From Actinomycetota bacterium (GTDB lineage Bacteria; Actinomycetota; Geothermincolia; Geothermincolales; RBG-13-55-18): a stretch of 64,000 nt of DNA. Position 1 is the first letter of the stretch; the number at the start of each line of letters is the position of its first letter. The translations under genes were made by a program, and so were the position numbers. Below the pieces are notes generated by a model, which was given only the letters and a program-made list of their open reading frames with translations, did no database searches and had not been told where the DNA came from. Below, in pieces: positions 1 through 64,000 of this stretch. The stretch is taken from positions 292,715 to 356,714 of the forward strand of contig JACIXC010000001.1 of the NCBI GenBank assembly GCA_014360655.1, written 5' to 3'.

Positions 1-52
1 GGCAAGAAGTAGGAAAGCAGCATATCCGAGGCAGGAACGTGCTTTTGTCTTT

Positions 53-72
53 ACCGCCCCTTCGGGGGCGGT
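53..72 (+). terminator. GC-rich hairpin (accgcccc-ttcg-ggggcggt) followed by a T-rich tract; probable intrinsic terminator of a gene lying upstream of the window
   Basis: Perfect 8-bp stem with ttcg tetraloop, followed by agttcttt. Confidence 0.4.
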
Positions 73-162
73 AGTTCTTTCCGCGCTTCCGCGTCGCGCC
101 GCCCGCGACCGCGCCCACCTGCCTCCCCATGGGAACCTCGGCCGTCGCTGCGTTATTCCGTC

Positions 163-191
163 TTGCCTTTTGGGGCGGCGGCTCTCATAAT
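163..191 (+). promoter_or_regulatory. sigma70-like promoter for tRNA-Lys: TTGCCT, 17-bp spacer, CATAAT
   Basis: The -35 hexamer is at 163-168 and the -10 hexamer at 186-191. The tRNA 5' end at 201 lies about 10 nt downstream. Confidence 0.5.
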
Positions 192-200
192 ATATCGCGT

Positions 201-277
<77 letters not shown>

Positions 278-346
278 CCCTTTCAATGGGCGTTTTTCAG
301 CAGGGCGAGCATGCCTGCCGCCTGTGGCGGTTGCGCATCCCTTCTT

Positions 347-2017
347 CTACGCGCCGCCCTTGTAGTGGTCCTTGAACTCCTCGCGCGCCAGCCTCTTGGC
401 GATCTTCCCCACGGAGGTCTTGGGGATCTCGTCCACGAACAGGACATCGTCCGGAAGCTGCCACTTGGCGAACTTGGGGGCTATGAATCCCAGGATGTCC
501 TCCTTGGAGACCTTTCCCTTGTACTCCTCCCGGAGGACCACCAGGGCCAGGGGCCTCTCCTCCCACTCCGGGTGGGGAATGCCTATGACCCCCGCCTCCA
601 GCACGGCCGGGTGGGCCACGATGGCGTTCTCCAGGTCAACGGTGGATATCCATTCGCCCCCGCTCTTCACGAGGTCCTTGAAGCGGTCCACTATCTTTAT
701 GTAGCAATCAGGGTCGATGGTGGCCGCGTCGCCGCTCTTCCAGTACCCGTCCTCGGTGAAGGACTCGGCGCTGCGCGGGTCATTATAGTACGAAGCGGTC
801 ACCCAGGGGCCCCTGATGAGCAGCTCGCCGACGGATTGCCCGTCGCAGGGCAGCTCCTTCCCCTCCTCGTCCACGAGCTTCACGTCGATGCCCACCACGG
901 GGATGCCCTGCCTCCTCTTCATGTCCCACTTCTCTTCCTCGGAAAGGCCTTCCAGGGTGGGCTTGAGGAAGTTTATGGAAACCAGGGGGGTGGTCTCCGT
1001 GGCGCCGTAGGCGTGGATGACGTCCGCCTTCCCCAGCTCCCAGTACTCCTTCATCATGGCCAGGGGCGGCTCGCTGGCCCCGGAGACCATGCGGCATCCC
1101 TTGAGATCCGGCTTGGGGTCCATGGTGCGGATGTACTCCAGCATGGGCATGAAGATGGCCGGCGCCCCACAGGTCACCGTGACCCCCTCGGACAGGAGCA
1201 TGTCGACCAGCACGTTGGCCATCTCCAGGGTATACATCCCGGGGAAGACCAGCTTCGCCCCCACCAGGGGCCCGGTGATGAAGGCTCCCCAGCCCAACAC
1301 GTGGAACATGGGGGTTATCTGCATCATAACGTCGTTCCGGCTCAGGTTCAGGTTGATGGCCACGGCCAGCGTGTGGAGGTAGAGGGCGCGGTGGGACAGG
1401 TAGACGCCCTTGGGCTTGCCGGTGGTCCCGGTGGTATAGCAAGCGGAGCAGGCAGCCTTCTCGTCCACCATGGGCCAGTCCATCTCCGCGTCCGCTCCCT
1501 GCAGCAGCTCCTCGTACGCGTACAGCGGGCTGAGCTGCGTCTGGAAGGAATCCCTGGGGCGGTCGGTGATGAGCATGTAGCCCTCCACCGTCTTGAGCTC
1601 CGGCGCGATGGGCTCGATGAGCGGCACGAGAAGGTCGGAGGTACATACGAGCTTGGCCTCGCTGTGATTGATGACGTAGGCCCGGTCCTCCATGGACACG
1701 CGTGGGTTTATCTGCAGGAGCACCGCTCCCAGGCCGGAGATGGCATAGAACAGCTCCGCAAAGCGGTAGGTGTTGAACTCCAGGACCCCCACCCTGTCGC
1801 CGGGGCCTATGCCCAGGCCTTGCAACGCCTTGGCAAGGCGGCACACCCGCCGGTAGCATTCCCGGTAGTCGTAGCGGAAGACGCTTCCGTCCAGGTTGCG
1901 CGAGGCCACCTCCACCTCGCCGTAGGACCTCGCCGCGTGCCTCAGGATGGTGGGCACGTTGAGCTGGTAATCGTTGTTGGAAGTGGAAGGAAATCCCTGT
2001 ACGATCCGGTATCCCAT
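347..2017 (-). CDS. AMP-dependent acyl-CoA synthetase/ligase (long-chain fatty-acid--CoA ligase family)
   Basis: The 611-aa ORF was trimmed to the ATG at 2017 (MGYRIVQGF...), which is preceded by an AGGAGGTG RBS. It carries AMP-binding motifs (YTTGTTGKPKGV, GYGATE, the SGD...G...I.DR.KD box) and the C-terminal PKTSVGKI motif. Confidence 0.85.
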   Translation of the reverse strand: MGYRIVQGFPSTSNNDYQLNVPTILRHAARSYGEVEVASRNLDGSVFRYDYRECYRRVCRLAKALQGLGIGPGDRVGVLEFNTYRFAELFYAISGLGAVLLQINPRVSMEDRAYVINHSEAKLVCTSDLLVPLIEPIAPELKTVEGYMLITDRPRDSFQTQLSPLYAYEELLQGADAEMDWPMVDEKAACSACYTTGTTGKPKGVYLSHRALYLHTLAVAINLNLSRNDVMMQITPMFHVLGWGAFITGPLVGAKLVFPGMYTLEMANVLVDMLLSEGVTVTCGAPAIFMPMLEYIRTMDPKPDLKGCRMVSGASEPPLAMMKEYWELGKADVIHAYGATETTPLVSINFLKPTLEGLSEEEKWDMKRRQGIPVVGIDVKLVDEEGKELPCDGQSVGELLIRGPWVTASYYNDPRSAESFTEDGYWKSGDAATIDPDCYIKIVDRFKDLVKSGGEWISTVDLENAIVAHPAVLEAGVIGIPHPEWEERPLALVVLREEYKGKVSKEDILGFIAPKFAKWQLPDDVLFVDEIPKTSVGKIAKRLAREEFKDHYKGGA

Positions 2018-2257
2018 GCGCGCACCTCCTTTTTCCTGTGGCCGCATCATGCCGGCCCGCCGACAGCCGGTACCCCCGCCGGAAAGGGTCAAGACCTTTC
2101 GCGAGCGCGCCCATGAAACGGGCGTCGCAGGGCGTCGCAGGCTCCCTTCCCGCAAAAGCTCTTTATGAAAAGATTTTATCATAAGGCGTAACGCGTCACC
2201 CCCGGCGTCGCGCCCACGTGGCCGAGGGGCGCGGCCACAAGGGCTATGCTCCCGCCG

Positions 2258-3349
2258 TCACGCCCCTCCCTGCCCCTGCCGTTCACCCCTGCGTTCCGCC
2301 TTGCCCTTGAGGATGGCCAGGCCCATGTCCACCATGCGCGCGAAGGGCTCTTCCCGGTCCTCCCGCAACACCACGGAGATCGCCTCGCCCGGACAGCTTC
2401 CCGCGCAGAGTCCGCACCCGAGGCACCTCTCCCGGTCGACCACCGCCACCTCCTTTACCCGCACCGCCCCCACCGGGCAACGCTCCACGCACGACCCGCA
2501 GCCGGTGCATTCCTCCACGTCGACCACCGCCTCGAAGAGGGCGTTAAGGAAGAGGCGCTTGTCCATGCCCCTCCTGGTGATGCCCTTCATGGAGGCGCAG
2601 CAGCAGGGGCAGCAGTTGCAGATGTTGGAAAGGTGCCTGGTGTTGGCGCCCGCATGGACCAGCCCGGCCTCGTCCGCCCGCCTCAGGATATCTATGGCCT
2701 CCGCGGCGTCTATCTCCCGCCCGATGCCGTTCTCGATGTAGTACTCCGCGGCCGTCCCGAAGCTGAGGCAGGTCTCCATGGGAAAACCGCAGCCCTTCCC
2801 GGTAAGCGCCGCCTCCTTGCGGCAGATGCATTCCGCCACCGAGATAGCCCGCGCGGACCGCACCTGGTCCAGCAGGTCCAGGAACGGGTACACCGTGAGG
2901 TCGGCCACCACCCTTTCCCCGAGGGGGAGCACCTTGAAGCCGGGGACGCCGCTGGCGCCCATCTCCTCCATGTAGGCCGACTCGTAATACTCGCGGTAGA
3001 GTGCGGCCAGCTCCCCGTCCATCTTTCCCACCGAGTACTCGTAGAGGCCGATCATGAAGGGGGCGGTGTTGTAATAGGCACGGCCTTCCCTGCGCGAGCG
3101 GAACAGCAGCCCCTTGCGCGACATCTCCTCCAGCCTCTTATCCAGGTACGCGGCGTCGAGCCCGGCGCGCGCGGCGATGGCCTCCGCATCCTCCGGAAAG
3201 GGCGTGAGCAACGTGGCCAGCTCCGCCTCCTCCTCCGTGAAAAGCGCTTTCAGGATGCGTATCTCCACCCCGGAGGGGGTGGAAGGAAATCCCAGGGGCA
3301 TGCGGTCCAGGAACTCGCGCAATCTCCGGTAAGCGTCGTCTTTCGCCAC
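2258..3349 (-). CDS. Fe-S protein with a CxCCPCCC cysteine cluster plus two CxxCxxCxxxCP ferredoxin motifs and an N-terminal wHTH-like region (paralog A)
   Basis: 363-aa ORF. Motifs seen are ICNCCPCCC, CTGCGSCVERCP and CLGCGLCAGSCP. It is a paralog of the CDS at 28005..29063 with the same architecture. It lies immediately upstream of, and co-directional with, the acyl-CoA ligase gene. Confidence 0.75.
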   Translation of the reverse strand: MAKDDAYRRLREFLDRMPLGFPSTPSGVEIRILKALFTEEEAELATLLTPFPEDAEAIAARAGLDAAYLDKRLEEMSRKGLLFRSRREGRAYYNTAPFMIGLYEYSVGKMDGELAALYREYYESAYMEEMGASGVPGFKVLPLGERVVADLTVYPFLDLLDQVRSARAISVAECICRKEAALTGKGCGFPMETCLSFGTAAEYYIENGIGREIDAAEAIDILRRADEAGLVHAGANTRHLSNICNCCPCCCASMKGITRRGMDKRLFLNALFEAVVDVEECTGCGSCVERCPVGAVRVKEVAVVDRERCLGCGLCAGSCPGEAISVVLREDREEPFARMVDMGLAILKGKAERRGERQGQGGA

Positions 3350-3375
3350 GTCGGCTCCTTTCCCCGTGAAAGACC

Positions 3376-5514
3376 TCAGAAGAGCTGGACCACCAGGGCG
3401 TACGGTTGTGGGGCCATGGGGACGTTCGCGGCGGCTATCTCCAGCGTGTAGGTTCCCGGTTTCCCGGACACGTCCAGGACCACCCTCTCCACGTTGTTCA
3501 GGGGATCGCGGGAGGTCCTTCCGTTCGGGTAAGAGAACCCTCCCTCGGGATCGATGACCCTGAGGTCGAGGTCGTTCACCAGGTGAAGCCTGGCCTGGGG
3601 AAGGGAGGGGTAATCCGACCAGGCCAGGGTCACCCTGAGTTGGCTTCCAGTTTTTACCTCAACGCGGAAAACGCGCGACTCTCCGCTGCGCATCCCCTCG
3701 CCGTCGTCGATGACCCTTAACCAGGTTTCCCGGTCCGTGGGCGCAGTGAAGTCGCACTTCCCCCATCCCTCCACCGGGTTGGGCGCGCGCGGCACCTCCA
3801 AGCCCGCCTCGCCGTACTGGCCGGGATACAGGTCCAGCGCACCGTTCACCAGGAAGGCCTTCACGAGGGCGGCGGACGGGGGCACGCCCCTCGCCGCCGT
3901 GAGCTCGGACCTCAAGGAGGCCACCCTTCCCGCCACCAGCGCGGCAGCCACGCCGGTGCCGTAGACCACGCACGTGCGGTCGCCGACGGGAAACGCAGCG
4001 GGACGACCCGCGGTTCCCGCCGCGGCGAAGGTGACCACTCCCGTCGCGGCGGCGACCAGGTCCGGCTTTATCCTGCCGTCCGTGGTGGGACCCCGCGAAC
4101 TGAAAGCGGCCATCCCCGGGGTCGATCCTTCCGCCCTGTCTTCCTTCAGGGGAGAGGCGGGGAAGCGCCCCGCAAAGGCGCCTTCCAACTCGCCGTAGGT
4201 GGGGACGCGGTAGCTCCCGGCGCGGCCCGCACCCTCGCAGCCCCCCACCGCAAGCACGTTCTTGGCCGCCGCTCCCCCCAGCAGGCTCCCCCTGTCCACC
4301 ACCCCGTCCCCGTCAGCATCGGTGCCCTCGTTCCCCGCCGGCTCCACTATAGTCATGTCCGCATGGTCCCAGGCAAATGCATCCCTCTGAAAGCCGTAGA
4401 TCCCGTAGGCACAAAGGGATTCCCTGCCCTCAGGCACGCTGCCGTCGAGGAGCGACCTCGCCCCCTCCAGGTATGCCCTCTCCAGCAGCGCGGTCATGGA
4501 GGCCGGCTGCGGCAGGGGGCCGATCCCGTATCCGGTGGCATAGACGGCGAGCTCGACGGGGTTCGGGCGCGCCGTGTCGCCTTCCGAGGACAGCGAGTCG
4601 CCCGCGAGCAGAACTCCCGCCAACGCCGTTCCGTGCCCGCTCACGTCCTCTCCCTCGTCTCCCCGGAAGGAGTAGACGCCGGTCACCCTGCTCCTGAGCG
4701 TCTGCGGCAGGCCGTCCGCGCCCGCGCTCGCCAGGCCGCTATCGGCGAGGGCGACCTTCTCCGGCCGAGTGGAGACGGCAGCGGCGTGATCGGGATGGAG
4801 ATCGCCCGCCGACGCGCCCCGCGGCGAGGCGACCGCGTTCCCGGCCAGGGTACCGCCGGTGTACAACTCCAGCCACTCCACGGCGCGCAGGGCGGCCACC
4901 TCGTCAAGCATGTGCGGCGCCACGCGCATGACCAGGATGCCGCACCACGCGTCCTTCTCCCCCTCCAGGACCTCCACGCCCATGTCGCGCAGCGCCCGCG
5001 CCGTCTCCTCCAGCAACGAACCGTCGTAGAGAAGGGCCGCCACCGTCGCCTCGCGTCCCTGCGAGAGCTGCAATTGCAGGGACGGGGACACCTTGAAATA
5101 GGGCTGGTATATTCCCGTCCAGGAAACGAATGGCAGGCCCTCCACCCCTGCGCGTTGCCGGTTGTCCACGGCCACCAGCAAGGCGTTGTAGGGGATGTAG
5201 CCGCAGACCTTCCCCCCCGCTTCCCGCACCGCCTCCAGCCACGATCCCTCGATGCTCCCCGCGCACTGCACGAGATAGAGACCGGACGACCGGTACCCGT
5301 CGACCCGGAAAGCGGGGGGGATGCGGCCCGCGTCATGGTCCCAGGGATAGATGGCGCCGTTCGTCAGGAGGACGGGGAAACCGGGCGACGGACCGGGCTC
5401 CTGCGCGCGTGCGGCGTCCCCCGAGCCGACCGCGCCGCACGCCGTGAGCAGGACCACCGCGAGGATCACGGCTTTCGCCCGGCGGCAAAGCCTCCCGTTA
5501 CGCGAGCACATCAT
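3376..5514 (-). CDS. Subtilisin-like (S8) peptidase homolog; lipoprotein; catalytic Ser apparently replaced by Gly
   Basis: Trimmed to the start MMCSRNG... The signal and lipobox read LLTACG. The S8 motifs for Asp (LADSGL), His (SGHGTALAG) and Asn (EPAGNEG) are present. At the Ser position the protein reads VVYGTGVAAALVAG instead of GTSMAAP. A FSSRGP motif precedes it. Confidence 0.75.
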   Translation of the reverse strand: MMCSRNGRLCRRAKAVILAVVLLTACGAVGSGDAARAQEPGPSPGFPVLLTNGAIYPWDHDAGRIPPAFRVDGYRSSGLYLVQCAGSIEGSWLEAVREAGGKVCGYIPYNALLVAVDNRQRAGVEGLPFVSWTGIYQPYFKVSPSLQLQLSQGREATVAALLYDGSLLEETARALRDMGVEVLEGEKDAWCGILVMRVAPHMLDEVAALRAVEWLELYTGGTLAGNAVASPRGASAGDLHPDHAAAVSTRPEKVALADSGLASAGADGLPQTLRSRVTGVYSFRGDEGEDVSGHGTALAGVLLAGDSLSSEGDTARPNPVELAVYATGYGIGPLPQPASMTALLERAYLEGARSLLDGSVPEGRESLCAYGIYGFQRDAFAWDHADMTIVEPAGNEGTDADGDGVVDRGSLLGGAAAKNVLAVGGCEGAGRAGSYRVPTYGELEGAFAGRFPASPLKEDRAEGSTPGMAAFSSRGPTTDGRIKPDLVAAATGVVTFAAAGTAGRPAAFPVGDRTCVVYGTGVAAALVAGRVASLRSELTAARGVPPSAALVKAFLVNGALDLYPGQYGEAGLEVPRAPNPVEGWGKCDFTAPTDRETWLRVIDDGEGMRSGESRVFRVEVKTGSQLRVTLAWSDYPSLPQARLHLVNDLDLRVIDPEGGFSYPNGRTSRDPLNNVERVVLDVSGKPGTYTLEIAAANVPMAPQPYALVVQLF

Positions 5515-5679
5515 ATCCACGTCCAAAAGCGATCTGCCGGTAAGGCTCCCAGGGAAGCCTCGTGGCACTGAGCCAGTGGGCCGGTCGAGTTCGCCCTCCG
5601 CCTCCCGCCGTCAGCCCTCCCCAGCTTGCCCTTTGGCCCGCCGGGTCGGCGCGACACCAATCCGCTTCCGCGTATCCAC

Positions 5680-6669
5680 CTAGGGGATGCGCTTCCAGGA
5701 GCGCACTTCCTCCATCATCGCCTCCAGGTTCTTCAGCGGCGCTTCCGGGGGCACATCGCATCCGGTGGAGAAGACGTAGTTCCTTATCGCCTTGGTGTTC
5801 CTGAGCAGCCGCCGCGTCTCCCAGCGCACGTCCTCGGCGGTCCCGCGGTGAACAACCCTCTTGGGGTCCAGGTTGCCCAGCACGACGACGCTCCTGGGAA
5901 GGCGTTCCGCCGCCTGGGCGATGTCCATGCGCGCATCCAGGAGCACGCCGTCTCCGCCGCAGCTGCCAATCTCATCCAGGAGGTGCGTCACGTCGCCGCA
6001 TATGTGCAGCATCCCGCACGCTCCCCCCGACCTTATGATGCCGAAAAGGGCGCTGAGATAAGGGCGGTAAACGGTGCGGAAAACCCTGGTATCGAGGGCT
6101 TCCGCCACCGGGTCCACCACCATGACCACGTGCGCCCGCGAGGCAAGGGCGGCGGCGTACTCCCCCACCACGGAGGTTGCGAAGGCAAGGGCGTCCTTCA
6201 TGTCGCTTCCCTTTCCCATCTCCGCGAGCATATCCGTCGTCCCCGCGAGCTGGGAGAGAAGGGTCAGCGGGCCGGTGACGAAAGCCCCGCACAGGCCCGT
6301 CCCGTCAGCCCGCAGCTCCTCCGCCACCCTGAGAAAGAGCGGCATGCGCGCCGTCCTCTCCGGGTCCGGCGGGTCCAGCTCCATGAACCTTTCAAGGCGC
6401 GGCAGTTCCTGCTGCGCGAGGTTGGGCGGCCTTCTCTCGAAGAACTCCACATCCAGGCCGAGCGCCTCCGCCTCCACGGTCGGGTCCAGGAGCGTGAAGG
6501 TTATGTCGGGCCGCAGGCGTTCCCGCAGGGCGCGCAATGCCTCCAGCTGCACCTCGGCATCGTTTACCGCGCCGCGTACCGACTTTCCCGCCAGCCTCAC
6601 CCCGGGGTATCCCACCAGGGGAGCCGCAAGCCTGCCGCTCTGGCTCACCACCCAGTCATAGAAGTTCAT
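5680..6669 (-). CDS. Uroporphyrinogen decarboxylase (URO-D) family protein, MtaA/CmuA-like methyltransferase type
   Basis: 329-aa ORF with the overall URO-D fold signature. It starts at the ATG at 6669, which is preceded by a GGGAAGGGAAGG RBS. Confidence 0.7.
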   Translation of the reverse strand: MNFYDWVVSQSGRLAAPLVGYPGVRLAGKSVRGAVNDAEVQLEALRALRERLRPDITFTLLDPTVEAEALGLDVEFFERRPPNLAQQELPRLERFMELDPPDPERTARMPLFLRVAEELRADGTGLCGAFVTGPLTLLSQLAGTTDMLAEMGKGSDMKDALAFATSVVGEYAAALASRAHVVMVVDPVAEALDTRVFRTVYRPYLSALFGIIRSGGACGMLHICGDVTHLLDEIGSCGGDGVLLDARMDIAQAAERLPRSVVVLGNLDPKRVVHRGTAEDVRWETRRLLRNTKAIRNYVFSTGCDVPPEAPLKNLEAMMEEVRSWKRIP

Positions 6670-6925
6670 GCCGCCTTCCCTTCCCTGAGCACCGCCGCCC
6701 GCCCGAACGACGCCTTTTCTCCTTCAAGACCGCCTCCCGATATCCCGCGCAATCCCGGGATGCCGCCTTCCTTTCCCCGGGCACCGCCGCCCGCCTGGAA
6801 ACATAATACCCCAATGCTTCCATGCCGACCAAGGAAAGGCGGAAACGCGAGGGGCGGCCGCCGGGGTGCCCCGGCCCGACCTACGCGCCTTCCTTCCCCC
6901 GCGGTGCGCATATATAATGTGACGC

Positions 6926-7267
6926 ATGAAAGTCGTCCATTACAGCGAGGTTCCCGCCGAGGATCCCGGCGGCGAGAGCGCGGGCGTCACCATAAGGTGG
7001 CTCATATCGCGGGAGGACGGCGCTCCCCATTACTACATGCGGGTCTTCGAGGTCTCCCCCGCGGGCTACTCCCCTCTGCACCGCCATCCCTGGGAACACG
7101 AGATCTACATCCTCTCGGGCGAGGGCGAGCTGGTATCGGAAGGGGGTTCCGTGCGGGTGGAGCCGGGGACGGCGATCTTCGTCGAGAGCGAAGAGCTGCA
7201 CCAGTTGAGGAACGTGGGGGAGCGAATCCTGCGCTTCATCTGCACCATACCGTCATCGGGGTCATGA
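6926..7267 (+). CDS. Cupin domain protein
   Basis: 113 aa with conserved cupin motifs (G..H.H...E.YIL.G.G and the second motif G....V..G). It is divergent from the URO-D gene. Confidence 0.7.
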   Translation: MKVVHYSEVPAEDPGGESAGVTIRWLISREDGAPHYYMRVFEVSPAGYSPLHRHPWEHEIYILSGEGELVSEGGSVRVEPGTAIFVESEELHQLRNVGERILRFICTIPSSGS

Positions 7268-7354
7268 CGCCCCGGGTCAACACGCGGGGCCAGGCGCGGG
7301 GTGTTGCCTGAGGCAATGGATGGGGTGCGACCTCGGGTGTCGCCCGGGCGACTC

Positions 7355-8254
7355 TCACGCCCGTTCCCTGGGGAGCAGGTCCTCGCCGTCTATGAGGTGG
7401 ATGACCTCCAGGCAGTTCTTCACCACTTCCTGGTATTTCTGGTGTTCCCTCCTCAGGTAGCCGACGGGGCAGCGCACCGCCCGTATGTTCCTCACCACGA
7501 TGTCCCTGCGATCGTGGATGTGTCCCGATATGGAAACGGTCACCTTGTCGTGGGAGGACAGCACGCCGCCGGTCTCCCGCGATCCCGGGAAGGGGATGCC
7601 CTCCACGGAGAGCTCGTCGAAGGGCGGGTAATGCGTGATCACCACCACCTCCCGCACCGCGGCTTCGCGGCTGAGGCCCTCTATATCCTGGTCAAGGCGG
7701 TAGTTGAACTCGCGCGCCACCTCGAAATCCACCCTCTTGACGGGAGCCCCTCCCTCCGCCACCATGGTCGAGATGTCCGTCCAGCAGGCCCAGCGCATGT
7801 CATTCCAGATGCTGTCGAGCAGGTAATGGTAATCTCTGGGAAAGGCGACCGCCGCGGTCCCCGTGCCGTGGGTGTGATCGTACCATCCTATGCTGCCCGC
7901 GAAACCGACTCCCCTGTACACCTGGGGCTCCATCCAGAGGGGGACGAAGTCGTTGCGGCGACAGACCTCGGGCAGGTAGAAGTAGTATTTCTCGTAGGAG
8001 TCGTGCCCCAGGTTCTGCATCTCCTCTGAAAGGACCCAGATATCCTGGTTGCCGGGGACGAAGAGCTTCGGGCAGCGCAGCGAAGCGAAGCAATCGAGGG
8101 CGTACTCCAGGTCTCCCAGTTCGGGACTCACGTCCCCCGCGATGACGAAGACGTCGGGGTCCACGATCTTGAGTACTTCGGCGAGGTAGGGAACGAGCTC
8201 CCAGTTCCGCTGCGAGATATCCACGTGGAGATCGCTGGTGTACGCTATCCTCAA
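7355..8254 (-). CDS. Metallophosphoesterase (calcineurin-like phosphoesterase)
   Basis: 299 aa with the motifs DLH, GDV (AGDVSPE), GNQD, ISGHIH and GH..D. Confidence 0.75.
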   Translation of the reverse strand: MRIAYTSDLHVDISQRNWELVPYLAEVLKIVDPDVFVIAGDVSPELGDLEYALDCFASLRCPKLFVPGNQDIWVLSEEMQNLGHDSYEKYYFYLPEVCRRNDFVPLWMEPQVYRGVGFAGSIGWYDHTHGTGTAAVAFPRDYHYLLDSIWNDMRWACWTDISTMVAEGGAPVKRVDFEVAREFNYRLDQDIEGLSREAAVREVVVITHYPPFDELSVEGIPFPGSRETGGVLSSHDKVTVSISGHIHDRRDIVVRNIRAVRCPVGYLRREHQKYQEVVKNCLEVIHLIDGEDLLPRERA

Positions 8255-8414
8255 GCTCGGCCTCCCCCTCCGGTCCGCAAGGGTGTATCTCTATTCTAAG
8301 GGATAACCGCGTGATAAATCTTCCGCAAAGGCGAGCCGCCCCTCCGCGTGATATAAAACAGCTGGCCACGCCGGAAACACGGCGTTTCCCTGCTCCGGCG
8401 CCGCCGTCGCCCGC

Positions 8415-11400
8415 TCAGGCCCTCAGGGCACCGCCGTCATAGAGGGGAAGCGCGTTCTCCCCATCGGGCTGAGGGATATGCACCGTAAAGACGGAACCCT
8501 TGCCGCGTTCGCTCCTCACCTCGATGCGCCCGTCGTGCGCTTCCACCAGTTTGTTTACGATGTAGAGTCCCAGCCCCATCCCCTTTATGGTGCCCCCTTC
8601 CTTTCCTTCCCCCTTGCGGAAAGGCTGAAATATGAGGTTCACGTTCTCCTCGCTGATGCCCTGTCCCTCGTCCCTCACCCCCAGGACGACCTCCCTCCCT
8701 TCCCTGTGGGCGAAGACCTCGATCCTGGAACCGGGAGGCGAATACTTGGCCGCGTTGTCCATGAGATTGAAGAGGACGATCTCCAGCTTGTCGCGGTCGG
8801 CAATCACGCTGGCGGCATCCTCCGCTATGTCCACCTCCACGACGTTATCTGAGGACCTGGCGCGAAGTTCCTCCACCAGGCTCCCCACCATGGTCACGAG
8901 GTCCACTTCCTCCAGGTCCACCGCCAGCTTGCCCGACTCCAGCCGCGAGACTTCCATCATGTTGATGACGCTGCGCCGCAGGCGGTCCGCGGCCTTGCGC
9001 AGCTTCTCTATGATCTCCCGGCTCTCCCTGCCGTCCAGCGTCTGCCCGTATTCGCGGAGCACCTCCGAAAAGCCCATGATGAGGGTGAGGGGGTGGCGCA
9101 ATTCGTGTGAGGCCATGCTGATAAGATCCGTCTTGGTCTTGAGGTTCTCTTCCTGGCGGCGGCACATGTCCTCCAGAAGACCGATGCGGGCCTGCAGGGC
9201 CTCCACGCGCAGGGGAACGGAAACCGCCATGCCGAGCAGGCCCGCCGCCCTCTCTATCAACTCCGTCTCCCGCTCCGCGAAGGCCCCTCCCCTGACGCTT
9301 CCTACCAGCAGGATACCCTTGATGCCCTCTCCGAGAAGGGGCACCGCGACGTAGGACCTTATCCCCCGCAGTGCCAGCCTGTCCTCTCCCGGCCCCCACA
9401 GGAAGGTGTTCAGGTTGTTCCTCACCAGTTTCCCGCTACGGGCCAGGGAAAGGGCGAGCGCTCCCTGGGGGTCGACGATGGCGGCGAACTCCTCCTCGTC
9501 CAGGGCTTCTCCCTTCATCCATCCCACGTGCCTTGCTCCCGTCTTTCCCTGCAAAGATGCCAGGAACAGGTCAACGGAGGCGACGCTCTCGAGCTCCCTG
9601 TAGAGACCCCCGCACGCTTCCTCGAGGGAAACGGCCGCGGAAAGACGCCTGGAGATGCGCAACAGTATCTTGCTCACCTGGAGATGGTCGCCGCTGCGCG
9701 CCCTTTCCTGCATGGACTCGAGCACGGAAACAGCCTGTCCCGCAAGGAAACAGGCCAGCCTCAGGTGGAATTCCCGGAAGGCCTCCCGGCCGTCGTTGCG
9801 CTCCAAGAGGATGGCGCCCAGAATGCCCTTTCTCCCCGCCAGGGGTACCGCTATGCGCCATCCCGAATCCCCTTCACCGCTCTCCCCAGCGGGGACGCCG
9901 TTACGCAGCGAACAATTCCCCTGTAGCGCCTCCACCATCTCCGGCCTCGTGAGGAGGGTCATGTCAAGGCTTTCCTCCCCCGTGCCGCAGTCCATCACGC
10001 CCTCGAATCTCTGCGCCTCACCGTCTATCACCGCGACCACCGCGCGGTCGCAGCCGAAGAGCTCCCTCCCTCCGCGTGCCAGTATACGCAGGGCCCTCCC
10101 CTGATCGTCGCACGCGGCCAGCTCTCCTTCCAGCTCCGCCAGCATCTCGAGCGAACGGCGGTACTCCTCCGCGCGCAGCCTCTCATCCACGCCTCCCGCA
10201 AGGTGCAGCATCAACCCCGCCAGGGAGGGAAGGGAGTCCAGCTCCGACTTGGTGAACCTGCTGTCGCCGGGCAGGTAAAAGCCGCAGAGAAGGAACCTCG
10301 TACCTGCGCGTGCCGGGACCAGGAGCAGGGTCAGGCCGCCGGCCGTCGCCAGCTCCGAGGCGGGCATCTCCTCCATGGCGGGGCTTTCGGGTTTCACCAC
10401 CGACATGCGCTGCAGGCCTATGGCAGCTTTTTCCAGCCCGCCCGTAGTGCGAAACAGCTTCTCGCCGCCGTATACGGCGTCGGCATACCAGAGAAACGAC
10501 CTCTCCTCCGTCCCCCGCCCGCCCATGTAAGCGAAACCCATGCGCGCGGACAGTTCCACGCATACCTTGCGCAGCCCCGACGAGAGGAACCCCTCGCTGT
10601 CCGCAGCTTCCTCGGCGATACGGGTCAGGTCCTCTATCATGGCGGGCAGATCCCACGCGGATGACCTCCGCGCCTCCCGCTGGGTGGAGACTCCCTCCTC
10701 CGCGAAGAGCTCGCCCAGACGGTGCGTGACCTGGACAAGCAGCTCCATGTCCTGCGGTCCCATGGCCGTGTACGTGCGCCCGAAGAGGGTGAGGATGCCC
10801 ACCAGCTGATCCTCGCGAAAGATCGGGGTGAGCAGGAAAGACTTCACCTGGTTGGCGTGGAAATACGGCTTGACGGCGGGGAAAAACTCGCTGATGCGGT
10901 TCGCGTCCAGGCTCAGCTCCCTGTCCCCCGAACGGCGCAGCGACTGCAGGAGCTCGGGCAGGTTCTCCTCGAAGAGATGCTCGATCAGGTCAGGCATGCC
11001 GCCCCATCCACGGGAGGCGATGAGCACGGCCATCTTCTCCTCCTCCGGACCGCGCAGGCGGTGGACGGTCCCCCCGTCCACGTTGAAAAGCTTGATGAGG
11101 AGATCGAGGCTGAGGGAGGCGGCCCGCACGCAGTCCGTCCTCCCTATCACGTAATCGGAAAGTATCCCCAGCTCAACTTCCGGGCCTTCCTTGGCCCCGG
11201 CGATCTCCCCCAGCCGGTCCTCCAGGGCGAAGAGCTCCACCATGCGTTCCAGCACGACGCTGACCGCCGCCGCCTTGAAAGACTGGGGGTCGGGGAGGGG
11301 GGCATGGGGGGCGAGGGCGACCAGGAGCACCGCCGTAAGGTAAGCGTGGCTGCGGATGGGGAAGAGGAGAACGTGCTCGACCGGCGTGACGGTGATCTCC

Positions 11401-11696
11401 TCCAGGCCGAGCTCGGCGAGCCCCTTCCTGTCCACGGCGATGAAGCGCCGCGCGGCCTGGCGCGAGACCCATTCCACGGGCAGCAGCCTCCCCCTGATCG
11501 CCTCCCTGGCACCCGCGTCCAGGTTCCAGGCCAGCCTGGGCTCCAGGAAGGAGGAGGCCTGTTTGCGCGAGAAAAGCACCGCGCGCTCTCCCCCCACCGC
11601 TTCCGCGATGGCTCCCAGCACTTCCTCCAGGGAGAAACCCGAAGAGTAGCGCCTAAGCACCTCGCGGTACAGGTCCACCGCATCCCGCAGCTCCAT
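8415..11696 (-). CDS. Cytoplasmic multi-GAF domain sensor histidine kinase (orphan)
   Basis: Trimmed to the ATG at 11696 (MELRDAV...), preceded by a GAGGGGAG RBS. The C-terminus has HisKA (MASHELRHPLTLIMGF) and HATPase (N-box NLMDNAAKYS, G-boxes DEGQGI, GLGLYIV) regions. The long N-terminus has GAF-like repeats and no transmembrane segments. No response regulator is adjacent. Confidence 0.85.
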   Translation of the reverse strand: MELRDAVDLYREVLRRYSSGFSLEEVLGAIAEAVGGERAVLFSRKQASSFLEPRLAWNLDAGAREAIRGRLLPVEWVSRQAARRFIAVDRKGLAELGLEEITVTPVEHVLLFPIRSHAYLTAVLLVALAPHAPLPDPQSFKAAAVSVVLERMVELFALEDRLGEIAGAKEGPEVELGILSDYVIGRTDCVRAASLSLDLLIKLFNVDGGTVHRLRGPEEEKMAVLIASRGWGGMPDLIEHLFEENLPELLQSLRRSGDRELSLDANRISEFFPAVKPYFHANQVKSFLLTPIFREDQLVGILTLFGRTYTAMGPQDMELLVQVTHRLGELFAEEGVSTQREARRSSAWDLPAMIEDLTRIAEEAADSEGFLSSGLRKVCVELSARMGFAYMGGRGTEERSFLWYADAVYGGEKLFRTTGGLEKAAIGLQRMSVVKPESPAMEEMPASELATAGGLTLLLVPARAGTRFLLCGFYLPGDSRFTKSELDSLPSLAGLMLHLAGGVDERLRAEEYRRSLEMLAELEGELAACDDQGRALRILARGGRELFGCDRAVVAVIDGEAQRFEGVMDCGTGEESLDMTLLTRPEMVEALQGNCSLRNGVPAGESGEGDSGWRIAVPLAGRKGILGAILLERNDGREAFREFHLRLACFLAGQAVSVLESMQERARSGDHLQVSKILLRISRRLSAAVSLEEACGGLYRELESVASVDLFLASLQGKTGARHVGWMKGEALDEEEFAAIVDPQGALALSLARSGKLVRNNLNTFLWGPGEDRLALRGIRSYVAVPLLGEGIKGILLVGSVRGGAFAERETELIERAAGLLGMAVSVPLRVEALQARIGLLEDMCRRQEENLKTKTDLISMASHELRHPLTLIMGFSEVLREYGQTLDGRESREIIEKLRKAADRLRRSVINMMEVSRLESGKLAVDLEEVDLVTMVGSLVEELRARSSDNVVEVDIAEDAASVIADRDKLEIVLFNLMDNAAKYSPPGSRIEVFAHREGREVVLGVRDEGQGISEENVNLIFQPFRKGEGKEGGTIKGMGLGLYIVNKLVEAHDGRIEVRSERGKGSVFTVHIPQPDGENALPLYDGGALRA

Positions 11697-12029
11697 CTCA
11701 CATCTCCCCTCACATACCGGCAACCCGCGTGCTGCGGCGTTTTCCCGGGAGGACCTCCTTGCGCGCGCAGGGTCGCCCTAACGCCTCACCCGACCTGGTC
11801 ATCGTTATTCATCATTATCATATAATTATTTTGCCCGCGTTCGTTTAATCCTTCCCCGGGTCAGCGCGGCGCGGCACCCCCTTGTCCCCGCAAGGCAACG
11901 ACCCCTCGCGTCAGCCCGACATGCCATGGTGCGGAATCGGAGCCGGGCATGCCCGTGCAGTGCGGAACGCCTCCGTGATCTCCACCCCCTGGAGAATGGA
12001 AACGGTAGGGGCTTCCCCGCCTGAAACCC

Positions 12030-15000
12030 TCATTCGCCGGCGCTTCTCAGGAGCCTTTCCAGCTCCTGCGCGCCCCGGATCTCCTCGAGGAGAAGCGCGG
12101 CCATCTCCCTCACCTCGGGATCCTCGTCCTCCCGCACGGATGCGAGAGGCTCCACCGCCGCTTCCCCGATCCCGGCGATCCTGTTCCAGCGACGCGTGGC
12201 GATGAAATAGCGCGCCCTCTCCGCATCGTCCGCGGGCTCCCACGCGAGCCTGTCCAGCGCCTCGGCCGCCTTCGCCCGCACGTCCGCGTCCCCGTCACGC
12301 AGCCTCATTACCAGCTCCGCCACCGCCCGCCTGTCGCCCAGCTTTCCAAGGGCCCAGGCGGCCCTCCACCTCACCTCCCTGTCCTCGTCCGCCAGCGCGG
12401 AGATGAGGGGTGGCACCGCCTCCGTATCGCCCAGCAGGCCCAGCGCGGAAGCAGCCCTCCTCCTCTTGTCCGCTCCCGCATCCTTCAGGGCGCGCGTGAG
12501 CGGCTTCAGGGCCGGTTTGCCCATGCGCGTGACGTCGTCCCACTTTCCCTGGGCCAGCAGGCTCTCCGCCTTCGCCTCTTCGTCCCCTGTCTCCCAGCCC
12601 ATCTTCTTGAGTATGTCCCGTGCGAGGACGCGCACGGCCTCATCGCGGTGTTGAAGCGCCGCGCGCAAGGGCTGCACCGCAGCCTCGCCTATTTCGCGCA
12701 GTATCCAGGCCACCTTGCGGCGCACGCCGCTGTCGCGATCGGCTAGCGCGCCTACCAGCGCGGGCACCGCTCCCCCTCCGAGTTCCAGCACCTCCCGCCA
12801 GCGTCTCTGCGCGATCAAGCGCTCGGCCGCCTCCGCACCTTCCGCGACGGGGACGGGGGCTACTTCCTCCACCGCCGCCTCCGGGACGGGCGCTTCCGCT
12901 TCCGCGACGGGGACGGGGGCTTCCTCCGCTTCCACCGCGGCAACGGGAGCTCCTTCCTCCACCGCGGCAACTTCCCGTTCCTCCACCGCTTCCTCCGCCA
13001 AGGGGACAGCGGCGGCCTCCACGGCCTCCGGCACTTCCGCGACGGGGACGGGGGCTTCCTCCGCTTCCACCGCGGCAACGGGAGCTCCTTCCTCCACCGC
13101 GGCAACTTCCCGTTCCTCCACCGCTTCCTCCGCCAAGGGGACAGCGGCGGCCTCCACGGCCTCCGGCAAGGGGGCCTCCTCCACGACCAGCGGCTCCACG
13201 GGAACGGGACGCCATCCTATCTCCTCGAGCGCCCTCGCGGCGGCGTCACGCACTCCCTCGTCCTCATCTTCCCTCGCCTTCAGCAATCCATCCACCGCCT
13301 TCTCGTCGCCCAGCCGGCCCAGGGCCCAGACAGCCTTCTCCCTCACCCTGCCGTCACCGTCCAGCAGCGCATCCAAGAGGGGATCGAGCGCCCTGGCGTC
13401 GGCGATCTCCCCCAGGGCCCAGGCGGCCTTGAGGCGCGTCTCGCCGTCTCCCGTGCGCAGCGCATCGATGAGGGATTCCACCGCCACGTCTCCCATGCCG
13501 GCCAGCCTGTCCCACTCCCGGTCGGCGATGAGCCTCCTGATCTCCTCCTCCTCCACAGGTTTCCAGCCCAGCTTCTCCAGAACCAGGAAGGCGACCCTGC
13601 GCACGTCCTCGTCGGGGTCCTTCAGGGCCGCCGTCAAGGAATCCACCGCCCTTCCGTCTCCGATCTCCCCGAGGGCCCAGGCCGTTTTACGCCTCACCTC
13701 CGCGTCCTCGTCCGAGAGCGCCTCCGTGAGCGGGAGCACGGCCCTCGCGTCACCGATGACCCCCAGGGCCCAGGCGGCTCCGCGCCGCACCGAGACGTCC
13801 GTGTCCCCAAGGCGCTCAATCAAGGGTTCCGTGGCCCTCTCGTTCCTGATGACGCCCAGGGCCCAAGCCGCACCCCTGCGCACCTCCGCGTCCCCATCTC
13901 CGAGGGCTGCGAGCAGGGGCTCCAGGGCACCCTCGCCCATGGTGGCGACTTCCTCCCAGTTCCCCTCCTTGATGAGTTCCCTCGCCCTTTCCTCTACCGC
14001 CTTCTCCGGCACGGGCAGCTCCTCCGCGGATACCGCGAGCTCCGAGGGCTTCCACCCCAGCCTCGTTAGGACGGAAGCCGCCAGCGCGCGGGCGTTCTCG
14101 TCCCCCTTCTGCAGCGTGTCCTGGAGCGCCTCCACCACCGGCTCGCCCATCTTCTCCAGGGCGTTCGCCGCCCTTCCCCTGACCTTTTCGTCCGGGTCGC
14201 TCAGGGCTTTTACCAGCGGCGGTATGGCCCTCAGGTCGCCTATGTCACCCAGGACCCTCGCCGCCTCCCTGCGCAGCTCGTCCCCTCCTTCCACGAGGGC
14301 ATCGATAAGGTCGTCGACGGCCGGGTATCCGATCTTCTTGAGGGCTCCCGCCGCCTTTACCCTCACGTCCCTGACATTATCCTCGAGGCGCTTGACCAGC
14401 GCGTTCACGGCGTAGACGCTTCCGATGACCCCCAGGGCCCATGCCGCCCTTCCCCGCACGTCCTCGTCCTCGTCCTCCAATGCCTGGATCAGCGCATCGA
14501 CCGCGGATTCACCCAGCTCCGTTACCTTATCCCACTCCCGCTTGGCGATGTAATGGCCCGCTTTATCCTCCTCTTCATGGGGCTTCCAACCGAGTTTTCC
14601 CAGCACCTCCGAGGCGGCCAGCGCCCCCGCCTCTTCCTCCTCCGGCACTTCCGGCGCGGGAGCGACCATCTCCTGCGTGATCCCCAGCAGGTCCGCGGGC
14701 GTCAGGAAGGGGGCCTCCTCCTGGGCCACCTCCACCGCTTCCTTCTCCTCCTCCGCAAGCGCAGGTTCGCGGCCGGTCTCCACCCTGCCCAATATGTCCT
14801 CGACCATCACCCGCACGCCTTCCTCATCCGCCACACCAGAGAGGGAGGCCGCGGCGCTCTCGCCGATCTCCGAAAGGGCCCATGCCGCCCCGCGCCGCAC
14901 GTCCTCGTCCTCGTCCCTGAGGGCCTCCACCAGGGCATCGGAGGCGCGCTCGTCGCCGATGACCCCCAGGGCCCAGGCGGCTCCCCTCCGTTCCTCGACA

Positions 15001-16283
15001 CCGCCTTCCCTCAGCACCTCGAGCAATGGCTCGACCGCTATCACGCCAAGTCTCCCCAGGGCCCACGCCGCCGCCCTGCGCACGTCCTCGTCCTCGTCTT
15101 TGAGGGCCCCGATGAGGGTCTCTACCGACCTCTCTTCCTGGACCTCACCCAGCGCCAGCGCCGCACTGCGGCGCACGAACCAGTCGCTGTTGTCCAGGGC
15201 TTTCAGCAGGATGTCGAGGATGCTCTCGTCCGCCATCTCCTTGAGGAGCAACGACGCCTCGCGGCGGATGTCCTCGTCTTCCGCGGTGAGGACGTCGGCA
15301 AGGGAATCCACCAGGAGCGCGCCTTGCGCCTTTATAACGGATGCCACCTTGCTCCTCGCCTCCCAGCTCTCCTTTTTCAAGGCCCTCAGAACCGATGGCA
15401 TGGAATCTGGCCCCAGCTCAGCCAGTTTTTCCCATTGGCGGTTGGCGAGGTAGAAGGTGGCCTTGTCCTCATCCCTGACCGGCTGCCAGTCCAGCTTGGC
15501 CAGGACCGCCGCGGCCAGCTTGCGCACATCGTCCTCGCCCTCCCGCATATAACGTTCGAGGGCCGGGATCGCCCTGCGCTCGTGCAGGCTTATCAGGGCC
15601 GCCGCCGCCTCCCTGCGCACCTCCTTGTCCTCATCCTTCATCGCCGCCAGCAGATGTTCCACCGCCGTCTTGTCGCGTATCACCCCCAGGGCGATGGCCG
15701 CGTCCTTCCTCACCGAGGCTTCCTCGGATCCCAGGGAGTTGATGAGGTATTTCGAGGCGACAGCGCCCAGCTTCTCCAGGGCCCACGCCGCCGCCCATCT
15801 CACGTTGTCGTCCTCTTCCTTCAGGGCCTGCACCAGCGGGCGCACGGCCCTGACGTCGCCTATGGACCCCAGCACCAGGGCCGCCTTCGCCTTCGCCTCC
15901 CCTTCCTCCGTCCTCAACGCCTGTACCAGGGAATCGACGACCGATTTGCCTATCTTTTCCAGGCTCCATGCCGCCTTCCACCTGACGTCGCTGTCCTCGT
16001 CGCTCAGCGCCTGGATAAGGGGCCTCGCGGCCGGTTTTCCTATCTCGCCCAGGGCCCACGCCGCCGCCCAGCGGACGTCCTCGTCCTGATCATGCAGGGC
16101 CTCGATAAGTGGCGCCACCGCGCGTGCTCTCTTCAGCTTGCCCAGCGCCAGGGCGGCGTTGATGCGCAAGTTGACGTCCTCGCTCTTGAGGGTCTGTATC
16201 AGCCCGTTGACATCCCTCTTCGCCTCCATCTTCTCGATATTGGGCTTGATCAGCTTTGTCCTGGAAGGCTTGAAGATTTTCAC
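12030..16283 (-). CDS. Giant HEAT-repeat (PBS-lyase HEAT-like) protein with acidic Pro/Ala/Glu/Val-rich low-complexity linker
   Basis: 1417 aa. It contains more than 25 repeats of the ...D.VR..AA.ALG.IGD..A...L..AL.D.D..VR... pattern. A GTG start at 16283 is preceded by AAGGGGAG. An internal linker reads EEAPVPVAE... Confidence 0.85.
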   Translation of the reverse strand: MKIFKPSRTKLIKPNIEKMEAKRDVNGLIQTLKSEDVNLRINAALALGKLKRARAVAPLIEALHDQDEDVRWAAAWALGEIGKPAARPLIQALSDEDSDVRWKAAWSLEKIGKSVVDSLVQALRTEEGEAKAKAALVLGSIGDVRAVRPLVQALKEEDDNVRWAAAWALEKLGAVASKYLINSLGSEEASVRKDAAIALGVIRDKTAVEHLLAAMKDEDKEVRREAAAALISLHERRAIPALERYMREGEDDVRKLAAAVLAKLDWQPVRDEDKATFYLANRQWEKLAELGPDSMPSVLRALKKESWEARSKVASVIKAQGALLVDSLADVLTAEDEDIRREASLLLKEMADESILDILLKALDNSDWFVRRSAALALGEVQEERSVETLIGALKDEDEDVRRAAAWALGRLGVIAVEPLLEVLREGGVEERRGAAWALGVIGDERASDALVEALRDEDEDVRRGAAWALSEIGESAAASLSGVADEEGVRVMVEDILGRVETGREPALAEEEKEAVEVAQEEAPFLTPADLLGITQEMVAPAPEVPEEEEAGALAASEVLGKLGWKPHEEEDKAGHYIAKREWDKVTELGESAVDALIQALEDEDEDVRGRAAWALGVIGSVYAVNALVKRLEDNVRDVRVKAAGALKKIGYPAVDDLIDALVEGGDELRREAARVLGDIGDLRAIPPLVKALSDPDEKVRGRAANALEKMGEPVVEALQDTLQKGDENARALAASVLTRLGWKPSELAVSAEELPVPEKAVEERARELIKEGNWEEVATMGEGALEPLLAALGDGDAEVRRGAAWALGVIRNERATEPLIERLGDTDVSVRRGAAWALGVIGDARAVLPLTEALSDEDAEVRRKTAWALGEIGDGRAVDSLTAALKDPDEDVRRVAFLVLEKLGWKPVEEEEIRRLIADREWDRLAGMGDVAVESLIDALRTGDGETRLKAAWALGEIADARALDPLLDALLDGDGRVREKAVWALGRLGDEKAVDGLLKAREDEDEGVRDAAARALEEIGWRPVPVEPLVVEEAPLPEAVEAAAVPLAEEAVEEREVAAVEEGAPVAAVEAEEAPVPVAEVPEAVEAAAVPLAEEAVEEREVAAVEEGAPVAAVEAEEAPVPVAEAEAPVPEAAVEEVAPVPVAEGAEAAERLIAQRRWREVLELGGGAVPALVGALADRDSGVRRKVAWILREIGEAAVQPLRAALQHRDEAVRVLARDILKKMGWETGDEEAKAESLLAQGKWDDVTRMGKPALKPLTRALKDAGADKRRRAASALGLLGDTEAVPPLISALADEDREVRWRAAWALGKLGDRRAVAELVMRLRDGDADVRAKAAEALDRLAWEPADDAERARYFIATRRWNRIAGIGEAAVEPLASVREDEDPEVREMAALLLEEIRGAQELERLLRSAGE
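12841..13168 (-). repeat. In-frame 135-bp tandem duplication (two perfect copies at 12899-13033 and 13034-13168, plus a degenerate third unit) inside the HEAT-repeat gene linker
   Basis: The two DNA copies are identical. They encode a duplicated 45-aa EAAAVPLAEEAVEEREVAAVEEGAPVAAVEAEEAPVPVAEV segment. Confidence 0.85.
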
Positions 16284-16793
16284 CTGCCATCTCCCCTTGT
16301 CATCCCGCGAAAGACCTCTCCAATGACAACGCGCGAAGGTGCCGGCCCTCTCTCGTCATTTCCGTGTCCCGCAGCGAACAGGGTCCTCGCCGCCCGGGTG
16401 ATGCCCATTTCCTGCCGTGAAGGTCCAGGCACTCTACATCTTATTAAACATCCATTATATACGGCCTTCGTGTCAACCCTGACGACCCCCCTCCTTGCCG
16501 CCCCGGCTTTCGGCGCGAGCACCCCGCCGCCCTTCCCGTCGTGCCGTTGCATATGCCTGGAGGATTTACTTTGCCGAGAAAGAATTATATTGTATGGCAG
16601 GTGAGAATTCTAACGTGCCAGCTGCCGTAAGGCTCCGCTTCGGGGCATGTCGTGATCCGTGGGATTCGTTCATTATCGATGACATGGCCATGTGGTGGCG
16701 AAATCTATGTGCAGAATTTATACTTAGGTTTTGAGGCAAGGGGACTGCCTCACGAGAGGCGATGGATCGGATCTTCTGAAGGAGGAGATGGTA

Positions 16794-17441
16794 ATGGCGA
16801 TCAGCCCAATGGACATCCATCTTAAGGAATTCAGCGTCGTCAGCACCGGGGGCTACGACAGGCAGGAGGTCGATTCCTTTCTTGACTCCGTGGCGGACGA
16901 GCTGGAAAGGCTGGAAAGCCGGAACAAGGAGCTGGAGGATCTCATCGCCCGCATGCATCAGAAGGTCTCCCAGTTCGACGAGATGCAGAAGATGCTGCAG
17001 ACGGCGCTTACCAATGCTCAGAAGAGCGCCGGCAACATACTGCAGGAGGCAAGGAGCCAGGCAGCGGCCATCATAAAGAGGGCCCAGGAAAGAAGTGAAC
17101 GCATCGTGAAAGAGATGGAGCGCGAGAGGGAACGCATCATCTCCTCCGTCGCCTCGGTACGCGAGCAGATCATGGAGCAGATCCCGCGCATGCGCGAGCT
17201 GCTCGAAAAGAGCCGGCAGCTTCTCGGGGAGTACGAGGAATGCACCCTGAAAGCGGATATCTCGTCGGAGTCCAAGGCGGTGAGCGAAGAGCCGGAGACC
17301 GTGGAGGAAGGGGAGGTCCAGGCGGCAAGCGAGCAGGCCGAGGTGGCAAAGGAAGAGGCCGCGCCCGTCGAGGAAGAAGCCGGGGCCGCCGCGTCCGCGG
17401 AAACTCCCGGCGAGGATAAGGAGAAATACATCTGGGACTAG
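16794..17441 (+). CDS. DivIVA domain protein (cell-division/polar scaffold)
   Basis: The start MAISPMDIHLKEF... resembles a canonical DivIVA N-terminus. A GGAGGAG RBS lies 6 nt upstream. The remainder is coiled-coil-rich with an acidic C-terminal tail. Confidence 0.8.
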   Translation: MAISPMDIHLKEFSVVSTGGYDRQEVDSFLDSVADELERLESRNKELEDLIARMHQKVSQFDEMQKMLQTALTNAQKSAGNILQEARSQAAAIIKRAQERSERIVKEMERERERIISSVASVREQIMEQIPRMRELLEKSRQLLGEYEECTLKADISSESKAVSEEPETVEEGEVQAASEQAEVAKEEAAPVEEEAGAAASAETPGEDKEKYIWD

Positions 17442-17646
17442 CCGCGGCGAAAGGGATCGCGGAAAAAGGGCGCGTGCGCAACGCGCCCTTTTCATCGCCC
17501 CCGATCATCGTCCCGGGGACCAAACAGCCGCCCATCGCCTGCGGCGCGGTGGGGTCACCCGGCATCAACGCTCACGCATTTGCAGAATCTGCTCACCGCC
17601 CCCAACCCTCACGGCGTGGCACCGTGGGGTCACCCGGCATCAACGC

Positions 17647-18135
17647 TCACGCACCCTCGGGCTTGATGCGCTCGTCTACGGGGTCCCGCGAATCACGGAT
17701 ACGCGTCTCCCCCGCCCTCACCACGAAAACGGTGGTCATGCCCGCAGCGACCAGGTTGCCTTCCTCGTCCCTCACCTCCCCCTGGCCCACGCCGGTGTAG
17801 CGCCCCTTGTGCAGGGCCTTCCCCTCGCCGTAAAGGACCCCGCCGCTCACGTTGGAAATGAAGTTGATGCGCTGGTCCAGCGTCACCGCGGCCTCGCCCT
17901 CACCGAGAAGCGTCCCCACGGCGATGGAACAGGTCGAGTCGAGGAGGGCGGCGAGAACACCCCCGTGCAGGATGCCGTAGAGGTTCTTGTGCTCCTCCCT
18001 AACCTCCAGGCGCAGCCTCGCCCGCCCCTCGCCCATCTCCAGCACCTCCATGCCCAGGTGGCGGTAGAAGGGTGAGTTGTTTAGGAGCGAGAAGATGCCC
18101 TCCCTCAGGTCACGCAGGCCGCCCTCTTCGCTCAT
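17647..18135 (-). CDS. PaaI-family hotdog thioesterase
   Basis: The motif HGG.LAAL.DS....A and the hotdog-fold length of about 160 aa support the call. The ATG at 18135 is preceded by AAAGGTGG. Confidence 0.7.
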   Translation of the reverse strand: MSEEGGLRDLREGIFSLLNNSPFYRHLGMEVLEMGEGRARLRLEVREEHKNLYGILHGGVLAALLDSTCSIAVGTLLGEGEAAVTLDQRINFISNVSGGVLYGEGKALHKGRYTGVGQGEVRDEEGNLVAAGMTTVFVVRAGETRIRDSRDPVDERIKPEGA

Positions 18136-18144
18136 GTTTCCACC

Positions 18145-18214
18145 TTTCACTCCGAGACTTTCACTCCGAGACTTTCACTCCGGGACTTTCACTCCGGGAC
18201 TTTCACTCCGGGAC
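18145..18214. repeat. 14-bp tandem repeat x5 (tttcactccgRgac) in the 5' UTR/promoter of the thioesterase gene
   Basis: Five head-to-tail units, two with gag and three with ggg. The first unit overlaps the RBS. On the coding (minus) strand each unit reads gtcYcggagtgaaa and carries a GGAG. Confidence 0.85.
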
Positions 18215-18328
18215 GCGGAGGCGGCACCGCCGCTAGCGACGCGGTCCCCTCCGCCGGGTCACCCAGGATTCACGCCCCACCGGTCCCCGACCGCGTTCGC
18301 CCGTATCCTTTCGCACGTACCCGTTCGC

Positions 18329-19354
18329 TCATATTATCTCCTGCAGGGGCCTCACCTCGATCATGTCCAGGTTCTCGAAGCTCAGGGGATATCTCCCCTC
18401 CTGGATACCGCGGATGATGTCGGTGACCCTGTCGTTCACCGGGGTGGGAACCCCCACTTCCGCCGACCTGGCCGAGAGATACCCGTTCAGCGTCTCCACC
18501 TCGCAGGGCAAGCCCTTGCGCAGGTCCTGCAGCATGCTGGCGACGAGGTCGCGGTGCCTGCCCCACACCATGCGGATGACGTTGAGCGCGTTCTCCTCGC
18601 TCTCCCTGATGATGTCCAGGAGGATGCCGGGATCCACGCCCTGCATGGGCTCCATGGTTATACCCAGGGCACGCGCCGTCTTGATGGTCTCCACGATGAT
18701 GGACGTCGCCGCCACCAGGGCCTTCTCGTTGTCGAGGATCTCCCCATAGGTGCAGTTAAGGGCCGCTCCGACGCCGCTGAAAGATACGTTGGCCATGAGC
18801 TTGGTCCAGCGTATACCGGCCAGGTTGGTGGTGATCTCCGGCTTTCCGGCCTTCTCGAGGATGGCCTTGATCGCCTGCAGCCGTTCGGTCACCGTGCCGT
18901 CAAGCTCCCCGATATCGTAGGTCATGGCCTCCGTCTCGCTGGTCAGCTCCGACACCCCGGGCTCCAGGAGGGTGGCCCCCCAGCCGATGGCCCCTCCCAG
19001 TGTCCTCTCCCTCCCCACCACCGCGGCGACCCTGTCTTCGGGAACGCCGTTCTGCAGGGTGATGACGGCGCTCTCCTCCCCGATGTAAGGGAGGATCTCG
19101 GGGAGGGCAACGTCGTCGTAGGTGGTCTTCACCACGTAAATGACCAGATCGTATATCCCCTGCATCTCCGCTGGGGTTATGGCCCGCACCGGCACGGTCA
19201 GTTGCATGTGACCGGTTACACGCGCCCCCTTCTCGTTCATGGCTCTCACGTGGGCCTCGTTCACGTCCACCAGGACGATGTCCTCCCCTCCCCGCGTGAG
19301 CAGGGCGCCGATGACGGTGCCCATGGAGCCCGCTCCCACCAGAGCTATCCTCAT
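18329..19354 (-). CDS. panE: 2-dehydropantoate 2-reductase (ketopantoate reductase, PanE/ApbA family)
   Basis: N-terminal Rossmann motif IALVGAGSMG. A family-typical Lys is in the TTYDDV region. The C-terminal PanE domain contains ETLNG. The start was chosen at the ATG with a GGGAGGG RBS. Confidence 0.7.
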   Translation of the reverse strand: MRIALVGAGSMGTVIGALLTRGGEDIVLVDVNEAHVRAMNEKGARVTGHMQLTVPVRAITPAEMQGIYDLVIYVVKTTYDDVALPEILPYIGEESAVITLQNGVPEDRVAAVVGRERTLGGAIGWGATLLEPGVSELTSETEAMTYDIGELDGTVTERLQAIKAILEKAGKPEITTNLAGIRWTKLMANVSFSGVGAALNCTYGEILDNEKALVAATSIIVETIKTARALGITMEPMQGVDPGILLDIIRESEENALNVIRMVWGRHRDLVASMLQDLRKGLPCEVETLNGYLSARSAEVGVPTPVNDRVTDIIRGIQEGRYPLSFENLDMIEVRPLQEII

Positions 19355-19690
19355 ATCCATCCCTCCCTCGCTCGCGACACGGACCTCCCGTCTTTAACTT
19401 CCGCCCCTTCGGCCGGCCTCCCTCCCGTGAAGTAACGCGCCCGTGTCTCCTTCTCTCGTGCCACGCTCATATTATAAGCGTATGGGCGCCCCGGGCGCCC
19501 TGTGCGTCGCCCGCGGCCGCGTTCCACCCCGGCGACCGCCCGGCGATGCAATGCCGCGTGCTGCGACCGTTGCGATGGCACGTGCTGCGACCGTTGCGAT
19601 GGCGCGCCGCCGCAGAAGCGCGCCTGCTGCGTGACCGCGCGGCCGCGTTCCTTCCCATCTGGTAGAATCTTTTTACGGAGGTGGGAACAG

Positions 19691-20341
19691 GTGAAGCTTC
19701 GCGGGACCCTTCTCCCGACGATCGTTTTCCTCATTGCCGCATCGCTACTGGCATTTCCAGCCGGCGGATGCCTCGGCGGCAGCGTTTCCGGCACGCAGGA
19801 ACGCAACGCCGAGGACAGCGCGCGCCTGGCGCTGGAGCTCGCGGAGCACGTGCGGTACGTGAGGGACAACGCGTCCCAGCTCGCCTCCCTGATCCACAGG
19901 TACATAAACGAGGAGAGGAAGAAGCGCGGCCTGCGCGACCTGCAGTGGGACCAGCAGCTGGCCCAGATCGCCTACGCCCACAGCAAGGACATGTCGGACC
20001 GGGACTACTTCGACCACGTCAGCCCGGAGGGCGAGGACTTCTCCGCCCGCTACCGCAAGAACGGCTACACCCTGCAGACGCGCGTGGGGGACCAGGTCTA
20101 CGTGGGAGGGGAAAACCTCTTCCTCAACAACGTGGTGGCCTCCTACACCTACGACCAGCTCAGCGGGGAGGTGCTCTCCTATACGTTCAACGACCTCGAA
20201 AAGCTGGCACGCTCCACCGTGGACGGCTGGATGGACAGCCCCGGACACCGCGAGAACATCCTCACCCCCTTCTCGCGAGAGGGGATCGGCATCTTCGTCA
20301 ACGGCGAGGGCGAGGTCTATATCACGGAGAACTTCTCATGA
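19691..20341 (+). CDS. CAP (SCP/PR1-like, YkwD-type) domain lipoprotein
   Basis: A GTG start has a GGAGGTG RBS 8 nt upstream. The signal peptide and lipobox read LLAFPAGGC. The CAP motifs LQWDQQLAQIAYAHSKDM and GENL...GHRENIL are present. Confidence 0.7.
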   Translation: MKLRGTLLPTIVFLIAASLLAFPAGGCLGGSVSGTQERNAEDSARLALELAEHVRYVRDNASQLASLIHRYINEERKKRGLRDLQWDQQLAQIAYAHSKDMSDRDYFDHVSPEGEDFSARYRKNGYTLQTRVGDQVYVGGENLFLNNVVASYTYDQLSGEVLSYTFNDLEKLARSTVDGWMDSPGHRENILTPFSREGIGIFVNGEGEVYITENFS

Positions 20342-21564
20342 ACCAGGCTCGAGGGTTGCAAGCGCATGCGCCTGCCGCCGGGGATGACCACGGCGAAAGG
20401 CTGCTGGTCAGGGATTTCGTGCTCGTGTGCGTCAGCAATTTCCTGGCATTTTTTTCTATATACATGATCATCCCCGTGCTCCCCGTCTTCCTGGAGGATA
20501 GGGGCTACAGCAATGCCCTCATCGGGGCCATCATGTCCATGGCCACGGTGGCCGCCCTGCTGCGCCCCATGCTGGGGCGAGCAGCGGACCGGCATGGCCG
20601 CAAGCTCGTCTTCGCCTGGGGGACCGCCTTGCTGGGGGCCTCCACCTTCCTCTACGCAGCCTTCGGGTCCGCCCTCCCCCTGTTCATCATCCGTTTCCTC
20701 AACGGCCTGGGCCTGGCAGCCTTCCATACCGCGGCCTACGCCATGGTGGGCGACCTGGCTCCTCCGCGGCGCCGCCTGCAGGCCATCGCCCTCTTCTACA
20801 TATCCGTCGACGTGACCATCGCCCTGGCTCCCCTGGCCGCGGAGGCCATGAAGGAGAGCTGGGGCTTCACGCCCCTCTACCTCGTCGCGGGATCCGTCGC
20901 CGTGCTCTCCTTCCTCTCCACGCTGATAATCCGGGAGAGCGGTGCGCAGGGCGAAGGAACGGGCCCCGGCAGGGAGCGCCACGCACGCATCACGAGCCTG
21001 CAGCGGGCCATATACACGGCGGTACTGGGATTCACCATGACCTTTGGCGCCCTGCAGACCTTCATCGTCCTCTCGTCGCTGGAACACGGCATCGAGCAGG
21101 GCGAGCTCTTCTTCACGGTCTTCGCCGCCACCCTCATCGTGTTCCGGTTGGGCGTGGGGAAGAGGGCGGACCGCATCTCCCGCCGACCCCTCATCCTCTT
21201 CTCCGCCTTCGTGACCCTTGCCGGGCTGATCGTACTCGCCTTTTCCGCCAACCTGGCCCTGCTCATCCTGGGAAGCTTCATCTACGCCGTCGGGTTCGCC
21301 TACCTGCCCACCACCCTCTCCGCGCTACTCCTCGACCACACCCCGCCCGATTCCAGGGGCCTCGCCCTGGGGATATTCATGGCGGTCTTCGACGGCGGCA
21401 TCGGCCTGGGCGGCATCGCCCTGGGCCCCCTCGCCGACCTCTGGGGATACGCAGCGATGTACGTGACAAGCGGTTGTCTTGCGGCCGCAGGCCTCCTCTA
21501 TTTCTACGCGCGGACATCGGGACGGCTCGAGGCATCCGCTGAGAAGGCTGGCGTGGAGGGCTAG
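20338..21564 (+). CDS. MFS transporter
   Basis: The ATG at 20338 overlaps the CAP-gene stop (ATGA). There are about 12 hydrophobic segments and the MFS motif GRAADRHGRK. The track ORF 19681..21564 is an in-frame read-through artefact. Confidence 0.75.
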   Translation: MNQARGLQAHAPAAGDDHGERLLVRDFVLVCVSNFLAFFSIYMIIPVLPVFLEDRGYSNALIGAIMSMATVAALLRPMLGRAADRHGRKLVFAWGTALLGASTFLYAAFGSALPLFIIRFLNGLGLAAFHTAAYAMVGDLAPPRRRLQAIALFYISVDVTIALAPLAAEAMKESWGFTPLYLVAGSVAVLSFLSTLIIRESGAQGEGTGPGRERHARITSLQRAIYTAVLGFTMTFGALQTFIVLSSLEHGIEQGELFFTVFAATLIVFRLGVGKRADRISRRPLILFSAFVTLAGLIVLAFSANLALLILGSFIYAVGFAYLPTTLSALLLDHTPPDSRGLALGIFMAVFDGGIGLGGIALGPLADLWGYAAMYVTSGCLAAAGLLYFYARTSGRLEASAEKAGVEG

Positions 21565-21687
21565 ACCGGGAGGGTCATTGTGGCCGTTCCCCACAGGCGT
21601 TAAACTAACCCCATCAACATGCCATACGGCAGCGCGGGCAGGCAGGGTCAGCGGTCTTTCGCTGTCCGGGGAAGAGGGAGGTACGCC

Positions 21688-22512
21688 TTGGCGGTCGCTT
21701 ACAGTGAAAGATCGGTCGAGGTCAACGGACTGGAGATATACTACCGCGAGTACGGTCCCGGCGATCGCTCCCGCGAGCCGCTGCTGCTCATCATGGGCCT
21801 GAGCGGCAACGCCGACTGGTGGGACCCCCTCCTCCTGGAACTCCTGTCGCAGCGCTTTCACGTGGTCACCTTCGACAACCGCGGAGCCGGCAGGTCGGGC
21901 AAGCCGTCTGGACCTTATTCCATCGCGCAGATGGCGGAAGACGCGGCGGGCCTCATGGACCACCTGGGCTGGGCCTCTGCACACGTGCTCGGGATGTCCA
22001 TGGGGGGGATGATCGCCCAAGAGCTCGCCCTCCAGTACCCCGACCGCGTCAGGAAGCTCGTGCTGCTGGTAACCACCTGCGGCGGCAGGGAACACGTGCA
22101 GCCCGGACAGGAAGTCCTGAAGATGCTCCTCCCCGAGGAGGGCATGAACCTCGAGCGCATGGCCGAGACCACCTTAAAGCTGCTCTTCCCCCAGTCCTTC
22201 ATCGACGCGAACCCGGTGGCCGCGGAGGAGATGAAGCGAGCCGTGCTCAGGGCGCCTATTCCCACGCGGTGTTTCCTCGCCCAGTTCAACGCCATCGTCA
22301 CCTGGTCGGACTTCCCGCGCCTGAAGGATATCCGGCAGGAGACCCTTATCATCACCGGATCGGAGGACATCCTGGTCCCGCCCGAAAATTCTCGTATCCT
22401 GGCGAGGGAGATACCGAACAGCCGCCTGCTGGAGTTCCCCGGCGGAGGTCACGGCCTCATAGGGCAGTTTCCGCGGGAGGTGGCGGAGGAGGTCATCGCT
22501 TTCCTGGCCTGA
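21688..22512 (+). CDS. Alpha/beta hydrolase fold protein
   Basis: The nucleophile elbow GMSMGG and the HGG-like LIMGLSGN motif are present, with a C-terminal GGHGL. The TTG start at 21688 (GGGAGG RBS) is preferred over the RBS-less ATG at 21619. Confidence 0.65.
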   Translation: MAVAYSERSVEVNGLEIYYREYGPGDRSREPLLLIMGLSGNADWWDPLLLELLSQRFHVVTFDNRGAGRSGKPSGPYSIAQMAEDAAGLMDHLGWASAHVLGMSMGGMIAQELALQYPDRVRKLVLLVTTCGGREHVQPGQEVLKMLLPEEGMNLERMAETTLKLLFPQSFIDANPVAAEEMKRAVLRAPIPTRCFLAQFNAIVTWSDFPRLKDIRQETLIITGSEDILVPPENSRILAREIPNSRLLEFPGGGHGLIGQFPREVAEEVIAFLA

Positions 22513-22599
22513 AGCCGCTCGTTTCTGGCCCAGAATCTCTCGTTTCTGGCACAGACTATATTCACCCCGCCTGCGGGCGCGCCTGCCCGCCCCGAAAAG

Positions 22600-23030
22600 C
22601 TCCTTTTGCTCTCGGACCTGTCATCGCGAGCGTCCTTACCTGTCATCGCGAGCGTCCTTACCTGTCATCGCGAGCGGAGCGAAGCAATCTCAAAGAAGCA
22701 TGTCATCGCGAGGAGGGGTTTGAATGTCATCGCGACGTCCTTACCTGTCATCGCGAGGAGCGGAGCGACGAAGCGATCTCATCCGGAAAAAACGTCTCCG
22801 CCGTGAAGGCGCTGCCGGGCAACATGTCCCATTATGCGTACGAGATTGCTTCGCCGGCGCTTCGCGCCTCCTCGCAATGACATTCTGAAGAACACGCCTT
22901 CGCGCCTCCTCGCAATGACATTCTGAAGAACACGCCTTCGCGCCTCCTCGCAATGACATTCTAAAGAACACGCCTTCGCGCCACCGTGCCATGACTTTCT
23001 TGTAACGCGCGACCACGCGATGACATCGTT
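22600..23030. repeat. Dense array of GTCATYGCGAG-family repeats in both orientations: 3 x 22-bp units, variants, then 3 x 38-bp units
   Basis: ctgtcatcgcgagcgtccttac occurs three times contiguously at 22617-22680. The full 34-bp element lies at 22747-22780. Three tandem 38-bp units cgcctcctcgcaatgacattctgaagaacacgccttcg lie at about 22870-22985. The array sits in a convergent intergenic region. Confidence 0.85.
22747..22780 (+). repeat. Dispersed 34-bp element GTCATCGCGAGGAGCGGAGCGACGAAGCGATCTC, copy 1
   Basis: Identical to the 34 bp at 50398-50431. Confidence 0.9.
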
Positions 23031-23051
23031 TGATTCAGCCCAGCATGTGCG

Positions 23052-24248
23052 CTAAGCCTGCCCCTCCATTTTCCTCAACCGCAGGGTGGGCACCTCCTCG
23101 CAGGTGATCACCTCCTCCAGCCGTGCCCTCCGCGACTCGTCGAGGGAACCGCTGGAGAGCAGGGAAGCGAGCTTCTGCGCGTTGAGGACGCTGACTTTTT
23201 CCCACACGCCCTCACGCTTGAGCGCCTCCTCCACGGCCTCCCTTTCCGCGCTGCCGGGAGGCGGCAGCTTCGGTCTCATCTCGCGCCTTATGCTCAGGAC
23301 CTTGAAGCTGCCCCGGATGTTGTCCACGCCGTGGAAGTCGGCGAACTCCAGCAGCTCCCGGCGCAGCAGCTCTATCTGGTCCTCCGCCTCTTTCTTTCTC
23401 GCCTGCCACTCCGCGTACTGGTCCACGAGCTGTATGCCCCTGTCCATCCCCAGCTCGCGCACGGGGAGGGAGGCGGTCATGAAAAGGTGCTTGCGCCTGG
23501 GGCAATACTCCTGAAACTCGCACCACTCGCAGAGCTCGCTCTCCCGTGGTGGAAATTCCTGGGAGCTCTCGATGCGCTGCACCACCTCCACGGCTGCGGC
23601 GGCCACCCCGTCAAGGTCGCGCCGCTCTCTCTTCAGGCGCAGTTCGCGCCCGAAGACCAGGTAGTGCCAGACCAGCTCCACCTCCCGGGCATCGGGGAAG
23701 GCCTTCTCCACGGCGAGCTGGTAGAGGCTGAGCTGCCGGTCTTTCTCCAACTGTTCCCGGGTGGGCAGTGTCTGGGAGGTCTTATAGTCATGGATCTCGT
23801 AGCGTCCTTCCTCCAGCCCGTCCAGCCTGTCCAGGACTCCCACGAAATCGATCTGCCTTCCCTCCGCGTCGTAGAGGGGAATCCTGACCATCTTCTCGAG
23901 CCAGATGGGGACACCGCCGGTGAACGGGTGATAACGGGCGTAGTATTCCTGCACGCAGCGCAGGCCCGTTTCCCGGTAATCCTCGGCCCGGTACTCGCTC
24001 CTCACGATGAAGATGTCGTCACCGAAACCGGCCTCCCACTGGTCGAGGAAATACCTGCCCACCTCCTCCGGACCCGGCAGGCGGGACATGCGGAGGTCCC
24101 TGTACAGCTTCTCCAGCGTGGCATGGACCACGGAGCCCATGAAAGCTTCGATGCCGCGCCGGCCCGCCTTTATGCGCTCCAGGTATTGCAGCCTGTACTT
24201 GAGCGGGCAGGCCTCGAAGGTCTCCAGCTGGCTGTGCGAGTAAGTCAC
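23052..24248 (-). CDS. PD-(D/E)XK nuclease superfamily protein (RecB/Cas4-like, Fe-S cysteine cluster)
   Basis: The GTG start (MTYSHSQLETFEACPLKY...) is preceded by AGGAGGTG. A Cys sits in the N-terminal motif and a C-terminal CEWCEFQEYC cluster is typical of Cas4/AddB-type nuclease domains. Catalytic-like D...EIHDYK-type residues are present. Confidence 0.7.
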   Translation of the reverse strand: MTYSHSQLETFEACPLKYRLQYLERIKAGRRGIEAFMGSVVHATLEKLYRDLRMSRLPGPEEVGRYFLDQWEAGFGDDIFIVRSEYRAEDYRETGLRCVQEYYARYHPFTGGVPIWLEKMVRIPLYDAEGRQIDFVGVLDRLDGLEEGRYEIHDYKTSQTLPTREQLEKDRQLSLYQLAVEKAFPDAREVELVWHYLVFGRELRLKRERRDLDGVAAAAVEVVQRIESSQEFPPRESELCEWCEFQEYCPRRKHLFMTASLPVRELGMDRGIQLVDQYAEWQARKKEAEDQIELLRRELLEFADFHGVDNIRGSFKVLSIRREMRPKLPPPGSAEREAVEEALKREGVWEKVSVLNAQKLASLLSSGSLDESRRARLEEVITCEEVPTLRLRKMEGQA

Positions 24249-24472
24249 CGCGCTTTCACCTCCTGAGAGAATGATACCCCGCACCCATGACAAGTCAGTA
24301 AGCCCCTCGTCTTCCCTCGCCTCACCTTCTCCTGCCCTCCCGGCAGGGCGGGCGACCTTCCCTCCGGGCAAGCGCCGTGGGAGCGAGGCGAACGCGGAGA
24401 TGCGTCAAGAGTCTGCAAGAAAAAAGCGGCGGGCCCGCATCCGGCCCGCCGCCACGTTCTCCCTGGGTCTCG

Positions 24473-25078
24473 TTACGCCTCTTCCAACTCCTTGACCATC
24501 TTCAGCAGCCTCCTGCGGCGTGCTTTCACCACCCCCTTGACCACCCGATACCCGAGGTAGGCGCCGACCAGGTAGGGAAGGACCGGCTTCACTTGCCGTA
24601 TCACCTCCTGGACCTGCCTCTGTTTTTCCTCGGCTTCCTGCCTGGCGATCTCCTGCAGCTCCCCGACGGTCTCCTTCATCTCCTCCGTGGTTCCCTTGAT
24701 CTCCTCCACGAACTCGGATCCCACCACGGGCATCTCCCTGGCGCCCTTCTTTATGGTCTTCACGCCCACTGCTACCACCACGCCTCCGAAGAGAAAGGCG
24801 CCGATGACCACGATGAGCGAGGAGAGCCACAGCCGGTCCAGGGCGATGTTCAAGAGGAGCATCAGCACCGCCAGGATGTACACCGCGGCCACCGCTATCA
24901 CCGAAACCCCGAAGATGGCGATGGCCACCCCTATACCGATGCGCTTGCCCCCCTCCTTAGCCTTCTCCTTGACTTGCTTCCCCTCGGGGCCGCTGAGCCT
25001 GGCGACCTGGCTGCGAATCCTTGCGGTCAAGTGCATCAGGTGCTGCACCCGCGACTTCACCTCGGATATCCTGCTCAC
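24473..25078 (-). CDS. Phage-holin-family-like small membrane protein (Actinobacterial holin-X type)
   Basis: The GTG start is preceded by AAAGGAGG. The N-terminus is charged. Two adjacent transmembrane helices (IGIGVAIAIFGVSVIAVAAVYILAVLMLLL / LIVVIGAFLFGGVVVAVGV) are followed by a charged coiled-coil C-terminus. Confidence 0.6.
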   Translation of the reverse strand: MSRISEVKSRVQHLMHLTARIRSQVARLSGPEGKQVKEKAKEGGKRIGIGVAIAIFGVSVIAVAAVYILAVLMLLLNIALDRLWLSSLIVVIGAFLFGGVVVAVGVKTIKKGAREMPVVGSEFVEEIKGTTEEMKETVGELQEIARQEAEEKQRQVQEVIRQVKPVLPYLVGAYLGYRVVKGVVKARRRRLLKMVKELEEA

Positions 25079-25297
25079 GCAACCTCCTTTCTTCGCGTTC
25101 CCCTCCTACCGGCACCGATAGCGAGCGGCGCCGACATCTTCGCCTGCCCCGGCCTCCGTAGCGCCGCGGCGCCGCGTAAATCTCCTCACGTGAGGCCGGC
25201 AAGCCCGGGTATAACTTCGCCCGGGACAGAACGATGACCTTTTCGCCCCTTGCAGCCCACGAGAGGTCCTGTCCAGCCAACCCACGTGCTTCCTGTT

Positions 25298-25399
25298 CCC
25301 GCGGGCCTGTTTCCGGTTTAATGCAACCCAGCTTGCTCAGTCTGCCCCGAACCCTAACGAGGTCCCGGCTTGCGCCCGCGGGCCTGTTTCCAGTTTAAT
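25298..25399. repeat. Two 25-bp direct repeats (cccgcgggcctgtttccRgtttaat) spaced 77 bp apart, upstream of the membrane-protein gene
   Basis: The copies lie at 25298-25322 and 25375-25399 with one mismatch. The second copy ends 21 bp before the ATG at 25421. Confidence 0.8.
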
Positions 25400-25420
25400 A
25401 CCAGAGGGTATAAAAAAGCT

Positions 25421-25834
25421 ATGTCGCAGGGAAACTGGATAGTATTCGTGCACTTCATCGCCATTTGGCTCAGCGTGATCACCAGCCTGGTGGCGGGATG
25501 GTCCCTTTCCATCCACAACTACGTCTCCTTTCCCGTCGGTTGCATGGTCTGGTTGCTGGGGCTGCTGATCAACCTGCGCCAGCTGCGTGATTTCCGCATG
25601 TCACCCACGACCCGTCGCAGGCAATATTCCCAGATCAGCCACCAGAGGATCGCCGCCCGCACCATCATGAACGTGGGCATAGCCCTCGCCTTCCGCTCGT
25701 GGTTCACCTTGCTCGTGGCCGGGCTCCTCATCCCCATGTACATATCCGCGGCCAGGAAACGCAGGGCTTACCTCGATTACCTGCGCACGGGGATGCTCAG
25801 CGACGCCTTTCCCCACCGCGTGAAGCGACACTGA
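25421..25834 (+). CDS. Hypothetical small membrane protein (4 predicted TM segments)
   Basis: ORF trimmed to MSQGNWIVFV... Hydrophobic segments are visible. There is no family assignment. Confidence 0.5.
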   Translation: MSQGNWIVFVHFIAIWLSVITSLVAGWSLSIHNYVSFPVGCMVWLLGLLINLRQLRDFRMSPTTRRRQYSQISHQRIAARTIMNVGIALAFRSWFTLLVAGLLIPMYISAARKRRAYLDYLRTGMLSDAFPHRVKRH

Positions 25835-25859
25835 TCCACGGGGCCCGGGGCGAGCGCTC

Positions 25860-27182
25860 TTACCGCTCTCCCTGGTTGTCTCCGGTTATTTCCGGCCAGA
25901 AGCGGGCCACCATGTCCAGGGCCAGGGCCGGCCAGCAGAAATCGGGGATGCGCCTGCCGGACCCGTCCCGCGAGTCGTAGAACTCCCAGAAACCCTCTCG
26001 GAGCACCATCCTCACCACCCGCCGCGTGATCTCCCGCGCCACGTCCCGGTACCCGTACTCATCCAGGGCGATGGCCAGCATCCAGCAGAAGTTAACCCAC
26101 ACGCAGTGGCCGGCCCAGAGGCGGCTCTCCACCCACCTCCCCTCCCTCTCCAGCTCGTCCAGGGGGTTGAAGGGAACAGGGTAGGGGGTGAAGAACTCCC
26201 TTGGGTTCAGGAGGTGGTCCTCGATGAGACGGCCCGCCCTCTCGCCGCCGCACAGGCCCCCGAAGAGGGGCATGAGGGAATCGGCGGTCTTCCTCCTCGC
26301 CAGGCGGGGATCGCGGAAGCCGAAGCGCGGGAAGTAGCAACCCACCGTTTCGTCCCAGCACAGCTCGTCCAGGGCCTCCATCATCGCCCGGGCCCTTTCC
26401 CCATACCGCCTCTCCCTCTCCGCGTCACCCAGCTCGTGCGCCAGCTCGGCCATGCTGCGGCAGGCGCGCACGGTCAGGCAGTTGACGGTGAGCTCCTGGC
26501 ACACGAAGCGGTCGGCCCGGGCCAGCTTTCCGGGATCCCACCCGTGGACGCGGTTGAAGGCGAAGAGGACGGTGGGGTAGAGATCGGAGCGCAGCAGGCT
26601 CCGCATCTCTCCCCTTTCCAGCCCCATGGCGCTGAAGAACTGTGGGGACATGTCCGTCCCCGATTCCCAGGGGTGGAAGATGGTCACCAGGCCGTCGCCG
26701 AAGACGTTCCGTTCCTCCAGGAGGAAGTCAAGGCTCCGGCACATGTTGGGCCACAGCCCCTTCAGCCACCCCCGGTCCCCGGTGCTCTCGTACACCAGCT
26801 GCGCGGCGTAGTGGTAGCTGGGGGGGTCGATCATGTAGGAGGCCCCCCGGCGGTCGAACTCCCAGCGCACCAGCCAGGTCTGCAGGTGGCGCAGGCGGGG
26901 GTGCTCCGTGCGGTGGGGCAGCAGCACCTCGTGGGGGAGGTGGCCGTCCTCCCGCACCTGGCGGAAGAGGGTCTCCAGCTCCCGGGCCGCCTTGCGGGCG
27001 TCGATGTGGCGCATGGCCACGGCGTGGAAGCCGCTGTCCCACCCGAAGAGGGATGGGTAGTGGTGGTAGGAGGGCATGTGGTAGTAGATGTCCCCCTCGT
27101 CCACCTCGTTCAGGGCGAGGACGCGCCCGGATTCCTCCAACAGCCTCCGCCAGTCCTCACGCGTCAGCGGCGCGCGGTCCAT
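25860..27182 (-). CDS. Glycoside hydrolase family 63-like (mannosylglycerate/glucosylglycerate hydrolase-like, six-hairpin) protein
   Basis: Trimmed to MDRAPLTREDW... The length and motifs (ESGTDMSPQF, WAGHCVWVNFCW) fit GH63/MGH-type enzymes. Its start overlaps the stop of the upstream small ORF (TGATG). Confidence 0.6.
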   Translation of the reverse strand: MDRAPLTREDWRRLLEESGRVLALNEVDEGDIYYHMPSYHHYPSLFGWDSGFHAVAMRHIDARKAARELETLFRQVREDGHLPHEVLLPHRTEHPRLRHLQTWLVRWEFDRRGASYMIDPPSYHYAAQLVYESTGDRGWLKGLWPNMCRSLDFLLEERNVFGDGLVTIFHPWESGTDMSPQFFSAMGLERGEMRSLLRSDLYPTVLFAFNRVHGWDPGKLARADRFVCQELTVNCLTVRACRSMAELAHELGDAERERRYGERARAMMEALDELCWDETVGCYFPRFGFRDPRLARRKTADSLMPLFGGLCGGERAGRLIEDHLLNPREFFTPYPVPFNPLDELEREGRWVESRLWAGHCVWVNFCWMLAIALDEYGYRDVAREITRRVVRMVLREGFWEFYDSRDGSGRRIPDFCWPALALDMVARFWPEITGDNQGER

Positions 27183-27409
27183 CACTGCGCGGGCGGCTCC
27201 TGGTAGGCCGGTACCCCGTACACCTTCTCGTAGGCGCGGCACCAGGGGCAGACCTTGAGACCCGCCTCCAGCTTGACCAGCTGGTAGAAGATGCCCTTCC
27301 CCTTCTTCCTCCCCAGCTTGCATAGGGTGCACTTGTCACGGCAGAAGGCAGCCCTCCGCAAGGTCTTCTCATCCCACTGCCCGCTCTCGACCCTCTCGCC
27401 GCTCTCCAT
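27182..27409 (-). CDS. Small Cys-rich (zinc-ribbon-like) protein, translationally coupled to the GH63-like gene
   Basis: 75 aa (MESGERVESGQW...) with the Cys pattern CRDKCTLC...CPWC. A strong GAGGGGAGGAG RBS precedes it. The stop overlaps the downstream ATG. Confidence 0.55.
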   Translation of the reverse strand: MESGERVESGQWDEKTLRRAAFCRDKCTLCKLGRKKGKGIFYQLVKLEAGLKVCPWCRAYEKVYGVPAYQEPPAQ

Positions 27410-27448
27410 GTCTCCTCCCCTCGGAGTCGCGTCTTCAACCTTCGACCC

Positions 27449-27481
27449 AAGTTTACATCCTTTCCCCGCCTTCCCCGCAAG
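27449..27481 (-). promoter_or_regulatory. Conserved 33-bp upstream motif, copy 1 (minus-strand sense CTTGCGGGGAAGGCGGGGAAAGGATGTAAACTT)
   Basis: It matches copy 2 at 29117-29149 at 32 of 33 positions. It sits about 40 bp upstream of the small-ORF/GH63 operon start. Confidence 0.6.
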
Positions 27482-28004
27482 TCGCAATTCATCAGCATTT
27501 CCGATAATCCGATGATCGGAGGTGTGGCGAATGAACCGGGGGGAGGCCGTAAGGGTGGGCAAGCGCGGGGTAGCTGTTATTCCCGCCTCTCTTCGCAGGG
27601 CCTATCATCTGGATTAGGGTTCTTTGCCGGCAACGGAGCCTTGCGAGGAAAGGATCATGCCCAGACCGGCGATGGTATACCCCGTCGAGATATATGCGCC
27701 GGAGAGGAGGGCGGGGTTCTTCCGTAAAGTCGCAACGGTGCCGGGGCAAGCGGTGGGCGAAACCCGTCTCATATCCCTCGAGGGGAAAGACATTCCTGTT
27801 TTTTCGACCGCCCCTTCATCCAAGGGAACGCACTTCACAACCGGAGCCATTCGCCATTTCGGCGAAAATCTCCGAAAATCGTCGAAGGCGTTCTCATGGG
27901 CGCTCCTGTGGAGGCTATTTGAAAACGAGACGACAACGGCCGAACAAGGAAAACGCCCCCCCTACCGCGCCGTCCCCGGTGTTCATGAGATCTTCGGGAT
28001 GCGC

Positions 28005-29063
28005 CTATGCCAGGCCCCGCTCCTCCAGGATGCGCCGCATGGTCTCCAGCCTGTCCCGGGGCGGGACCACGGCATCCTCCCTCTCTTCCAGGGTTATGGC
28101 GCCCTGCCCGCAGGTCGGCACGCAGACACCGCAACCGATGCACCTCCGGGGGTCGATGGCCGCTACCCCGCCGTCAACCGCGATGGCATCCATGGGACAG
28201 CGCTCCACGCATACCCCGCAGCCGTCGCATGCATCGGCGTTGAGCAGGGAGCGGTAGTTGGAGTGCAGGATCTCCCCCGGGTTGGGAAGGACCTTCATTA
28301 TCCTCAAGCCCGAGCAGCAGCAGGGACAGCATGAGCACACGAACCTGATCTCCCGGGCGTTCTCCGCCAGGAGCACCAGCCCCAGCTCCTCCGAGCGTTC
28401 GAGTAGCCCCAGGGCTTCATCCACGCCGATCCTCCGGCCGGGCCAGCCGTTCTCCAGGTGATAGCGGGCGAAGTCACCGAACATGAGGCAGATCTCCAGG
28501 GGGTAATGGCAGCGGCGTCCCAGCAATCCCTGCTGCCTGCGGCAGATGCATTGCTTGACGCCTAAGAATTCGTGCTCGCGCACCAGGTCCCTTATGCGGT
28601 CATAGGCGGCGACGGCGTGGGACGCGTCCACCGCCGACCCCACGGGGATGAATCGCGTCTGCAGCGTCTTCGCCCCTGCCATGGCCAGCCCCACGTAGGG
28701 GATGTACTCCTCGACCATCTCCGCCAGCTCGCGGTCCATGGTCCCCAGGTTGTACTCGTATATGCCCACGATGAACTGCTCCAGGCGGTAGCGGGCATCC
28801 CCGCCCTCCCCTTCCCTGTAGATCAACCCCCGGGAGGCCATGGAGGCGAGCCTCTCCGCCGCTTCCGCCTCCTCTATGCCGTGCCGCCGTGCGATCTCTT
28901 TCGGTGAGCGGGGCTCCCGCTCCAAACAAACGGCCAGCTCCGCTTCCTCGGGAGAGAAGAGCTTGGAGAGGATCTTCATCTCCACGCCGCTCTCGGTGGC
29001 GGGGAATCCCCCCGGCATCTTGTCCAGCAGTTCCTTCAGCCTCGCATATGTCTGCTCGCTCAC
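28005..29063 (-). CDS. Fe-S protein with CxCCPCCC cluster plus two ferredoxin-type motifs (paralog B)
   Basis: 352 aa. The GTG start is preceded by AAGGAG. Motifs are CSCCPCCC, CDGCGVCVERCP and CIGCGVCVPTCG. The architecture matches the CDS at 2258..3349. Confidence 0.75.
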   Translation of the reverse strand: MSEQTYARLKELLDKMPGGFPATESGVEMKILSKLFSPEEAELAVCLEREPRSPKEIARRHGIEEAEAAERLASMASRGLIYREGEGGDARYRLEQFIVGIYEYNLGTMDRELAEMVEEYIPYVGLAMAGAKTLQTRFIPVGSAVDASHAVAAYDRIRDLVREHEFLGVKQCICRRQQGLLGRRCHYPLEICLMFGDFARYHLENGWPGRRIGVDEALGLLERSEELGLVLLAENAREIRFVCSCCPCCCSGLRIMKVLPNPGEILHSNYRSLLNADACDGCGVCVERCPMDAIAVDGGVAAIDPRRCIGCGVCVPTCGQGAITLEEREDAVVPPRDRLETMRRILEERGLA

Positions 29064-29116
29064 GTTCTCGCTCCTTGATTCGCTCTCCCCCGGGTCGTGC
29101 CTTCTATCCTCGGTTA

Positions 29117-29149
29117 AAGTTTACATCCTTTCCCCGCCATCCCCGCAAG
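29117..29149 (-). promoter_or_regulatory. Conserved 33-bp upstream motif, copy 2 (CTTGCGGGGATGGCGGGGAAAGGATGTAAACTT)
   Basis: It lies about 55 bp upstream of the GTG start of Fe-S paralog B. Confidence 0.6.
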
Positions 29150-29625
29150 CTGCAGCTTCTCCCCGCATCGCTGTGCCGAACCTCGCCGCTGCCCTTTGAT
29201 TCTTCGATTCACCAGGCCATGACTTTCTACCTTCAGAACTCGAATCTCTATTCCCTCGATGTGCCAGCGGAAACGGGTCAAGTCCCAAAACGTCTGTAAA
29301 CATGATCTGGCATATACCATATCGATCGTTGTTCCTGCCAATATAAGAAAAACCCATCAAGAATGACACCTTTCATGCATCATCATACGAGGGCCGGCAA
29401 CCCACGCCGCGCGAAGCCATCAGCGGGGTGATCCATGTACCTGGAGCCCAGCCCTGTTGATGATGTTCCCTGTTTTCTGCCGTTGATGTTCGTTCGCCTG
29501 AGGCTCAGGCGGAGCCGGCGAAACCGGCGCTTTCGGCCCTCTTGCGACTCCCATCTACCGCCTTATTCATCTCGACGTATTTGTCAAGGAGATTGCGCTC
29601 TATATCCGTAAAACGCACCCTCTGA

Positions 29626-30661
29626 TCAGCGCTCCGACTCCCGCCAGAGAACCGCGAAGACCAGCTTCAAGCACTCCCTCTCTCCCCGGAAGCGCAGGAT
29701 GACCTTGGCCCTCCTGCGCTCCTCTAAAAAGCTGCGCTCCACCAGGTTGGTGGCGCGGATGTTCCTGCGGTGCACGGAGGGGAGCTTTAGGTGGGCCAGG
29801 GAGGCCTCCAGGTCCTCGGCGAAGCTCTTCATGGCGGAGGAGAACTCGGGTGAGAACCTCTTCGCTGTGACCTGGGCCATCATTTTCCCCGCCTCGTAGT
29901 CTGGGGCGTCCCGCACAGCCTCCAACCAGGGCTTGAGGAGGGGCCGGACGTTTTCAGGCACTTTATCCAGGACGTTTCTCATCTTGTACACCCAGCAGCG
30001 TATCCTCTCCGCCTCCGGCTCATGCGGCCTCCGCCGCCTTGGTGAGGCCGGGAGCGCCATCGGTGGTTACGGTCAAGGGGGGCTTGAGGCCCCGGGAGAC
30101 CATGTCCCTGAAGTGGGAGAGCCAGTCCTCGTAGGATTCCTTTCCGCCCAAGGTCATGGAGAGGAGCACCTTGGCGCCGCAAGAGAGGATGGCCCAGGAG
30201 ACCAAGACTCCCTCCTTTAAGCCCGCCTGGGCCCGGAGCGATTCGTAGACGGCGTCGGAGAAAAGGTAGACGACATCGAGGCCGGAGAGGTCCCGCCCCT
30301 GGAACTCCTCGTATTCCTCCCACAGGACCTCGGTCAGGCGGCTCACAGAAGAGCGGGAGAGAAGCGATTTCCCGCCCCGGGATATCTCGCACAAGTGGTC
30401 CTCTGCCTCCCGGGTGGACAGTCCGCCGGCGTACATCTCGACCACCAGCCTTTCCGAGACGTCGGTGCGCAGCTTGAGCGCCTCCCAGAGCTCCAGGCGG
30501 AAGGTCTCCCCCGTCCCCCTCATCTGGGGTAGGTCTATCTCGAGCCTGCCCTCGGCGCAGTCTATATGCCTCTGCTTGTAGCCGTTGCGCCAGCCGGGCG
30601 ATTCCCCGCCTGAGCACTGGTAGCGCTCCCTGCTCAGCCCTTCCGAAACCTCGGCCTCCAA
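29626..30661 (-). pseudogene. IS256-family (Mutator-type) transposase, frameshifted and N-terminally truncated remnant
   Basis: Two overlapping ORFs in different frames cover the gene. ORF 30020..30661 is the N-proximal part (GWRNGYKQRHIDCAEGRLEIDLPQMR) and ORF 29626..30060 is the C part (CWVYKMRNVLDKVP...RFRGERECL). Intact IS256 transposases are a single ORF of about 400 aa. No canonical N-terminus is found upstream. Confidence 0.75.
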
Positions 30662-31088
30662 CGCCTCCCAGATCAGCTTTCCCGCTCCATCCTTATCAGC
30701 TCGCTGTCAGATTCTCTGCCTCGTTCTCTTCTATGAGCTCTTTTTGCCTTCTTCTCCAGCAACTCGCTCGGTGATATTCTTTTCATAGGTCTGGACTCCT
30801 TTCGTCGGTTGCTTTGGTTGTGCATAACAACCGATATGGTAGTCCAGACCGCTTAGAATTTACAGACAGTTTAGGACGTAGCCAGCCGAGAGATGGGCCA
30901 CAGGTTCGCTTTAGCGATATCTCCAAGATCAGCAGCCACTTGGGCAACAGGCCCTTTTGGTTACACTAATCACACGTCTGGATAACCCGGCAAGGAAGTG
31001 AGCTGCGTTACTGTAAATGCCATGCATGCACAAGCTACCAGACCTGAATTTGAGTGGGGGAAGTGACCTCTATTTCTGTACAAAATTT

Positions 31089-31649
31089 CTATGACGGCCA
31101 TTCGCCCTTTTCCCAGACAGTGGGCTCCAGGTCGTAACGCATGCTAATCGTCTTGCCTCTAGGATCTGCTTCATTTTCATGGTGATTTTCAAGGAAGCCA
31201 AGTTTTTCGTAGAAGTCCCGACTGTCTTGGTAGGCATCAACCGAAATAAAGCGTAACCCGATCCATTCTTGAATCTCTAAAGCTAGACCTATTACGTCAT
31301 AGACCATTGTGCGACCTATGCCCTTGCCTTGGAAGTCTTTTTGTACGCCGAGCCTGCATATCTTAAGGGCAGGGTATTCGCTGTATGGGATATTATATTC
31401 TCTTTTAATTCTATCTTTTTCCTCTTTGGCGAGGCTTATGCAGTCAGTCGCCAAGCTATAAAAACCTACGGTTTTCCCCTTGTATTTTACCAGAGTAGTC
31501 ATGGCCACATTGGCGTTCTGGTGGCGAAGTGCGTCATTGATAATAAAGTCGTTGAGGTCTTCGTCACCACAATCAAAATCCGAGGGGATATTCTCCTCGG
31601 ATAGTGGTTCAGAAGTCAAATCTTGCAGGGAGATATTCTCATCCATCAC
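31089..31649 (-). CDS. GNAT-family acetyltransferase, TacT/AtaT-like toxin type
   Basis: 186 aa. The N-terminal motif is FDCGDEDLNDFI. The GNAT A-motif reads QGKGIGRTMV. The gene is low-GC and overlaps an upstream small ORF by 11 bp. Confidence 0.6.
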   Translation of the reverse strand: MMDENISLQDLTSEPLSEENIPSDFDCGDEDLNDFIINDALRHQNANVAMTTLVKYKGKTVGFYSLATDCISLAKEEKDRIKREYNIPYSEYPALKICRLGVQKDFQGKGIGRTMVYDVIGLALEIQEWIGLRFISVDAYQDSRDFYEKLGFLENHHENEADPRGKTISMRYDLEPTVWEKGEWPS

Positions 31650-31827
31650 GCCCCTTTAGGGTAGTTGGAAAGGGCTGACGATGCTTCTTAAGCTCCCTGT
31701 GAATTTCCCGCGCTTCCTTCAGGAGTCGCTCTTTCTGCGGGCTGTATTTCACCTTGGTGATACTCTGACAGAAGAGATCTATGCTCTTGCCCTTGAGTGT
31801 AGGTGTCGGTTCTATCGGTCTTGCCAT
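31639..31827 (-). CDS. Putative cognate small antitoxin (62 aa; weak RHH/DUF1778-like resemblance)
   Basis: The ATG is preceded by GGAGG. The ORF overlaps the GNAT gene start, which is the typical toxin-antitoxin arrangement. Similarity to TacA-type antitoxins is weak (KSIDLFCQSI ~ SLTDFVVSNI). Confidence 0.4.
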   Translation of the reverse strand: MARPIEPTPTLKGKSIDLFCQSITKVKYSPQKERLLKEAREIHRELKKHRQPFPTTLKGRDG

Positions 31828-32130
31828 TTCTGCCTCCGTCGAAAAACTAAGAGAGTGTACCTTATGGTAAATTCTTCAGGCTCTCCGTTTCCTCCTTTTC
31901 TATATTCTAAATATTTATATCGTGCCCATCGATTAATTATTTTAACCTATTTCGTCAACCCTGAAACACGTTCAGCCTGCCAGACCTGAGTAAGATCCCG
32001 GGCTGCTTCCGATTCTTTATGCAATCCCGGAGTCCCTGTCCAGGCATGCCCGCTTCTCCAGGCTTTTAAACGGGAGCCCACGCACTATCCTAGCAACAAC
32101 CATGGACAGCAACAAGTGACAGGGTTGGTA

Positions 32131-32523
32131 AAAAGGGGAGGGAGTGGGCCTGTAAGCCGGATTCTGTACCCGGGGGGATGCCCCGGGCGGTGGTCATCCA
32201 TCTGGGACCGCCGTTACCGGCGGCCTCATGCGGCCTACCCGAGCCTCGAGCGCCGCGGGCCACGGCATCGGCTCCTATTTGGCCTTGCTCCGGGAGGGGT
32301 TTACCAAGCCGGCCCCGTCACCGGGACCGCTGGTGGGCTCTTACCCCACCTTTTCACCCTTGCCCCTGCCCCCATGGGGGGCGGTGGGCGGTTTCCCTTT
32401 CTGTGGCACTTTCCGTCGGGTCACCCCGCCTGGGCGTTACCCAGCTCCCTGCCCTGCGGAGTCCGGACTTTCCTCGAGCGCGCCGGCCGGCGCACCCGCG
32501 ACCACCCGGCCTACTCCCTCCAC
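32131..32523 (-). ncRNA. rnpB: RNase P RNA, bacterial type A
   Basis: Three universally conserved segments are seen on the minus strand. GAGGAAAGUCCGGACUCC is the P4 5' strand (plus 32458-32478). ACAGAAUCCGGCUUACAG is the P4 3' strand (plus 32152-32169). GGUGGGGUAAGAGCCCACC matches the GGUGCGGUAAGAGCGCACC region. The P1 stem GGAGGGAGUAGGCC pairs with GGCCCACUCCCUCC, followed by a U-run. Confidence 0.85.
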
Positions 32524-32788
32524 ATTCCATTATATTCGAGCGCCGGCCGGGGATAAACGTTCCCGGGGAGAGCGCGCCTTTCCCGTTGAATCCCAGGTTG
32601 GATCCGACCCTGCCGGGAGCAGGGAATGCTTCGCCCGTCCCGGGGGAGCACCGTTCGCAGAAGGTCTTACCCGTGGGGCGCTTGCCGCCTGACCAGGACA
32701 TATCAAAGCCCGGCTCCCTGCATCGGTCCGAGTTTTCCATCCCGGGCGTCTCCCGCACCGCTCGGGGACCACCACCCGGGGCACGCGC

Positions 32789-33073
32789 TCAGGAACCGCG
32801 CTGCTTCCTCTCCTCTTCCTCCGCCATCGCGATGTATTCCGCCCAGTTCTCGGAGAGCCTGGCCTCGCCCTCGTAGCGCCCCATGGGCGTGATCACCGGC
32901 TGAGGCCCCGAGCCGTCCCATTCCTTCTCGGCGGGTTCGAAGCTGTGGCCGGTCACCTTGCCCTCCTCGTCGAAGTGGAACCAGACCCTCTGGCCGGGGT
33001 TTTCCTCCGACGAGAGAAAGGCCTTCATGGTGAACAGGTGCTGCGTTTTCAGGTAATCCCTTACGGCGGACAT
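32789..33073 (-). CDS. Hypothetical small protein (94 aa)
   Basis: The ATG is preceded by GGAGGTG and the codon usage is coding-like. No known family. Confidence 0.5.
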   Translation of the reverse strand: MSAVRDYLKTQHLFTMKAFLSSEENPGQRVWFHFDEEGKVTGHSFEPAEKEWDGSGPQPVITPMGRYEGEARLSENWAEYIAMAEEEERKQRGS

Positions 33074-33291
33074 GGCTCACCTCCTCGAGCGCGACGCTTT
33101 TACCCCTTCACATTCTATCCTCCCTGACGGCACGTCTTCCACTTACCGCGGGTAGGCGAACACGCCGCGCTACCCCTGCCGGGGGCGCGATCGCGGGAGG
33201 AAGGGCACAGGCGGCGACGCTTCACGGCAGTGTCCGCGGGAGGCGCTTTTCCGCCCCAGCGGGGGGAAGGCGCGGCGCTCCTGGGACGGCC

Positions 33292-34317
33292 TCACTCGCC
33301 CGGGGCGGGCAGCTTCTCCGCCAGGTGGCCGAAACCGCAGCGGGCGAGGAGGTTCTTCGCCGCCCCCGCCAGCAGGTCCTCCTCGATCCCTTCGTCGAAC
33401 CCGAAGAAGCGCAGGTCCTCCAGGAGGGCGGGGTGGTACCCGAACCCCACGGGGAAGTCCGTGCCGTACATGATGCGGTCGGAGAAGTCCTCCAGCAGGC
33501 GGTGGAACCAGGGCAGGTTCTTCTCCACCTCCTCCACCTCCAGGCTGGAGGCCGAATCCGGGAGGGAGCTCCCCTGGGACTTCAGGTGATGGTGCAGGCG
33601 CAGGCAGGAGATGGTGTTGGTCATGTCCAGCCAGAAATTGGGATATTCTTCCATGAGGCGGTGGGCTAGGCGGAAGCGGGGGAAGAGCGCGTGCACCGCC
33701 ACCACCTGCATGCGCGGGTGGTCGCGGATGGTGCGCTCCATCTCCTCCAGGTCCATGTACATGCCGTAGAAGGCGTCGAAGCCGGTGTGCACGAGGAGCG
33801 GCCTGCCGTGCTCGTCGAGCACCCGGAAGAGCGGCCGCATCTCCTCGCCGAAGGCGGGAAAGCGCTGCGCGTAGGGGTGCAGCTTCATGCCCACGAAGCC
33901 GTATTCCTCGATGCAGCGCCGCGTCTCCCCCTCCTTGTCCGGCGTTTCGATGTGCAGGGAGCCGAAGGGCACCGCCTCCGGGATCCCCGCGCAGAGGTCG
34001 CGGTTGAAGCGGTTGAGGTCCTCCGTCTCCTCCTCCCACAGGGGGAAGACGAGGTTGAAGAAGAGGGGGATGCCCGAGGAGCGGAGGGAGGCCAGGATCT
34101 CCTCCGTGGAGATGTCCTCGCTCACCGGGAATCCGGGGGTGAACTTCTTCACCCAGCGCACCAGGCCGCGCATGCGCCGCGGCGGCAGGATGTGCACGTG
34201 GGTGTCCACCCAGGGCGCGCCCCCTACCCCGGGGCCGTCCCCGGCGCTATCCCAGCGCATGGGGATGTCCGCCGCCTGCCAGGCTTCCCCTTCCCCGTTT
34301 CGGTCACCGGATGCCAT
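33292..34317 (-). CDS. Amidohydrolase-2-type TIM-barrel metal-dependent hydrolase
   Basis: The motifs DTHVHIL, a HxH-like site and the downstream metal ligands (HTGFDAFYG...D) fit the amidohydrolase 2 family. The ATG is preceded by GGGAGGG. Confidence 0.6.
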   Translation of the reverse strand: MASGDRNGEGEAWQAADIPMRWDSAGDGPGVGGAPWVDTHVHILPPRRMRGLVRWVKKFTPGFPVSEDISTEEILASLRSSGIPLFFNLVFPLWEEETEDLNRFNRDLCAGIPEAVPFGSLHIETPDKEGETRRCIEEYGFVGMKLHPYAQRFPAFGEEMRPLFRVLDEHGRPLLVHTGFDAFYGMYMDLEEMERTIRDHPRMQVVAVHALFPRFRLAHRLMEEYPNFWLDMTNTISCLRLHHHLKSQGSSLPDSASSLEVEEVEKNLPWFHRLLEDFSDRIMYGTDFPVGFGYHPALLEDLRFFGFDEGIEEDLLAGAAKNLLARCGFGHLAEKLPAPGE

Positions 34318-34456
34318 CGTCCCTCCCGTTTGCCGTTTCCGTCGTTATCTACCGTCCTTTCCATCGCTGGCGCCGCCGCGCCGCAAGGGGCATCCGGCAG
34401 GGCTAAGCGGATTATACAACATCCACTGGGATGCACGAGGGAACGGGCACGTCGCC

Positions 34457-34598
34457 GTGCCCGCGGAAGTGCCCCGCGGATGTGCCAGCGGACGTGCCCC
34501 GCGGATGTGCCAGCGGACGTGTAGGCGGACGTGCCCGCGGACGTACCACCTGAAGTGCCAGCGGAAGTACCCCACGGACGTGCCATCGGACGTGGCCG
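34457..34598. repeat. 12-bp imperfect tandem repeat (gcggaYgtgccM), about 12 units, in a divergent promoter region
   Basis: Visible periodicity. The spurious ORF translations show the repeated peptides GTSAGTSA and HVRWHVRG. Confidence 0.8.
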
Positions 34599-34783
34599 CT
34601 CAGATGACCGCGTGGGCGAACGCGGACAAGCGCCGCTCCCCGGCGCGTGCCGATAGCGCCTGACGGCGAAAGGACGTGAGGCCTCCCGCCCGCTCCGTAC
34701 GCGGGAAGCCCCGGCGGGAGGGATTGTATAATTGTGCGGGAAGCGAGGTAAGGGAGGGGAAAGACGAAGGAGGAAGAAAGCGC

Positions 34784-35983
34784 GTGAGGGGGATATCCCG
34801 CCTGCTCCTGGCCATCGTGGTGCCATCTATTATGGTAATAATTTCCATATACGGCGCCGCGGGCTGCGCCGGCGAGGATCTCACCGCCAGGGTGATCGGG
34901 CTGCTGCAAGAAAAGGCCGGGACCTTCACCGCCCTCGACTACACCTGCATCACGGAGGACGGGGAAAGCGTCTACCGGGAGGAGTTCTTCCTGCGCTTTC
35001 CCGACGGATACCGCTACCGCTTCCTCGACGTCTCCCGGGGGGAGGCGCGCCTGCTGCAATACACGGCGCAATCCGGCAACCGGGTCTACCGCGTGCGCAC
35101 GCAGAGCGATGACGCCGGCGCCGCCTACCTCCAGGCCGAGCTGTTGCTGGACGTGCCTCCCCTGCGCAACACCGGCGCGTACCTCTCCCTCTACAACCTC
35201 TGCGGCAACGCGGATTATTACTCCTCCCTGGCCTCCCTCCTCCAGGGCGGGAGCCTGCAGGTCCTCGCGCGCTCGTCGCTCGGGGGCAAGGACGCCTTTC
35301 ACCTGAAATCGCCCCCCGGACTCTCCCCGGAAACGGAGCTGTGGATAGACGCCGGGAGCGGCCTGCCGCTGCGCAAGGAGGTCTCCCTCGCCGGGGACAG
35401 GCGCATCTCCTTCTCTTACCAGGACTTCAGGATCGACGCGTACGGGGAACTGGAGCCCTTCCCCTCCGGCATCCCGCCCGGCTTCGATGCCTCCCTCCCC
35501 GTGAGGGAAGCGACCCGCAACGGGGCGTGCCTTCCCCTGGACCCGGCGGACGCGGCATCGGCGCTGGGTTTCGCGCCCCTGACGGTGGAAATAGAGGGGT
35601 TCGCGCTGGCGGGGGCGTACGTGAGGGACCCCACCGCCTCCGACCTCTTCCCCTCCGAGCGGTCCGTGGCCTTCCCCCAGGGTTTCCGGGAGCTTTACCT
35701 GGTTTACCGCAGCGGCAGCCGCCAGTGCGAGGTGCGGGAGGTGCCCGTGGTGGAGGGCTTCGCCGCCTACACCACCGGACTGGGAGCCCTCTCGGGCGCT
35801 TACCTCACGCAGCAGGAGATCCTGGGGGGTCCGGAGGCGAAGGCCTACTACACCGCCGCCCTCGGTTTCCAGGAGATGCGCCTGGCGACAGGGAGCCTGG
35901 AGATCACGGTGACCGGCGACCTCTCGCGCAACGAGCTGGAAGGGCTTTCCGCGGCCTTCCATGAACTGGCCGCGGGCAGGTAG
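34784..35983 (+). CDS. Hypothetical lipoprotein (signal peptide + lipobox AAGC)
   Basis: A GTG start is preceded by a GAAGGAGGAAG RBS. The signal peptide reads LLLAIVVPSIMVIISIYGAAGC. The rest is coding-like with no clear family. Confidence 0.55.
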   Translation: MRGISRLLLAIVVPSIMVIISIYGAAGCAGEDLTARVIGLLQEKAGTFTALDYTCITEDGESVYREEFFLRFPDGYRYRFLDVSRGEARLLQYTAQSGNRVYRVRTQSDDAGAAYLQAELLLDVPPLRNTGAYLSLYNLCGNADYYSSLASLLQGGSLQVLARSSLGGKDAFHLKSPPGLSPETELWIDAGSGLPLRKEVSLAGDRRISFSYQDFRIDAYGELEPFPSGIPPGFDASLPVREATRNGACLPLDPADAASALGFAPLTVEIEGFALAGAYVRDPTASDLFPSERSVAFPQGFRELYLVYRSGSRQCEVREVPVVEGFAAYTTGLGALSGAYLTQQEILGGPEAKAYYTAALGFQEMRLATGSLEITVTGDLSRNELEGLSAAFHELAAGR

Positions 35984-36308
35984 CCCGACGCCTCGGCCCC
36001 GGCGCCCGCTTCTCTCCCCTGCTTCGGTACCCGCTCCTCCCGTCCCGGTGGCGTACCGGCCCAATCGCCCGCGTCCCACCGGGAGACCGCGTCGAGAGGA
36101 CGAGGTGTCCTTTTAACCAGTGGTGTTGCATGGGGAGATCTCGTCGAGGTACGTCGAGGTAACAACACGTAACAAAACGATCCTTCGTCGCATGGCGTCC
36201 CACCGGGAGACCGCGTCGCGGGAACGGGGGTATCTACCTCAGCAGGGCTCCGTCAAGCGCTCCGTCCGGCGCATGAGGCGCCCATGCAAGAAGGGGCATG
36301 CGCGGGCT

Positions 36309-37229
36309 TCAGCGGCTGGGCTCTATCAGGCGCAGCGTCCAGCCCAGGGGGGTGTGGTAAGGGGGCTCTCCCTTGAGGGCCGCCTCCATGCGCTCCACCA
36401 CCTCGTCCGTGAAGGCGGCGAGCATGCGCTCGCCGGCCTCCGGGTCGGCGGCGCGGGGCTCGCCGATGTAGTTGGGCGGGTGCTTTTCCGTGACCCAGGA
36501 GAGCATGAGCCCCACGTAAGCCAGGTCCCCGCCCAGTTCCCTCGCCCCCAGCAGCCCCAGCAGCTTCCCCAGCGAGCCGAGCGCCAGGTGGGGCCAGCGC
36601 CGGGGGTTGATGGAGGTGCGTTCCAGTTCCTTCCAGGCGGGGCGCACCCTCTCCGGCATGGCCCGCAGCGCGAGCGAGGTCTCGTTGAGCCCCGCGTGGC
36701 AATCCTGGGCGTCCCCGCAGGAACCCTGGCCCCTCCCGAGCCGGGAGAGCAGGGCGGGGTCCAGCTCCACCATGCGCCGGTAAAAGGAGAGGAAGGGGGC
36801 GACGACGTGGAAGCCCCTCTCCCGGTAAAGGCGCCGCACCGCCTTCGCGGTGGCGATCTGGTGGCGCGGTCCCCCGTGGTTGTCCACCACCAGGAGGTAG
36901 TGGAACCCGCGGTCCGCGAGAAAGGAGGCAACCCCGCGGAGCAGAAGGTTCACCGCCCGGCTGTCCACCTCCAGCGAGCCCGGGATGGTGTCGCTGCCCA
37001 TGAAGAAGGGGGGGAGCACCACGAAACGCAGCCCGGGGTGGGTCCCGGCGAGCCTGTCCAGGGCGCGGTCCCTCACCTCCCTGGCTATCATCACGTCGGT
37101 CCCCAGGGGCAGGTGGGGCCCGTGCACCTCGATGGGGCTGAGGACCATCACGAAGACGGTGCGCTCCCGGTCCAGGGAATCGATCTCCTCCCCGGTCATC
37201 TCCACCAGCTCAAGCGCTTTTTTGCCCAT
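36309..37229 (-). CDS. Creatininase-family (creatinine amidohydrolase-like) protein
   Basis: The motifs HGPHLPLGTD, DNHGG and D....E fit the creatininase fold. Confidence 0.65.
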   Translation of the reverse strand: MGKKALELVEMTGEEIDSLDRERTVFVMVLSPIEVHGPHLPLGTDVMIAREVRDRALDRLAGTHPGLRFVVLPPFFMGSDTIPGSLEVDSRAVNLLLRGVASFLADRGFHYLLVVDNHGGPRHQIATAKAVRRLYRERGFHVVAPFLSFYRRMVELDPALLSRLGRGQGSCGDAQDCHAGLNETSLALRAMPERVRPAWKELERTSINPRRWPHLALGSLGKLLGLLGARELGGDLAYVGLMLSWVTEKHPPNYIGEPRAADPEAGERMLAAFTDEVVERMEAALKGEPPYHTPLGWTLRLIEPSR

Positions 37230-37546
37230 GGCCGGATTATAGCACCCACGCGGCGACCTTTCGCGGCTTCCGGCCCCCCAAGGCGCCCTCGTCCGGACCC
37301 GTATGACAGGGCGACCGGGGGTATCCTCCCTGGAGCCAGGGGATGCAATCGCCGGCTGGAGGTCCGGGTCAGCGGCCGGCAGGGAATCCTGGATGCCGCC
37401 GGCCGAAGGGGGTGATAATATCTAAGGAAACCGGGGAAATCGGGGTCCCGGCAAGGAACCCAGGAAATCCGCCCCGGTAAGGAGATCAAGAAACCGGGGA
37501 CCCGGTACGCGGATACGGGAACGCAGCCCACGGGGAGGTGACGAGG

Positions 37547-37858
37547 ATGGCTTTCAGGGCGGCCTTCATAGCCCACGCGCCGGACGCCGATCCCGCGACC
37601 CACAGGGCCGTGGTGGAGACGCCGAAGTACAAGCTCCTGGTGGTCGTGGTCAGCGGCCAGGAGCAGGCGGTCGCGGAGTGCAGGCGTCTGGTCGAGGAGG
37701 AGGACATCCACGCCGTGATGCTCTGCCCGGGGTTCACGCACCGGGACGTGGCGGAGATCGCGGAGGCCGTTGGTGAGAAGGTGAGCGTGAACGTCGCCAG
37801 GGGGGACGGCCCCGGCAACAGGATAGCCATGGAGGTAATCCGCAGGGAGTGGGCCTGA
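37547..37858 (+). CDS. Hypothetical small protein (103 aa)
   Basis: The ATG is preceded by GGGGAGGTG. It is co-directional with the downstream CoA-binding gene. Confidence 0.5.
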   Translation: MAFRAAFIAHAPDADPATHRAVVETPKYKLLVVVVSGQEQAVAECRRLVEEEDIHAVMLCPGFTHRDVAEIAEAVGEKVSVNVARGDGPGNRIAMEVIRREWA

Positions 37859-37876
37859 CCCACAGGAAGCGAGGAC

Positions 37877-39298
37877 GTGGTCGCATTGCCCACGGAATTC
37901 GAGGAAATAGACGCCGTCATCAACGCACGCTCGCTGGCCATCGTGGGCGCCTCGGGCAAACCCATGAAGTTCGGCTCGCTCTTCACCGCCGCCCAGCTCA
38001 CCTACGGTTTCTCCGGCCCCGTGTACCTCGTCAACCCAGGTGAAAGTGAGATCATGGGCCTTCCCTGCTACGCGGACCTCGCCTCCCTCCCCGAGGTCCC
38101 GGACCTAGTGTACCTGGCCATCCCCGCCCACCGTTCCATGGACATCCTCGAGGAATGCGCGCGCCTCCGCGTCAAGGGCGTGGTGATGCTGGCCTCCGGG
38201 TTCCGGGAGGCCGGCGAAAAGGGAGAGGCCCTGGAGAGGGAGGCCATCTCGCTGGCCCGCCGCGGCGGTTTCCGCATCGTCGGGCCCAACTGCTTCGGCA
38301 TCTACAACCCGCGCAACCGCCTGACCCTGCTTCCCGGCCACGACTTCAGCGACAGGGTGGGCGACGTGGCCTTCATCTCCCAGAGCGGTGGTTTCTCCGT
38401 GCACGTGGGGCGCACCTGCGGGGACCTGGGGATACATTTCAGCGCCATCGTGAGCTACGGGAACGGCGCGGACCTCGACGAGTCGCACCTGTTGCGCTAT
38501 TTCTCCGCGGACCCCTGCACGAGCACCATCGCCGCTTACCTGGAGGGGGTGCGGGATGGAAGGGTCTTCCTCGAGGCCCTCAGGGAGGCCGCCTCCCGCA
38601 AGACGGTGGTCATATGGAAGGTGGGCAAGGCGGATTCCTCCCGTCGCGCCGCCGCCTCCCACACCGGTTCCCTGGCCGGCTCCTCGGCCATCTGGGAAGG
38701 CGTCCTCCGCCAGTGCGGGGTCATCGAGGCCTGCGGCGTCGACGAGATATGCGACGTGCTCCTGGCCCTCAAGCACATGGGGCGCAGGCCGGGAAGGCGC
38801 CTCCTGCTGAGCGGGGGAGGCGGGGGCCTGGGGGCCTATGCAGGCGACCTCGCGGAGGCGGAGGGGCTGACGGTGCCCCCCATGGGGGAGGAGACCGCGT
38901 CGCGCCTGCGCCCCATCCTGGACTACCCCGGTACCGCGGTGGGAAACCCCCTGGACATCGGGACCCCGCTCACCCATCCCTCCGTCTTCGAGGCCGCCAT
39001 GCGGGAGGCCGCCCGTGACCCGGACACGGACATCCTCGTCTTCGACCTGGCCCTGAACTTCGGCTACGGCCTGGTGGGAGAGGAAGGCGCACTGGCCGCC
39101 ACGGACTCGCTGGTCAGGGTGCGCCGGGAGACGGGGAAGCCCGTGGTGCTCGTGCTTTACTCACGCGCCATAGGCCACCGCGACCTCGCCCTGGAGGAAC
39201 TCGCGCGCAGGCTGCGCGACCGGCTGCTCGCGGGCGGGGTGGCGGTATTCCCCTCCATGCAACGGGCCATGCGCGCCCTGCGCCTGGTCAATACCTGA
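37877..39298 (+). CDS. CoA-binding domain protein, acetate--CoA ligase (ADP-forming) alpha-subunit-like / succinyl-CoA synthetase alpha-like
   Basis: The CoA-binding motifs SLAIVGASGKP, GPNCFG and SQSGG are present. The region around SHTGSLAG contains a phospho-His-loop-like His. It is a paralog of the CDS at 43348..44829. Confidence 0.7.
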   Translation: MVALPTEFEEIDAVINARSLAIVGASGKPMKFGSLFTAAQLTYGFSGPVYLVNPGESEIMGLPCYADLASLPEVPDLVYLAIPAHRSMDILEECARLRVKGVVMLASGFREAGEKGEALEREAISLARRGGFRIVGPNCFGIYNPRNRLTLLPGHDFSDRVGDVAFISQSGGFSVHVGRTCGDLGIHFSAIVSYGNGADLDESHLLRYFSADPCTSTIAAYLEGVRDGRVFLEALREAASRKTVVIWKVGKADSSRRAAASHTGSLAGSSAIWEGVLRQCGVIEACGVDEICDVLLALKHMGRRPGRRLLLSGGGGGLGAYAGDLAEAEGLTVPPMGEETASRLRPILDYPGTAVGNPLDIGTPLTHPSVFEAAMREAARDPDTDILVFDLALNFGYGLVGEEGALAATDSLVRVRRETGKPVVLVLYSRAIGHRDLALEELARRLRDRLLAGGVAVFPSMQRAMRALRLVNT

Positions 39299-39433
39299 CT
39301 CCATCCCGCGCCTTGATAGCACCCCTCCCGGGTTCCCCCTGCCTGTGCCCCCGCGGGGTACGCGCCCAAGATGCCCTTTGTTCATGGCAAGTCCCCATAC
39401 CCGGCAGGGAAATCTGAAACAAGCTTAAAAGGT

Positions 39434-39463
39434 CTTGACATATACATCAGGTATATGTTACAT
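39434..39463 (+). promoter_or_regulatory. Putative sigma70-like promoter (TTGACA, 18 bp, TACATA) in an AT-rich tract upstream of the HTH gene
   Basis: A cttGACAt -35 element and an AT-rich -10 candidate about 35 bp upstream of the ATG at 39500. Confidence 0.3.
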
Positions 39464-39499
39464 AACGTGATACAACGTATTTATTCCCTGGAGGGTACG

Positions 39500-39937
39500 A
39501 TGCGCAACTACCTGAGCACTTACCAGGTCGCGAAAAACCTGGGCGTGAACATACAGACGGTCAGGCATTACATACGCAAGGGGGAGTTGAAGGCGGCTCG
39601 CGTCGGGAAGAAATACATCATCTGCCAGGAGGACCTCGACGCCTTCCTGGCGGGGAGGAAGGAGGTGAGGGCCCTCGAGAGGATAGGCCTTACCGAGAAG
39701 GGGAGCCAGAAGGTCCGCGAGATAAAGAAGCACGCCGAGAGCATCCTGACCTATCTCGAGGAATGCCCCGGAGCGGACGCGGGCGAACTGGCGGAATCCC
39801 TCGGCCTGGGCCGCAGGGAAGTCCTGCGGGCGCTGCGGCGCCTGGAGGAGAAGAACCTTGCGTATTGCGAGGCAAGTGGCGAGAGGTTGGACAGGCAGAA
39901 CGACCCCTGGTTCGCCGCGCCCCGGCGGACGGCGTGA
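39500..39937 (+). CDS. Helix-turn-helix DNA-binding protein (MerR/excisionase-type HTH at N-terminus)
   Basis: The HTH reads YLSTYQVAKNLGVNIQTVRHYIRKGELKA. A GGAGGG RBS is present. Confidence 0.6.
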   Translation: MRNYLSTYQVAKNLGVNIQTVRHYIRKGELKAARVGKKYIICQEDLDAFLAGRKEVRALERIGLTEKGSQKVREIKKHAESILTYLEECPGADAGELAESLGLGRREVLRALRRLEEKNLAYCEASGERLDRQNDPWFAAPRRTA

Positions 39938-40020
39938 AACGCCGCGGAGGATAAGGGGTCGCGGAGACTTGACCGCGGGGGAAGCGCCCGTCCAGGGAAA
40001 GACGAAAGGGGGGATTGCAG

Positions 40021-40560
40021 GTGGCGGAAAACGTCGTCGGCCTGCAGGAATATCTCGAATCCTACATTCCTTCGCTCATCTCCAAGCGGCTGGAGGAAAA
40101 GCCCCTGCCGAACATGGAGGGGACCAACTTCACCGTGCAGTTGACCATCAAGGGCGAGAAGACCCTGGTTTACGGGTTCGCCGTCAAGGACGCCCGGGAG
40201 ATAACCGTGTCGCCTGGGGGCATCGCGGATCCCATGCTCGACGTGGTCATCCCCGAAGACGTCATCCGTCCCCTGGTGGACATGGTCACCTCGTTCACCG
40301 GCCGCAAGCAGTACGACGCGGCGAGCACTTCCAAGGGCCTGCTGCGCCTGGAGCTGGCCATGCCCGGTGACTGGACCCTGCCGGTGAGCGTGAAGTTCAA
40401 CGGCGCGGATTCCCCCAGCGTGACCATCTCTGCCTCAGCGGAGGACTTCGCCAAGATGGCCACCGGCGAGATGAGCGGCCCCACGGCCTTCATGCAGGGG
40501 AAGATCAAGATGGACGGCGACATGTCCTTCGCCCTTTCCCTGGCCAACATCATGCCGTAG
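40021..40560 (+). CDS. SCP2 sterol-binding domain protein
   Basis: The C-terminal motifs TGEMSGPTAFMQGKIKMDGDMSFALSL are characteristic of SCP2. The GTG start is preceded by AAGGGGGG. Confidence 0.65.
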   Translation: MAENVVGLQEYLESYIPSLISKRLEEKPLPNMEGTNFTVQLTIKGEKTLVYGFAVKDAREITVSPGGIADPMLDVVIPEDVIRPLVDMVTSFTGRKQYDAASTSKGLLRLELAMPGDWTLPVSVKFNGADSPSVTISASAEDFAKMATGEMSGPTAFMQGKIKMDGDMSFALSLANIMP

Positions 40561-40740
40561 GGCAAGGAACCCGGGCCGGCCCCCCTCCTTTTCGGCCCAT
40601 ATCCCCGCATGGACTCTCGTACACCGCAGCGGGTACATCGCGCTCGGGGGGGCCGGCCCTTTACCTGTCCCGTCCGGTGATACGCCCATCCCGCGATGCG
40701 GAGGGCTCCGCGATGCGGAGGGCTCCGCGGCGGCGGCCCC

Positions 40741-42405
40741 TCACAGGTCGCGCAGGCGTTCCTTCATGATCTTGCCCCCGGGGTTCATGGGCAGGGGCAT
40801 ATCGGAGACGACCACGAAGTCGGGCACCTTGTAGTCGGCTATCTTTCCCCGGCAGTACTCCACCACCTCTTCCGGGGTTATGGAGTGCCCGGGCATGGGA
40901 AAGACCACGGCCTTGATCTTCTCCCCCAGCACCTGGTCGGGGACGCCCACCACCGCCACCTGCAGGACCTTGGGGTTCATGAGGATGAGGTTCTCCACCT
41001 CAACGGAGTAGACGTTCTCCCCCCCGCGCAGGATCATGTCCTTCTTGCGGTCCACGATGGTGTAGAAACCCTCCTCGTCCTTCACCACCACGTCCCCCGA
41101 GCGGTGCCACCTGCGTCCCTCGGCGTCGATGACGAAGCTCTCGCTGGTCTTGTCGGGCAGGTTCCAGTAACCGCGGCACACGCCCGCGCCGCTGATGAGG
41201 AGCTCCCCCGGTTCCCCCACCGGCACCTCCCGCAGGCGGTCGTCCACCACCTTGAAGAGCGTGGGCGGGGTCGGCCACCCGATGGAGGAACCCCTCCTTA
41301 TGACCTCCTCCGGCGGCAGGAGTGAGCCCGCCCCGATGCTGGTGGTCTCGGTCATCCCGAAGCCGTTCCCTATCTTGGCGTGCGGGAAATCCTTGAGCAT
41401 CAGCTCCCCCAGCTCGGGGGGCATGGGGGAACCGCCCTGGAACATCACCTCGATGTTCCCCGCCTCTACCAGTTTATGGTAATTGGGTTGCATGCGCAGC
41501 AGCCAGAACATGGCGGTCACGCCCACGAAGAAGTTCACCCGTTCCTCGACCATGCTCTCGATGACCTGGTCCGCCTGGAAGACGGGAAGCACCACCGCGC
41601 CGGCGCCCAGCAGGCAGAGGTTGAAGAGAGTGTGCAGGGCGGTGACGTGGAAGAGGGGCACGGAGATCATCTGCTTGATCTGGTATATGTCTTCCATGGT
41701 GTACTTCTCGGGGATGAGGTAGGGCATGCAGCTCAGGAGGGCCTGGGCGTTGGTGGCCACGTTGCGGTGGGTGATGACGCTCCCCTTGGGGCGACCCGTG
41801 GTCCCTGAGGTGTAACATATGCTGCAGGTGTCCTTTTCGCCCACCTCCACGCCGATGTGGGGGGGCGCCTCCCTGGCCATGAGGCTGGTGAAGGGCACGG
41901 TACCGTCCATGCCCTCGTCGCCGGTGGTCACGAAGACCTCGAGGTTCTCCAGCTTGCCGCGCAGGGGTTGCACCCTCTCGTAGAGGTCGTTCTCCACGAT
42001 GACCACCCGGGAGCCCGAATCCCGCAGCTGGAAGGCCAGCTCCTCCGTTTCCAGGCGCGCGTTGATGACCACGGAGATGGCGCCCACGGCGGCGATGGCC
42101 AGGTAGCTTATGCAGAACTCCGGGTTGTTGAGGAGGATCATGGCCACACGGTCGCCCTTCTTCACGCCGCAATCGTCCACGAGAGACGCGGCGACCTTCC
42201 TCACCGCTTCGTCCAGTCGGCGCCGCGTGTACCTCTGCCCCAGGGTCGGGAAGACGAAGATCTCCTCGTCGGGAAACCTCGCCAGACCCTCCTTGAAGAT
42301 GGCGTAGAGGTTAGGGTACCTGCGTGCGTAGGCGGTTTCCAGGGCTCCCTCGAACCACTCGTCTATGACGCCCTCGCGTGGCCAGCCTCCCCTGAGCATC
42401 ATCAC
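40741..42405 (-). CDS. AMP-dependent acyl-CoA synthetase/ligase
   Basis: The AMP-binding motifs YTSGTTGRPKG, GFGMTE and SGD...DEEGF.TIVDRKKD are present, with the C-terminal PGGKI motif. Confidence 0.85.
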   Translation of the reverse strand: MMMLRGGWPREGVIDEWFEGALETAYARRYPNLYAIFKEGLARFPDEEIFVFPTLGQRYTRRRLDEAVRKVAASLVDDCGVKKGDRVAMILLNNPEFCISYLAIAAVGAISVVINARLETEELAFQLRDSGSRVVIVENDLYERVQPLRGKLENLEVFVTTGDEGMDGTVPFTSLMAREAPPHIGVEVGEKDTCSICYTSGTTGRPKGSVITHRNVATNAQALLSCMPYLIPEKYTMEDIYQIKQMISVPLFHVTALHTLFNLCLLGAGAVVLPVFQADQVIESMVEERVNFFVGVTAMFWLLRMQPNYHKLVEAGNIEVMFQGGSPMPPELGELMLKDFPHAKIGNGFGMTETTSIGAGSLLPPEEVIRRGSSIGWPTPPTLFKVVDDRLREVPVGEPGELLISGAGVCRGYWNLPDKTSESFVIDAEGRRWHRSGDVVVKDEEGFYTIVDRKKDMILRGGENVYSVEVENLILMNPKVLQVAVVGVPDQVLGEKIKAVVFPMPGHSITPEEVVEYCRGKIADYKVPDFVVVSDMPLPMNPGGKIMKERLRDL

Positions 42406-42631
42406 CCTCCCGGTCCGTTTTCCCCTTCAATGCCGCTGAACAAGCAACACTTCCTTTCAATCCTACCACAGCTACCGCGCGAAACCCATCCCGCCCGCGA
42501 GAGGGGTAGCGCAGGGGACCATCGCAAGGCCTTAACCGCTCGTGGCGGGGCCGGCGGCTTCCGCCCGTTGCGGCCGTGGAGTCCCCCAGCCGCTGGAGGG
42601 AAGGGGTGAAAGACCCGGGCTGGGAACGCGC

Positions 42632-43273
42632 TCAGGCCTCGAGTTCCCGGCCCAGGTCCCCGAGAAATTCCCCGCCGGGCTCAATGAGGTCGAAGACCTC
42701 CTGCAGCAGGCTGAACACGGACCTCTTGCCCTCGCTCTCCATCCAGATCCTGCGCGCCGTCGTCCACGCCGCGACCGCGATGGCGGCGATGAGGCGGGGG
42801 CGGGGGTCGGATGCGGGATCGACGTTCATCCTCTGGGCCAGCGCCTGGCAGACCGTGTCCTCGAAACCGGGGTAGATCACGTTGCGCTCGTAATCGCCGA
42901 GGCGGCGCGAATCCCTGGCCAACCTGCGTATGAGCATGATGCGCTCCTCGCTGTCCCGGTCCAGTTCCGCCAGGAGCCGAGCGGTGGCGTAAAGGGTGGC
43001 CAGCACCGGCTCTCCCTGCGGACGGGAGAGGATGAGCTCCCTGACCAGGTTGAGTTGATCGCGCCAGTCTCCGAAGAGCACGGCCTCCTTGGAATCGAAG
43101 TAGCGGAAGAAGGTGCGCAGGGAAACGTCCACGGTCTCCGTGATCTCCTTTATGGTGGTCTTATCGTAGCCCTTTTTCTTGAAGAGCTTGAGTGCGGTGG
43201 ACTCCAGGGCGTCGCGCGTCTGTTTCTTCTTGCGCTCACGCCTGCCGATCGGTCCCGCCTTCTCCTTGTCCAT
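42632..43273 (-). CDS. TetR-family transcriptional regulator
   Basis: The N-terminal HTH reads TRDALESTALKLFKKKGYDKTTIKEITETVDVSLRTFFRYF. It lies between the CoA-binding and AMP-ligase genes. Confidence 0.8.
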   Translation of the reverse strand: MDKEKAGPIGRRERKKKQTRDALESTALKLFKKKGYDKTTIKEITETVDVSLRTFFRYFDSKEAVLFGDWRDQLNLVRELILSRPQGEPVLATLYATARLLAELDRDSEERIMLIRRLARDSRRLGDYERNVIYPGFEDTVCQALAQRMNVDPASDPRPRLIAAIAVAAWTTARRIWMESEGKRSVFSLLQEVFDLIEPGGEFLGDLGRELEA

Positions 43274-43347
43274 GCGCTGATTATAACAGACGCGGCACCC
43301 CTGCTCACACGAGCGCTCCACCGTCGTGTGCGCGCGGCCGGCGCGCG

Positions 43348-44829
43348 TCAACGCGGCCCCGGGCTCGCCGCGGCCCGCGACACCCTTTCCTCCGCATCCG
43401 CGAGGCGCTCTTTCAGCTCCCGGTAGTGCAGGAGGCCCTTCATGGCCCTGACCGCTCGCGAAGCCGAGGTGAAGACGGGCAGGTCGTTTTCGACCAGGGT
43501 GCGGACGGTCGCGCTTCCCGTGCCCAGGTACGACATCGCCAGGAGCGGCTTGCCGTGCTCGTGCGGCACCCTCGCCAGGTGGGGCAGGAAGGCCAGGAAT
43601 TTCTCGTCCCAGGCGCTCTCCATGGGGGCCAGCTCCGGCATCCGTTTCTTGATACTCACGCCCATGTCCGCCGCCCCGAATATCCCGTAGATGAAGGCGC
43701 CGTCGACCTCGCCGGACGCGAAGACGGCCTCCAGCAGGTCCTTGTAAAGGTAGATATTGGTGGTGAAGGTGATATCCACGGGATTGGCGACAGCGCTCAT
43801 GGTGCCCGCGAGTTCCCGCAGACGCTCCTGCAGGCGCTCAGAGAAGAGGGGTACCCGCAAGCCGGCCTTCTCCAGGTTATAGGCGAGGGAGGTGCCCGGG
43901 CCTCCCGAGTTTGTGATCACCGCCATGCGGTTTCCCGGGGGTAGCGGTTGCGTCGAGAGCGCCCAGAGGCAGTCGATCATCGTGTCCATGTCCTCCACGC
44001 GCATGACTCCCGCCTGCCGGAAGAGGCCGTCGTAGAGCCCGTCGGGACCGGTGACCGCGCCGGTGTGGGAGAGGGACGAACGCGAGCCGGCCTCGTTACC
44101 CCCCACGTAAACGGCCAGGACGGGCTTGCGCGCCGCCGTTCTCCTGGCCGCGGAGATGAAATCACGGGGCCTTCTCACGGCCTCCACGTAAAGGCCGACG
44201 GCCCGCACCTCGTCGCATTCCGCGAAGTATTCCAGGCAATCGACGATATCGATGTCCGCCTCGTTCCCCACGCTGACGGTCTGGCATATCCTAATCCCCT
44301 GGGAACGGAGGTAAGGGTTGAGCATGGAGGTGTAGGCGCCCGACTGCGAGGCGACGGCGAAGCCTCCCCCGAAGGGAGGATCCGGGATGGTGGTGGTGTT
44401 GAGCCGGAAAAGGGCGTTCTGCACACCCACGCAGTTGGGCCCCAGGAAGCGGATGCCGTACCTCGCCGCTATCTCCCTGATCTCCCGCTCGAGACGCCTG
44501 CCATCCTCGGCGAGGGTCTCCGCGAACCCGCCGGAAATGATGATGGCGTGACGGATGCCGTACCTCCCACATTCTTCCAGTACTCCCGGCACCACCTTCG
44601 TGGGCAGGACCAGCTGCGCCAGGTCCACCTCCCTGCCGATCTCCTCCAGGTCCCGAAAGGCCTGTAAGCCCATCACCCGTTCCTCGCTGGGATGCATGGG
44701 GTAGACCTCGCCACGGTAACCGCTTTCCAGTAGGTTGGCAAGCTGCATGGTTCCCATCTTAAGTGGGTTGTTGGAGGCGCCGTAAAACGCTATCGACCGC
44801 GGATTCATGATCCTTTCCAGCGGATTCAC
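43348..44829 (-). CDS. CoA-binding domain protein, ADP-forming acyl-CoA synthetase alpha-like (paralog)
   Basis: The GTG start is preceded by GAGGAGG. The motifs SIAFYGASNNP, GPNCVG, SQSG and SHTGA.TG are present. Confidence 0.7.
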   Translation of the reverse strand: MNPLERIMNPRSIAFYGASNNPLKMGTMQLANLLESGYRGEVYPMHPSEERVMGLQAFRDLEEIGREVDLAQLVLPTKVVPGVLEECGRYGIRHAIIISGGFAETLAEDGRRLEREIREIAARYGIRFLGPNCVGVQNALFRLNTTTIPDPPFGGGFAVASQSGAYTSMLNPYLRSQGIRICQTVSVGNEADIDIVDCLEYFAECDEVRAVGLYVEAVRRPRDFISAARRTAARKPVLAVYVGGNEAGSRSSLSHTGAVTGPDGLYDGLFRQAGVMRVEDMDTMIDCLWALSTQPLPPGNRMAVITNSGGPGTSLAYNLEKAGLRVPLFSERLQERLRELAGTMSAVANPVDITFTTNIYLYKDLLEAVFASGEVDGAFIYGIFGAADMGVSIKKRMPELAPMESAWDEKFLAFLPHLARVPHEHGKPLLAMSYLGTGSATVRTLVENDLPVFTSASRAVRAMKGLLHYRELKERLADAEERVSRAAASPGPR

Positions 44830-44919
44830 GCCTTTACCTCCTCACCGCTGCGGCCCGCATATCCTTGCCCCGACGCCTTGCCCCGACGCCCGGGTCGCCT
44901 CCCTCGCCCGGGCAGTCCG

Positions 44920-47679
44920 TCATCCGGAAGGGAGGTAGCGCACCGTCAGGCTCACGGTGCGCACGTTGCCCGGCATGGCGGCGTCGCGGAACTGCACGTA
45001 GACCCGCCTCTTCCCCGGCAAACCCCCGGCAAGCCTCCAGGGAAGGGTGACGGTCTTCCCGTCCCGGCAGGGGATCCACTCCGCGCCGGCGAAGTCGCGG
45101 CGGTTGGAGACGCGCAGGTCCATGAGCCCGGCCCCCTCGTCGTGGGCGCGCAGGGTAAGCGTCACGTCCAGGGAAGGCACGGTGGACGCGCCGCCGTTGA
45201 CGGAGGCCTCGTCGACGACCGGTTTCGCGCCGTCGCTGCCCGCGGCGTAGACCCGCACCGGGAGCACGCTCCCGCCTGGGACGTCCGCCTTCACCACCAC
45301 CATGCGCAGGCCGGAATCGGTATCGTACTGCTCCAGGATGGTGCCGTTCTGCGCGGCGTAATACCCGCCGCCGGAGAGCCGGCGCATGGGGAACTCGATG
45401 CGGCAACCGGAGAGGTCCAGGACCGCCCCCGGTTGGGCGAGGGTGTTCTTCACCTTGCACGTCACGTCGTCGTAAGGCCCGGTTCCCCCGGGCCCGGTGC
45501 CGTCCAGGGGGAGCGGCCGGTCGAAGGCGCCTTCACCGTTGACGATGTGCGGGCGCCGGTAGGCGGGATTGGATGAGTCCTCCTGCTCCATCCACTGCAG
45601 CACGGGGCGGTTGGTGCGGTAGACGTCGTAACCGTTCACGGCCCCCGCCCCCACCCGCAGGCCCTCCCAGCCGGGGATGGACCACCTGCGTTCGGCATCG
45701 CCGCCGGCTCCCGCGAAACCCCATTCCCGGAGCTCCCCGTCCCGGATGGTGATGAGGCGGTAACCGCCGTAGTTCTCGGAGGTCTTGTCCATGAGGAGGG
45801 ACTTGCCGTCGACGGGCGGCTCGGCGCCCGTGGTGTTTATGGACACCACCCGCCCGGGGCCGTCCCCGTAGGGCTCCCAGTCCACCGCGTTGATGGCGTC
45901 GCTGTGGGTGTGGCCGGAAGCCACGAAGGCGACCTCGTGCCTGCGCAGCAGGTACATGAGCGCCTGCGAACCTTCCCCCTGTCCCGCGGACAATTCGAGG
46001 AGGCCGAACTCCTTGGTGTTGTCCCAGGTTTCCGGCGGCGCACCGGCCGGGCGCAGGGGGTCGTGGTGCAGGAAAACGCCCTTGAGGCGCTTTCCCTCCG
46101 CCTCGGCACGCGCCAGCTCGCCTTCGATCCAGGCCAGTTGCCCGTCGAACCCGTCCTCCCCCGGGTCGGGACCCCAGGGCCACGCCTGCCAGTCCCAGGG
46201 GTCGCCGCCGCCCCGCACCTGACCGTGCCACTTGTGGGGGGTGATGATCCTCAAGGGCAGGAGTATCCTGTGCAGGTCCACCAGGAACCCGTTGCGGTCA
46301 TCGTAGTCCTGGGCCATTTCCGGGTAGAGGTTCACGGCCACCGCCCACAGCAGGGGGTTCATGTCCTGCGGGGTGAATGGCTCGGGGCCGTCCGCATCCA
46401 TTTTATCCCAGTCCATGCTGTTCACCGCAAGGAAGGTCATGTCCCCGTAATCCCAGGAATAGTAGAGGGGGCCGAAGAGGTCCTGCCATATCTCCTGGCC
46501 GTCGTCGTGGGCCGCCTCGTGCCCGTCCCAGCAGTAGCTGTCGTGGTTGCCGGGCACGCAGAATACGGGCACGTTCAAGGCCAGGAGCTCGTCGTACCAC
46601 CAGGTGTACTCGAAGCGGTATTCCGTGCCGGGGTCTCCGTTCACGTCGCCCCACAGCAGGGTATCCTTGGGGTAGGTGTTGAAGTTCTTCTGCGCGAACA
46701 CGGAATCGCCGGTGAAGACCACGAAGTCGGGATCCATGAGGTTGATGGCCTGCAGCTCCTCCTGCAGGTAGATGGCGCCCTCGTTGCGCTTGCCGTCCCC
46801 GTCCAGGTCCATGGGGAAACCGGGGTATCCCAGGAAGCCGAGGTCGATGCGCGGCGGGGTGCCGGGACGGGGCTCCCGCAGCTCGAAGGAGTTGTAGTCG
46901 AGGTTCAGGCCGTTCTTGATCTCCGGCCCGTAGACGTGGGTGTCCGTGATGTGCACGATCTTCAAATCGTCGCCGAAGGATTCGATTACCTGCAGGGCGT
47001 GGGGCTGCGCGTCCTCCACGAGGAACCCGGGGCCCACGCGGTCCGAGACGCAGCGCACGTGCACGTCGTAGAGGTCCAGGGGGACGTTCACGGGCAACGC
47101 GACCTCGATGTGGTCCACCTCGAAGGCGGCCTGGCCGAAGATCTCCGGCCAGCGCCGGCTGGGGCCGCGGCTCACCCCCTTCACCGGCAGGCGGCGGGTG
47201 TTTACCGTCCTGTGCACCGGTCTCTCGTAGGTCCCGTAGGAGGGGCCGCCATAGCGGTACCACGCCTCGGGCGGGTTCTCGGCCTCCCCGGGGACGGAAC
47301 CGTCGTAATTCCGCACGTTGGCGGCCACGGAGGTGGTGATCCATACCTCCCAGTCCTGCGGGCGGTCGACCTGCGCGAGCTCCGGCCGGGGGTTCGCGGC
47401 CACGCTCTTGCGCCAGTCCCACTCTATGACCAGTTCCTCTCCACGGGGCAGTATGGCCGGGCAGCCGAAGGTGGGGTAGATTAGCTGGTTTATCCTCTTG
47501 GCCACCTCGGGCAGGGAACCCTCGGGGTGGAAGGCCGCCTCCGCCGTAGCTCCCGTTCCGGGACCGGAAAGACAGCCGTACATGGTAGCCAGGGCGACGA
47601 AAAGAACCGTGAGCGCGCGAACCGCGGGGGCCGTAAAGCCGCGCAGCCTCCCGCCGTAAGAGGTACCCCCCCTATGCAT
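44920..47679 (-). CDS. Large secreted calcineurin-like metallophosphoesterase lipoprotein
   Basis: The signal peptide and lipobox read LATMYGC. The phosphoesterase motifs are DTH, GDSV and GNHD, with a later GHTH. The C-terminal region is Gly-rich. The ATG is preceded by AGGAAGGAG. Confidence 0.7.
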   Translation of the reverse strand: MHRGGTSYGGRLRGFTAPAVRALTVLFVALATMYGCLSGPGTGATAEAAFHPEGSLPEVAKRINQLIYPTFGCPAILPRGEELVIEWDWRKSVAANPRPELAQVDRPQDWEVWITTSVAANVRNYDGSVPGEAENPPEAWYRYGGPSYGTYERPVHRTVNTRRLPVKGVSRGPSRRWPEIFGQAAFEVDHIEVALPVNVPLDLYDVHVRCVSDRVGPGFLVEDAQPHALQVIESFGDDLKIVHITDTHVYGPEIKNGLNLDYNSFELREPRPGTPPRIDLGFLGYPGFPMDLDGDGKRNEGAIYLQEELQAINLMDPDFVVFTGDSVFAQKNFNTYPKDTLLWGDVNGDPGTEYRFEYTWWYDELLALNVPVFCVPGNHDSYCWDGHEAAHDDGQEIWQDLFGPLYYSWDYGDMTFLAVNSMDWDKMDADGPEPFTPQDMNPLLWAVAVNLYPEMAQDYDDRNGFLVDLHRILLPLRIITPHKWHGQVRGGGDPWDWQAWPWGPDPGEDGFDGQLAWIEGELARAEAEGKRLKGVFLHHDPLRPAGAPPETWDNTKEFGLLELSAGQGEGSQALMYLLRRHEVAFVASGHTHSDAINAVDWEPYGDGPGRVVSINTTGAEPPVDGKSLLMDKTSENYGGYRLITIRDGELREWGFAGAGGDAERRWSIPGWEGLRVGAGAVNGYDVYRTNRPVLQWMEQEDSSNPAYRRPHIVNGEGAFDRPLPLDGTGPGGTGPYDDVTCKVKNTLAQPGAVLDLSGCRIEFPMRRLSGGGYYAAQNGTILEQYDTDSGLRMVVVKADVPGGSVLPVRVYAAGSDGAKPVVDEASVNGGASTVPSLDVTLTLRAHDEGAGLMDLRVSNRRDFAGAEWIPCRDGKTVTLPWRLAGGLPGKRRVYVQFRDAAMPGNVRTVSLTVRYLPSG

Positions 47680-47902
47680 CCCCCATCACTCCTTCCTCTT
47701 TGCCGGCATCCCTCCCGTCGATAAGATTGTAATACGGGCGGCGGCCGTACACCAGGCATACTCCGCGGGTCTGCGCCGTCTTTCTACCTGGAAATAACTG
47801 CCATGGTATCAGGCCGACCAGGGCCCGAGTCCCGGGGAAACGTGCGGTCCCCTATGCCCGCCCCCAGCGGGGAGACGTCGGGCCGTCCGCCGTTATGGAG
47901 TA

Positions 47903-48394
47903 TCACGGGGTCGAGGAAAGGGCCTTCTCCACCGCCTTGAGGGCCGCTTTCTGGCTGGCGGAAGCACCGCTGACCAGGTCCACCTGCAGGGACTGCTCCT
48001 CCACCACGCGTGCCATGGTTTCCTGCACCCGGGCCGCATCGGCCCGCTGCATCTTCTCCGCGTTTACCAGCTCTATCTCCACGATCTTCCCTTCCGCCAC
48101 CCACACCCGCACCCTGGCGTAGACGTGGAACACGCGGTATTCGCCCTCGTATTCTCCATCCGCGAGATCACCCACCGTGATCTCCCCCGGGACCAGCTCC
48201 CGCACGGCGCTGGTGAAACGCCAGGAATAGACACCGCAGCTGGCCATGGAAACCAGGAGCAGGGAGAGGATGGCGAGCAAAGCCATCCTGGTTTTCCTAA
48301 GCCTTTTCCCGGGAGGCGGATAATAAGGGACCTTGTCGCTCACCATTCTTCTTTTAAAGCGTGAAAGGCGGAATCGTGAGTTCTTCCCCGTCAT
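47903..48394 (-). CDS. FMN-binding domain lipoprotein
   Basis: The C-terminus matches the FMN_bind pattern (EYEGEYRVFH...GKIVEIELV...DLVSGASASQKAALKAVEKAL). The signal and lipobox read LLLVSMASCG. The chosen start (ATG preceded by GAGGGAGGG) gives a long basic N-region. Alternative starts lie at 48346 and 48286. The 809-aa track ORF containing it is an artefact. Confidence 0.55.
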   Translation of the reverse strand: MTGKNSRFRLSRFKRRMVSDKVPYYPPPGKRLRKTRMALLAILSLLLVSMASCGVYSWRFTSAVRELVPGEITVGDLADGEYEGEYRVFHVYARVRVWVAEGKIVEIELVNAEKMQRADAARVQETMARVVEEQSLQVDLVSGASASQKAALKAVEKALSSTP

Positions 48395-48537
48395 CTCGAC
48401 CCTCCCTCGAATCGGCTGCGTTCGGCCAAGAACCACCATGATTATATTGCGGGAGGCGTTTCCTGTCATAATATCCAAATGGATATCAAGGGGCGCCCCG
48501 TGATCATACCCGGCATCTTCCACGGGGCTCTTCTTCG

Positions 48538-48768
48538 CATCTTTCTCTGTATCTTTCTCCGCGTCTTTCTCTGTATCTTTCTCCGCGTCTTTCTCCTCTT
48601 CTTTCCTCCCGTCTTTCTCCCGCAAAGAGGAAAACGCGGCTGAGCGGTGCGGCGCCCCGGAGCGCGGGCTTTCCGGGGATGCATCTTTTCTTCTGCCTTT
48701 TCTTCTGCCTTCTCTTCTGCCTTTTCTTCTGCCTTTTCTTATGCATTTTCTCGTGTCTTTTCTTGTGC
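48538..48768. repeat. Two blocks of CT-rich 12-bp tandem repeats (gYRtctttctcY x about 7 and tgccttttcttc x about 7) in a divergent intergenic region
   Basis: The blocks lie at 48538-48621 and 48681-48768. Strong pyrimidine strand bias is evident on the plus strand. Confidence 0.85.
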
Positions 48769-48940
48769 GCTCCTGTCCCCGGAGGTATGGGCTTTCCATC
48801 CACACGGGTTCCGGAAGGAAACGGGGCGCGGTCCTTTGAAGTATTGTAGGAAGATTATGGTGAGGGAAGGGTGGCTTTCTCCGCCCCCGGAAAGTCTGTC
48901 GAAACATGAAGGCCCGTGGTGCGTCCTCGAGGAGGGTGAG

Positions 48941-50191
48941 ATGGAGCGGGAAGAAGAACACGCGGTTTACGGTTTCCGCTGGGTGGTCCTGGCCTCCTTC
49001 ATGCTCGTGGCCGCCGTCACCCAGTTGATGTGGCTGAACTACGCCCCCATAACCTCGCAGACCCAGGAGCTCATGGGAGTCAGCGAGTTCAGGGTGGTCC
49101 TGCTGGCGACCATGTTCCCCCTCGTATACATACCCGTTTCCATCCCCGCCGGCTTCATCATCGACCGCAAGGGCTTCCGCTTCGCCGTGCTCATCGGGGC
49201 CCTGCTTACCACGGCCTTCTCCTTCCTGCGCCTCTTCGCGGACAACTACGCCCTGGTGCTCGTGGGCATGATCGGCATCTCGCTGGGCCAGCCCTTCGTG
49301 CTCAACAGCATCACCAAGATGGTGAGCACCTGGTTCCCCACCGACGAATCCGCGCTGGCCAACGGGCTGGCTTCCCTCTCCCTCTTCCTGGGGATGATCG
49401 TCGCCCTGGCCGCCACGCCCCCCCTGCTCAAGGCCCTGGGCGAAAACGAAATAAGCTCGCTCCGCTGGGTGGTGCTTATCTACAGCCTTATCTCCCTTGC
49501 CGGACTGGTGCTCTTCGCCCTCCTGGGAAGGGCTCGTCCCCCCAGGCCTCCCAAGCGCACGGAGAAGGAGGCGCTGGGCGAGGAGGCGGCCATCAACCTG
49601 AAGGGCCTGCGTTCCCTCTTCGCCCTGCACGACTTCCGCCTCCTCTGCCTGATCATCTTCATCGGCAACGGCAGCTTCGTGGGCCTCATGCAGCTCATCG
49701 AGAAGATCCTCAAGCCCAAGGGCATAGGGACGGGGACGGCGGGGAACATCGGCGCGGTCATCGTGCTGGCGGGCGTGGTCGGCTGCATCGTCCTGCCCTC
49801 CATATCCGACAGGATCATGCGGCGCAAGCCCTTCATAGTCCTCGCTGCCCTGGCGGCGGCGCCCACCCTTTTCCTCGTGGGCGCCCTGGAAAACACCGCC
49901 CTGATCTTCATCGTCGGGGGCGTACTGGGCTTCTTCCTCCTGAGCGCCCTCCCCGTGCTCCTGGCCCTCGCCGAGGAGACCACCGGCGCCGCCCTCACGG
50001 GCACGGCAACCAGCATGCTCCTGCTGCTGGGGAACGCCGGCGGGGTGGTCATCACCATGATCATGGAAGGGATCAAGGGAGCCACCGGTGGACCCGGCGA
50101 GTCCTTCTTCTGGGCCATGGTGTTCCTTGCCCTCGCCTTCGTCGCAGCCTTCCTCGTCGCCCTGCGCCTGCGGGAAAGCGCCGAGGCCTGA
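48941..50191 (+). CDS. MFS transporter
   Basis: The ATG is preceded by GGAGGG. There are about 12 transmembrane segments. The MFS loop motif lies near DRKGFR. Confidence 0.7.
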   Translation: MEREEEHAVYGFRWVVLASFMLVAAVTQLMWLNYAPITSQTQELMGVSEFRVVLLATMFPLVYIPVSIPAGFIIDRKGFRFAVLIGALLTTAFSFLRLFADNYALVLVGMIGISLGQPFVLNSITKMVSTWFPTDESALANGLASLSLFLGMIVALAATPPLLKALGENEISSLRWVVLIYSLISLAGLVLFALLGRARPPRPPKRTEKEALGEEAAINLKGLRSLFALHDFRLLCLIIFIGNGSFVGLMQLIEKILKPKGIGTGTAGNIGAVIVLAGVVGCIVLPSISDRIMRRKPFIVLAALAAAPTLFLVGALENTALIFIVGGVLGFFLLSALPVLLALAEETTGAALTGTATSMLLLLGNAGGVVITMIMEGIKGATGGPGESFFWAMVFLALAFVAAFLVALRLRESAEA

Positions 50192-50397
50192 TACGCACGG
50201 TCGGACACCGTTGCCTGTCGATGCCTTCATTCTTCGTACCGGGTGCGTGGTCACCGTTGCCTGGAGGAGCCCCACCCTCCCGCCGCATGAGTATCCCGCC
50301 ATGAAAACACGGAGCGGATCTGGCATGAACACTCGTCTCGCTGGATGTGCATCTAATTCTTGCCCCGAAACGCCATTGCGGGGAGCCTCGATGGAAC

Positions 50398-50431
50398 GTC
50401 ATCGCGAGGAGCGGAGCGACGAAGCGATCTC
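50398..50431 (+). repeat. Dispersed 34-bp element GTCATCGCGAGGAGCGGAGCGACGAAGCGATCTC, copy 2
   Basis: Exact match to 22747-22780. It lies in a convergent intergenic region. Confidence 0.9.
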
Positions 50432-50511
50432 CTCCGCGCCTTTGCCGTTCCTACCGGCGAGATGGCAACATCCCGTTGCCTGATCCCGCCTGTCGACGCG
50501 GGGAGGTCTTA

Positions 50512-51447
50512 TTACCCGTGGCTTTCGAGGAAGCGGAGGGCGCCGTCCATGGCCAGCGCGGCGCCGCGCGTGTACCAGAAATTGAGAAAACCGTGGTAGG
50601 TGAGGGGGTGCTCTCTCCTGGTAAGATTCAACAGCTCATGCTCCACGCCGTTCTCCGCCAGCGCGCGCACGAAGTCGAGGGTCTGGGAGTGCAGCTGGTC
50701 TATCTCGCTGGTGGCCAGGTAACAGGGCGGGAACTGCGGGGTGACGTAGCGGACGGGCGAAGCCAGCTCGGCCCCCTCGCGGAACAACCCCGGGTCGCGC
50801 CCCAGGAACCCGGTGATGAGCATGCGCCCGAAGGGGAAGCCGGTGTCGCCCACGGTGACCAGGTCGTACACACCGTAGAAGAGCAGTAACCCCCGGATGC
50901 ATGACGCGGGAATGCAGGTGGGGATGGACAGGGCCCGCCGCAGGTCAGGGTGCAGCGCCTCCGCCGCGTACATGGCCGCGTGATAGGCGCCGGCTGAGTC
51001 CCCCGCCAGGAAGACCCGCCCCGGGTCGCCGCCGTAGTCTTGCGCGTGCGCGTAGGCCCAGTTCACCGCCGCCGCCGTGTCCTGCAGCTGCTCCCGGTAG
51101 CCGAAACGCGGTGCCATGCGGTAGTTGGCGTTGAACACCAGGTAACCCGATGAGGCGAAGACGCGACAGATGCGGTCGTAGGTGCGCTTGTCGCCCACGT
51201 GGTTCCCTCCCCCGTGGACGTAGACCAGGACGGGGTAAGGGGGCTCGGAAGGCGGGATGAAGACGTCCAGCTTCTGGAGGCGACTCCCCTCCTCCACGTA
51301 GGGGAGGTCACGCTCTATGGCCCCCACCTCCGGGGCGCGCCGGTTGAGGAGGAGGGCGCGCAGTATCCTCTCCCCCACCGCCCAGTTGAACTTGAACAGG
51401 TAGGCGAAGGCAGTGCCGTAGGGCAGTTTTTCCCCGTTCATGCGCAT
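50512..51447 (-). CDS. Alpha/beta hydrolase (esterase/lipase, hydrolase_3 type)
   Basis: The oxyanion-hole HGGG motif, a GDSAG nucleophile elbow and a later conserved His are present. The start was chosen at MRMNGEK... with low certainty. Confidence 0.65.
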   Translation of the reverse strand: MRMNGEKLPYGTAFAYLFKFNWAVGERILRALLLNRRAPEVGAIERDLPYVEEGSRLQKLDVFIPPSEPPYPVLVYVHGGGNHVGDKRTYDRICRVFASSGYLVFNANYRMAPRFGYREQLQDTAAAVNWAYAHAQDYGGDPGRVFLAGDSAGAYHAAMYAAEALHPDLRRALSIPTCIPASCIRGLLLFYGVYDLVTVGDTGFPFGRMLITGFLGRDPGLFREGAELASPVRYVTPQFPPCYLATSEIDQLHSQTLDFVRALAENGVEHELLNLTRREHPLTYHGFLNFWYTRGAALAMDGALRFLESHG

Positions 51448-51644
51448 ATGGTAACGCCATCCAGCGGAGCGGGCAACCGTGCCCCCCTTAAACCAGAAAT
51501 GCCGCTTGGATAGAAGGGTATGTGTGTAAGCATTCGCCAACCTTCCCGCCCATCTACGCCCGCGAGATACGAAGAGGCCTGCAAACCCATGGGGTACGCG
51601 AGTGCCGTGCTTGCCCTGCCGGTGGGTCGCGCCGCCGGAGAAGC

Positions 51645-52739
51645 TCAGGCGCTGGCCGTTTCCCGTCCTGCCTGGCCCACCGGCGTCACGGATATCTCCA
51701 GCTCGCCCTCCTCCGAGAAGCTCCATTCCAGGTGGGTGTCCACGTCATAGGTAAGCTCGTACAGCCCCTGCACCAGGCCGACCAGCATGAGGTGGAGGAA
51801 GGCGTTCTCTATGCGGAAATAGAGGCCGCTCTGGTTGGACCTCAGCTCGCGCAGGTTGCCCAGGCCGCGCATGGCCAGCTGGTCGCGCATGTCCAGCCTT
51901 CCCATGCCCTCGATGCTGTAGAACCCGGCCCGCACGAAACGGCGCTGGGCCTCGATGACCGACTCCGGGAAGATCTCCCCCAACTCGTTCTCCAGCTCGC
52001 CGAAAACGGCATCCACCTCCATCCCGGTGAGGATCATGCGCCTGCCCGTGGTGACGCCCGCGATGATGCCGCGCTCCGGGTACCAGCGGTAATGCGAAAG
52101 GGCCAGCGGGCCCCCGCAGCTCGCGCATCTCTCCAGCTCGATATCCCCGTCGCGGAGCGGGAAGTGGCGGAAGCGCAACCTGCCCTTGAGTTCCTGGGGA
52201 TGGTTGGCCACGAAACAAGTCAGCTCGTAGAGGTTCTCCGAGATCTGCTTGTATTCCGCGCCCAGCTCGCAGCCGAAGAGGATCTCGAAGGCGGCGGCCA
52301 TGTCCCCGCAGGCCAGGGGCACCGAGTAGGGTTCGGAGATGGTCTCCACGACGTAATCGTTCACGTCCTTCTCGAAACGGTAGTCGACCAGTTCGAATTT
52401 CCCGTAGCCGTCAAGCATCGCCGTCAGCCGCAGTCCGTCGTTCACCGGCCGCCAGTCGATCTCCCGCTTGCGCAGCAGCTCCTTGGTGACGTCGGGGATG
52501 AGGCTCTCCAGGTAAGAACGTACCGCACGGCGCTTGGCGGTGATCAGGGCATGCTCGATGGGCACACCGATCAACTCCTGGATGCCCCTGAAGAGGGGGT
52601 CGAGGTTCTCGCTCTCCACGAAGACCATGCGGTTACGACGGTCCCGGCTCTGCACGATGACGCCGTTGTCGAGCCAAGTGTGCTCGGAGGTGATGTGCCT
52701 GGGGACCCCGCACTCGGGGCAAAGATCGACCTGGTTCAT
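51645..52739 (-). CDS. Hypothetical protein with two CxxC zinc-ribbon-like motifs (possible V4R-like C-terminal domain)
   Basis: The motifs CPECG...H and CASCGG are present. The sequence is coding-like. The start is uncertain between 52739 and 52766. Confidence 0.45.
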   Translation of the reverse strand: MNQVDLCPECGVPRHITSEHTWLDNGVIVQSRDRRNRMVFVESENLDPLFRGIQELIGVPIEHALITAKRRAVRSYLESLIPDVTKELLRKREIDWRPVNDGLRLTAMLDGYGKFELVDYRFEKDVNDYVVETISEPYSVPLACGDMAAAFEILFGCELGAEYKQISENLYELTCFVANHPQELKGRLRFRHFPLRDGDIELERCASCGGPLALSHYRWYPERGIIAGVTTGRRMILTGMEVDAVFGELENELGEIFPESVIEAQRRFVRAGFYSIEGMGRLDMRDQLAMRGLGNLRELRSNQSGLYFRIENAFLHLMLVGLVQGLYELTYDVDTHLEWSFSEEGELEISVTPVGQAGRETASA

Positions 52740-53065
52740 GCCGTTGCCTGCCTTTCTCGTCATCCGTAACCAGATACAAGCCAGGTATTTGCTCCCAGAG
52801 CCCCGAGGCTCCGCAGCATACCATGCCACCAAGGTTTTTCTCGACCGACAGCGCTTTAAGGTAAAGACGTCCGGGCCGCGAATGTTCACCTGGAGTGAAC
52901 GCATTCCCGCGGGCGCACGGGGGCGACGGCGTGCACCCGCCCTCGACCACGGCTAGATGCGCGCCTGCCCGGGATTATCCCGCCCCCCCGCCGGCCCGGC
53001 CCGCCTTCTGCCCATCACCCCCATCCCGCTGCGCGGATCGCTTCCGCAAGGAATGCATGCGGCGA

Positions 53066-53629
53066 CTACAGGGAATATTCCTCCTTGAGGAACTGCACCC
53101 AGGGCTTGAAGGACTCGATCTCTTCCGGGGTCATCTCGTCGAGGAAGATGGTGTCCACCATGCCCACCAGCTCCGTGAGGCGGGTGGCCGCCTTGACGTA
53201 GCGCACGATGGTGGGCAGGTCGCCCTTGAGCTTGATCCTTCCCTGCATCATGCCCTTGACCGCGTCGAGCTCGCCGGTCATCACCTGCTTCCAGCGGTCG
53301 TAGGGGGCGGTGAGCACGTAGTCCCCGCTCTCGCCGACATCCCTGGGCACCAGGCGCACGGAGCGGCAGTCCCCGTGCCACAGGTCGAGCATGAGGTACA
53401 TGTCGTCATCCAGCCCCACCTGGGGTTCTGGAAGAATATGGATGACCACCGAGCCTTCCCAGCCCTTGGCCAGCTTGCGGTAGGTCTCGTCTCCCTGGAT
53501 GAGCTTTTCGTAGGCGCCGATCCACGCGGGGGTGCCCATTATGTAGGGCTTGTTCTCCACCTCGAGCAGGTCCTCCACCAGGGCGGCGAATGAATCCTCC
53601 CACTCCTTGGTCCCGTAAACGTACGGCAT
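53066..53629 (-). CDS. SCP2 sterol-binding domain protein
   Basis: The C-terminal motif MTGELDAVKGMMQGRIKLKGDL is SCP2-like. A strong AAAGGAGGAGG RBS precedes the ATG. Confidence 0.6.
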   Translation of the reverse strand: MPYVYGTKEWEDSFAALVEDLLEVENKPYIMGTPAWIGAYEKLIQGDETYRKLAKGWEGSVVIHILPEPQVGLDDDMYLMLDLWHGDCRSVRLVPRDVGESGDYVLTAPYDRWKQVMTGELDAVKGMMQGRIKLKGDLPTIVRYVKAATRLTELVGMVDTIFLDEMTPEEIESFKPWVQFLKEEYSL

Positions 53630-53843
53630 ATCCTCCTCCTTTCGCCGATGCGGGACGAACGTTAGTCCCTCCTACCCTTATCTCCCTGGCGGCGAAAGGT
53701 GCCGATACGCCTTATCTTTAAATTACGCAGCCGCAGGCACTCCCCCGCGCATTATAGCGCGAGGCGGCATCCCGTGGAATACCTGTGCTGAGAAGCCGCT
53801 CTTTGGTCCTCGCCGGGGCTACGGGCAGACGCTCCCCGCCATG

Positions 53844-55133
53844 TCAATAGCAGGGATACCAGGGCGGCGGCTCGATCCCCGTGCCCAGGTCAACCCCGTG
53901 CCAACCCCTGGCATCCCTTTTCATGATGACCAGGGGGGCATCGATATCCTGGTTGGTGCAGAGGGCCACCCCGACCGCCTCGTTTCCCTTTATCAGCAGG
54001 CCGCTTATCTCGAACTCCAACCCCGCTGCGGCATTGGCCTTGGTGTAGGCCAGCATGGCCGCTTCCACCTCCGTAAGCCTTGACTCGTACCAGGCGGGCA
54101 GCTCCAGGTCGGTGCCCACGTCCACCCCGTGCCAACCCCTGGCATCCCTTTTCATGATGACCATGGGGGCATCGATATCCTGGTTGGTGCAGAGGGCTAA
54201 CCCGACCGCCTCGTTTCCCTTGATAAAGAGGTTGAATATCTCGAAATCCAACCCCGCTGCGGCATTGGCCTTGGTATAGGCCAGCATGGCCGCCTCCACC
54301 TCCGCCAGTTTCTCCGCTTCATCGTAGCCTTCGTCCTCGCTAACGCCGCTATCGCCGTTGTCCGTGGTCCCGTTGCGGTCCGGTTCATCCAGGCTCAGGC
54401 CTTCCAGCACATGCGGGTCGATCACCGACTCTCTAAGATAATCGCCAGACAGGTACCACTCCCCGTCCACCCTCACCAGCCGCACGGGCTCCACGTCGTC
54501 CTCTGAAGCCTCCTCGGTCACCACGTCTCCGTATTCGTCGGTATAGGTCATGGTGCCGTCCACGATGGTCACGGTTGCGGTGTCCCCGCGTATCTCGGTC
54601 TCCATCTCCCTGATCTCCACCTCCAGGTCCTCCGGGAAGTCCTGGAAGAAATAGTCCTCGAAGAAAGTCCGGTAGTTCTTTCCCAGCGCGTCCTCGAGTT
54701 CGGCGCGGAACGAAGGTTCGATGATCTCCAGGAACAGGTCCGCGTCCTGCGTCTCCATGGCGCGGTAGAATTTCCTCACCACCTCTTCGGGGCCGGAGGT
54801 GTCGCCGGTGCCGTTTCCCGCGAAGACCACGAATACCAGCACCAGGACTACGGCTATCGCCGCCAGCACCCCGATGCCGCCCATCACCCAGGGCAGGGGT
54901 GATTTTTTGGGGGTTGGGGCATAAGGAGTTGCCTGCGGGGCGGGCCCTTGCGGAAGGCCTGCGGGAGGAACCCCCGCCGGCGGGGAAGGCGGCACGTATA
55001 CCTGGTGATCGGGGGGGACAGGAGGCTGTCCCTCCTGTCCGGTGCCGGCAGATGCAGAGCTCACCGTTGCTCCACAGTAACCGCAGAACAGGCTATCGTC
55101 CGCTATCTCTTTTCCGCATTTTTCACAGAACAT
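53844..55133 (-). CDS. Zinc-ribbon membrane protein with internally duplicated C-terminal domain
   Basis: The start MFCEKCGKEI...CGYCG is preceded by GGAGGGAG. A Pro-rich linker is followed by one transmembrane segment. Two tandem copies of about 77 aa each are about 90 % identical (EVEAAMLAYTKANAAAGL.FEI...KRDARGWHGVD). Confidence 0.65.
   Translation of the reverse strand: MFCEKCGKEIADDSLFCGYCGATVSSASAGTGQEGQPPVPPDHQVYVPPSPPAGVPPAGLPQGPAPQATPYAPTPKKSPLPWVMGGIGVLAAIAVVLVLVFVVFAGNGTGDTSGPEEVVRKFYRAMETQDADLFLEIIEPSFRAELEDALGKNYRTFFEDYFFQDFPEDLEVEIREMETEIRGDTATVTIVDGTMTYTDEYGDVVTEEASEDDVEPVRLVRVDGEWYLSGDYLRESVIDPHVLEGLSLDEPDRNGTTDNGDSGVSEDEGYDEAEKLAEVEAAMLAYTKANAAAGLDFEIFNLFIKGNEAVGLALCTNQDIDAPMVIMKRDARGWHGVDVGTDLELPAWYESRLTEVEAAMLAYTKANAAAGLEFEISGLLIKGNEAVGVALCTNQDIDAPLVIMKRDARGWHGVDLGTGIEPPPWYPCY
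53884..54304. repeat. Tandem duplication of about 230 bp inside the zinc-ribbon membrane protein gene
   Basis: Two DNA copies are about 90 % identical over about 190 bp each. Confidence 0.8.
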
Positions 55134-55235
55134 CTTACGGCTCCCTCCATCACGCACGGCCCTCCTCGAGAATGCCCTGGGCCCACGCGCCTGGTCGGGT
55201 GGCAAGTCCGCGGGAGATGGGCATGGAGGCCCGCA

Positions 55236-56126
55236 TCAATATATCTTTCTCCCGCACCTACGGCAGAAACGCTCGCCGCTTCCCAGCCTGTTGCCGCACC
55301 CGGGGCAGAAAACCAGCGGCTCGGCCTCCCCCTGCACCGGCTTACCGCAAGCCCTACAGAATCTAACCCCCTCTTCCAGTTCGCTTCCGCAGGCGGCGCA
55401 GACGACCGGTGGCCTCCCTGCGGGTCTCCCGGCGTGTCTCCCACAGGCACTGCAGAAGCTTGCACCCTCCATAAGTTCCTTGCCGCAGCCGACGCAGAAA
55501 AGGCGAGCCGTGGGCGCCTGTCCTTCCGCCAGCTTCCCGGCTTCCGGTTCCTCTTCCTCGATCCCCGCAAGCTCTTTCATCTCAGCCAGAAAATCCCAGA
55601 AGGCGTCGTCCGCGGGTTGGCTGGCGGCCACGGCATCCAGCAAGCGATAGGCCTCGAGGTACTCGCCCTGCTCGGCATAAAGGCGGGCGGCGAGCAGGCA
55701 GACCAGGGGGTTCCCGGTGCCTTCGGGATCTTCGAGCACGACCTCGTATTGCTCAAGTGCGTCCTCTTTCCGGCCCTGCAATTGCAGGACCAGCGCATAA
55801 CTGGAGCGCAACGGAAGGCTGTCGGGATTGGCACCCAGGCCTATCTCGAGGTAATGCGAAGAATCTTCCATGTTGCCCTCCATGCCCGCCTTCATCCCCG
55901 CCATCCAGGTAAGGGTCTCGATGGTCCCGGCGTAGAGATCCTGGAAGTCAGGGTATTCCTCGAGGAAGACAAGGAGCTCTTCCAGGAGCAGATCTACGAG
56001 TACCTCTTCTCCTCCGAATACCTCTCGCTCCACCTCACGCCTTACGGGTACGGGCAGCAGTTCGGCCCCGTAGGCCTGCAGCGCCTGGTCCTCGAATCTG
56101 TAGAACGCGTACTCGCCCAAGTGCAT
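55236..56126 (-). CDS. TPR-like protein with three C-terminal zinc-ribbon motifs
   Basis: The three motifs are CVGCG...CSACG, CAACG...CRACG and CPGCG...CRRCG. The N-terminal region is helical and TPR-like. Confidence 0.6.
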   Translation of the reverse strand: MHLGEYAFYRFEDQALQAYGAELLPVPVRREVEREVFGGEEVLVDLLLEELLVFLEEYPDFQDLYAGTIETLTWMAGMKAGMEGNMEDSSHYLEIGLGANPDSLPLRSSYALVLQLQGRKEDALEQYEVVLEDPEGTGNPLVCLLAARLYAEQGEYLEAYRLLDAVAASQPADDAFWDFLAEMKELAGIEEEEPEAGKLAEGQAPTARLFCVGCGKELMEGASFCSACGRHAGRPAGRPPVVCAACGSELEEGVRFCRACGKPVQGEAEPLVFCPGCGNRLGSGERFCRRCGRKIY

Positions 56127-56143
56127 CTCTCCCCCGCGTCAAC

Positions 56144-58657
56144 TCAAGGCGTCAACCCCCTGTAGATATCGGCTACCTCCTTGGCCAGCTCCTCGGCAGA
56201 TGTCCCCCTGGACCTCAAGAAATCGTCCACCTCCACGGGTGAGGCGCCCCTGTTGATCATCCTGTTCATATCGTCGATGGTTCCCTCGACATCCGCGATC
56301 TTCCTGCTCACGGCGGCTGCTTTTCCCGGATTCGTCCGTTCGAGGTACTGGACACGCCCTCTTACCTGGTTGTTGAACGCCTTTACGATCTCGCGCTGTC
56401 CCAGGTAGCGTCGCTTCAGCGCCGATGTCATATCCCCTGACCTGGCTAATCTATCAGCCTCCGCGAAAGCCTCGTCAGCCTTGTATTGCATGGTCCTGCT
56501 CACCGTGTCCGTATGCGAGGTGCCCTTTCCGAGCTGCATATCCTGCCAGTCGTCCGGCGACATGCCGAAGGCCTCGGCGGAATGCCGGTCCACGGCAACG
56601 TTACGACAGTCGCGTCCCAACTGCGCCGGGGTGGTGCCCTCCGGGCTGCCCGCGGCACGGTAGAAGCTCTCGTCGTATATCTTCTGCACCTTGTCCGCGG
56701 GCACGTCGCGGATCTTGCCATCAGCTCCCTTGATGCGCACGGTAATGTCCTGGTCCATGGCTGCCTTGGCCTTGGCGCCCGGAACCTTGGGGTTGGTAGC
56801 CCTGAACACATCCACCTGATCCGGGCTTACCCCGAACTCACTCGCGATCTGCCGCCTTGCGTCCTCCATGGCCTTATCCTGAAGATCTCTCAGTTGTTTA
56901 TTGAAGCTCCTGATGACGCTCCTGTCCTTGGCGTTGAGCTTCTGGATGGCCAGGGGATCCTTCTGTATCTCCAGAATAGCCTCGGTCCGTATGCGCACGT
57001 CGCCGGACTTCATGGCTTTCTTGAACCTCTTGATCTTGGATTCCGCCTTCTGCAGATCGCTGGCCCATATCGTCTTCAACCTGCCCTTTTCGGCCTTGCC
57101 GAGTTTATCGAAGAGCCCTGGTTTCGCCTTTACCTTTCTGACCCTGGCAAGGTCGTCGAGCTTATCGTCCACGAGCCCTGCCGCCCTGGCGGCATCGTCC
57201 AACTTGTCTTTGCCGGCCGAGATCAGGGCCTTGCCCGCTTGCCTGCTCCCCCCTCCGAAGAGCCACCTGCCGAGCCCCGAGATACCCTCGAGCAGGCCGA
57301 TGGTGTTCAAGGTCGCCAGGGCCGAATAGGCGAAGCGGTCTGGCAGGGGCTTGTTGGGATCTATGGCGTTTTTCCACAGCTCCGTTCCCAGGATGGTCTT
57401 CAACGTGCCGAGAGGGTCCTGCAATACGGGAATGATGATATTCTCGGCGATGTACTTGGTGGCATCTTTCTTGGCTTCCTCCAGGTCCATGACGGGCTTA
57501 AACGGATCCTTCAGGCTGTTTGCGAAGTATTCCACCGCTGCCTCCGCCTGTTCCTTTTTCCACTTTTCGAAGTTCTCGTGCGTTTTTTTGATCTTGTCCA
57601 TCATGTCCTTGAGGTTTTCCACGTCGGTAACCCCATCCCATATCCATTTGGCCTTATCTGAGAGATAACCGGGGACGGTCTCGACATCGTCCCCGATGTT
57701 CCTTATGGTCTGGACGAGCACGTTCTCCGGCGCTTGCTGGTATGGATCCACCTGGGAGGAAAAGGGCTCCGCGGTACCGCCGGCGATTCCCGCCGGAAAC
57801 GGCTCCATGCCCGGGGGAGCCGCGGGTGGCGATGCAGGCTTTCCGGGAGGGGCCAGCGGCGTGACGGGCACGGGCGGCAGCGCGAGGAGCGAATTAAGAA
57901 ATCCTGTCACCGCCGCGATGATGCCGGCTATCACCGTGCCTACAAGCCATTTCCACCAGCTCCCGGGCCCCGGTATCTTGCCGGCTTCACCCTCCCTCTC
58001 GCTCTCTCCACCAGGCGTCGAGACGACATCCCCACCGGGACCCACTTCCACCCACCCCGACTGGTGTTCATAAGAAGCCAGCGTCTCCTCGAGGGTAGCC
58101 TCCATCTCGGAGACCGCCCTTTCCATCCCCGAACCGTATTTATCAGGCGGGATCTCGACCTCCACGCTGTCGCTCTTGGTGTTGCCGGTACCGGTCTCTT
58201 CCAGTGGCTGATCGGTCCCACCCACCCACGACGTCGACTCCAGGAAGGCTACGTCATTATATAAGATCTTGTCTGCAGCCGATTCATCCAGGGGTACGAT
58301 CATGCCGTCCTTGACGACTGCCTTGGTGGATGTGGTGTAGATGACGTACAGGTAATATCTCACGAATACCGTTCCGTCGTCGTGTTTCACTATCTCGGTG
58401 GTCTTTACCGTCTTTACTATCTTGAACGGGGGATCGCTCATTATTTCTCCCGTCATAAAACATGCCATATCCCCCTCCCCGTTTCTTATTTTCTCGATGA
58501 AATCCTCAGCCTGTTCTTCCGTCGGGGGCTTGATATTGTCCGCGAAACAGGGGCTGGAGCAGGAGAGCATGATGGCTCCGGTCAAAGAGATCAAGACGGC
58601 CAGGGCGAGCGGCCAGGGTGGCCGCCATGTTCCGCCCAACCGTCCCGGTATCGCCAT
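56144..58657 (-). CDS. Large (838 aa) signal-peptide/membrane-anchored protein of unknown function
   Basis: The N-terminal signal reads LALAVLISLTGAIMLSCSS. An internal hydrophobic helix reads WWKWLVGTVIAGIIAAVTGFLNSLL. A Pro-rich linker follows. The long helical C-terminal half has no recognisable family. Confidence 0.55.
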   Translation of the reverse strand: MAIPGRLGGTWRPPWPLALAVLISLTGAIMLSCSSPCFADNIKPPTEEQAEDFIEKIRNGEGDMACFMTGEIMSDPPFKIVKTVKTTEIVKHDDGTVFVRYYLYVIYTTSTKAVVKDGMIVPLDESAADKILYNDVAFLESTSWVGGTDQPLEETGTGNTKSDSVEVEIPPDKYGSGMERAVSEMEATLEETLASYEHQSGWVEVGPGGDVVSTPGGESEREGEAGKIPGPGSWWKWLVGTVIAGIIAAVTGFLNSLLALPPVPVTPLAPPGKPASPPAAPPGMEPFPAGIAGGTAEPFSSQVDPYQQAPENVLVQTIRNIGDDVETVPGYLSDKAKWIWDGVTDVENLKDMMDKIKKTHENFEKWKKEQAEAAVEYFANSLKDPFKPVMDLEEAKKDATKYIAENIIIPVLQDPLGTLKTILGTELWKNAIDPNKPLPDRFAYSALATLNTIGLLEGISGLGRWLFGGGSRQAGKALISAGKDKLDDAARAAGLVDDKLDDLARVRKVKAKPGLFDKLGKAEKGRLKTIWASDLQKAESKIKRFKKAMKSGDVRIRTEAILEIQKDPLAIQKLNAKDRSVIRSFNKQLRDLQDKAMEDARRQIASEFGVSPDQVDVFRATNPKVPGAKAKAAMDQDITVRIKGADGKIRDVPADKVQKIYDESFYRAAGSPEGTTPAQLGRDCRNVAVDRHSAEAFGMSPDDWQDMQLGKGTSHTDTVSRTMQYKADEAFAEADRLARSGDMTSALKRRYLGQREIVKAFNNQVRGRVQYLERTNPGKAAAVSRKIADVEGTIDDMNRMINRGASPVEVDDFLRSRGTSAEELAKEVADIYRGLTP

Positions 58658-58665
58658 GCCCTTCA

Positions 58666-59151
58666 TTACGCGACCGCCTTGCTGAAGATGGCCGAGTAGG
58701 CTATCCAGATGCCGGAGAAGACAAAAGACCCTGCCATGGGGATGACCATGAGGCGCATCTGCTGACCGGATGAGCGCATCAGCTCGGCCCCCACCGCCGC
58801 TCCCGAGGTCATGATGGTCGCCTGGATGAAGGCGGTGGCCGCGTTCCAGCCGAAGGCGAGGTCCGCCAGGAGGGCGAGCGCGGTGAAGGGTATGGCGATG
58901 AGGTAGCCCCGCGCCACGGCGTCAAGGCCTCCCACATACCCCGGTCCCCGGCGTAGGGGGGGATGGACCGCCAGCACCAGGCCGGCGAGGCCGGCCAGGC
59001 AGGCCGCTATGACGAGCAGGCCCAGGATCGTGTAGAGGGCTACCTGGCCCGCGCCCACAACGACGTACCTGCCGTTGAGCCATGCCAGGACGGTGAAGCA
59101 GGCCAGGATGAGCAGGCCGCAAACGATCCTCTCCGTCAGTGCTCTGTCCAC
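58666..59151 (-). CDS. Integral membrane protein (about 5 TM)
   Basis: The GTG start is preceded by TAGGAGG. The protein is hydrophobic throughout. Confidence 0.5.
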   Translation of the reverse strand: MDRALTERIVCGLLILACFTVLAWLNGRYVVVGAGQVALYTILGLLVIAACLAGLAGLVLAVHPPLRRGPGYVGGLDAVARGYLIAIPFTALALLADLAFGWNAATAFIQATIMTSGAAVGAELMRSSGQQMRLMVIPMAGSFVFSGIWIAYSAIFSKAVA

Positions 59152-59164
59152 GGCGTTTCGCCTC

Positions 59165-59674
59165 CTATATCCCCAGCAAGGCCCAACCGCAGAGGATAAG
59201 CGCCCCGCAGATGGTGGAGAGGGTCAGGGAGGCTATCACCTTCTCCCCGGTCATCTCCCGGCAAATGGCAATGATAGGGTACAGCGCCCAAAGTGCCCCG
59301 GTGATCCCGAAGGCCACGGCGGTGTTCCAGCCCGCGGTCAGGTTTGCGATCAACCCCACCAAGCAGAAGATGAGGGTAGGGGTGTAGGCGAGGCAGAAAG
59401 CCCGCACCGTCCACCCCAGGGAGCGGTCGTTTCCGAAGAGGCGCGAAGCGGCCCAGGCCAGCGCCGCCACCAGGGCTACCCCTGCGGTGCCCATGGCGGT
59501 TCCCAGGAAGGTGAAGCCCACCGCGGCCCCGGTGCTTGCGGTGCCCACGCGGTGCATGTCCAAGCCGGTCTGCAGGAAGAAGAGGGTGAAAGAAATCCCG
59601 GATATGGCGAGGCAGAAGGGCCAGGGGATGCTCTCCATGGCTCCCTTCAGCACCCGGGTGGGGTTCAAGATCAT
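59165..59674 (-). CDS. Integral membrane protein (Yip1-like topology); start uncertain
   Basis: Five hydrophobic segments. Several in-frame starts exist (59824 TTG, 59674, 59634) and none has a strong RBS. Confidence 0.4.
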   Translation of the reverse strand: MILNPTRVLKGAMESIPWPFCLAISGISFTLFFLQTGLDMHRVGTASTGAAVGFTFLGTAMGTAGVALVAALAWAASRLFGNDRSLGWTVRAFCLAYTPTLIFCLVGLIANLTAGWNTAVAFGITGALWALYPIIAICREMTGEKVIASLTLSTICGALILCGWALLGI

Positions 59675-59862
59675 GGAAAGGGCTGTACTCAGTGACGAAG
59701 ATGCTCTTGTGCCCGCAACCTCCACTCCCCGCTCCTTGATGTCGTTGCCCCCAGATGTTCTGTGGCATCCCCGAAACATGGCACGGTATATCCATATCAT
59801 CTCAATTCTTAGGGGATATTTCAACAGGACACGCTACCGTTGGCAGCGCGTAAGATAGATCT

Positions 59863-60273
59863 GTGGGCACAAATTCCTTGAAGCTATCTCTAGTGATAGA
59901 CGGGCCCCTACTCGAGCCGCTCAATATCGACGCCGACACGCCCCTGGAAATAACCACCAACGGAGAGGCGTTGATCATCACGCCCGTGCGCGATAAGAAG
60001 CGCCGTCAGGACTTCGAGGCAGCCCTGGAGAAAGCCGATCGCCAGTACGGCAGGATGCTCAAGAACCTGGCGGGCTGGATTGCCGGGCTTGTATCCCTTA
60101 CCCTGGCCCGGGTGATCGAGATACACCGGGACCAGATGTGTCGCTGCGGCGGCAGCCCCGGCACACGAGACCTCGATCTTCTTAAACCCGCCCTGACCAC
60201 GCCCCGGGCTGGCATGGGAGGGCAATATATCAAGGGATCCGGCTTAAGAAAAAGGCCACGAGGGGCCCGTTGA
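59863..60273 (+). pseudogene. Decayed TA locus: AbrB/SpoVT-type antitoxin-like N-terminus fused in-frame to the first 45 aa of a Doc/Fic-type toxin, then truncated
   Basis: Residues 20-75 resemble AbrB-family antitoxins (LEITTNGEALIITPV...ALEKADRQYGRMLKNLA). They continue without a stop into LTLARVIEIHRDQMCRCGGSPGTRDLDLLKPALTTPRAGMGGQY, which matches the Doc N-terminal pattern (iH..li..fGG..GiRD.glLesAl.rP). The Doc core HxFxDGNKR is absent. The ORF ends 2 bp before direct repeat 1. Confidence 0.5.
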
Positions 60274-60275
60274 TC

Positions 60276-60308
60276 GGTGGGCGTTAAGGGATCTGGAAGA
60301 CCTTTCCC
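60276..60308 (+). repeat. 33-bp direct repeat, copy 1 (GGTGGGCGTTAAGGGATCTGGAAGACCTTTCCC)
   Basis: Matches 61075-61107 at 30 of 33 positions. Together the copies flank the RHH/RelE cassette. Confidence 0.85.
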
Positions 60309-60465
60309 TGTTTACTGTCCTGCTTGAGATGGGTATTACGCCGCCGGCAAAGGAGGATTCACATGGTGCGTCACCTCGATGGGATAGGATGATATCTATA
60401 GGCATGGTAAAATACATGTGATACAATAACATACATAGAATACTTACTGGGATCGGAGGTACAAA

Positions 60466-60684
60466 GTGAGTAAGGCGATCTCGATCAGGCTGGATGAACA
60501 GGTGTTGAAAGAACTGGAGGACCTGTCTAGGGCAACGGAGCGCTCCCGTACCTTTCTCATCAATGAGGCCATAAAGACTTACATTGCGGAATACGGCGAT
60601 TACCGCGTGGCGCTCGACCGTCTCCTGGATAAGGACGATGAGCTGATCAGCGGCTCGGAGCTGAGGAGAAGGCTTGGGCTTTAA
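60466..60684 (+). CDS. RHH-type antitoxin (RelB/DinJ/ParD/CopG family)
   Basis: The GTG start is preceded by GGAGGT. It begins with an RHH beta-strand (MSKAISIRLDEQVLKELEDLSRATERSRTFLINEAIKTYI). Its 3' end overlaps the toxin gene. Confidence 0.75.
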   Translation: MSKAISIRLDEQVLKELEDLSRATERSRTFLINEAIKTYIAEYGDYRVALDRLLDKDDELISGSELRRRLGL

Positions 60685-60928
60685 GGTAGTATACAAAGCC
60701 TCGGTCGAGAAGGATCTCAAGAAGATAGATAAAGCCGAGGCGAAAAGGATCTTGAACGGAATAGAAGGCGACTTGGCGAAGGATCCCGATAAGGGAGCTG
60801 CCTTAAGCGGAACATTCCAGGGGTTATACAGATACAGGATCGGCGATCACAGGGTCATATACGCCAAGACGATTGATGGGGTATTGGTGTTGCGCATCGG
60901 CCACAGAAAAGACATCTATCGCGTCTAG
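60674..60928 (+). CDS. RelE/ParE-family toxin
   Basis: 84 aa. The sequence fits the RelE/ParE pattern (...KDLKKI...GLYRYRIGDHRVIYAKTIDGVLVLRIGHRKDIYR). A TTG start overlaps the antitoxin stop. Confidence 0.75.
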   Translation: MGFKVVYKASVEKDLKKIDKAEAKRILNGIEGDLAKDPDKGAALSGTFQGLYRYRIGDHRVIYAKTIDGVLVLRIGHRKDIYRV

Positions 60929-61074
60929 GATGAAGCCGGTGATCAAGCCGGAATGAGGAGTCGCCAGACGGGTATGCGAGGCAAGTCGGAAACTGTAGAA
61001 GCCGTTAATTGGCGGACTGGCAGATACGCCAGAGATATTAGGAAGCCGGGCACAGAGCCCGGCTTCTATTGCTT

Positions 61075-61107
61075 TGGTGGGCGTTAAGGGACTTGGAAGA
61101 CCTATCC
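61075..61107 (+). repeat. 33-bp direct repeat, copy 2 (GGTGGGCGTTAAGGGACTTGGAAGACCTATCCC)
   Basis: See copy 1. It ends 37 bp before the stop of the HEPN-like gene. Confidence 0.85.
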
Positions 61108-61143
61108 CCACTAGTAGTCCTCGATGAGGTGGTATGAACGGCT

Positions 61144-62550
61144 TCAGCTTTCCTGCACCAAGACCCCCCTGAGCTTGGTCTTATGCAACTTGCTTAGCGG
61201 CCCCTCAATGATTTTTATCTTCTCCTTTTCAATCATCGATGCATCAATGAGGTCTATAAGGTCCTTCTTTTGGAGGTTTAGAAATGCAGCCACTAAGATG
61301 GAAATTCGAAGAATGTTGGCCAGACTTCGCATATAAAGCCGTATATCGCCCCGCCGATTTTCAAACCTCCTTCTTTCTTTTTCATCCAATAGCTCCCCAT
61401 GAACATATCTACTTCTGATATCGTATGCATCATTTATCTCGTCCTGTATTTCATTTGCATTAAATCCCAACATGGAAAACAGCTTTGCGACTCTGCTCTT
61501 CAGGCGATACTTCAGCTCCATGTTCTCTTGCAGGAAAAGGCTCTCCATGCCCATGACAAGGTTGGCAATTCTCGCCTCCTCTCTGTTCCCCCTTAACAGA
61601 TAATCACAATAGGACGAATAAGCAATTGACAAATGTATTGACGTCTTATCGGAGAAGCTGAGTTTCTCCCAAAGCCGCATCTTGCGACACTCATTCCAAA
61701 ATTTACGGAGTATGCGGAAATCGCTTTCTTGTAAAACGTATTCTTCATATACGGATATGAGCGATATTGGTCCTATTTGTTTACCCGGATAGTATTTGGC
61801 AACAGAGTCCGTGTACTTATGATCACGAATTCTTTGAACACTACCTACCCGGAATAGCCTTAAAACCGTTTCAGCTAATTGGATGTCTTCCTCTAAGCCG
61901 ACGGTATCATAATAGTCGCCCTTAATCTCCAGAATCATTGTTGGATTCATAAAATCATCGAATTGCAAGTGTTCGTAGGCAGCGACTTTCTTCTCTAGGT
62001 CCTTTGCCGTTAACTGCCTTAGAATGAAGGTGGTTCCATCTATAATGAATTTCTTCCTAACTGTTAGAATCGAAACACCCAATAACTCTGATATCGAATG
62101 ATGTTTCCTGGGCTTTTTGTTCAAGTCTTTGATACATGAGCCAACCAATTTGGCCACGTATCTTTTGTCCAACCTCCCTTTCTTAAGAACGTCCTCCGAT
62201 AAAAAGTGCATGAAATTCCATAACAACCATTGCTCTACATTGTCGTTATCTGGAAATAAGCCTCTCAGGGTGCGTACGGAATCTTTGTAGGCGCTCTGTT
62301 TTATGTACTCCTTTACGAAACGATTCGCTTCGCCCGCGAATGATTCCCTACAATATTCTTGATAGTTGATGCCATCGCATTTTAGTTTGCCATCATCATT
62401 CATTGGCTGTGGCGGCTTTCTGGATATATACGATTGCTTCGATTTATTTAATCTCCCCTCCCGGATTAGGCATTCCAATTCATGGGCGATATTTCCTGCA
62501 AGTTCCATCAGGCAATTTGTTGCGGCTTCTTCTCGGGATAGCCGTGCCAT
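61144..62550 (-). CDS. 468-aa protein with C-terminal HEPN-like domain (Rx4HG motif), Abi/ApeA-like; low-GC
   Basis: The C-terminal 150 aa show the HEPN pattern (...MESLFL...E.KYRLKSRVAKLFSML...IQDEINDAYDIRSRYVHGEL..., where R-S-R-Y-V-H is Rx4H). The N-terminal 300 aa match no family I recognise. GC is about 40 % versus about 66 % for the flanks. It lies 12 nt downstream of the GGCT-like gene. Confidence 0.6.
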   Translation of the reverse strand: MARLSREEAATNCLMELAGNIAHELECLIREGRLNKSKQSYISRKPPQPMNDDGKLKCDGINYQEYCRESFAGEANRFVKEYIKQSAYKDSVRTLRGLFPDNDNVEQWLLWNFMHFLSEDVLKKGRLDKRYVAKLVGSCIKDLNKKPRKHHSISELLGVSILTVRKKFIIDGTTFILRQLTAKDLEKKVAAYEHLQFDDFMNPTMILEIKGDYYDTVGLEEDIQLAETVLRLFRVGSVQRIRDHKYTDSVAKYYPGKQIGPISLISVYEEYVLQESDFRILRKFWNECRKMRLWEKLSFSDKTSIHLSIAYSSYCDYLLRGNREEARIANLVMGMESLFLQENMELKYRLKSRVAKLFSMLGFNANEIQDEINDAYDIRSRYVHGELLDEKERRRFENRRGDIRLYMRSLANILRISILVAAFLNLQKKDLIDLIDASMIEKEKIKIIEGPLSKLHKTKLRGVLVQES

Positions 62551-62564
62551 AACCCATCAACCTT

Positions 62565-63035
62565 TCATTGTGGTGCCCGCAACCTTTTCAACATCTCAAG
62601 ATAATCTTCGGGCAGTTCCCAATGCGTTGCCCCGGATATAATATGGCGTAAATAGTCTTCAGCAGGAGTATGCTCTTTGTCAGATTTATTTGCAGCAACA
62701 TAGATGAATGCTCCTAACGGTCGATCTTCATCTCCATTCACAAGCACGCTGGTGCAACAACGCTCGTAGGCGTTATTCTCACCCTTGCCATAATAGCCCT
62801 CATAGGTATCGAGTCTCTTCAATTCCTCTTTCGAGATGTCATATACAACCCCCCAAACACCCGGGCTGGCATCATCCTCTACGACATCGGCAACCCAGCT
62901 TCTGCGCTTTTCTGAATATCTCGTGAATGCGAGCCGGAAGCGCGGGAGAAGGGCCAGGCATCTGAATTGGTAGGATGGGCAACGCTCCTTCATCTGCTTG
63001 GGGTCCAAGTTGGAGCCGTAGGCGAAGTACAGCAT
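62565..63035 (-). CDS. Gamma-glutamyl cyclotransferase-like (GGCT/AIG2-like) protein
   Basis: The N-terminus MLYFAYGSNL is the hallmark YGSNL motif of GGCT/AIG2 folds. A strong AAAGGAGGTG RBS precedes the ATG. The catalytic-Glu candidate cannot be confidently assigned by eye; checking it is the first test. Confidence 0.65.
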   Translation of the reverse strand: MLYFAYGSNLDPKQMKERCPSYQFRCLALLPRFRLAFTRYSEKRRSWVADVVEDDASPGVWGVVYDISKEELKRLDTYEGYYGKGENNAYERCCTSVLVNGDEDRPLGAFIYVAANKSDKEHTPAEDYLRHIISGATHWELPEDYLEMLKRLRAPQ

Positions 63036-64000
63036 CTTCCCACCTCCTTTTACCTTCTGATTATATATGCTGCCGAAGACAGACTCTTGCTATGCCTTTA
63101 TCGCCGGGCGAATCGCGGCATTGCCGGCGTCCCATCGATGTCTCGCCTTGCGGGGCATTGCTATCTTCCCCCATAAAACACAGGCGCGCATGGCTTCGCC
63201 TTCCCCCTCGCCTCGCCGGGCACCGCTCACCTATCCCGGCCCTCCCGGGAGAGGCGGAGGCCGCGCCTCGCGGCGCCCCGCCTTGCGGGGCACGGATGGG
63301 CCTCCCCGCAAGGCGCACCAGCGTGGGGCTTCGCCCCATCGCGCCCGGCCTCGCCCATCCCATGCGGCGAGGCCAGCCCCTTGCCGGGCTTCGCGTCACG
63401 GCTTGCGGCGAAGCCCGGCCGGCCCGGCATGGCGGATGCGATCCGCGCATCGCCGGGAGGCGAGGCGCAAGCCTTGGAGGAACGTGCAAACGGCTTTGAG
63501 CCTGGCTGGCGCGCACGCATAGTACGCAAGCTGTGTGGAAATAAGCCCATCGCATCACGCATGACGGTGCCGTTCATGGGAGGATAGGTGGAGGAGTTTG
63601 AGGGGGTTGCGGAGCCGAGCGCGGCCGTTTTCCGGGGGGTTTCCCCGCCCCGCAGGCATGGCCTCTGGGCTGGGATTATGCCCTTCCCGGCCCTCCCGCT
63701 CCCGGCGCCGTTTTTTTTAGCCGCTCTGCGTGGGGAACATTTGGCCTCGCATACGGTCGCCCCTTTTCCCCACCTAGTTCCCAGCCTTCTTCCCTATAAG
63801 CATCTGCGCACCGCCCCGCCGAAATCTTGTGGCCACATTCTCACATGGCGATTCGGTTGCCTGCCCGCGGATGGCCGCTCGGGGTTCCCTGCGGCCGAGA
63901 GGTGCCGGAACGAGCCTCTGCTAAACGCAAGAAAACAAAAGTAAAACCCAGAAAACCCCAAAAACTACAAAAACCCCAAAAACCAAAAAAGATAAAACAT

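What the first reader, a model, noticed from the sequence alone, without database searches (positions are those of the whole stretch)
61110..63060. Low-GC two-gene module: GGCT/AIG2-like enzyme + large HEPN-like protein, embedded among TA cassettes. Candidate undescribed defence / abortive-infection system
Two tightly linked co-directional genes (12-nt gap) sit in a roughly 2-kb tract whose GC (about 40-55 %) is far below the 66 % host background. The upstream gene has an unmistakable gamma-glutamyl-cyclotransferase N-terminus (MLYFAYGSNL). The downstream 468-aa protein ends in a HEPN-type Rx4HG ribonuclease motif, with a 300-aa N-terminal region matching nothing I recognise. HEPN RNases are classic abortive-infection and toxin effectors, and GGCT-fold enzymes cleave gamma-glutamyl/amide-linked small molecules. 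A GGCT+HEPN pairing is not a named system I know of. The module sits immediately beside a RelBE cassette and a decayed Doc locus, the typical mosaic context of defence islands. The island ends about 25 bp upstream of the GGCT gene start.
Basis: partly seen in the sequence, partly recalled or inferred. Interest (0 to 1): 0.8.

Follow-up and report, generated by a model that had tools for sequence, protein, structure and literature searches.

The report
Low-GC GGCT plus HEPN defence cassette
A foreign-looking 2-kb insert carries an intact gamma-glutamyl cyclotransferase gene and a large HEPN ribonuclease-type gene; both kinds of gene turn up in anti-phage islands, but the two are not a conserved pair, so this is probably a solo suicide RNase with an unrelated accessory enzyme beside it.

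Summary
Two co-directional minus-strand genes lie 14 nt apart: GGCT (62565-63035) and a 468-aa ORF (61144-62550). Together they form the lowest-GC stretch of the window (0.44 against 0.64).

Gene 1 is a human-type gamma-glutamyl cyclotransferase with its catalytic Glu intact.

Gene 2 has a new N-terminal domain and a C-terminal HEPN fold. Its Rx4HG motif is invariant. It belongs to a large unnamed family (7,747 representative clusters) with no Pfam, PADLOC or NCBIfam model.

- None of 9 distinct homologue contexts of the HEPN protein has a GGCT neighbour.
- None of 241 GGCT-anchored loci has this HEPN family.
- The only other copies of the pair are 100% identical DNA, that is, the same organism.

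Both genes are nevertheless defence-island genes. HEPN homologues sit inside a type I R-M operon. The GGCT clade is embedded in Hma/DUF499 operons (16/39 against 2/118 loci, p=1e-9) and in plasmid defence islands. I found no paper describing that association.

An 83%-identical GGCT gene precedes a different effector, a P-loop NTPase. A role for GGCT as a shared accessory therefore stays open.

Best reading: an ApeA-like solo abortive-infection RNase next to an accessory GGCT.

The parts
62565..63035 (-). GGCT gene: 156-aa gamma-glutamyl cyclotransferase of the human C7orf24 type. It has the YGSN substrate motif and the catalytic Glu79.
   Evidence: ORF. Pfam GGACT/AIG2_2. The clade profile matches human GGCT 2pn7/2i5t at E=5e-30, and E79 aligns with Glu98 (3cry, the E98Q mutant, shows Q at that column). 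Invariant Y6 G7 S8 N9. phrog_2520 hit at 1e-17.
61144..62550 (-). 468-aa 'sensor + HEPN' gene. The longer ATG at 62550 is preferred over the NCBI start 14 codons downstream.
   Evidence: ORF. Homologues align from residue 1. There is no Pfam, PADLOC or NCBIfam hit. The family has 7,747 representative clusters at E<=1e-3, nearly all full length at about 450 aa. AF2 model: pLDDT 85, pTM 0.84.
61657..62550 (-). N-terminal domain (aa 1-298), mixed alpha/beta plus a helical bundle. Presumed sensor or regulatory part. Conserved G158, D184, and LRLFRVGSV (aa 230-238).
61147..61653 (-). C-terminal HEPN domain (aa about 300-468).
61396..61416 (-). Codons for the R379-S-R-Y-V-H384-G385 motif (Rx4HG), the predicted RNase active site.
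   Evidence: R379, H384 and G385 are invariant in 61 sequences that share only 18-30% identity with the window protein.
63041..63081 (-). Upstream expression signals of the cassette: Shine-Dalgarno AAGGAGGTG (63049-63041), a -10-like TATAAT (63065-63060) and a conserved TGTCTT (63081-63076).
   Evidence: Sequence. The same elements are conserved upstream of the 83%-identical GGCT in L018. The promoter role is inferred. The sigma-70 scan did not call it because no -35 lies at the canonical spacing.
62551..62564 (-). 14-nt spacer between the GGCT stop and the HEPN start, with no terminator. This implies co-transcription.
   Evidence: The only terminator-like hit nearby is a 5-bp stem inside GGCT, which is no better than chance.
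61041..61067 (+). GC-rich hairpin (11 pairs) between the convergent RelE-type gene and the HEPN gene. A possible two-way terminator that closes the cassette.
   Evidence: Homology of the 87.5%-identical HEPN gene in L013 ends at 61149, that is, at the stop codon.

Best explanation
The tract is a horizontally acquired cassette of about 2 kb. It expresses two defence-island genes from one upstream signal, but they are not an obligate pair.

Gene 2, the 468-aa protein, is the effector. It is a single-chain 'sensor + HEPN' RNase from a large, unnamed family whose members normally stand alone, sometimes inside type I R-M operons. It most likely works like ApeA or PrrC:
- The 300-aa N-terminal domain keeps the HEPN domain silent.
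- An infection cue relieves this. The cue could be a small molecule, a phage protein, or loss of a partner.
- Two HEPN domains pair to form the composite Rx4H site.
- The enzyme then cuts tRNA or other cellular RNA. Translation stops and the infection aborts.

Gene 1 is a catalytically competent gamma-glutamyl cyclotransferase. Its clade travels as an accessory gene in Hma/DUF499 (BREX-related) operons and other defence islands. Here it probably adds a separate enzymatic function, cleavage of a gamma-glutamyl amide in a still unknown small molecule, rather than being needed by the RNase.

Shown: gene structure, foreign composition, GGCT identity and catalytic residues, HEPN fold and motif, family size, lack of pair conservation, and the defence contexts of both families.

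Inferred: RNase activity, activation by infection, abortive outcome, co-transcription, and any role of GGCT.
For: Composition and anatomy.

HEPN evidence:
- Rx4HG is invariant in 61 divergent sequences.
- Sub-threshold Pfam HEPN hits occur in 6 of 61 members: RiboL-PSP, Apea and MAE_28990.

The HEPN family is large and full-length: 7,747 clusters, 907 of them at E<=1e-30.

Solo habit and defence context of homologues:
- L002/L003 overlap hsdS by 4 nt inside a type I R-M operon, next to DUF4062 and Hypoth_Ymh genes.
- L012 follows an NTP_transf_2 gene and a 144-aa ORF with no Pfam hit.
- L010 follows a Trypco1 gene.
- L008 lies near a PycTM gene.
- No context has a GGCT.

GGCT evidence:
- Intact enzyme.
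- Its clade is embedded, often with 4-nt overlaps, in Hma operons: PADLOC HmaA 2e-175, HmaB 1e-106 to 1e-116, HmaC 4e-91.
- Hma genes occur in 16/39 in-clade loci against 2/118 outside, p=1.4e-9.
- It also sits beside DruE, SMODS, PIN_12, AAA_14/DUF4143 and AAA_21 genes.
- It sits in plasmid defence islands with QatA, ABC-3C, an AAA+S8 pair and a multiubiquitin/ThiF pair.

Precedent for a sensor-HEPN single-gene defence comes from the ApeA preprint 10.64898/2026.01.26.701840 and from Anantharaman et al. 2013, PMC3710099.
Against: - No experiment exists on any member of either family.
- No Pfam HEPN model reaches threshold for the window protein.
- The N-terminal domain has no informative structural relative, so 'sensor' is an analogy.
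- Only 9 distinct contexts of HEPN homologues could be inspected, out of thousands. Some are in housekeeping surroundings (L004).
- The tight 14-nt linkage and shared upstream signals argue for more than chance adjacency. So does the parallel GGCT-led cassette in L018, which has the same GC pattern and a different effector.
- Part of the GGCT clade lies in ordinary metabolic neighbourhoods.
Confidence: 0.55

Rival explanations
1. A true two-component system with a constant enzyme and a swappable effector. GGCT makes or destroys a gamma-glutamyl-linked small molecule, or releases 5-oxoproline or an amine. The N-terminal domain of the downstream effector reads that molecule. The effector is the HEPN RNase here, a P-loop NTPase in L018, and Hma components elsewhere.
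For: - The gap is 14 nt and the upstream signals are shared.
- The closest GGCT relative with visible context (L018, 83.5% nt identity, conserved TATAAT and SD) again sits 21 nt upstream of a large low-GC gene, an 808-aa P-loop NTPase beside a type I R-M system.
- GGCT overlaps Hma genes by 4 nt at several operon positions.
- ApeA shows that HEPN defence proteins can be switched on by small molecules.
- The helical bundle of the N-terminal domain weakly resembles the ligand-binding domains of TetR regulators.
Against: - 0 of 9 HEPN-family contexts has a GGCT.
- 0 of 241 GGCT loci has this HEPN family.
- GGCT is a bare 156-aa enzyme with no sensing module.
- Clade members also occur next to DUF748/AsmA, UvrA, Nramp and MFS genes.
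- Only two contexts are known in the window's own subclade.
Confidence: 0.2
2. A toxin-antitoxin pair in which the upstream GGCT neutralises the HEPN toxin, taking the place that MNT holds in HEPN-MNT modules.
Against: - Homologues of the HEPN protein live without any GGCT and mostly without any small upstream partner.
- GGCT occurs with many unrelated neighbours and by itself.
- Where a canonical HEPN sits beside GGCT (L021), it has its own MNT.
- No chemistry is known by which a cyclotransferase would neutralise an RNase.
Confidence: 0.05
3. Not defence. The genes are cargo of a decayed mobile element: a metabolic GGCT for gamma-glutamyl peptide recycling and a HEPN-fold protein with a housekeeping or RNA-processing role, or a GGCT carried by mobile elements for their own benefit (a phage or plasmid 'moron').
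For: - GGCT relatives are common in viral contigs (440 stretches).
- They occur in Bacillus phages and match phrog_2520, which is classed as moron/AMG.
- One plasmid copy sits right after an orphan DNA methyltransferase, beside parA.
- Some clade members and one HEPN homologue lie among housekeeping genes.
Against: - The enrichment of the GGCT clade inside Hma operons is strong.
- HEPN homologues sit inside an R-M operon and beside other conflict genes.
- The invariant Rx4H site argues for an active nuclease.
Confidence: 0.15

Closest known systems
ApeA (single-gene HEPN anti-phage protein; Pfam HEPN_Apea PF18739)
   Same: One polypeptide with a roughly 300-aa N-terminal non-catalytic region and a C-terminal HEPN with an Rx4-6H site. 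A solo gene, sometimes embedded in R-M operons (PMC3710099; L002/L003). ApeA cleaves tRNA anticodon loops and is switched on by a small ligand bound away from the active site. This is the working model proposed here.
   Different: The window protein has no HEPN_Apea or PADLOC hit; only 2 of 61 relatives hit HEPN_Apea, both sub-threshold. ApeA is mostly helical, with N, Mid and split-HEPN domains, and is about 580 aa. This protein is 468 aa with a beta-rich N-terminal region and a compact HEPN. Oligomeric state and ligand are unknown.
PrrC/RloC and Abi-type HEPN proteins (AbiD/F, AbiJ, AbiU2) linked to R-M systems
   Same: HEPN RNases that act as a suicidal back-up to restriction and are encoded inside R-M operons (PMC3710099). 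The homologue in L002/L003 overlaps hsdS.
   Different: There is no ABC-ATPase or other known N-terminal module, and no profile match to those families. In the window itself no R-M genes are visible within about 9 kb.
HEPN-MNT type II toxin-antitoxin modules
   Same: The HEPN fold is closest to the minimal HEPN toxins and HEPN domains (4nqf, 2hsb, 7ae2, 8xdj, 5yep). A small gene lies upstream.
   Different: The upstream gene is a GGCT, not a nucleotidyltransferase. The HEPN protein is three times larger and has its own N-terminal domain. Its homologues lack a fixed partner.
Hma / DUF499-centred BREX-related (BR type 1) systems with auxiliary effectors
   Same: The GGCT clade is embedded in these operons among HmaA, HmaB and HmaC, alongside inserted PIN, HEPN-MNT, PD-(D/E)xK-like and SMODS genes. 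This matches the 'auxiliary and backup effector' layer described in PMC12839542.
   Different: No Hma gene is seen near the window's GGCT (sequence beyond 64000 is not available). That paper and its supplements do not mention a cyclotransferase.
Human gamma-glutamyl cyclotransferase (C7orf24; PDB 2pn7, 2i5t, 3cry)
   Same: Full-length profile match at E=5e-30. It has the same N-terminal YFAYGSNL motif and the same catalytic Glu.
   Different: A bacterial, mobile, defence-island setting. The gamma-glutamyl cycle is not known to operate here, and the substrate is unknown.

Membership tests
GGCT / AIG2-like gamma-glutamyl cyclotransferases | Profile match above the curated threshold | tested here: met
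   Pfam GGACT 55.3 bits (cut-off 22.8) and AIG2_2 54 bits (cut-off 27). Human GGCT structures match at E=5e-30.
GGCT / AIG2-like gamma-glutamyl cyclotransferases | N-terminal YGS(N/L) substrate-binding motif and the catalytic glutamate (human Glu98) | tested here: met
   The protein starts MLYFAYGSNL. Y6, G7, S8 and N9 are invariant in 34 sequences. E79 aligns with Glu98, and the E98Q mutant 3cry has Q at that column.
GGCT / AIG2-like gamma-glutamyl cyclotransferases | Formation of 5-oxoproline from a gamma-glutamyl substrate | not testable with these tools
   Needs an enzyme assay.
HEPN superfamily | Conserved Rx4-6H motif | tested here: met
   R379-x4-H384-G385 is invariant in 12 and in 61 sequences.
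HEPN superfamily | Helical HEPN fold | tested here: met
HEPN superfamily | Match to a curated HEPN sequence model | tested here: not met
   The window protein has no hit at E<=10. Among 61 relatives there are only sub-threshold hits: HEPN_RiboL-PSP in 3 (best 5e-4), HEPN_Apea in 2 and HEPN_MAE_28990 in 1.
HEPN superfamily | Metal-independent RNase activity | not testable with these tools
   Needs biochemistry.
ApeA | HEPN_Apea / PADLOC ApeA profile match | tested here: not met
ApeA | Helical N-terminal and Mid domains plus a split HEPN with insertions | tested here: not met
   The model has beta-rich N-terminal subdomains and a compact HEPN of about 165 aa. Compare the description of Ec2ApeA. 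Foldseek against PDB found no whole-chain match.
HEPN-MNT toxin-antitoxin | Adjacent minimal nucleotidyltransferase partner | tested here: not met
   The upstream gene is GGCT. No NTP_transf_2 is recorded among the Pfam entries for the flanking genes.
   0 of 9 distinct HEPN-homologue contexts. 0 of 157 plus 84 GGCT-anchored loci. The only other pairs are 100% identical to the window. One unrelated canonical HEPN, which has its own MNT, lies beside a GGCT in L021.
Hma / BR type 1 system | SNF2 helicase + DUF1156 methylase + DUF499 ATPase in the locus | tested here: not met
   None is recorded among the Pfam entries for genes of window 54443-63791 (L014). Sequence beyond 64000 is not available.

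The most novel reading that the evidence does not exclude
This GGCT clade is a new class of accessory enzyme of anti-phage immunity. It is a small gamma-glutamyl cyclotransferase that moves with its own expression signals and docks upstream of, or inside, many different defence modules. These include the sensor-HEPN RNase here, a P-loop NTPase in L018, Hma/BREX-related operons, and islands with DruE, SMODS, Qat and ABC-3C genes. It would act by making or removing a gamma-glutamyl-linked metabolite that either signals infection to the effector or disarms a phage counter-measure. In that reading the GGCT+HEPN cassette would be one instance of a constant-enzyme, variable-effector system.
Probability: 0.15. 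Interest if true: 0.8.

Novelty: new variant of a known kind. Interest (0 to 1): 0.5.

Why it matters
If the 468-aa protein is an infection-triggered RNase, it adds a large family to the single-gene HEPN defences. That family has thousands of clusters, mostly from uncultured bacteria, and no model in Pfam, PADLOC or NCBIfam. It also carries a new N-terminal domain whose trigger is unknown, so current defence finders miss it.

Separately, a human-type gamma-glutamyl cyclotransferase clade sits inside Hma/BREX-related operons and plasmid defence islands. I found no paper reporting this. If the association is functional, it would bring gamma-glutamyl chemistry into phage defence and give a handle on the poorly understood BREX-like mechanisms.

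The specific claim of a GGCT+HEPN system should not be carried forward as it stands.

Tried and rejected
- Pfam, PADLOC and NCBIfam on the 468-aa protein and on 12 and 61 relatives gave no significant family.
- Sequence searches of PDB with the protein and with its profile gave only noise.
- Foldseek of the whole model against PDB gave nothing. The afdb50 library was unavailable.
- The word-indexed protein search suggested a tiny family of 13 hits. That was misleading: the exhaustive profile search found 7,747 clusters.
- The HEPN family was searched in viral contigs and in plasmids with three queries. There were no usable hits.
- I tested whether the 808-aa L018 protein or the 299-aa L101 protein is related to the HEPN protein. 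Neither is.
- I looked for a tRNA, tmRNA or other RNA gene as an integration site next to the island. None was found.
- I looked for flanking direct repeats around the two-gene cassette. None was found; the only repeat pair brackets the RelBE cassette.
- 'Decayed Doc' was not confirmed.
- I looked for a canonical sigma-70 promoter upstream of GGCT. The scan did not call one, and only a -10-like TATAAT and the SD are conserved.
- Literature searches linking cyclotransferase/GGCT/AIG2 with anti-phage defence found nothing relevant. The BREX/BR survey and its supplements do not mention it.
Full report
**1. What is there**

Two ORFs lie head to tail on the minus strand.
- ORF 1 is 62565..63035 (156 aa, MLYFAYGSNL...).
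- ORF 2 is 61144..62550 (468 aa).
- They are separated by 14 nt.

The pair has GC 0.444 against 0.637 for the window. It is the lowest-GC 1.9-kb stretch of the window, about 4 sd below the mean. GC3 is 0.49-0.54 against 0.75-0.80 in neighbouring genes.

A strong Shine-Dalgarno (AAGGAGGTG) and a TATAAT box lie just upstream of ORF 1. Nothing better than chance looks like a terminator between the genes. A GC-rich hairpin lies beyond ORF 2, between it and the convergent RelE-type gene.

Four public contigs carrying the same GGCT gene are 100% identical in DNA to the window: three carry the pair or part of it (L014-L016) and the fourth (L017) ends just inside the HEPN gene. They come from one organism, an actinobacterial MAG, sampled several times.

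**2. Gene 1 is a real gamma-glutamyl cyclotransferase**

- Pfam GGACT and AIG2_2 both pass threshold.
- A profile of the clade matches the human GGCT crystal structures over the full length at E=5e-30.
- The window's E79 falls on the catalytic Glu98. The E98Q mutant structure shows Q in that column.
- The YGSN motif is invariant.
- No PADLOC or NCBIfam model covers it. It does match phage family phrog_2520.

**3. Gene 2 is a HEPN protein of a large unnamed family**

No Pfam, PADLOC or NCBIfam family matches it. The word-indexed search found only 13 relatives. An exhaustive profile search of 1.84 billion cluster representatives found 7,747 at E<=1e-3 and 907 at E<=1e-30, nearly all full length at about 450 aa.

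In 61 sequences that share only 18-30% identity with the window protein, the following are invariant: D184, E336, Y376, R379, H384, G385 and R415.

Pfam HEPN models give only sub-threshold hits, in 6 of 61 relatives.

Homologues align from the first residue of the 468-aa reading. The NCBI start, 14 codons downstream, is therefore probably too short.

**4. Is the pair a system?**

I looked at the surroundings of every homologue of gene 2 that had usable flanks. None has a GGCT.
- L002/L003: the gene overlaps hsdS by 4 nt inside a type I R-M operon, beside DUF4062 and Hypoth_Ymh genes.
- L012: it follows an NTP_transf_2 gene and a 144-aa ORF with no Pfam hit.
- L010/L011: it follows a Trypco1 gene.
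- L008: a PycTM gene lies nearby.
- L001: it is next to a CoiA-type nuclease gene.
- L005-L007: large unknown genes and a TnpB lie nearby.
- L004: housekeeping genes surround it in Leptolyngbya.
- L009: the surrounding genes have no Pfam hit on record.
- L013 (87.5% nt identity) starts inside the gene, so its upstream side is unknown. Its homology ends at the stop codon.

In the other direction, I fetched 160 loci anchored on GGCT relatives from genomes and metagenomes, 80 from viral contigs and 4 from plasmids. HMMs of the whole HEPN family, and of its C-terminal domain alone, find no member in any of them.

**5. An unexpected result: the GGCT clade lives in defence loci**

Many of the closest GGCT relatives (42-50% identity) are tightly linked to large genes, often with 4-nt overlaps. 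PADLOC and Pfam identify these as HmaA (SNF2 helicase with a NOV_C nuclease domain), HmaB (DUF1156 methylase) and HmaC (DUF499 ATPase). These are the Hma system, also called BREX-related type 1.

BLAST mapping shows Hma genes co-directional with GGCT in 16 of 39 loci of the clade, against 2 of 118 outside it (Fisher p=1.4e-9).

GGCT occupies different slots in these operons, between A and B or between B and C. It is often accompanied by other inserted genes:
- PIN_12 (L108).
- A 320-aa protein with a weak, sub-threshold HSDR_N hit (L104, L113, L114).
- SMODS (L100).
- AAA_14/DUF4143 (L030).
- A complete MNT-HEPN pair (L021).

Other clade members sit beside a DruE helicase and a PLD-like gene (L109), an AAA_21 ATPase (L130) or a HATPase_c_4 protein (L101).

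More distant relatives on rhizobial plasmids lie in islands with QatA, an ABC-3C system, an AAA+S8-peptidase pair, a multiubiquitin/ThiF operon and caspase-like genes. One lies directly after an orphan DNA methyltransferase.

The association is not absolute. Some clade members neighbour DUF748/AsmA, UvrA, Nramp or MFS genes, and relatives are frequent in phages.

The recent survey of BREX and BR/Hma systems lists HEPN, PIN, PD-(D/E)xK, Schlafen and OLD auxiliary effectors. It does not mention a cyclotransferase in either the text or the held supplements. Full-text searches found no paper linking GGCT to phage defence.

**6. The window's own GGCT subclade**

The window protein groups with P0015-P0022 (58-79% identity). 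In a neighbour-joining tree (no support values computed) this group is a sister branch to the Hma-rich clade.

Only one other context is visible, L018/L019. There the GGCT gene is 83.5% identical in DNA. The similarity starts about 31 nt upstream of the ATG by blastn, and TGTCTT, TATAAT and GGAGGTG are conserved by eye up to about 50 nt upstream. It ends 12 nt before the stop.

The downstream gene, 21 nt away, is an unrelated 808-aa P-loop NTPase with weak AAA_22/ATPase_2/ORC-CDC6-like/NACHT hits and no PADLOC hit. The locus also holds a type I R-M system and a Replic_Relax gene.

The GC pattern repeats that of the window: GGCT 0.50, effector 0.40, upstream genes about 0.62.

So the GGCT gene with its expression signals behaves as a unit placed in front of different large low-GC genes. 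This keeps a 'constant enzyme, variable effector' model alive, but it rests on two cases.

**7. Most likely mechanism**

By architecture and context, the 468-aa protein most resembles the single-gene HEPN defences. ApeA is a HEPN protein whose N-terminal and Mid domains are, with the HEPN domain, part of a ligand pocket. It cleaves tRNA anticodon loops when 5'-phosphorylated deoxydinucleotides bind. ApeA, PrrC/RloC and several Abi HEPN proteins are embedded in R-M operons.

I therefore propose an infection-activated RNase. Its HEPN domains dimerise to form the Rx4H site and shut down translation.

It is not an ApeA family member. It has no profile match and a different N-terminal fold and size.

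GGCT is probably an independent accessory. It is an active enzyme with no sensor, it is found with many partners and also alone, and its substrate is unknown.

Steps shown: identities, folds, motifs, distributions.

Steps inferred: RNase activity, trigger, abortive outcome, co-transcription, and any GGCT role.

**8. Verdict**

Novelty: a new variant of a known kind, namely a sensor-HEPN single-gene defence with a new N-terminal domain. There is also a separately interesting, apparently unreported link between a GGCT clade and Hma/BREX-related operons and defence islands.

Interest is 0.5.

Noticed in passing
L020, L021, L025, L030, L043, L055, L100, L104-L108, L111, L113, L114, L120 (GGCT at about 6001-6470 or as listed): A clade of human-type GGCT genes is embedded, often with 4-nt overlaps, inside Hma / DUF499-DUF1156-SNF2 (BREX-related type 1) operons at varying positions. 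Hma genes occur in 16/39 in-clade loci against 2/118 outside (p=1.4e-9). It is not mentioned in the BR/BREX survey or in any paper I could find.
   Followed up: partly
L018 8001-10922 (also L019): A GGCT gene 83.5% identical in DNA to the window's is followed 21 nt later by an 808-aa P-loop NTPase. That protein has weak AAA_22/ORC-CDC6-like/NACHT hits and no PADLOC hit. The locus also carries a type I R-M system and a Replic_Relax gene. It is a second GGCT-led low-GC two-gene cassette and a candidate defence gene.
   Followed up: partly
L021 728-1949: A complete MNT (728-1057) plus canonical HEPN (PF05168, 1e-25; ORF 975-1454) toxin-antitoxin pair sits directly upstream of GGCT, between HmaA and HmaB. 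This is the only other HEPN/GGCT adjacency found. It involves an unrelated HEPN family.
   Followed up: partly
L260-L263 (plasmids NZ_CP033509.1, CP090118.1, NZ_CP050306.1, NZ_CP119976.1): GGCT relatives (38-42% identity) on rhizobial plasmids lie in variable defence islands. Neighbours include QatA, ABC-3C with HNH, an AAA+S8 peptidase pair, multiubiquitin+ThiF, caspase-like genes and a recurring RHE_PE00001-family gene. On one 23.8-kb plasmid the GGCT lies directly after an orphan DNA methyltransferase and before parA.
   Followed up: partly
window 60276-60332 and 61076-61132: A 57-nt direct repeat (75% identical overall, with the first 28 nt differing at two positions) brackets the RelBE-type cassette (RHH_1 + ParE_toxin, 60466-60928). 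There are only two copies in the window. It is possibly a cassette junction or a duplicated target.
   Followed up: partly
window 59863-60273: This ORF has an AbrB/MazE-like N-terminus by eye and ends exactly where the first 57-nt repeat starts.
   Followed up: partly
window 63100-63600: A very GC-rich (up to 0.75) stretch with no credible ORF lies just upstream of the island. It contains CGCCTTGCGGGGCA three times at 65-70 nt spacing and a 25-nt inverted repeat. There is no tRNA or Rfam match.
   Followed up: partly
window 63943-63990: A tandem repeat of a 9-nt unit (AAAACCCCA-like, about 5 copies) lies at the very end of the window.
   Followed up: no
window 62509-62550: The public annotation of the HEPN gene (P0001, 454 aa) starts 14 codons downstream of the ATG at 62550. 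Homologues align from the longer start.
   Followed up: yes
L002 1286-8158 (also L003): A homologue of the 468-aa protein overlaps hsdS by 4 nt in a type I R-M locus. The locus also holds Trypsin_2, DUF4062 and Hypoth_Ymh genes, so it is a dense defence island.
   Followed up: no
window 56144-58666: An 840-aa minus-strand ORF has a signal-peptide-like N-terminus, no Pfam family on record, and is followed by Yip1-like membrane proteins. It was not examined.
   Followed up: no
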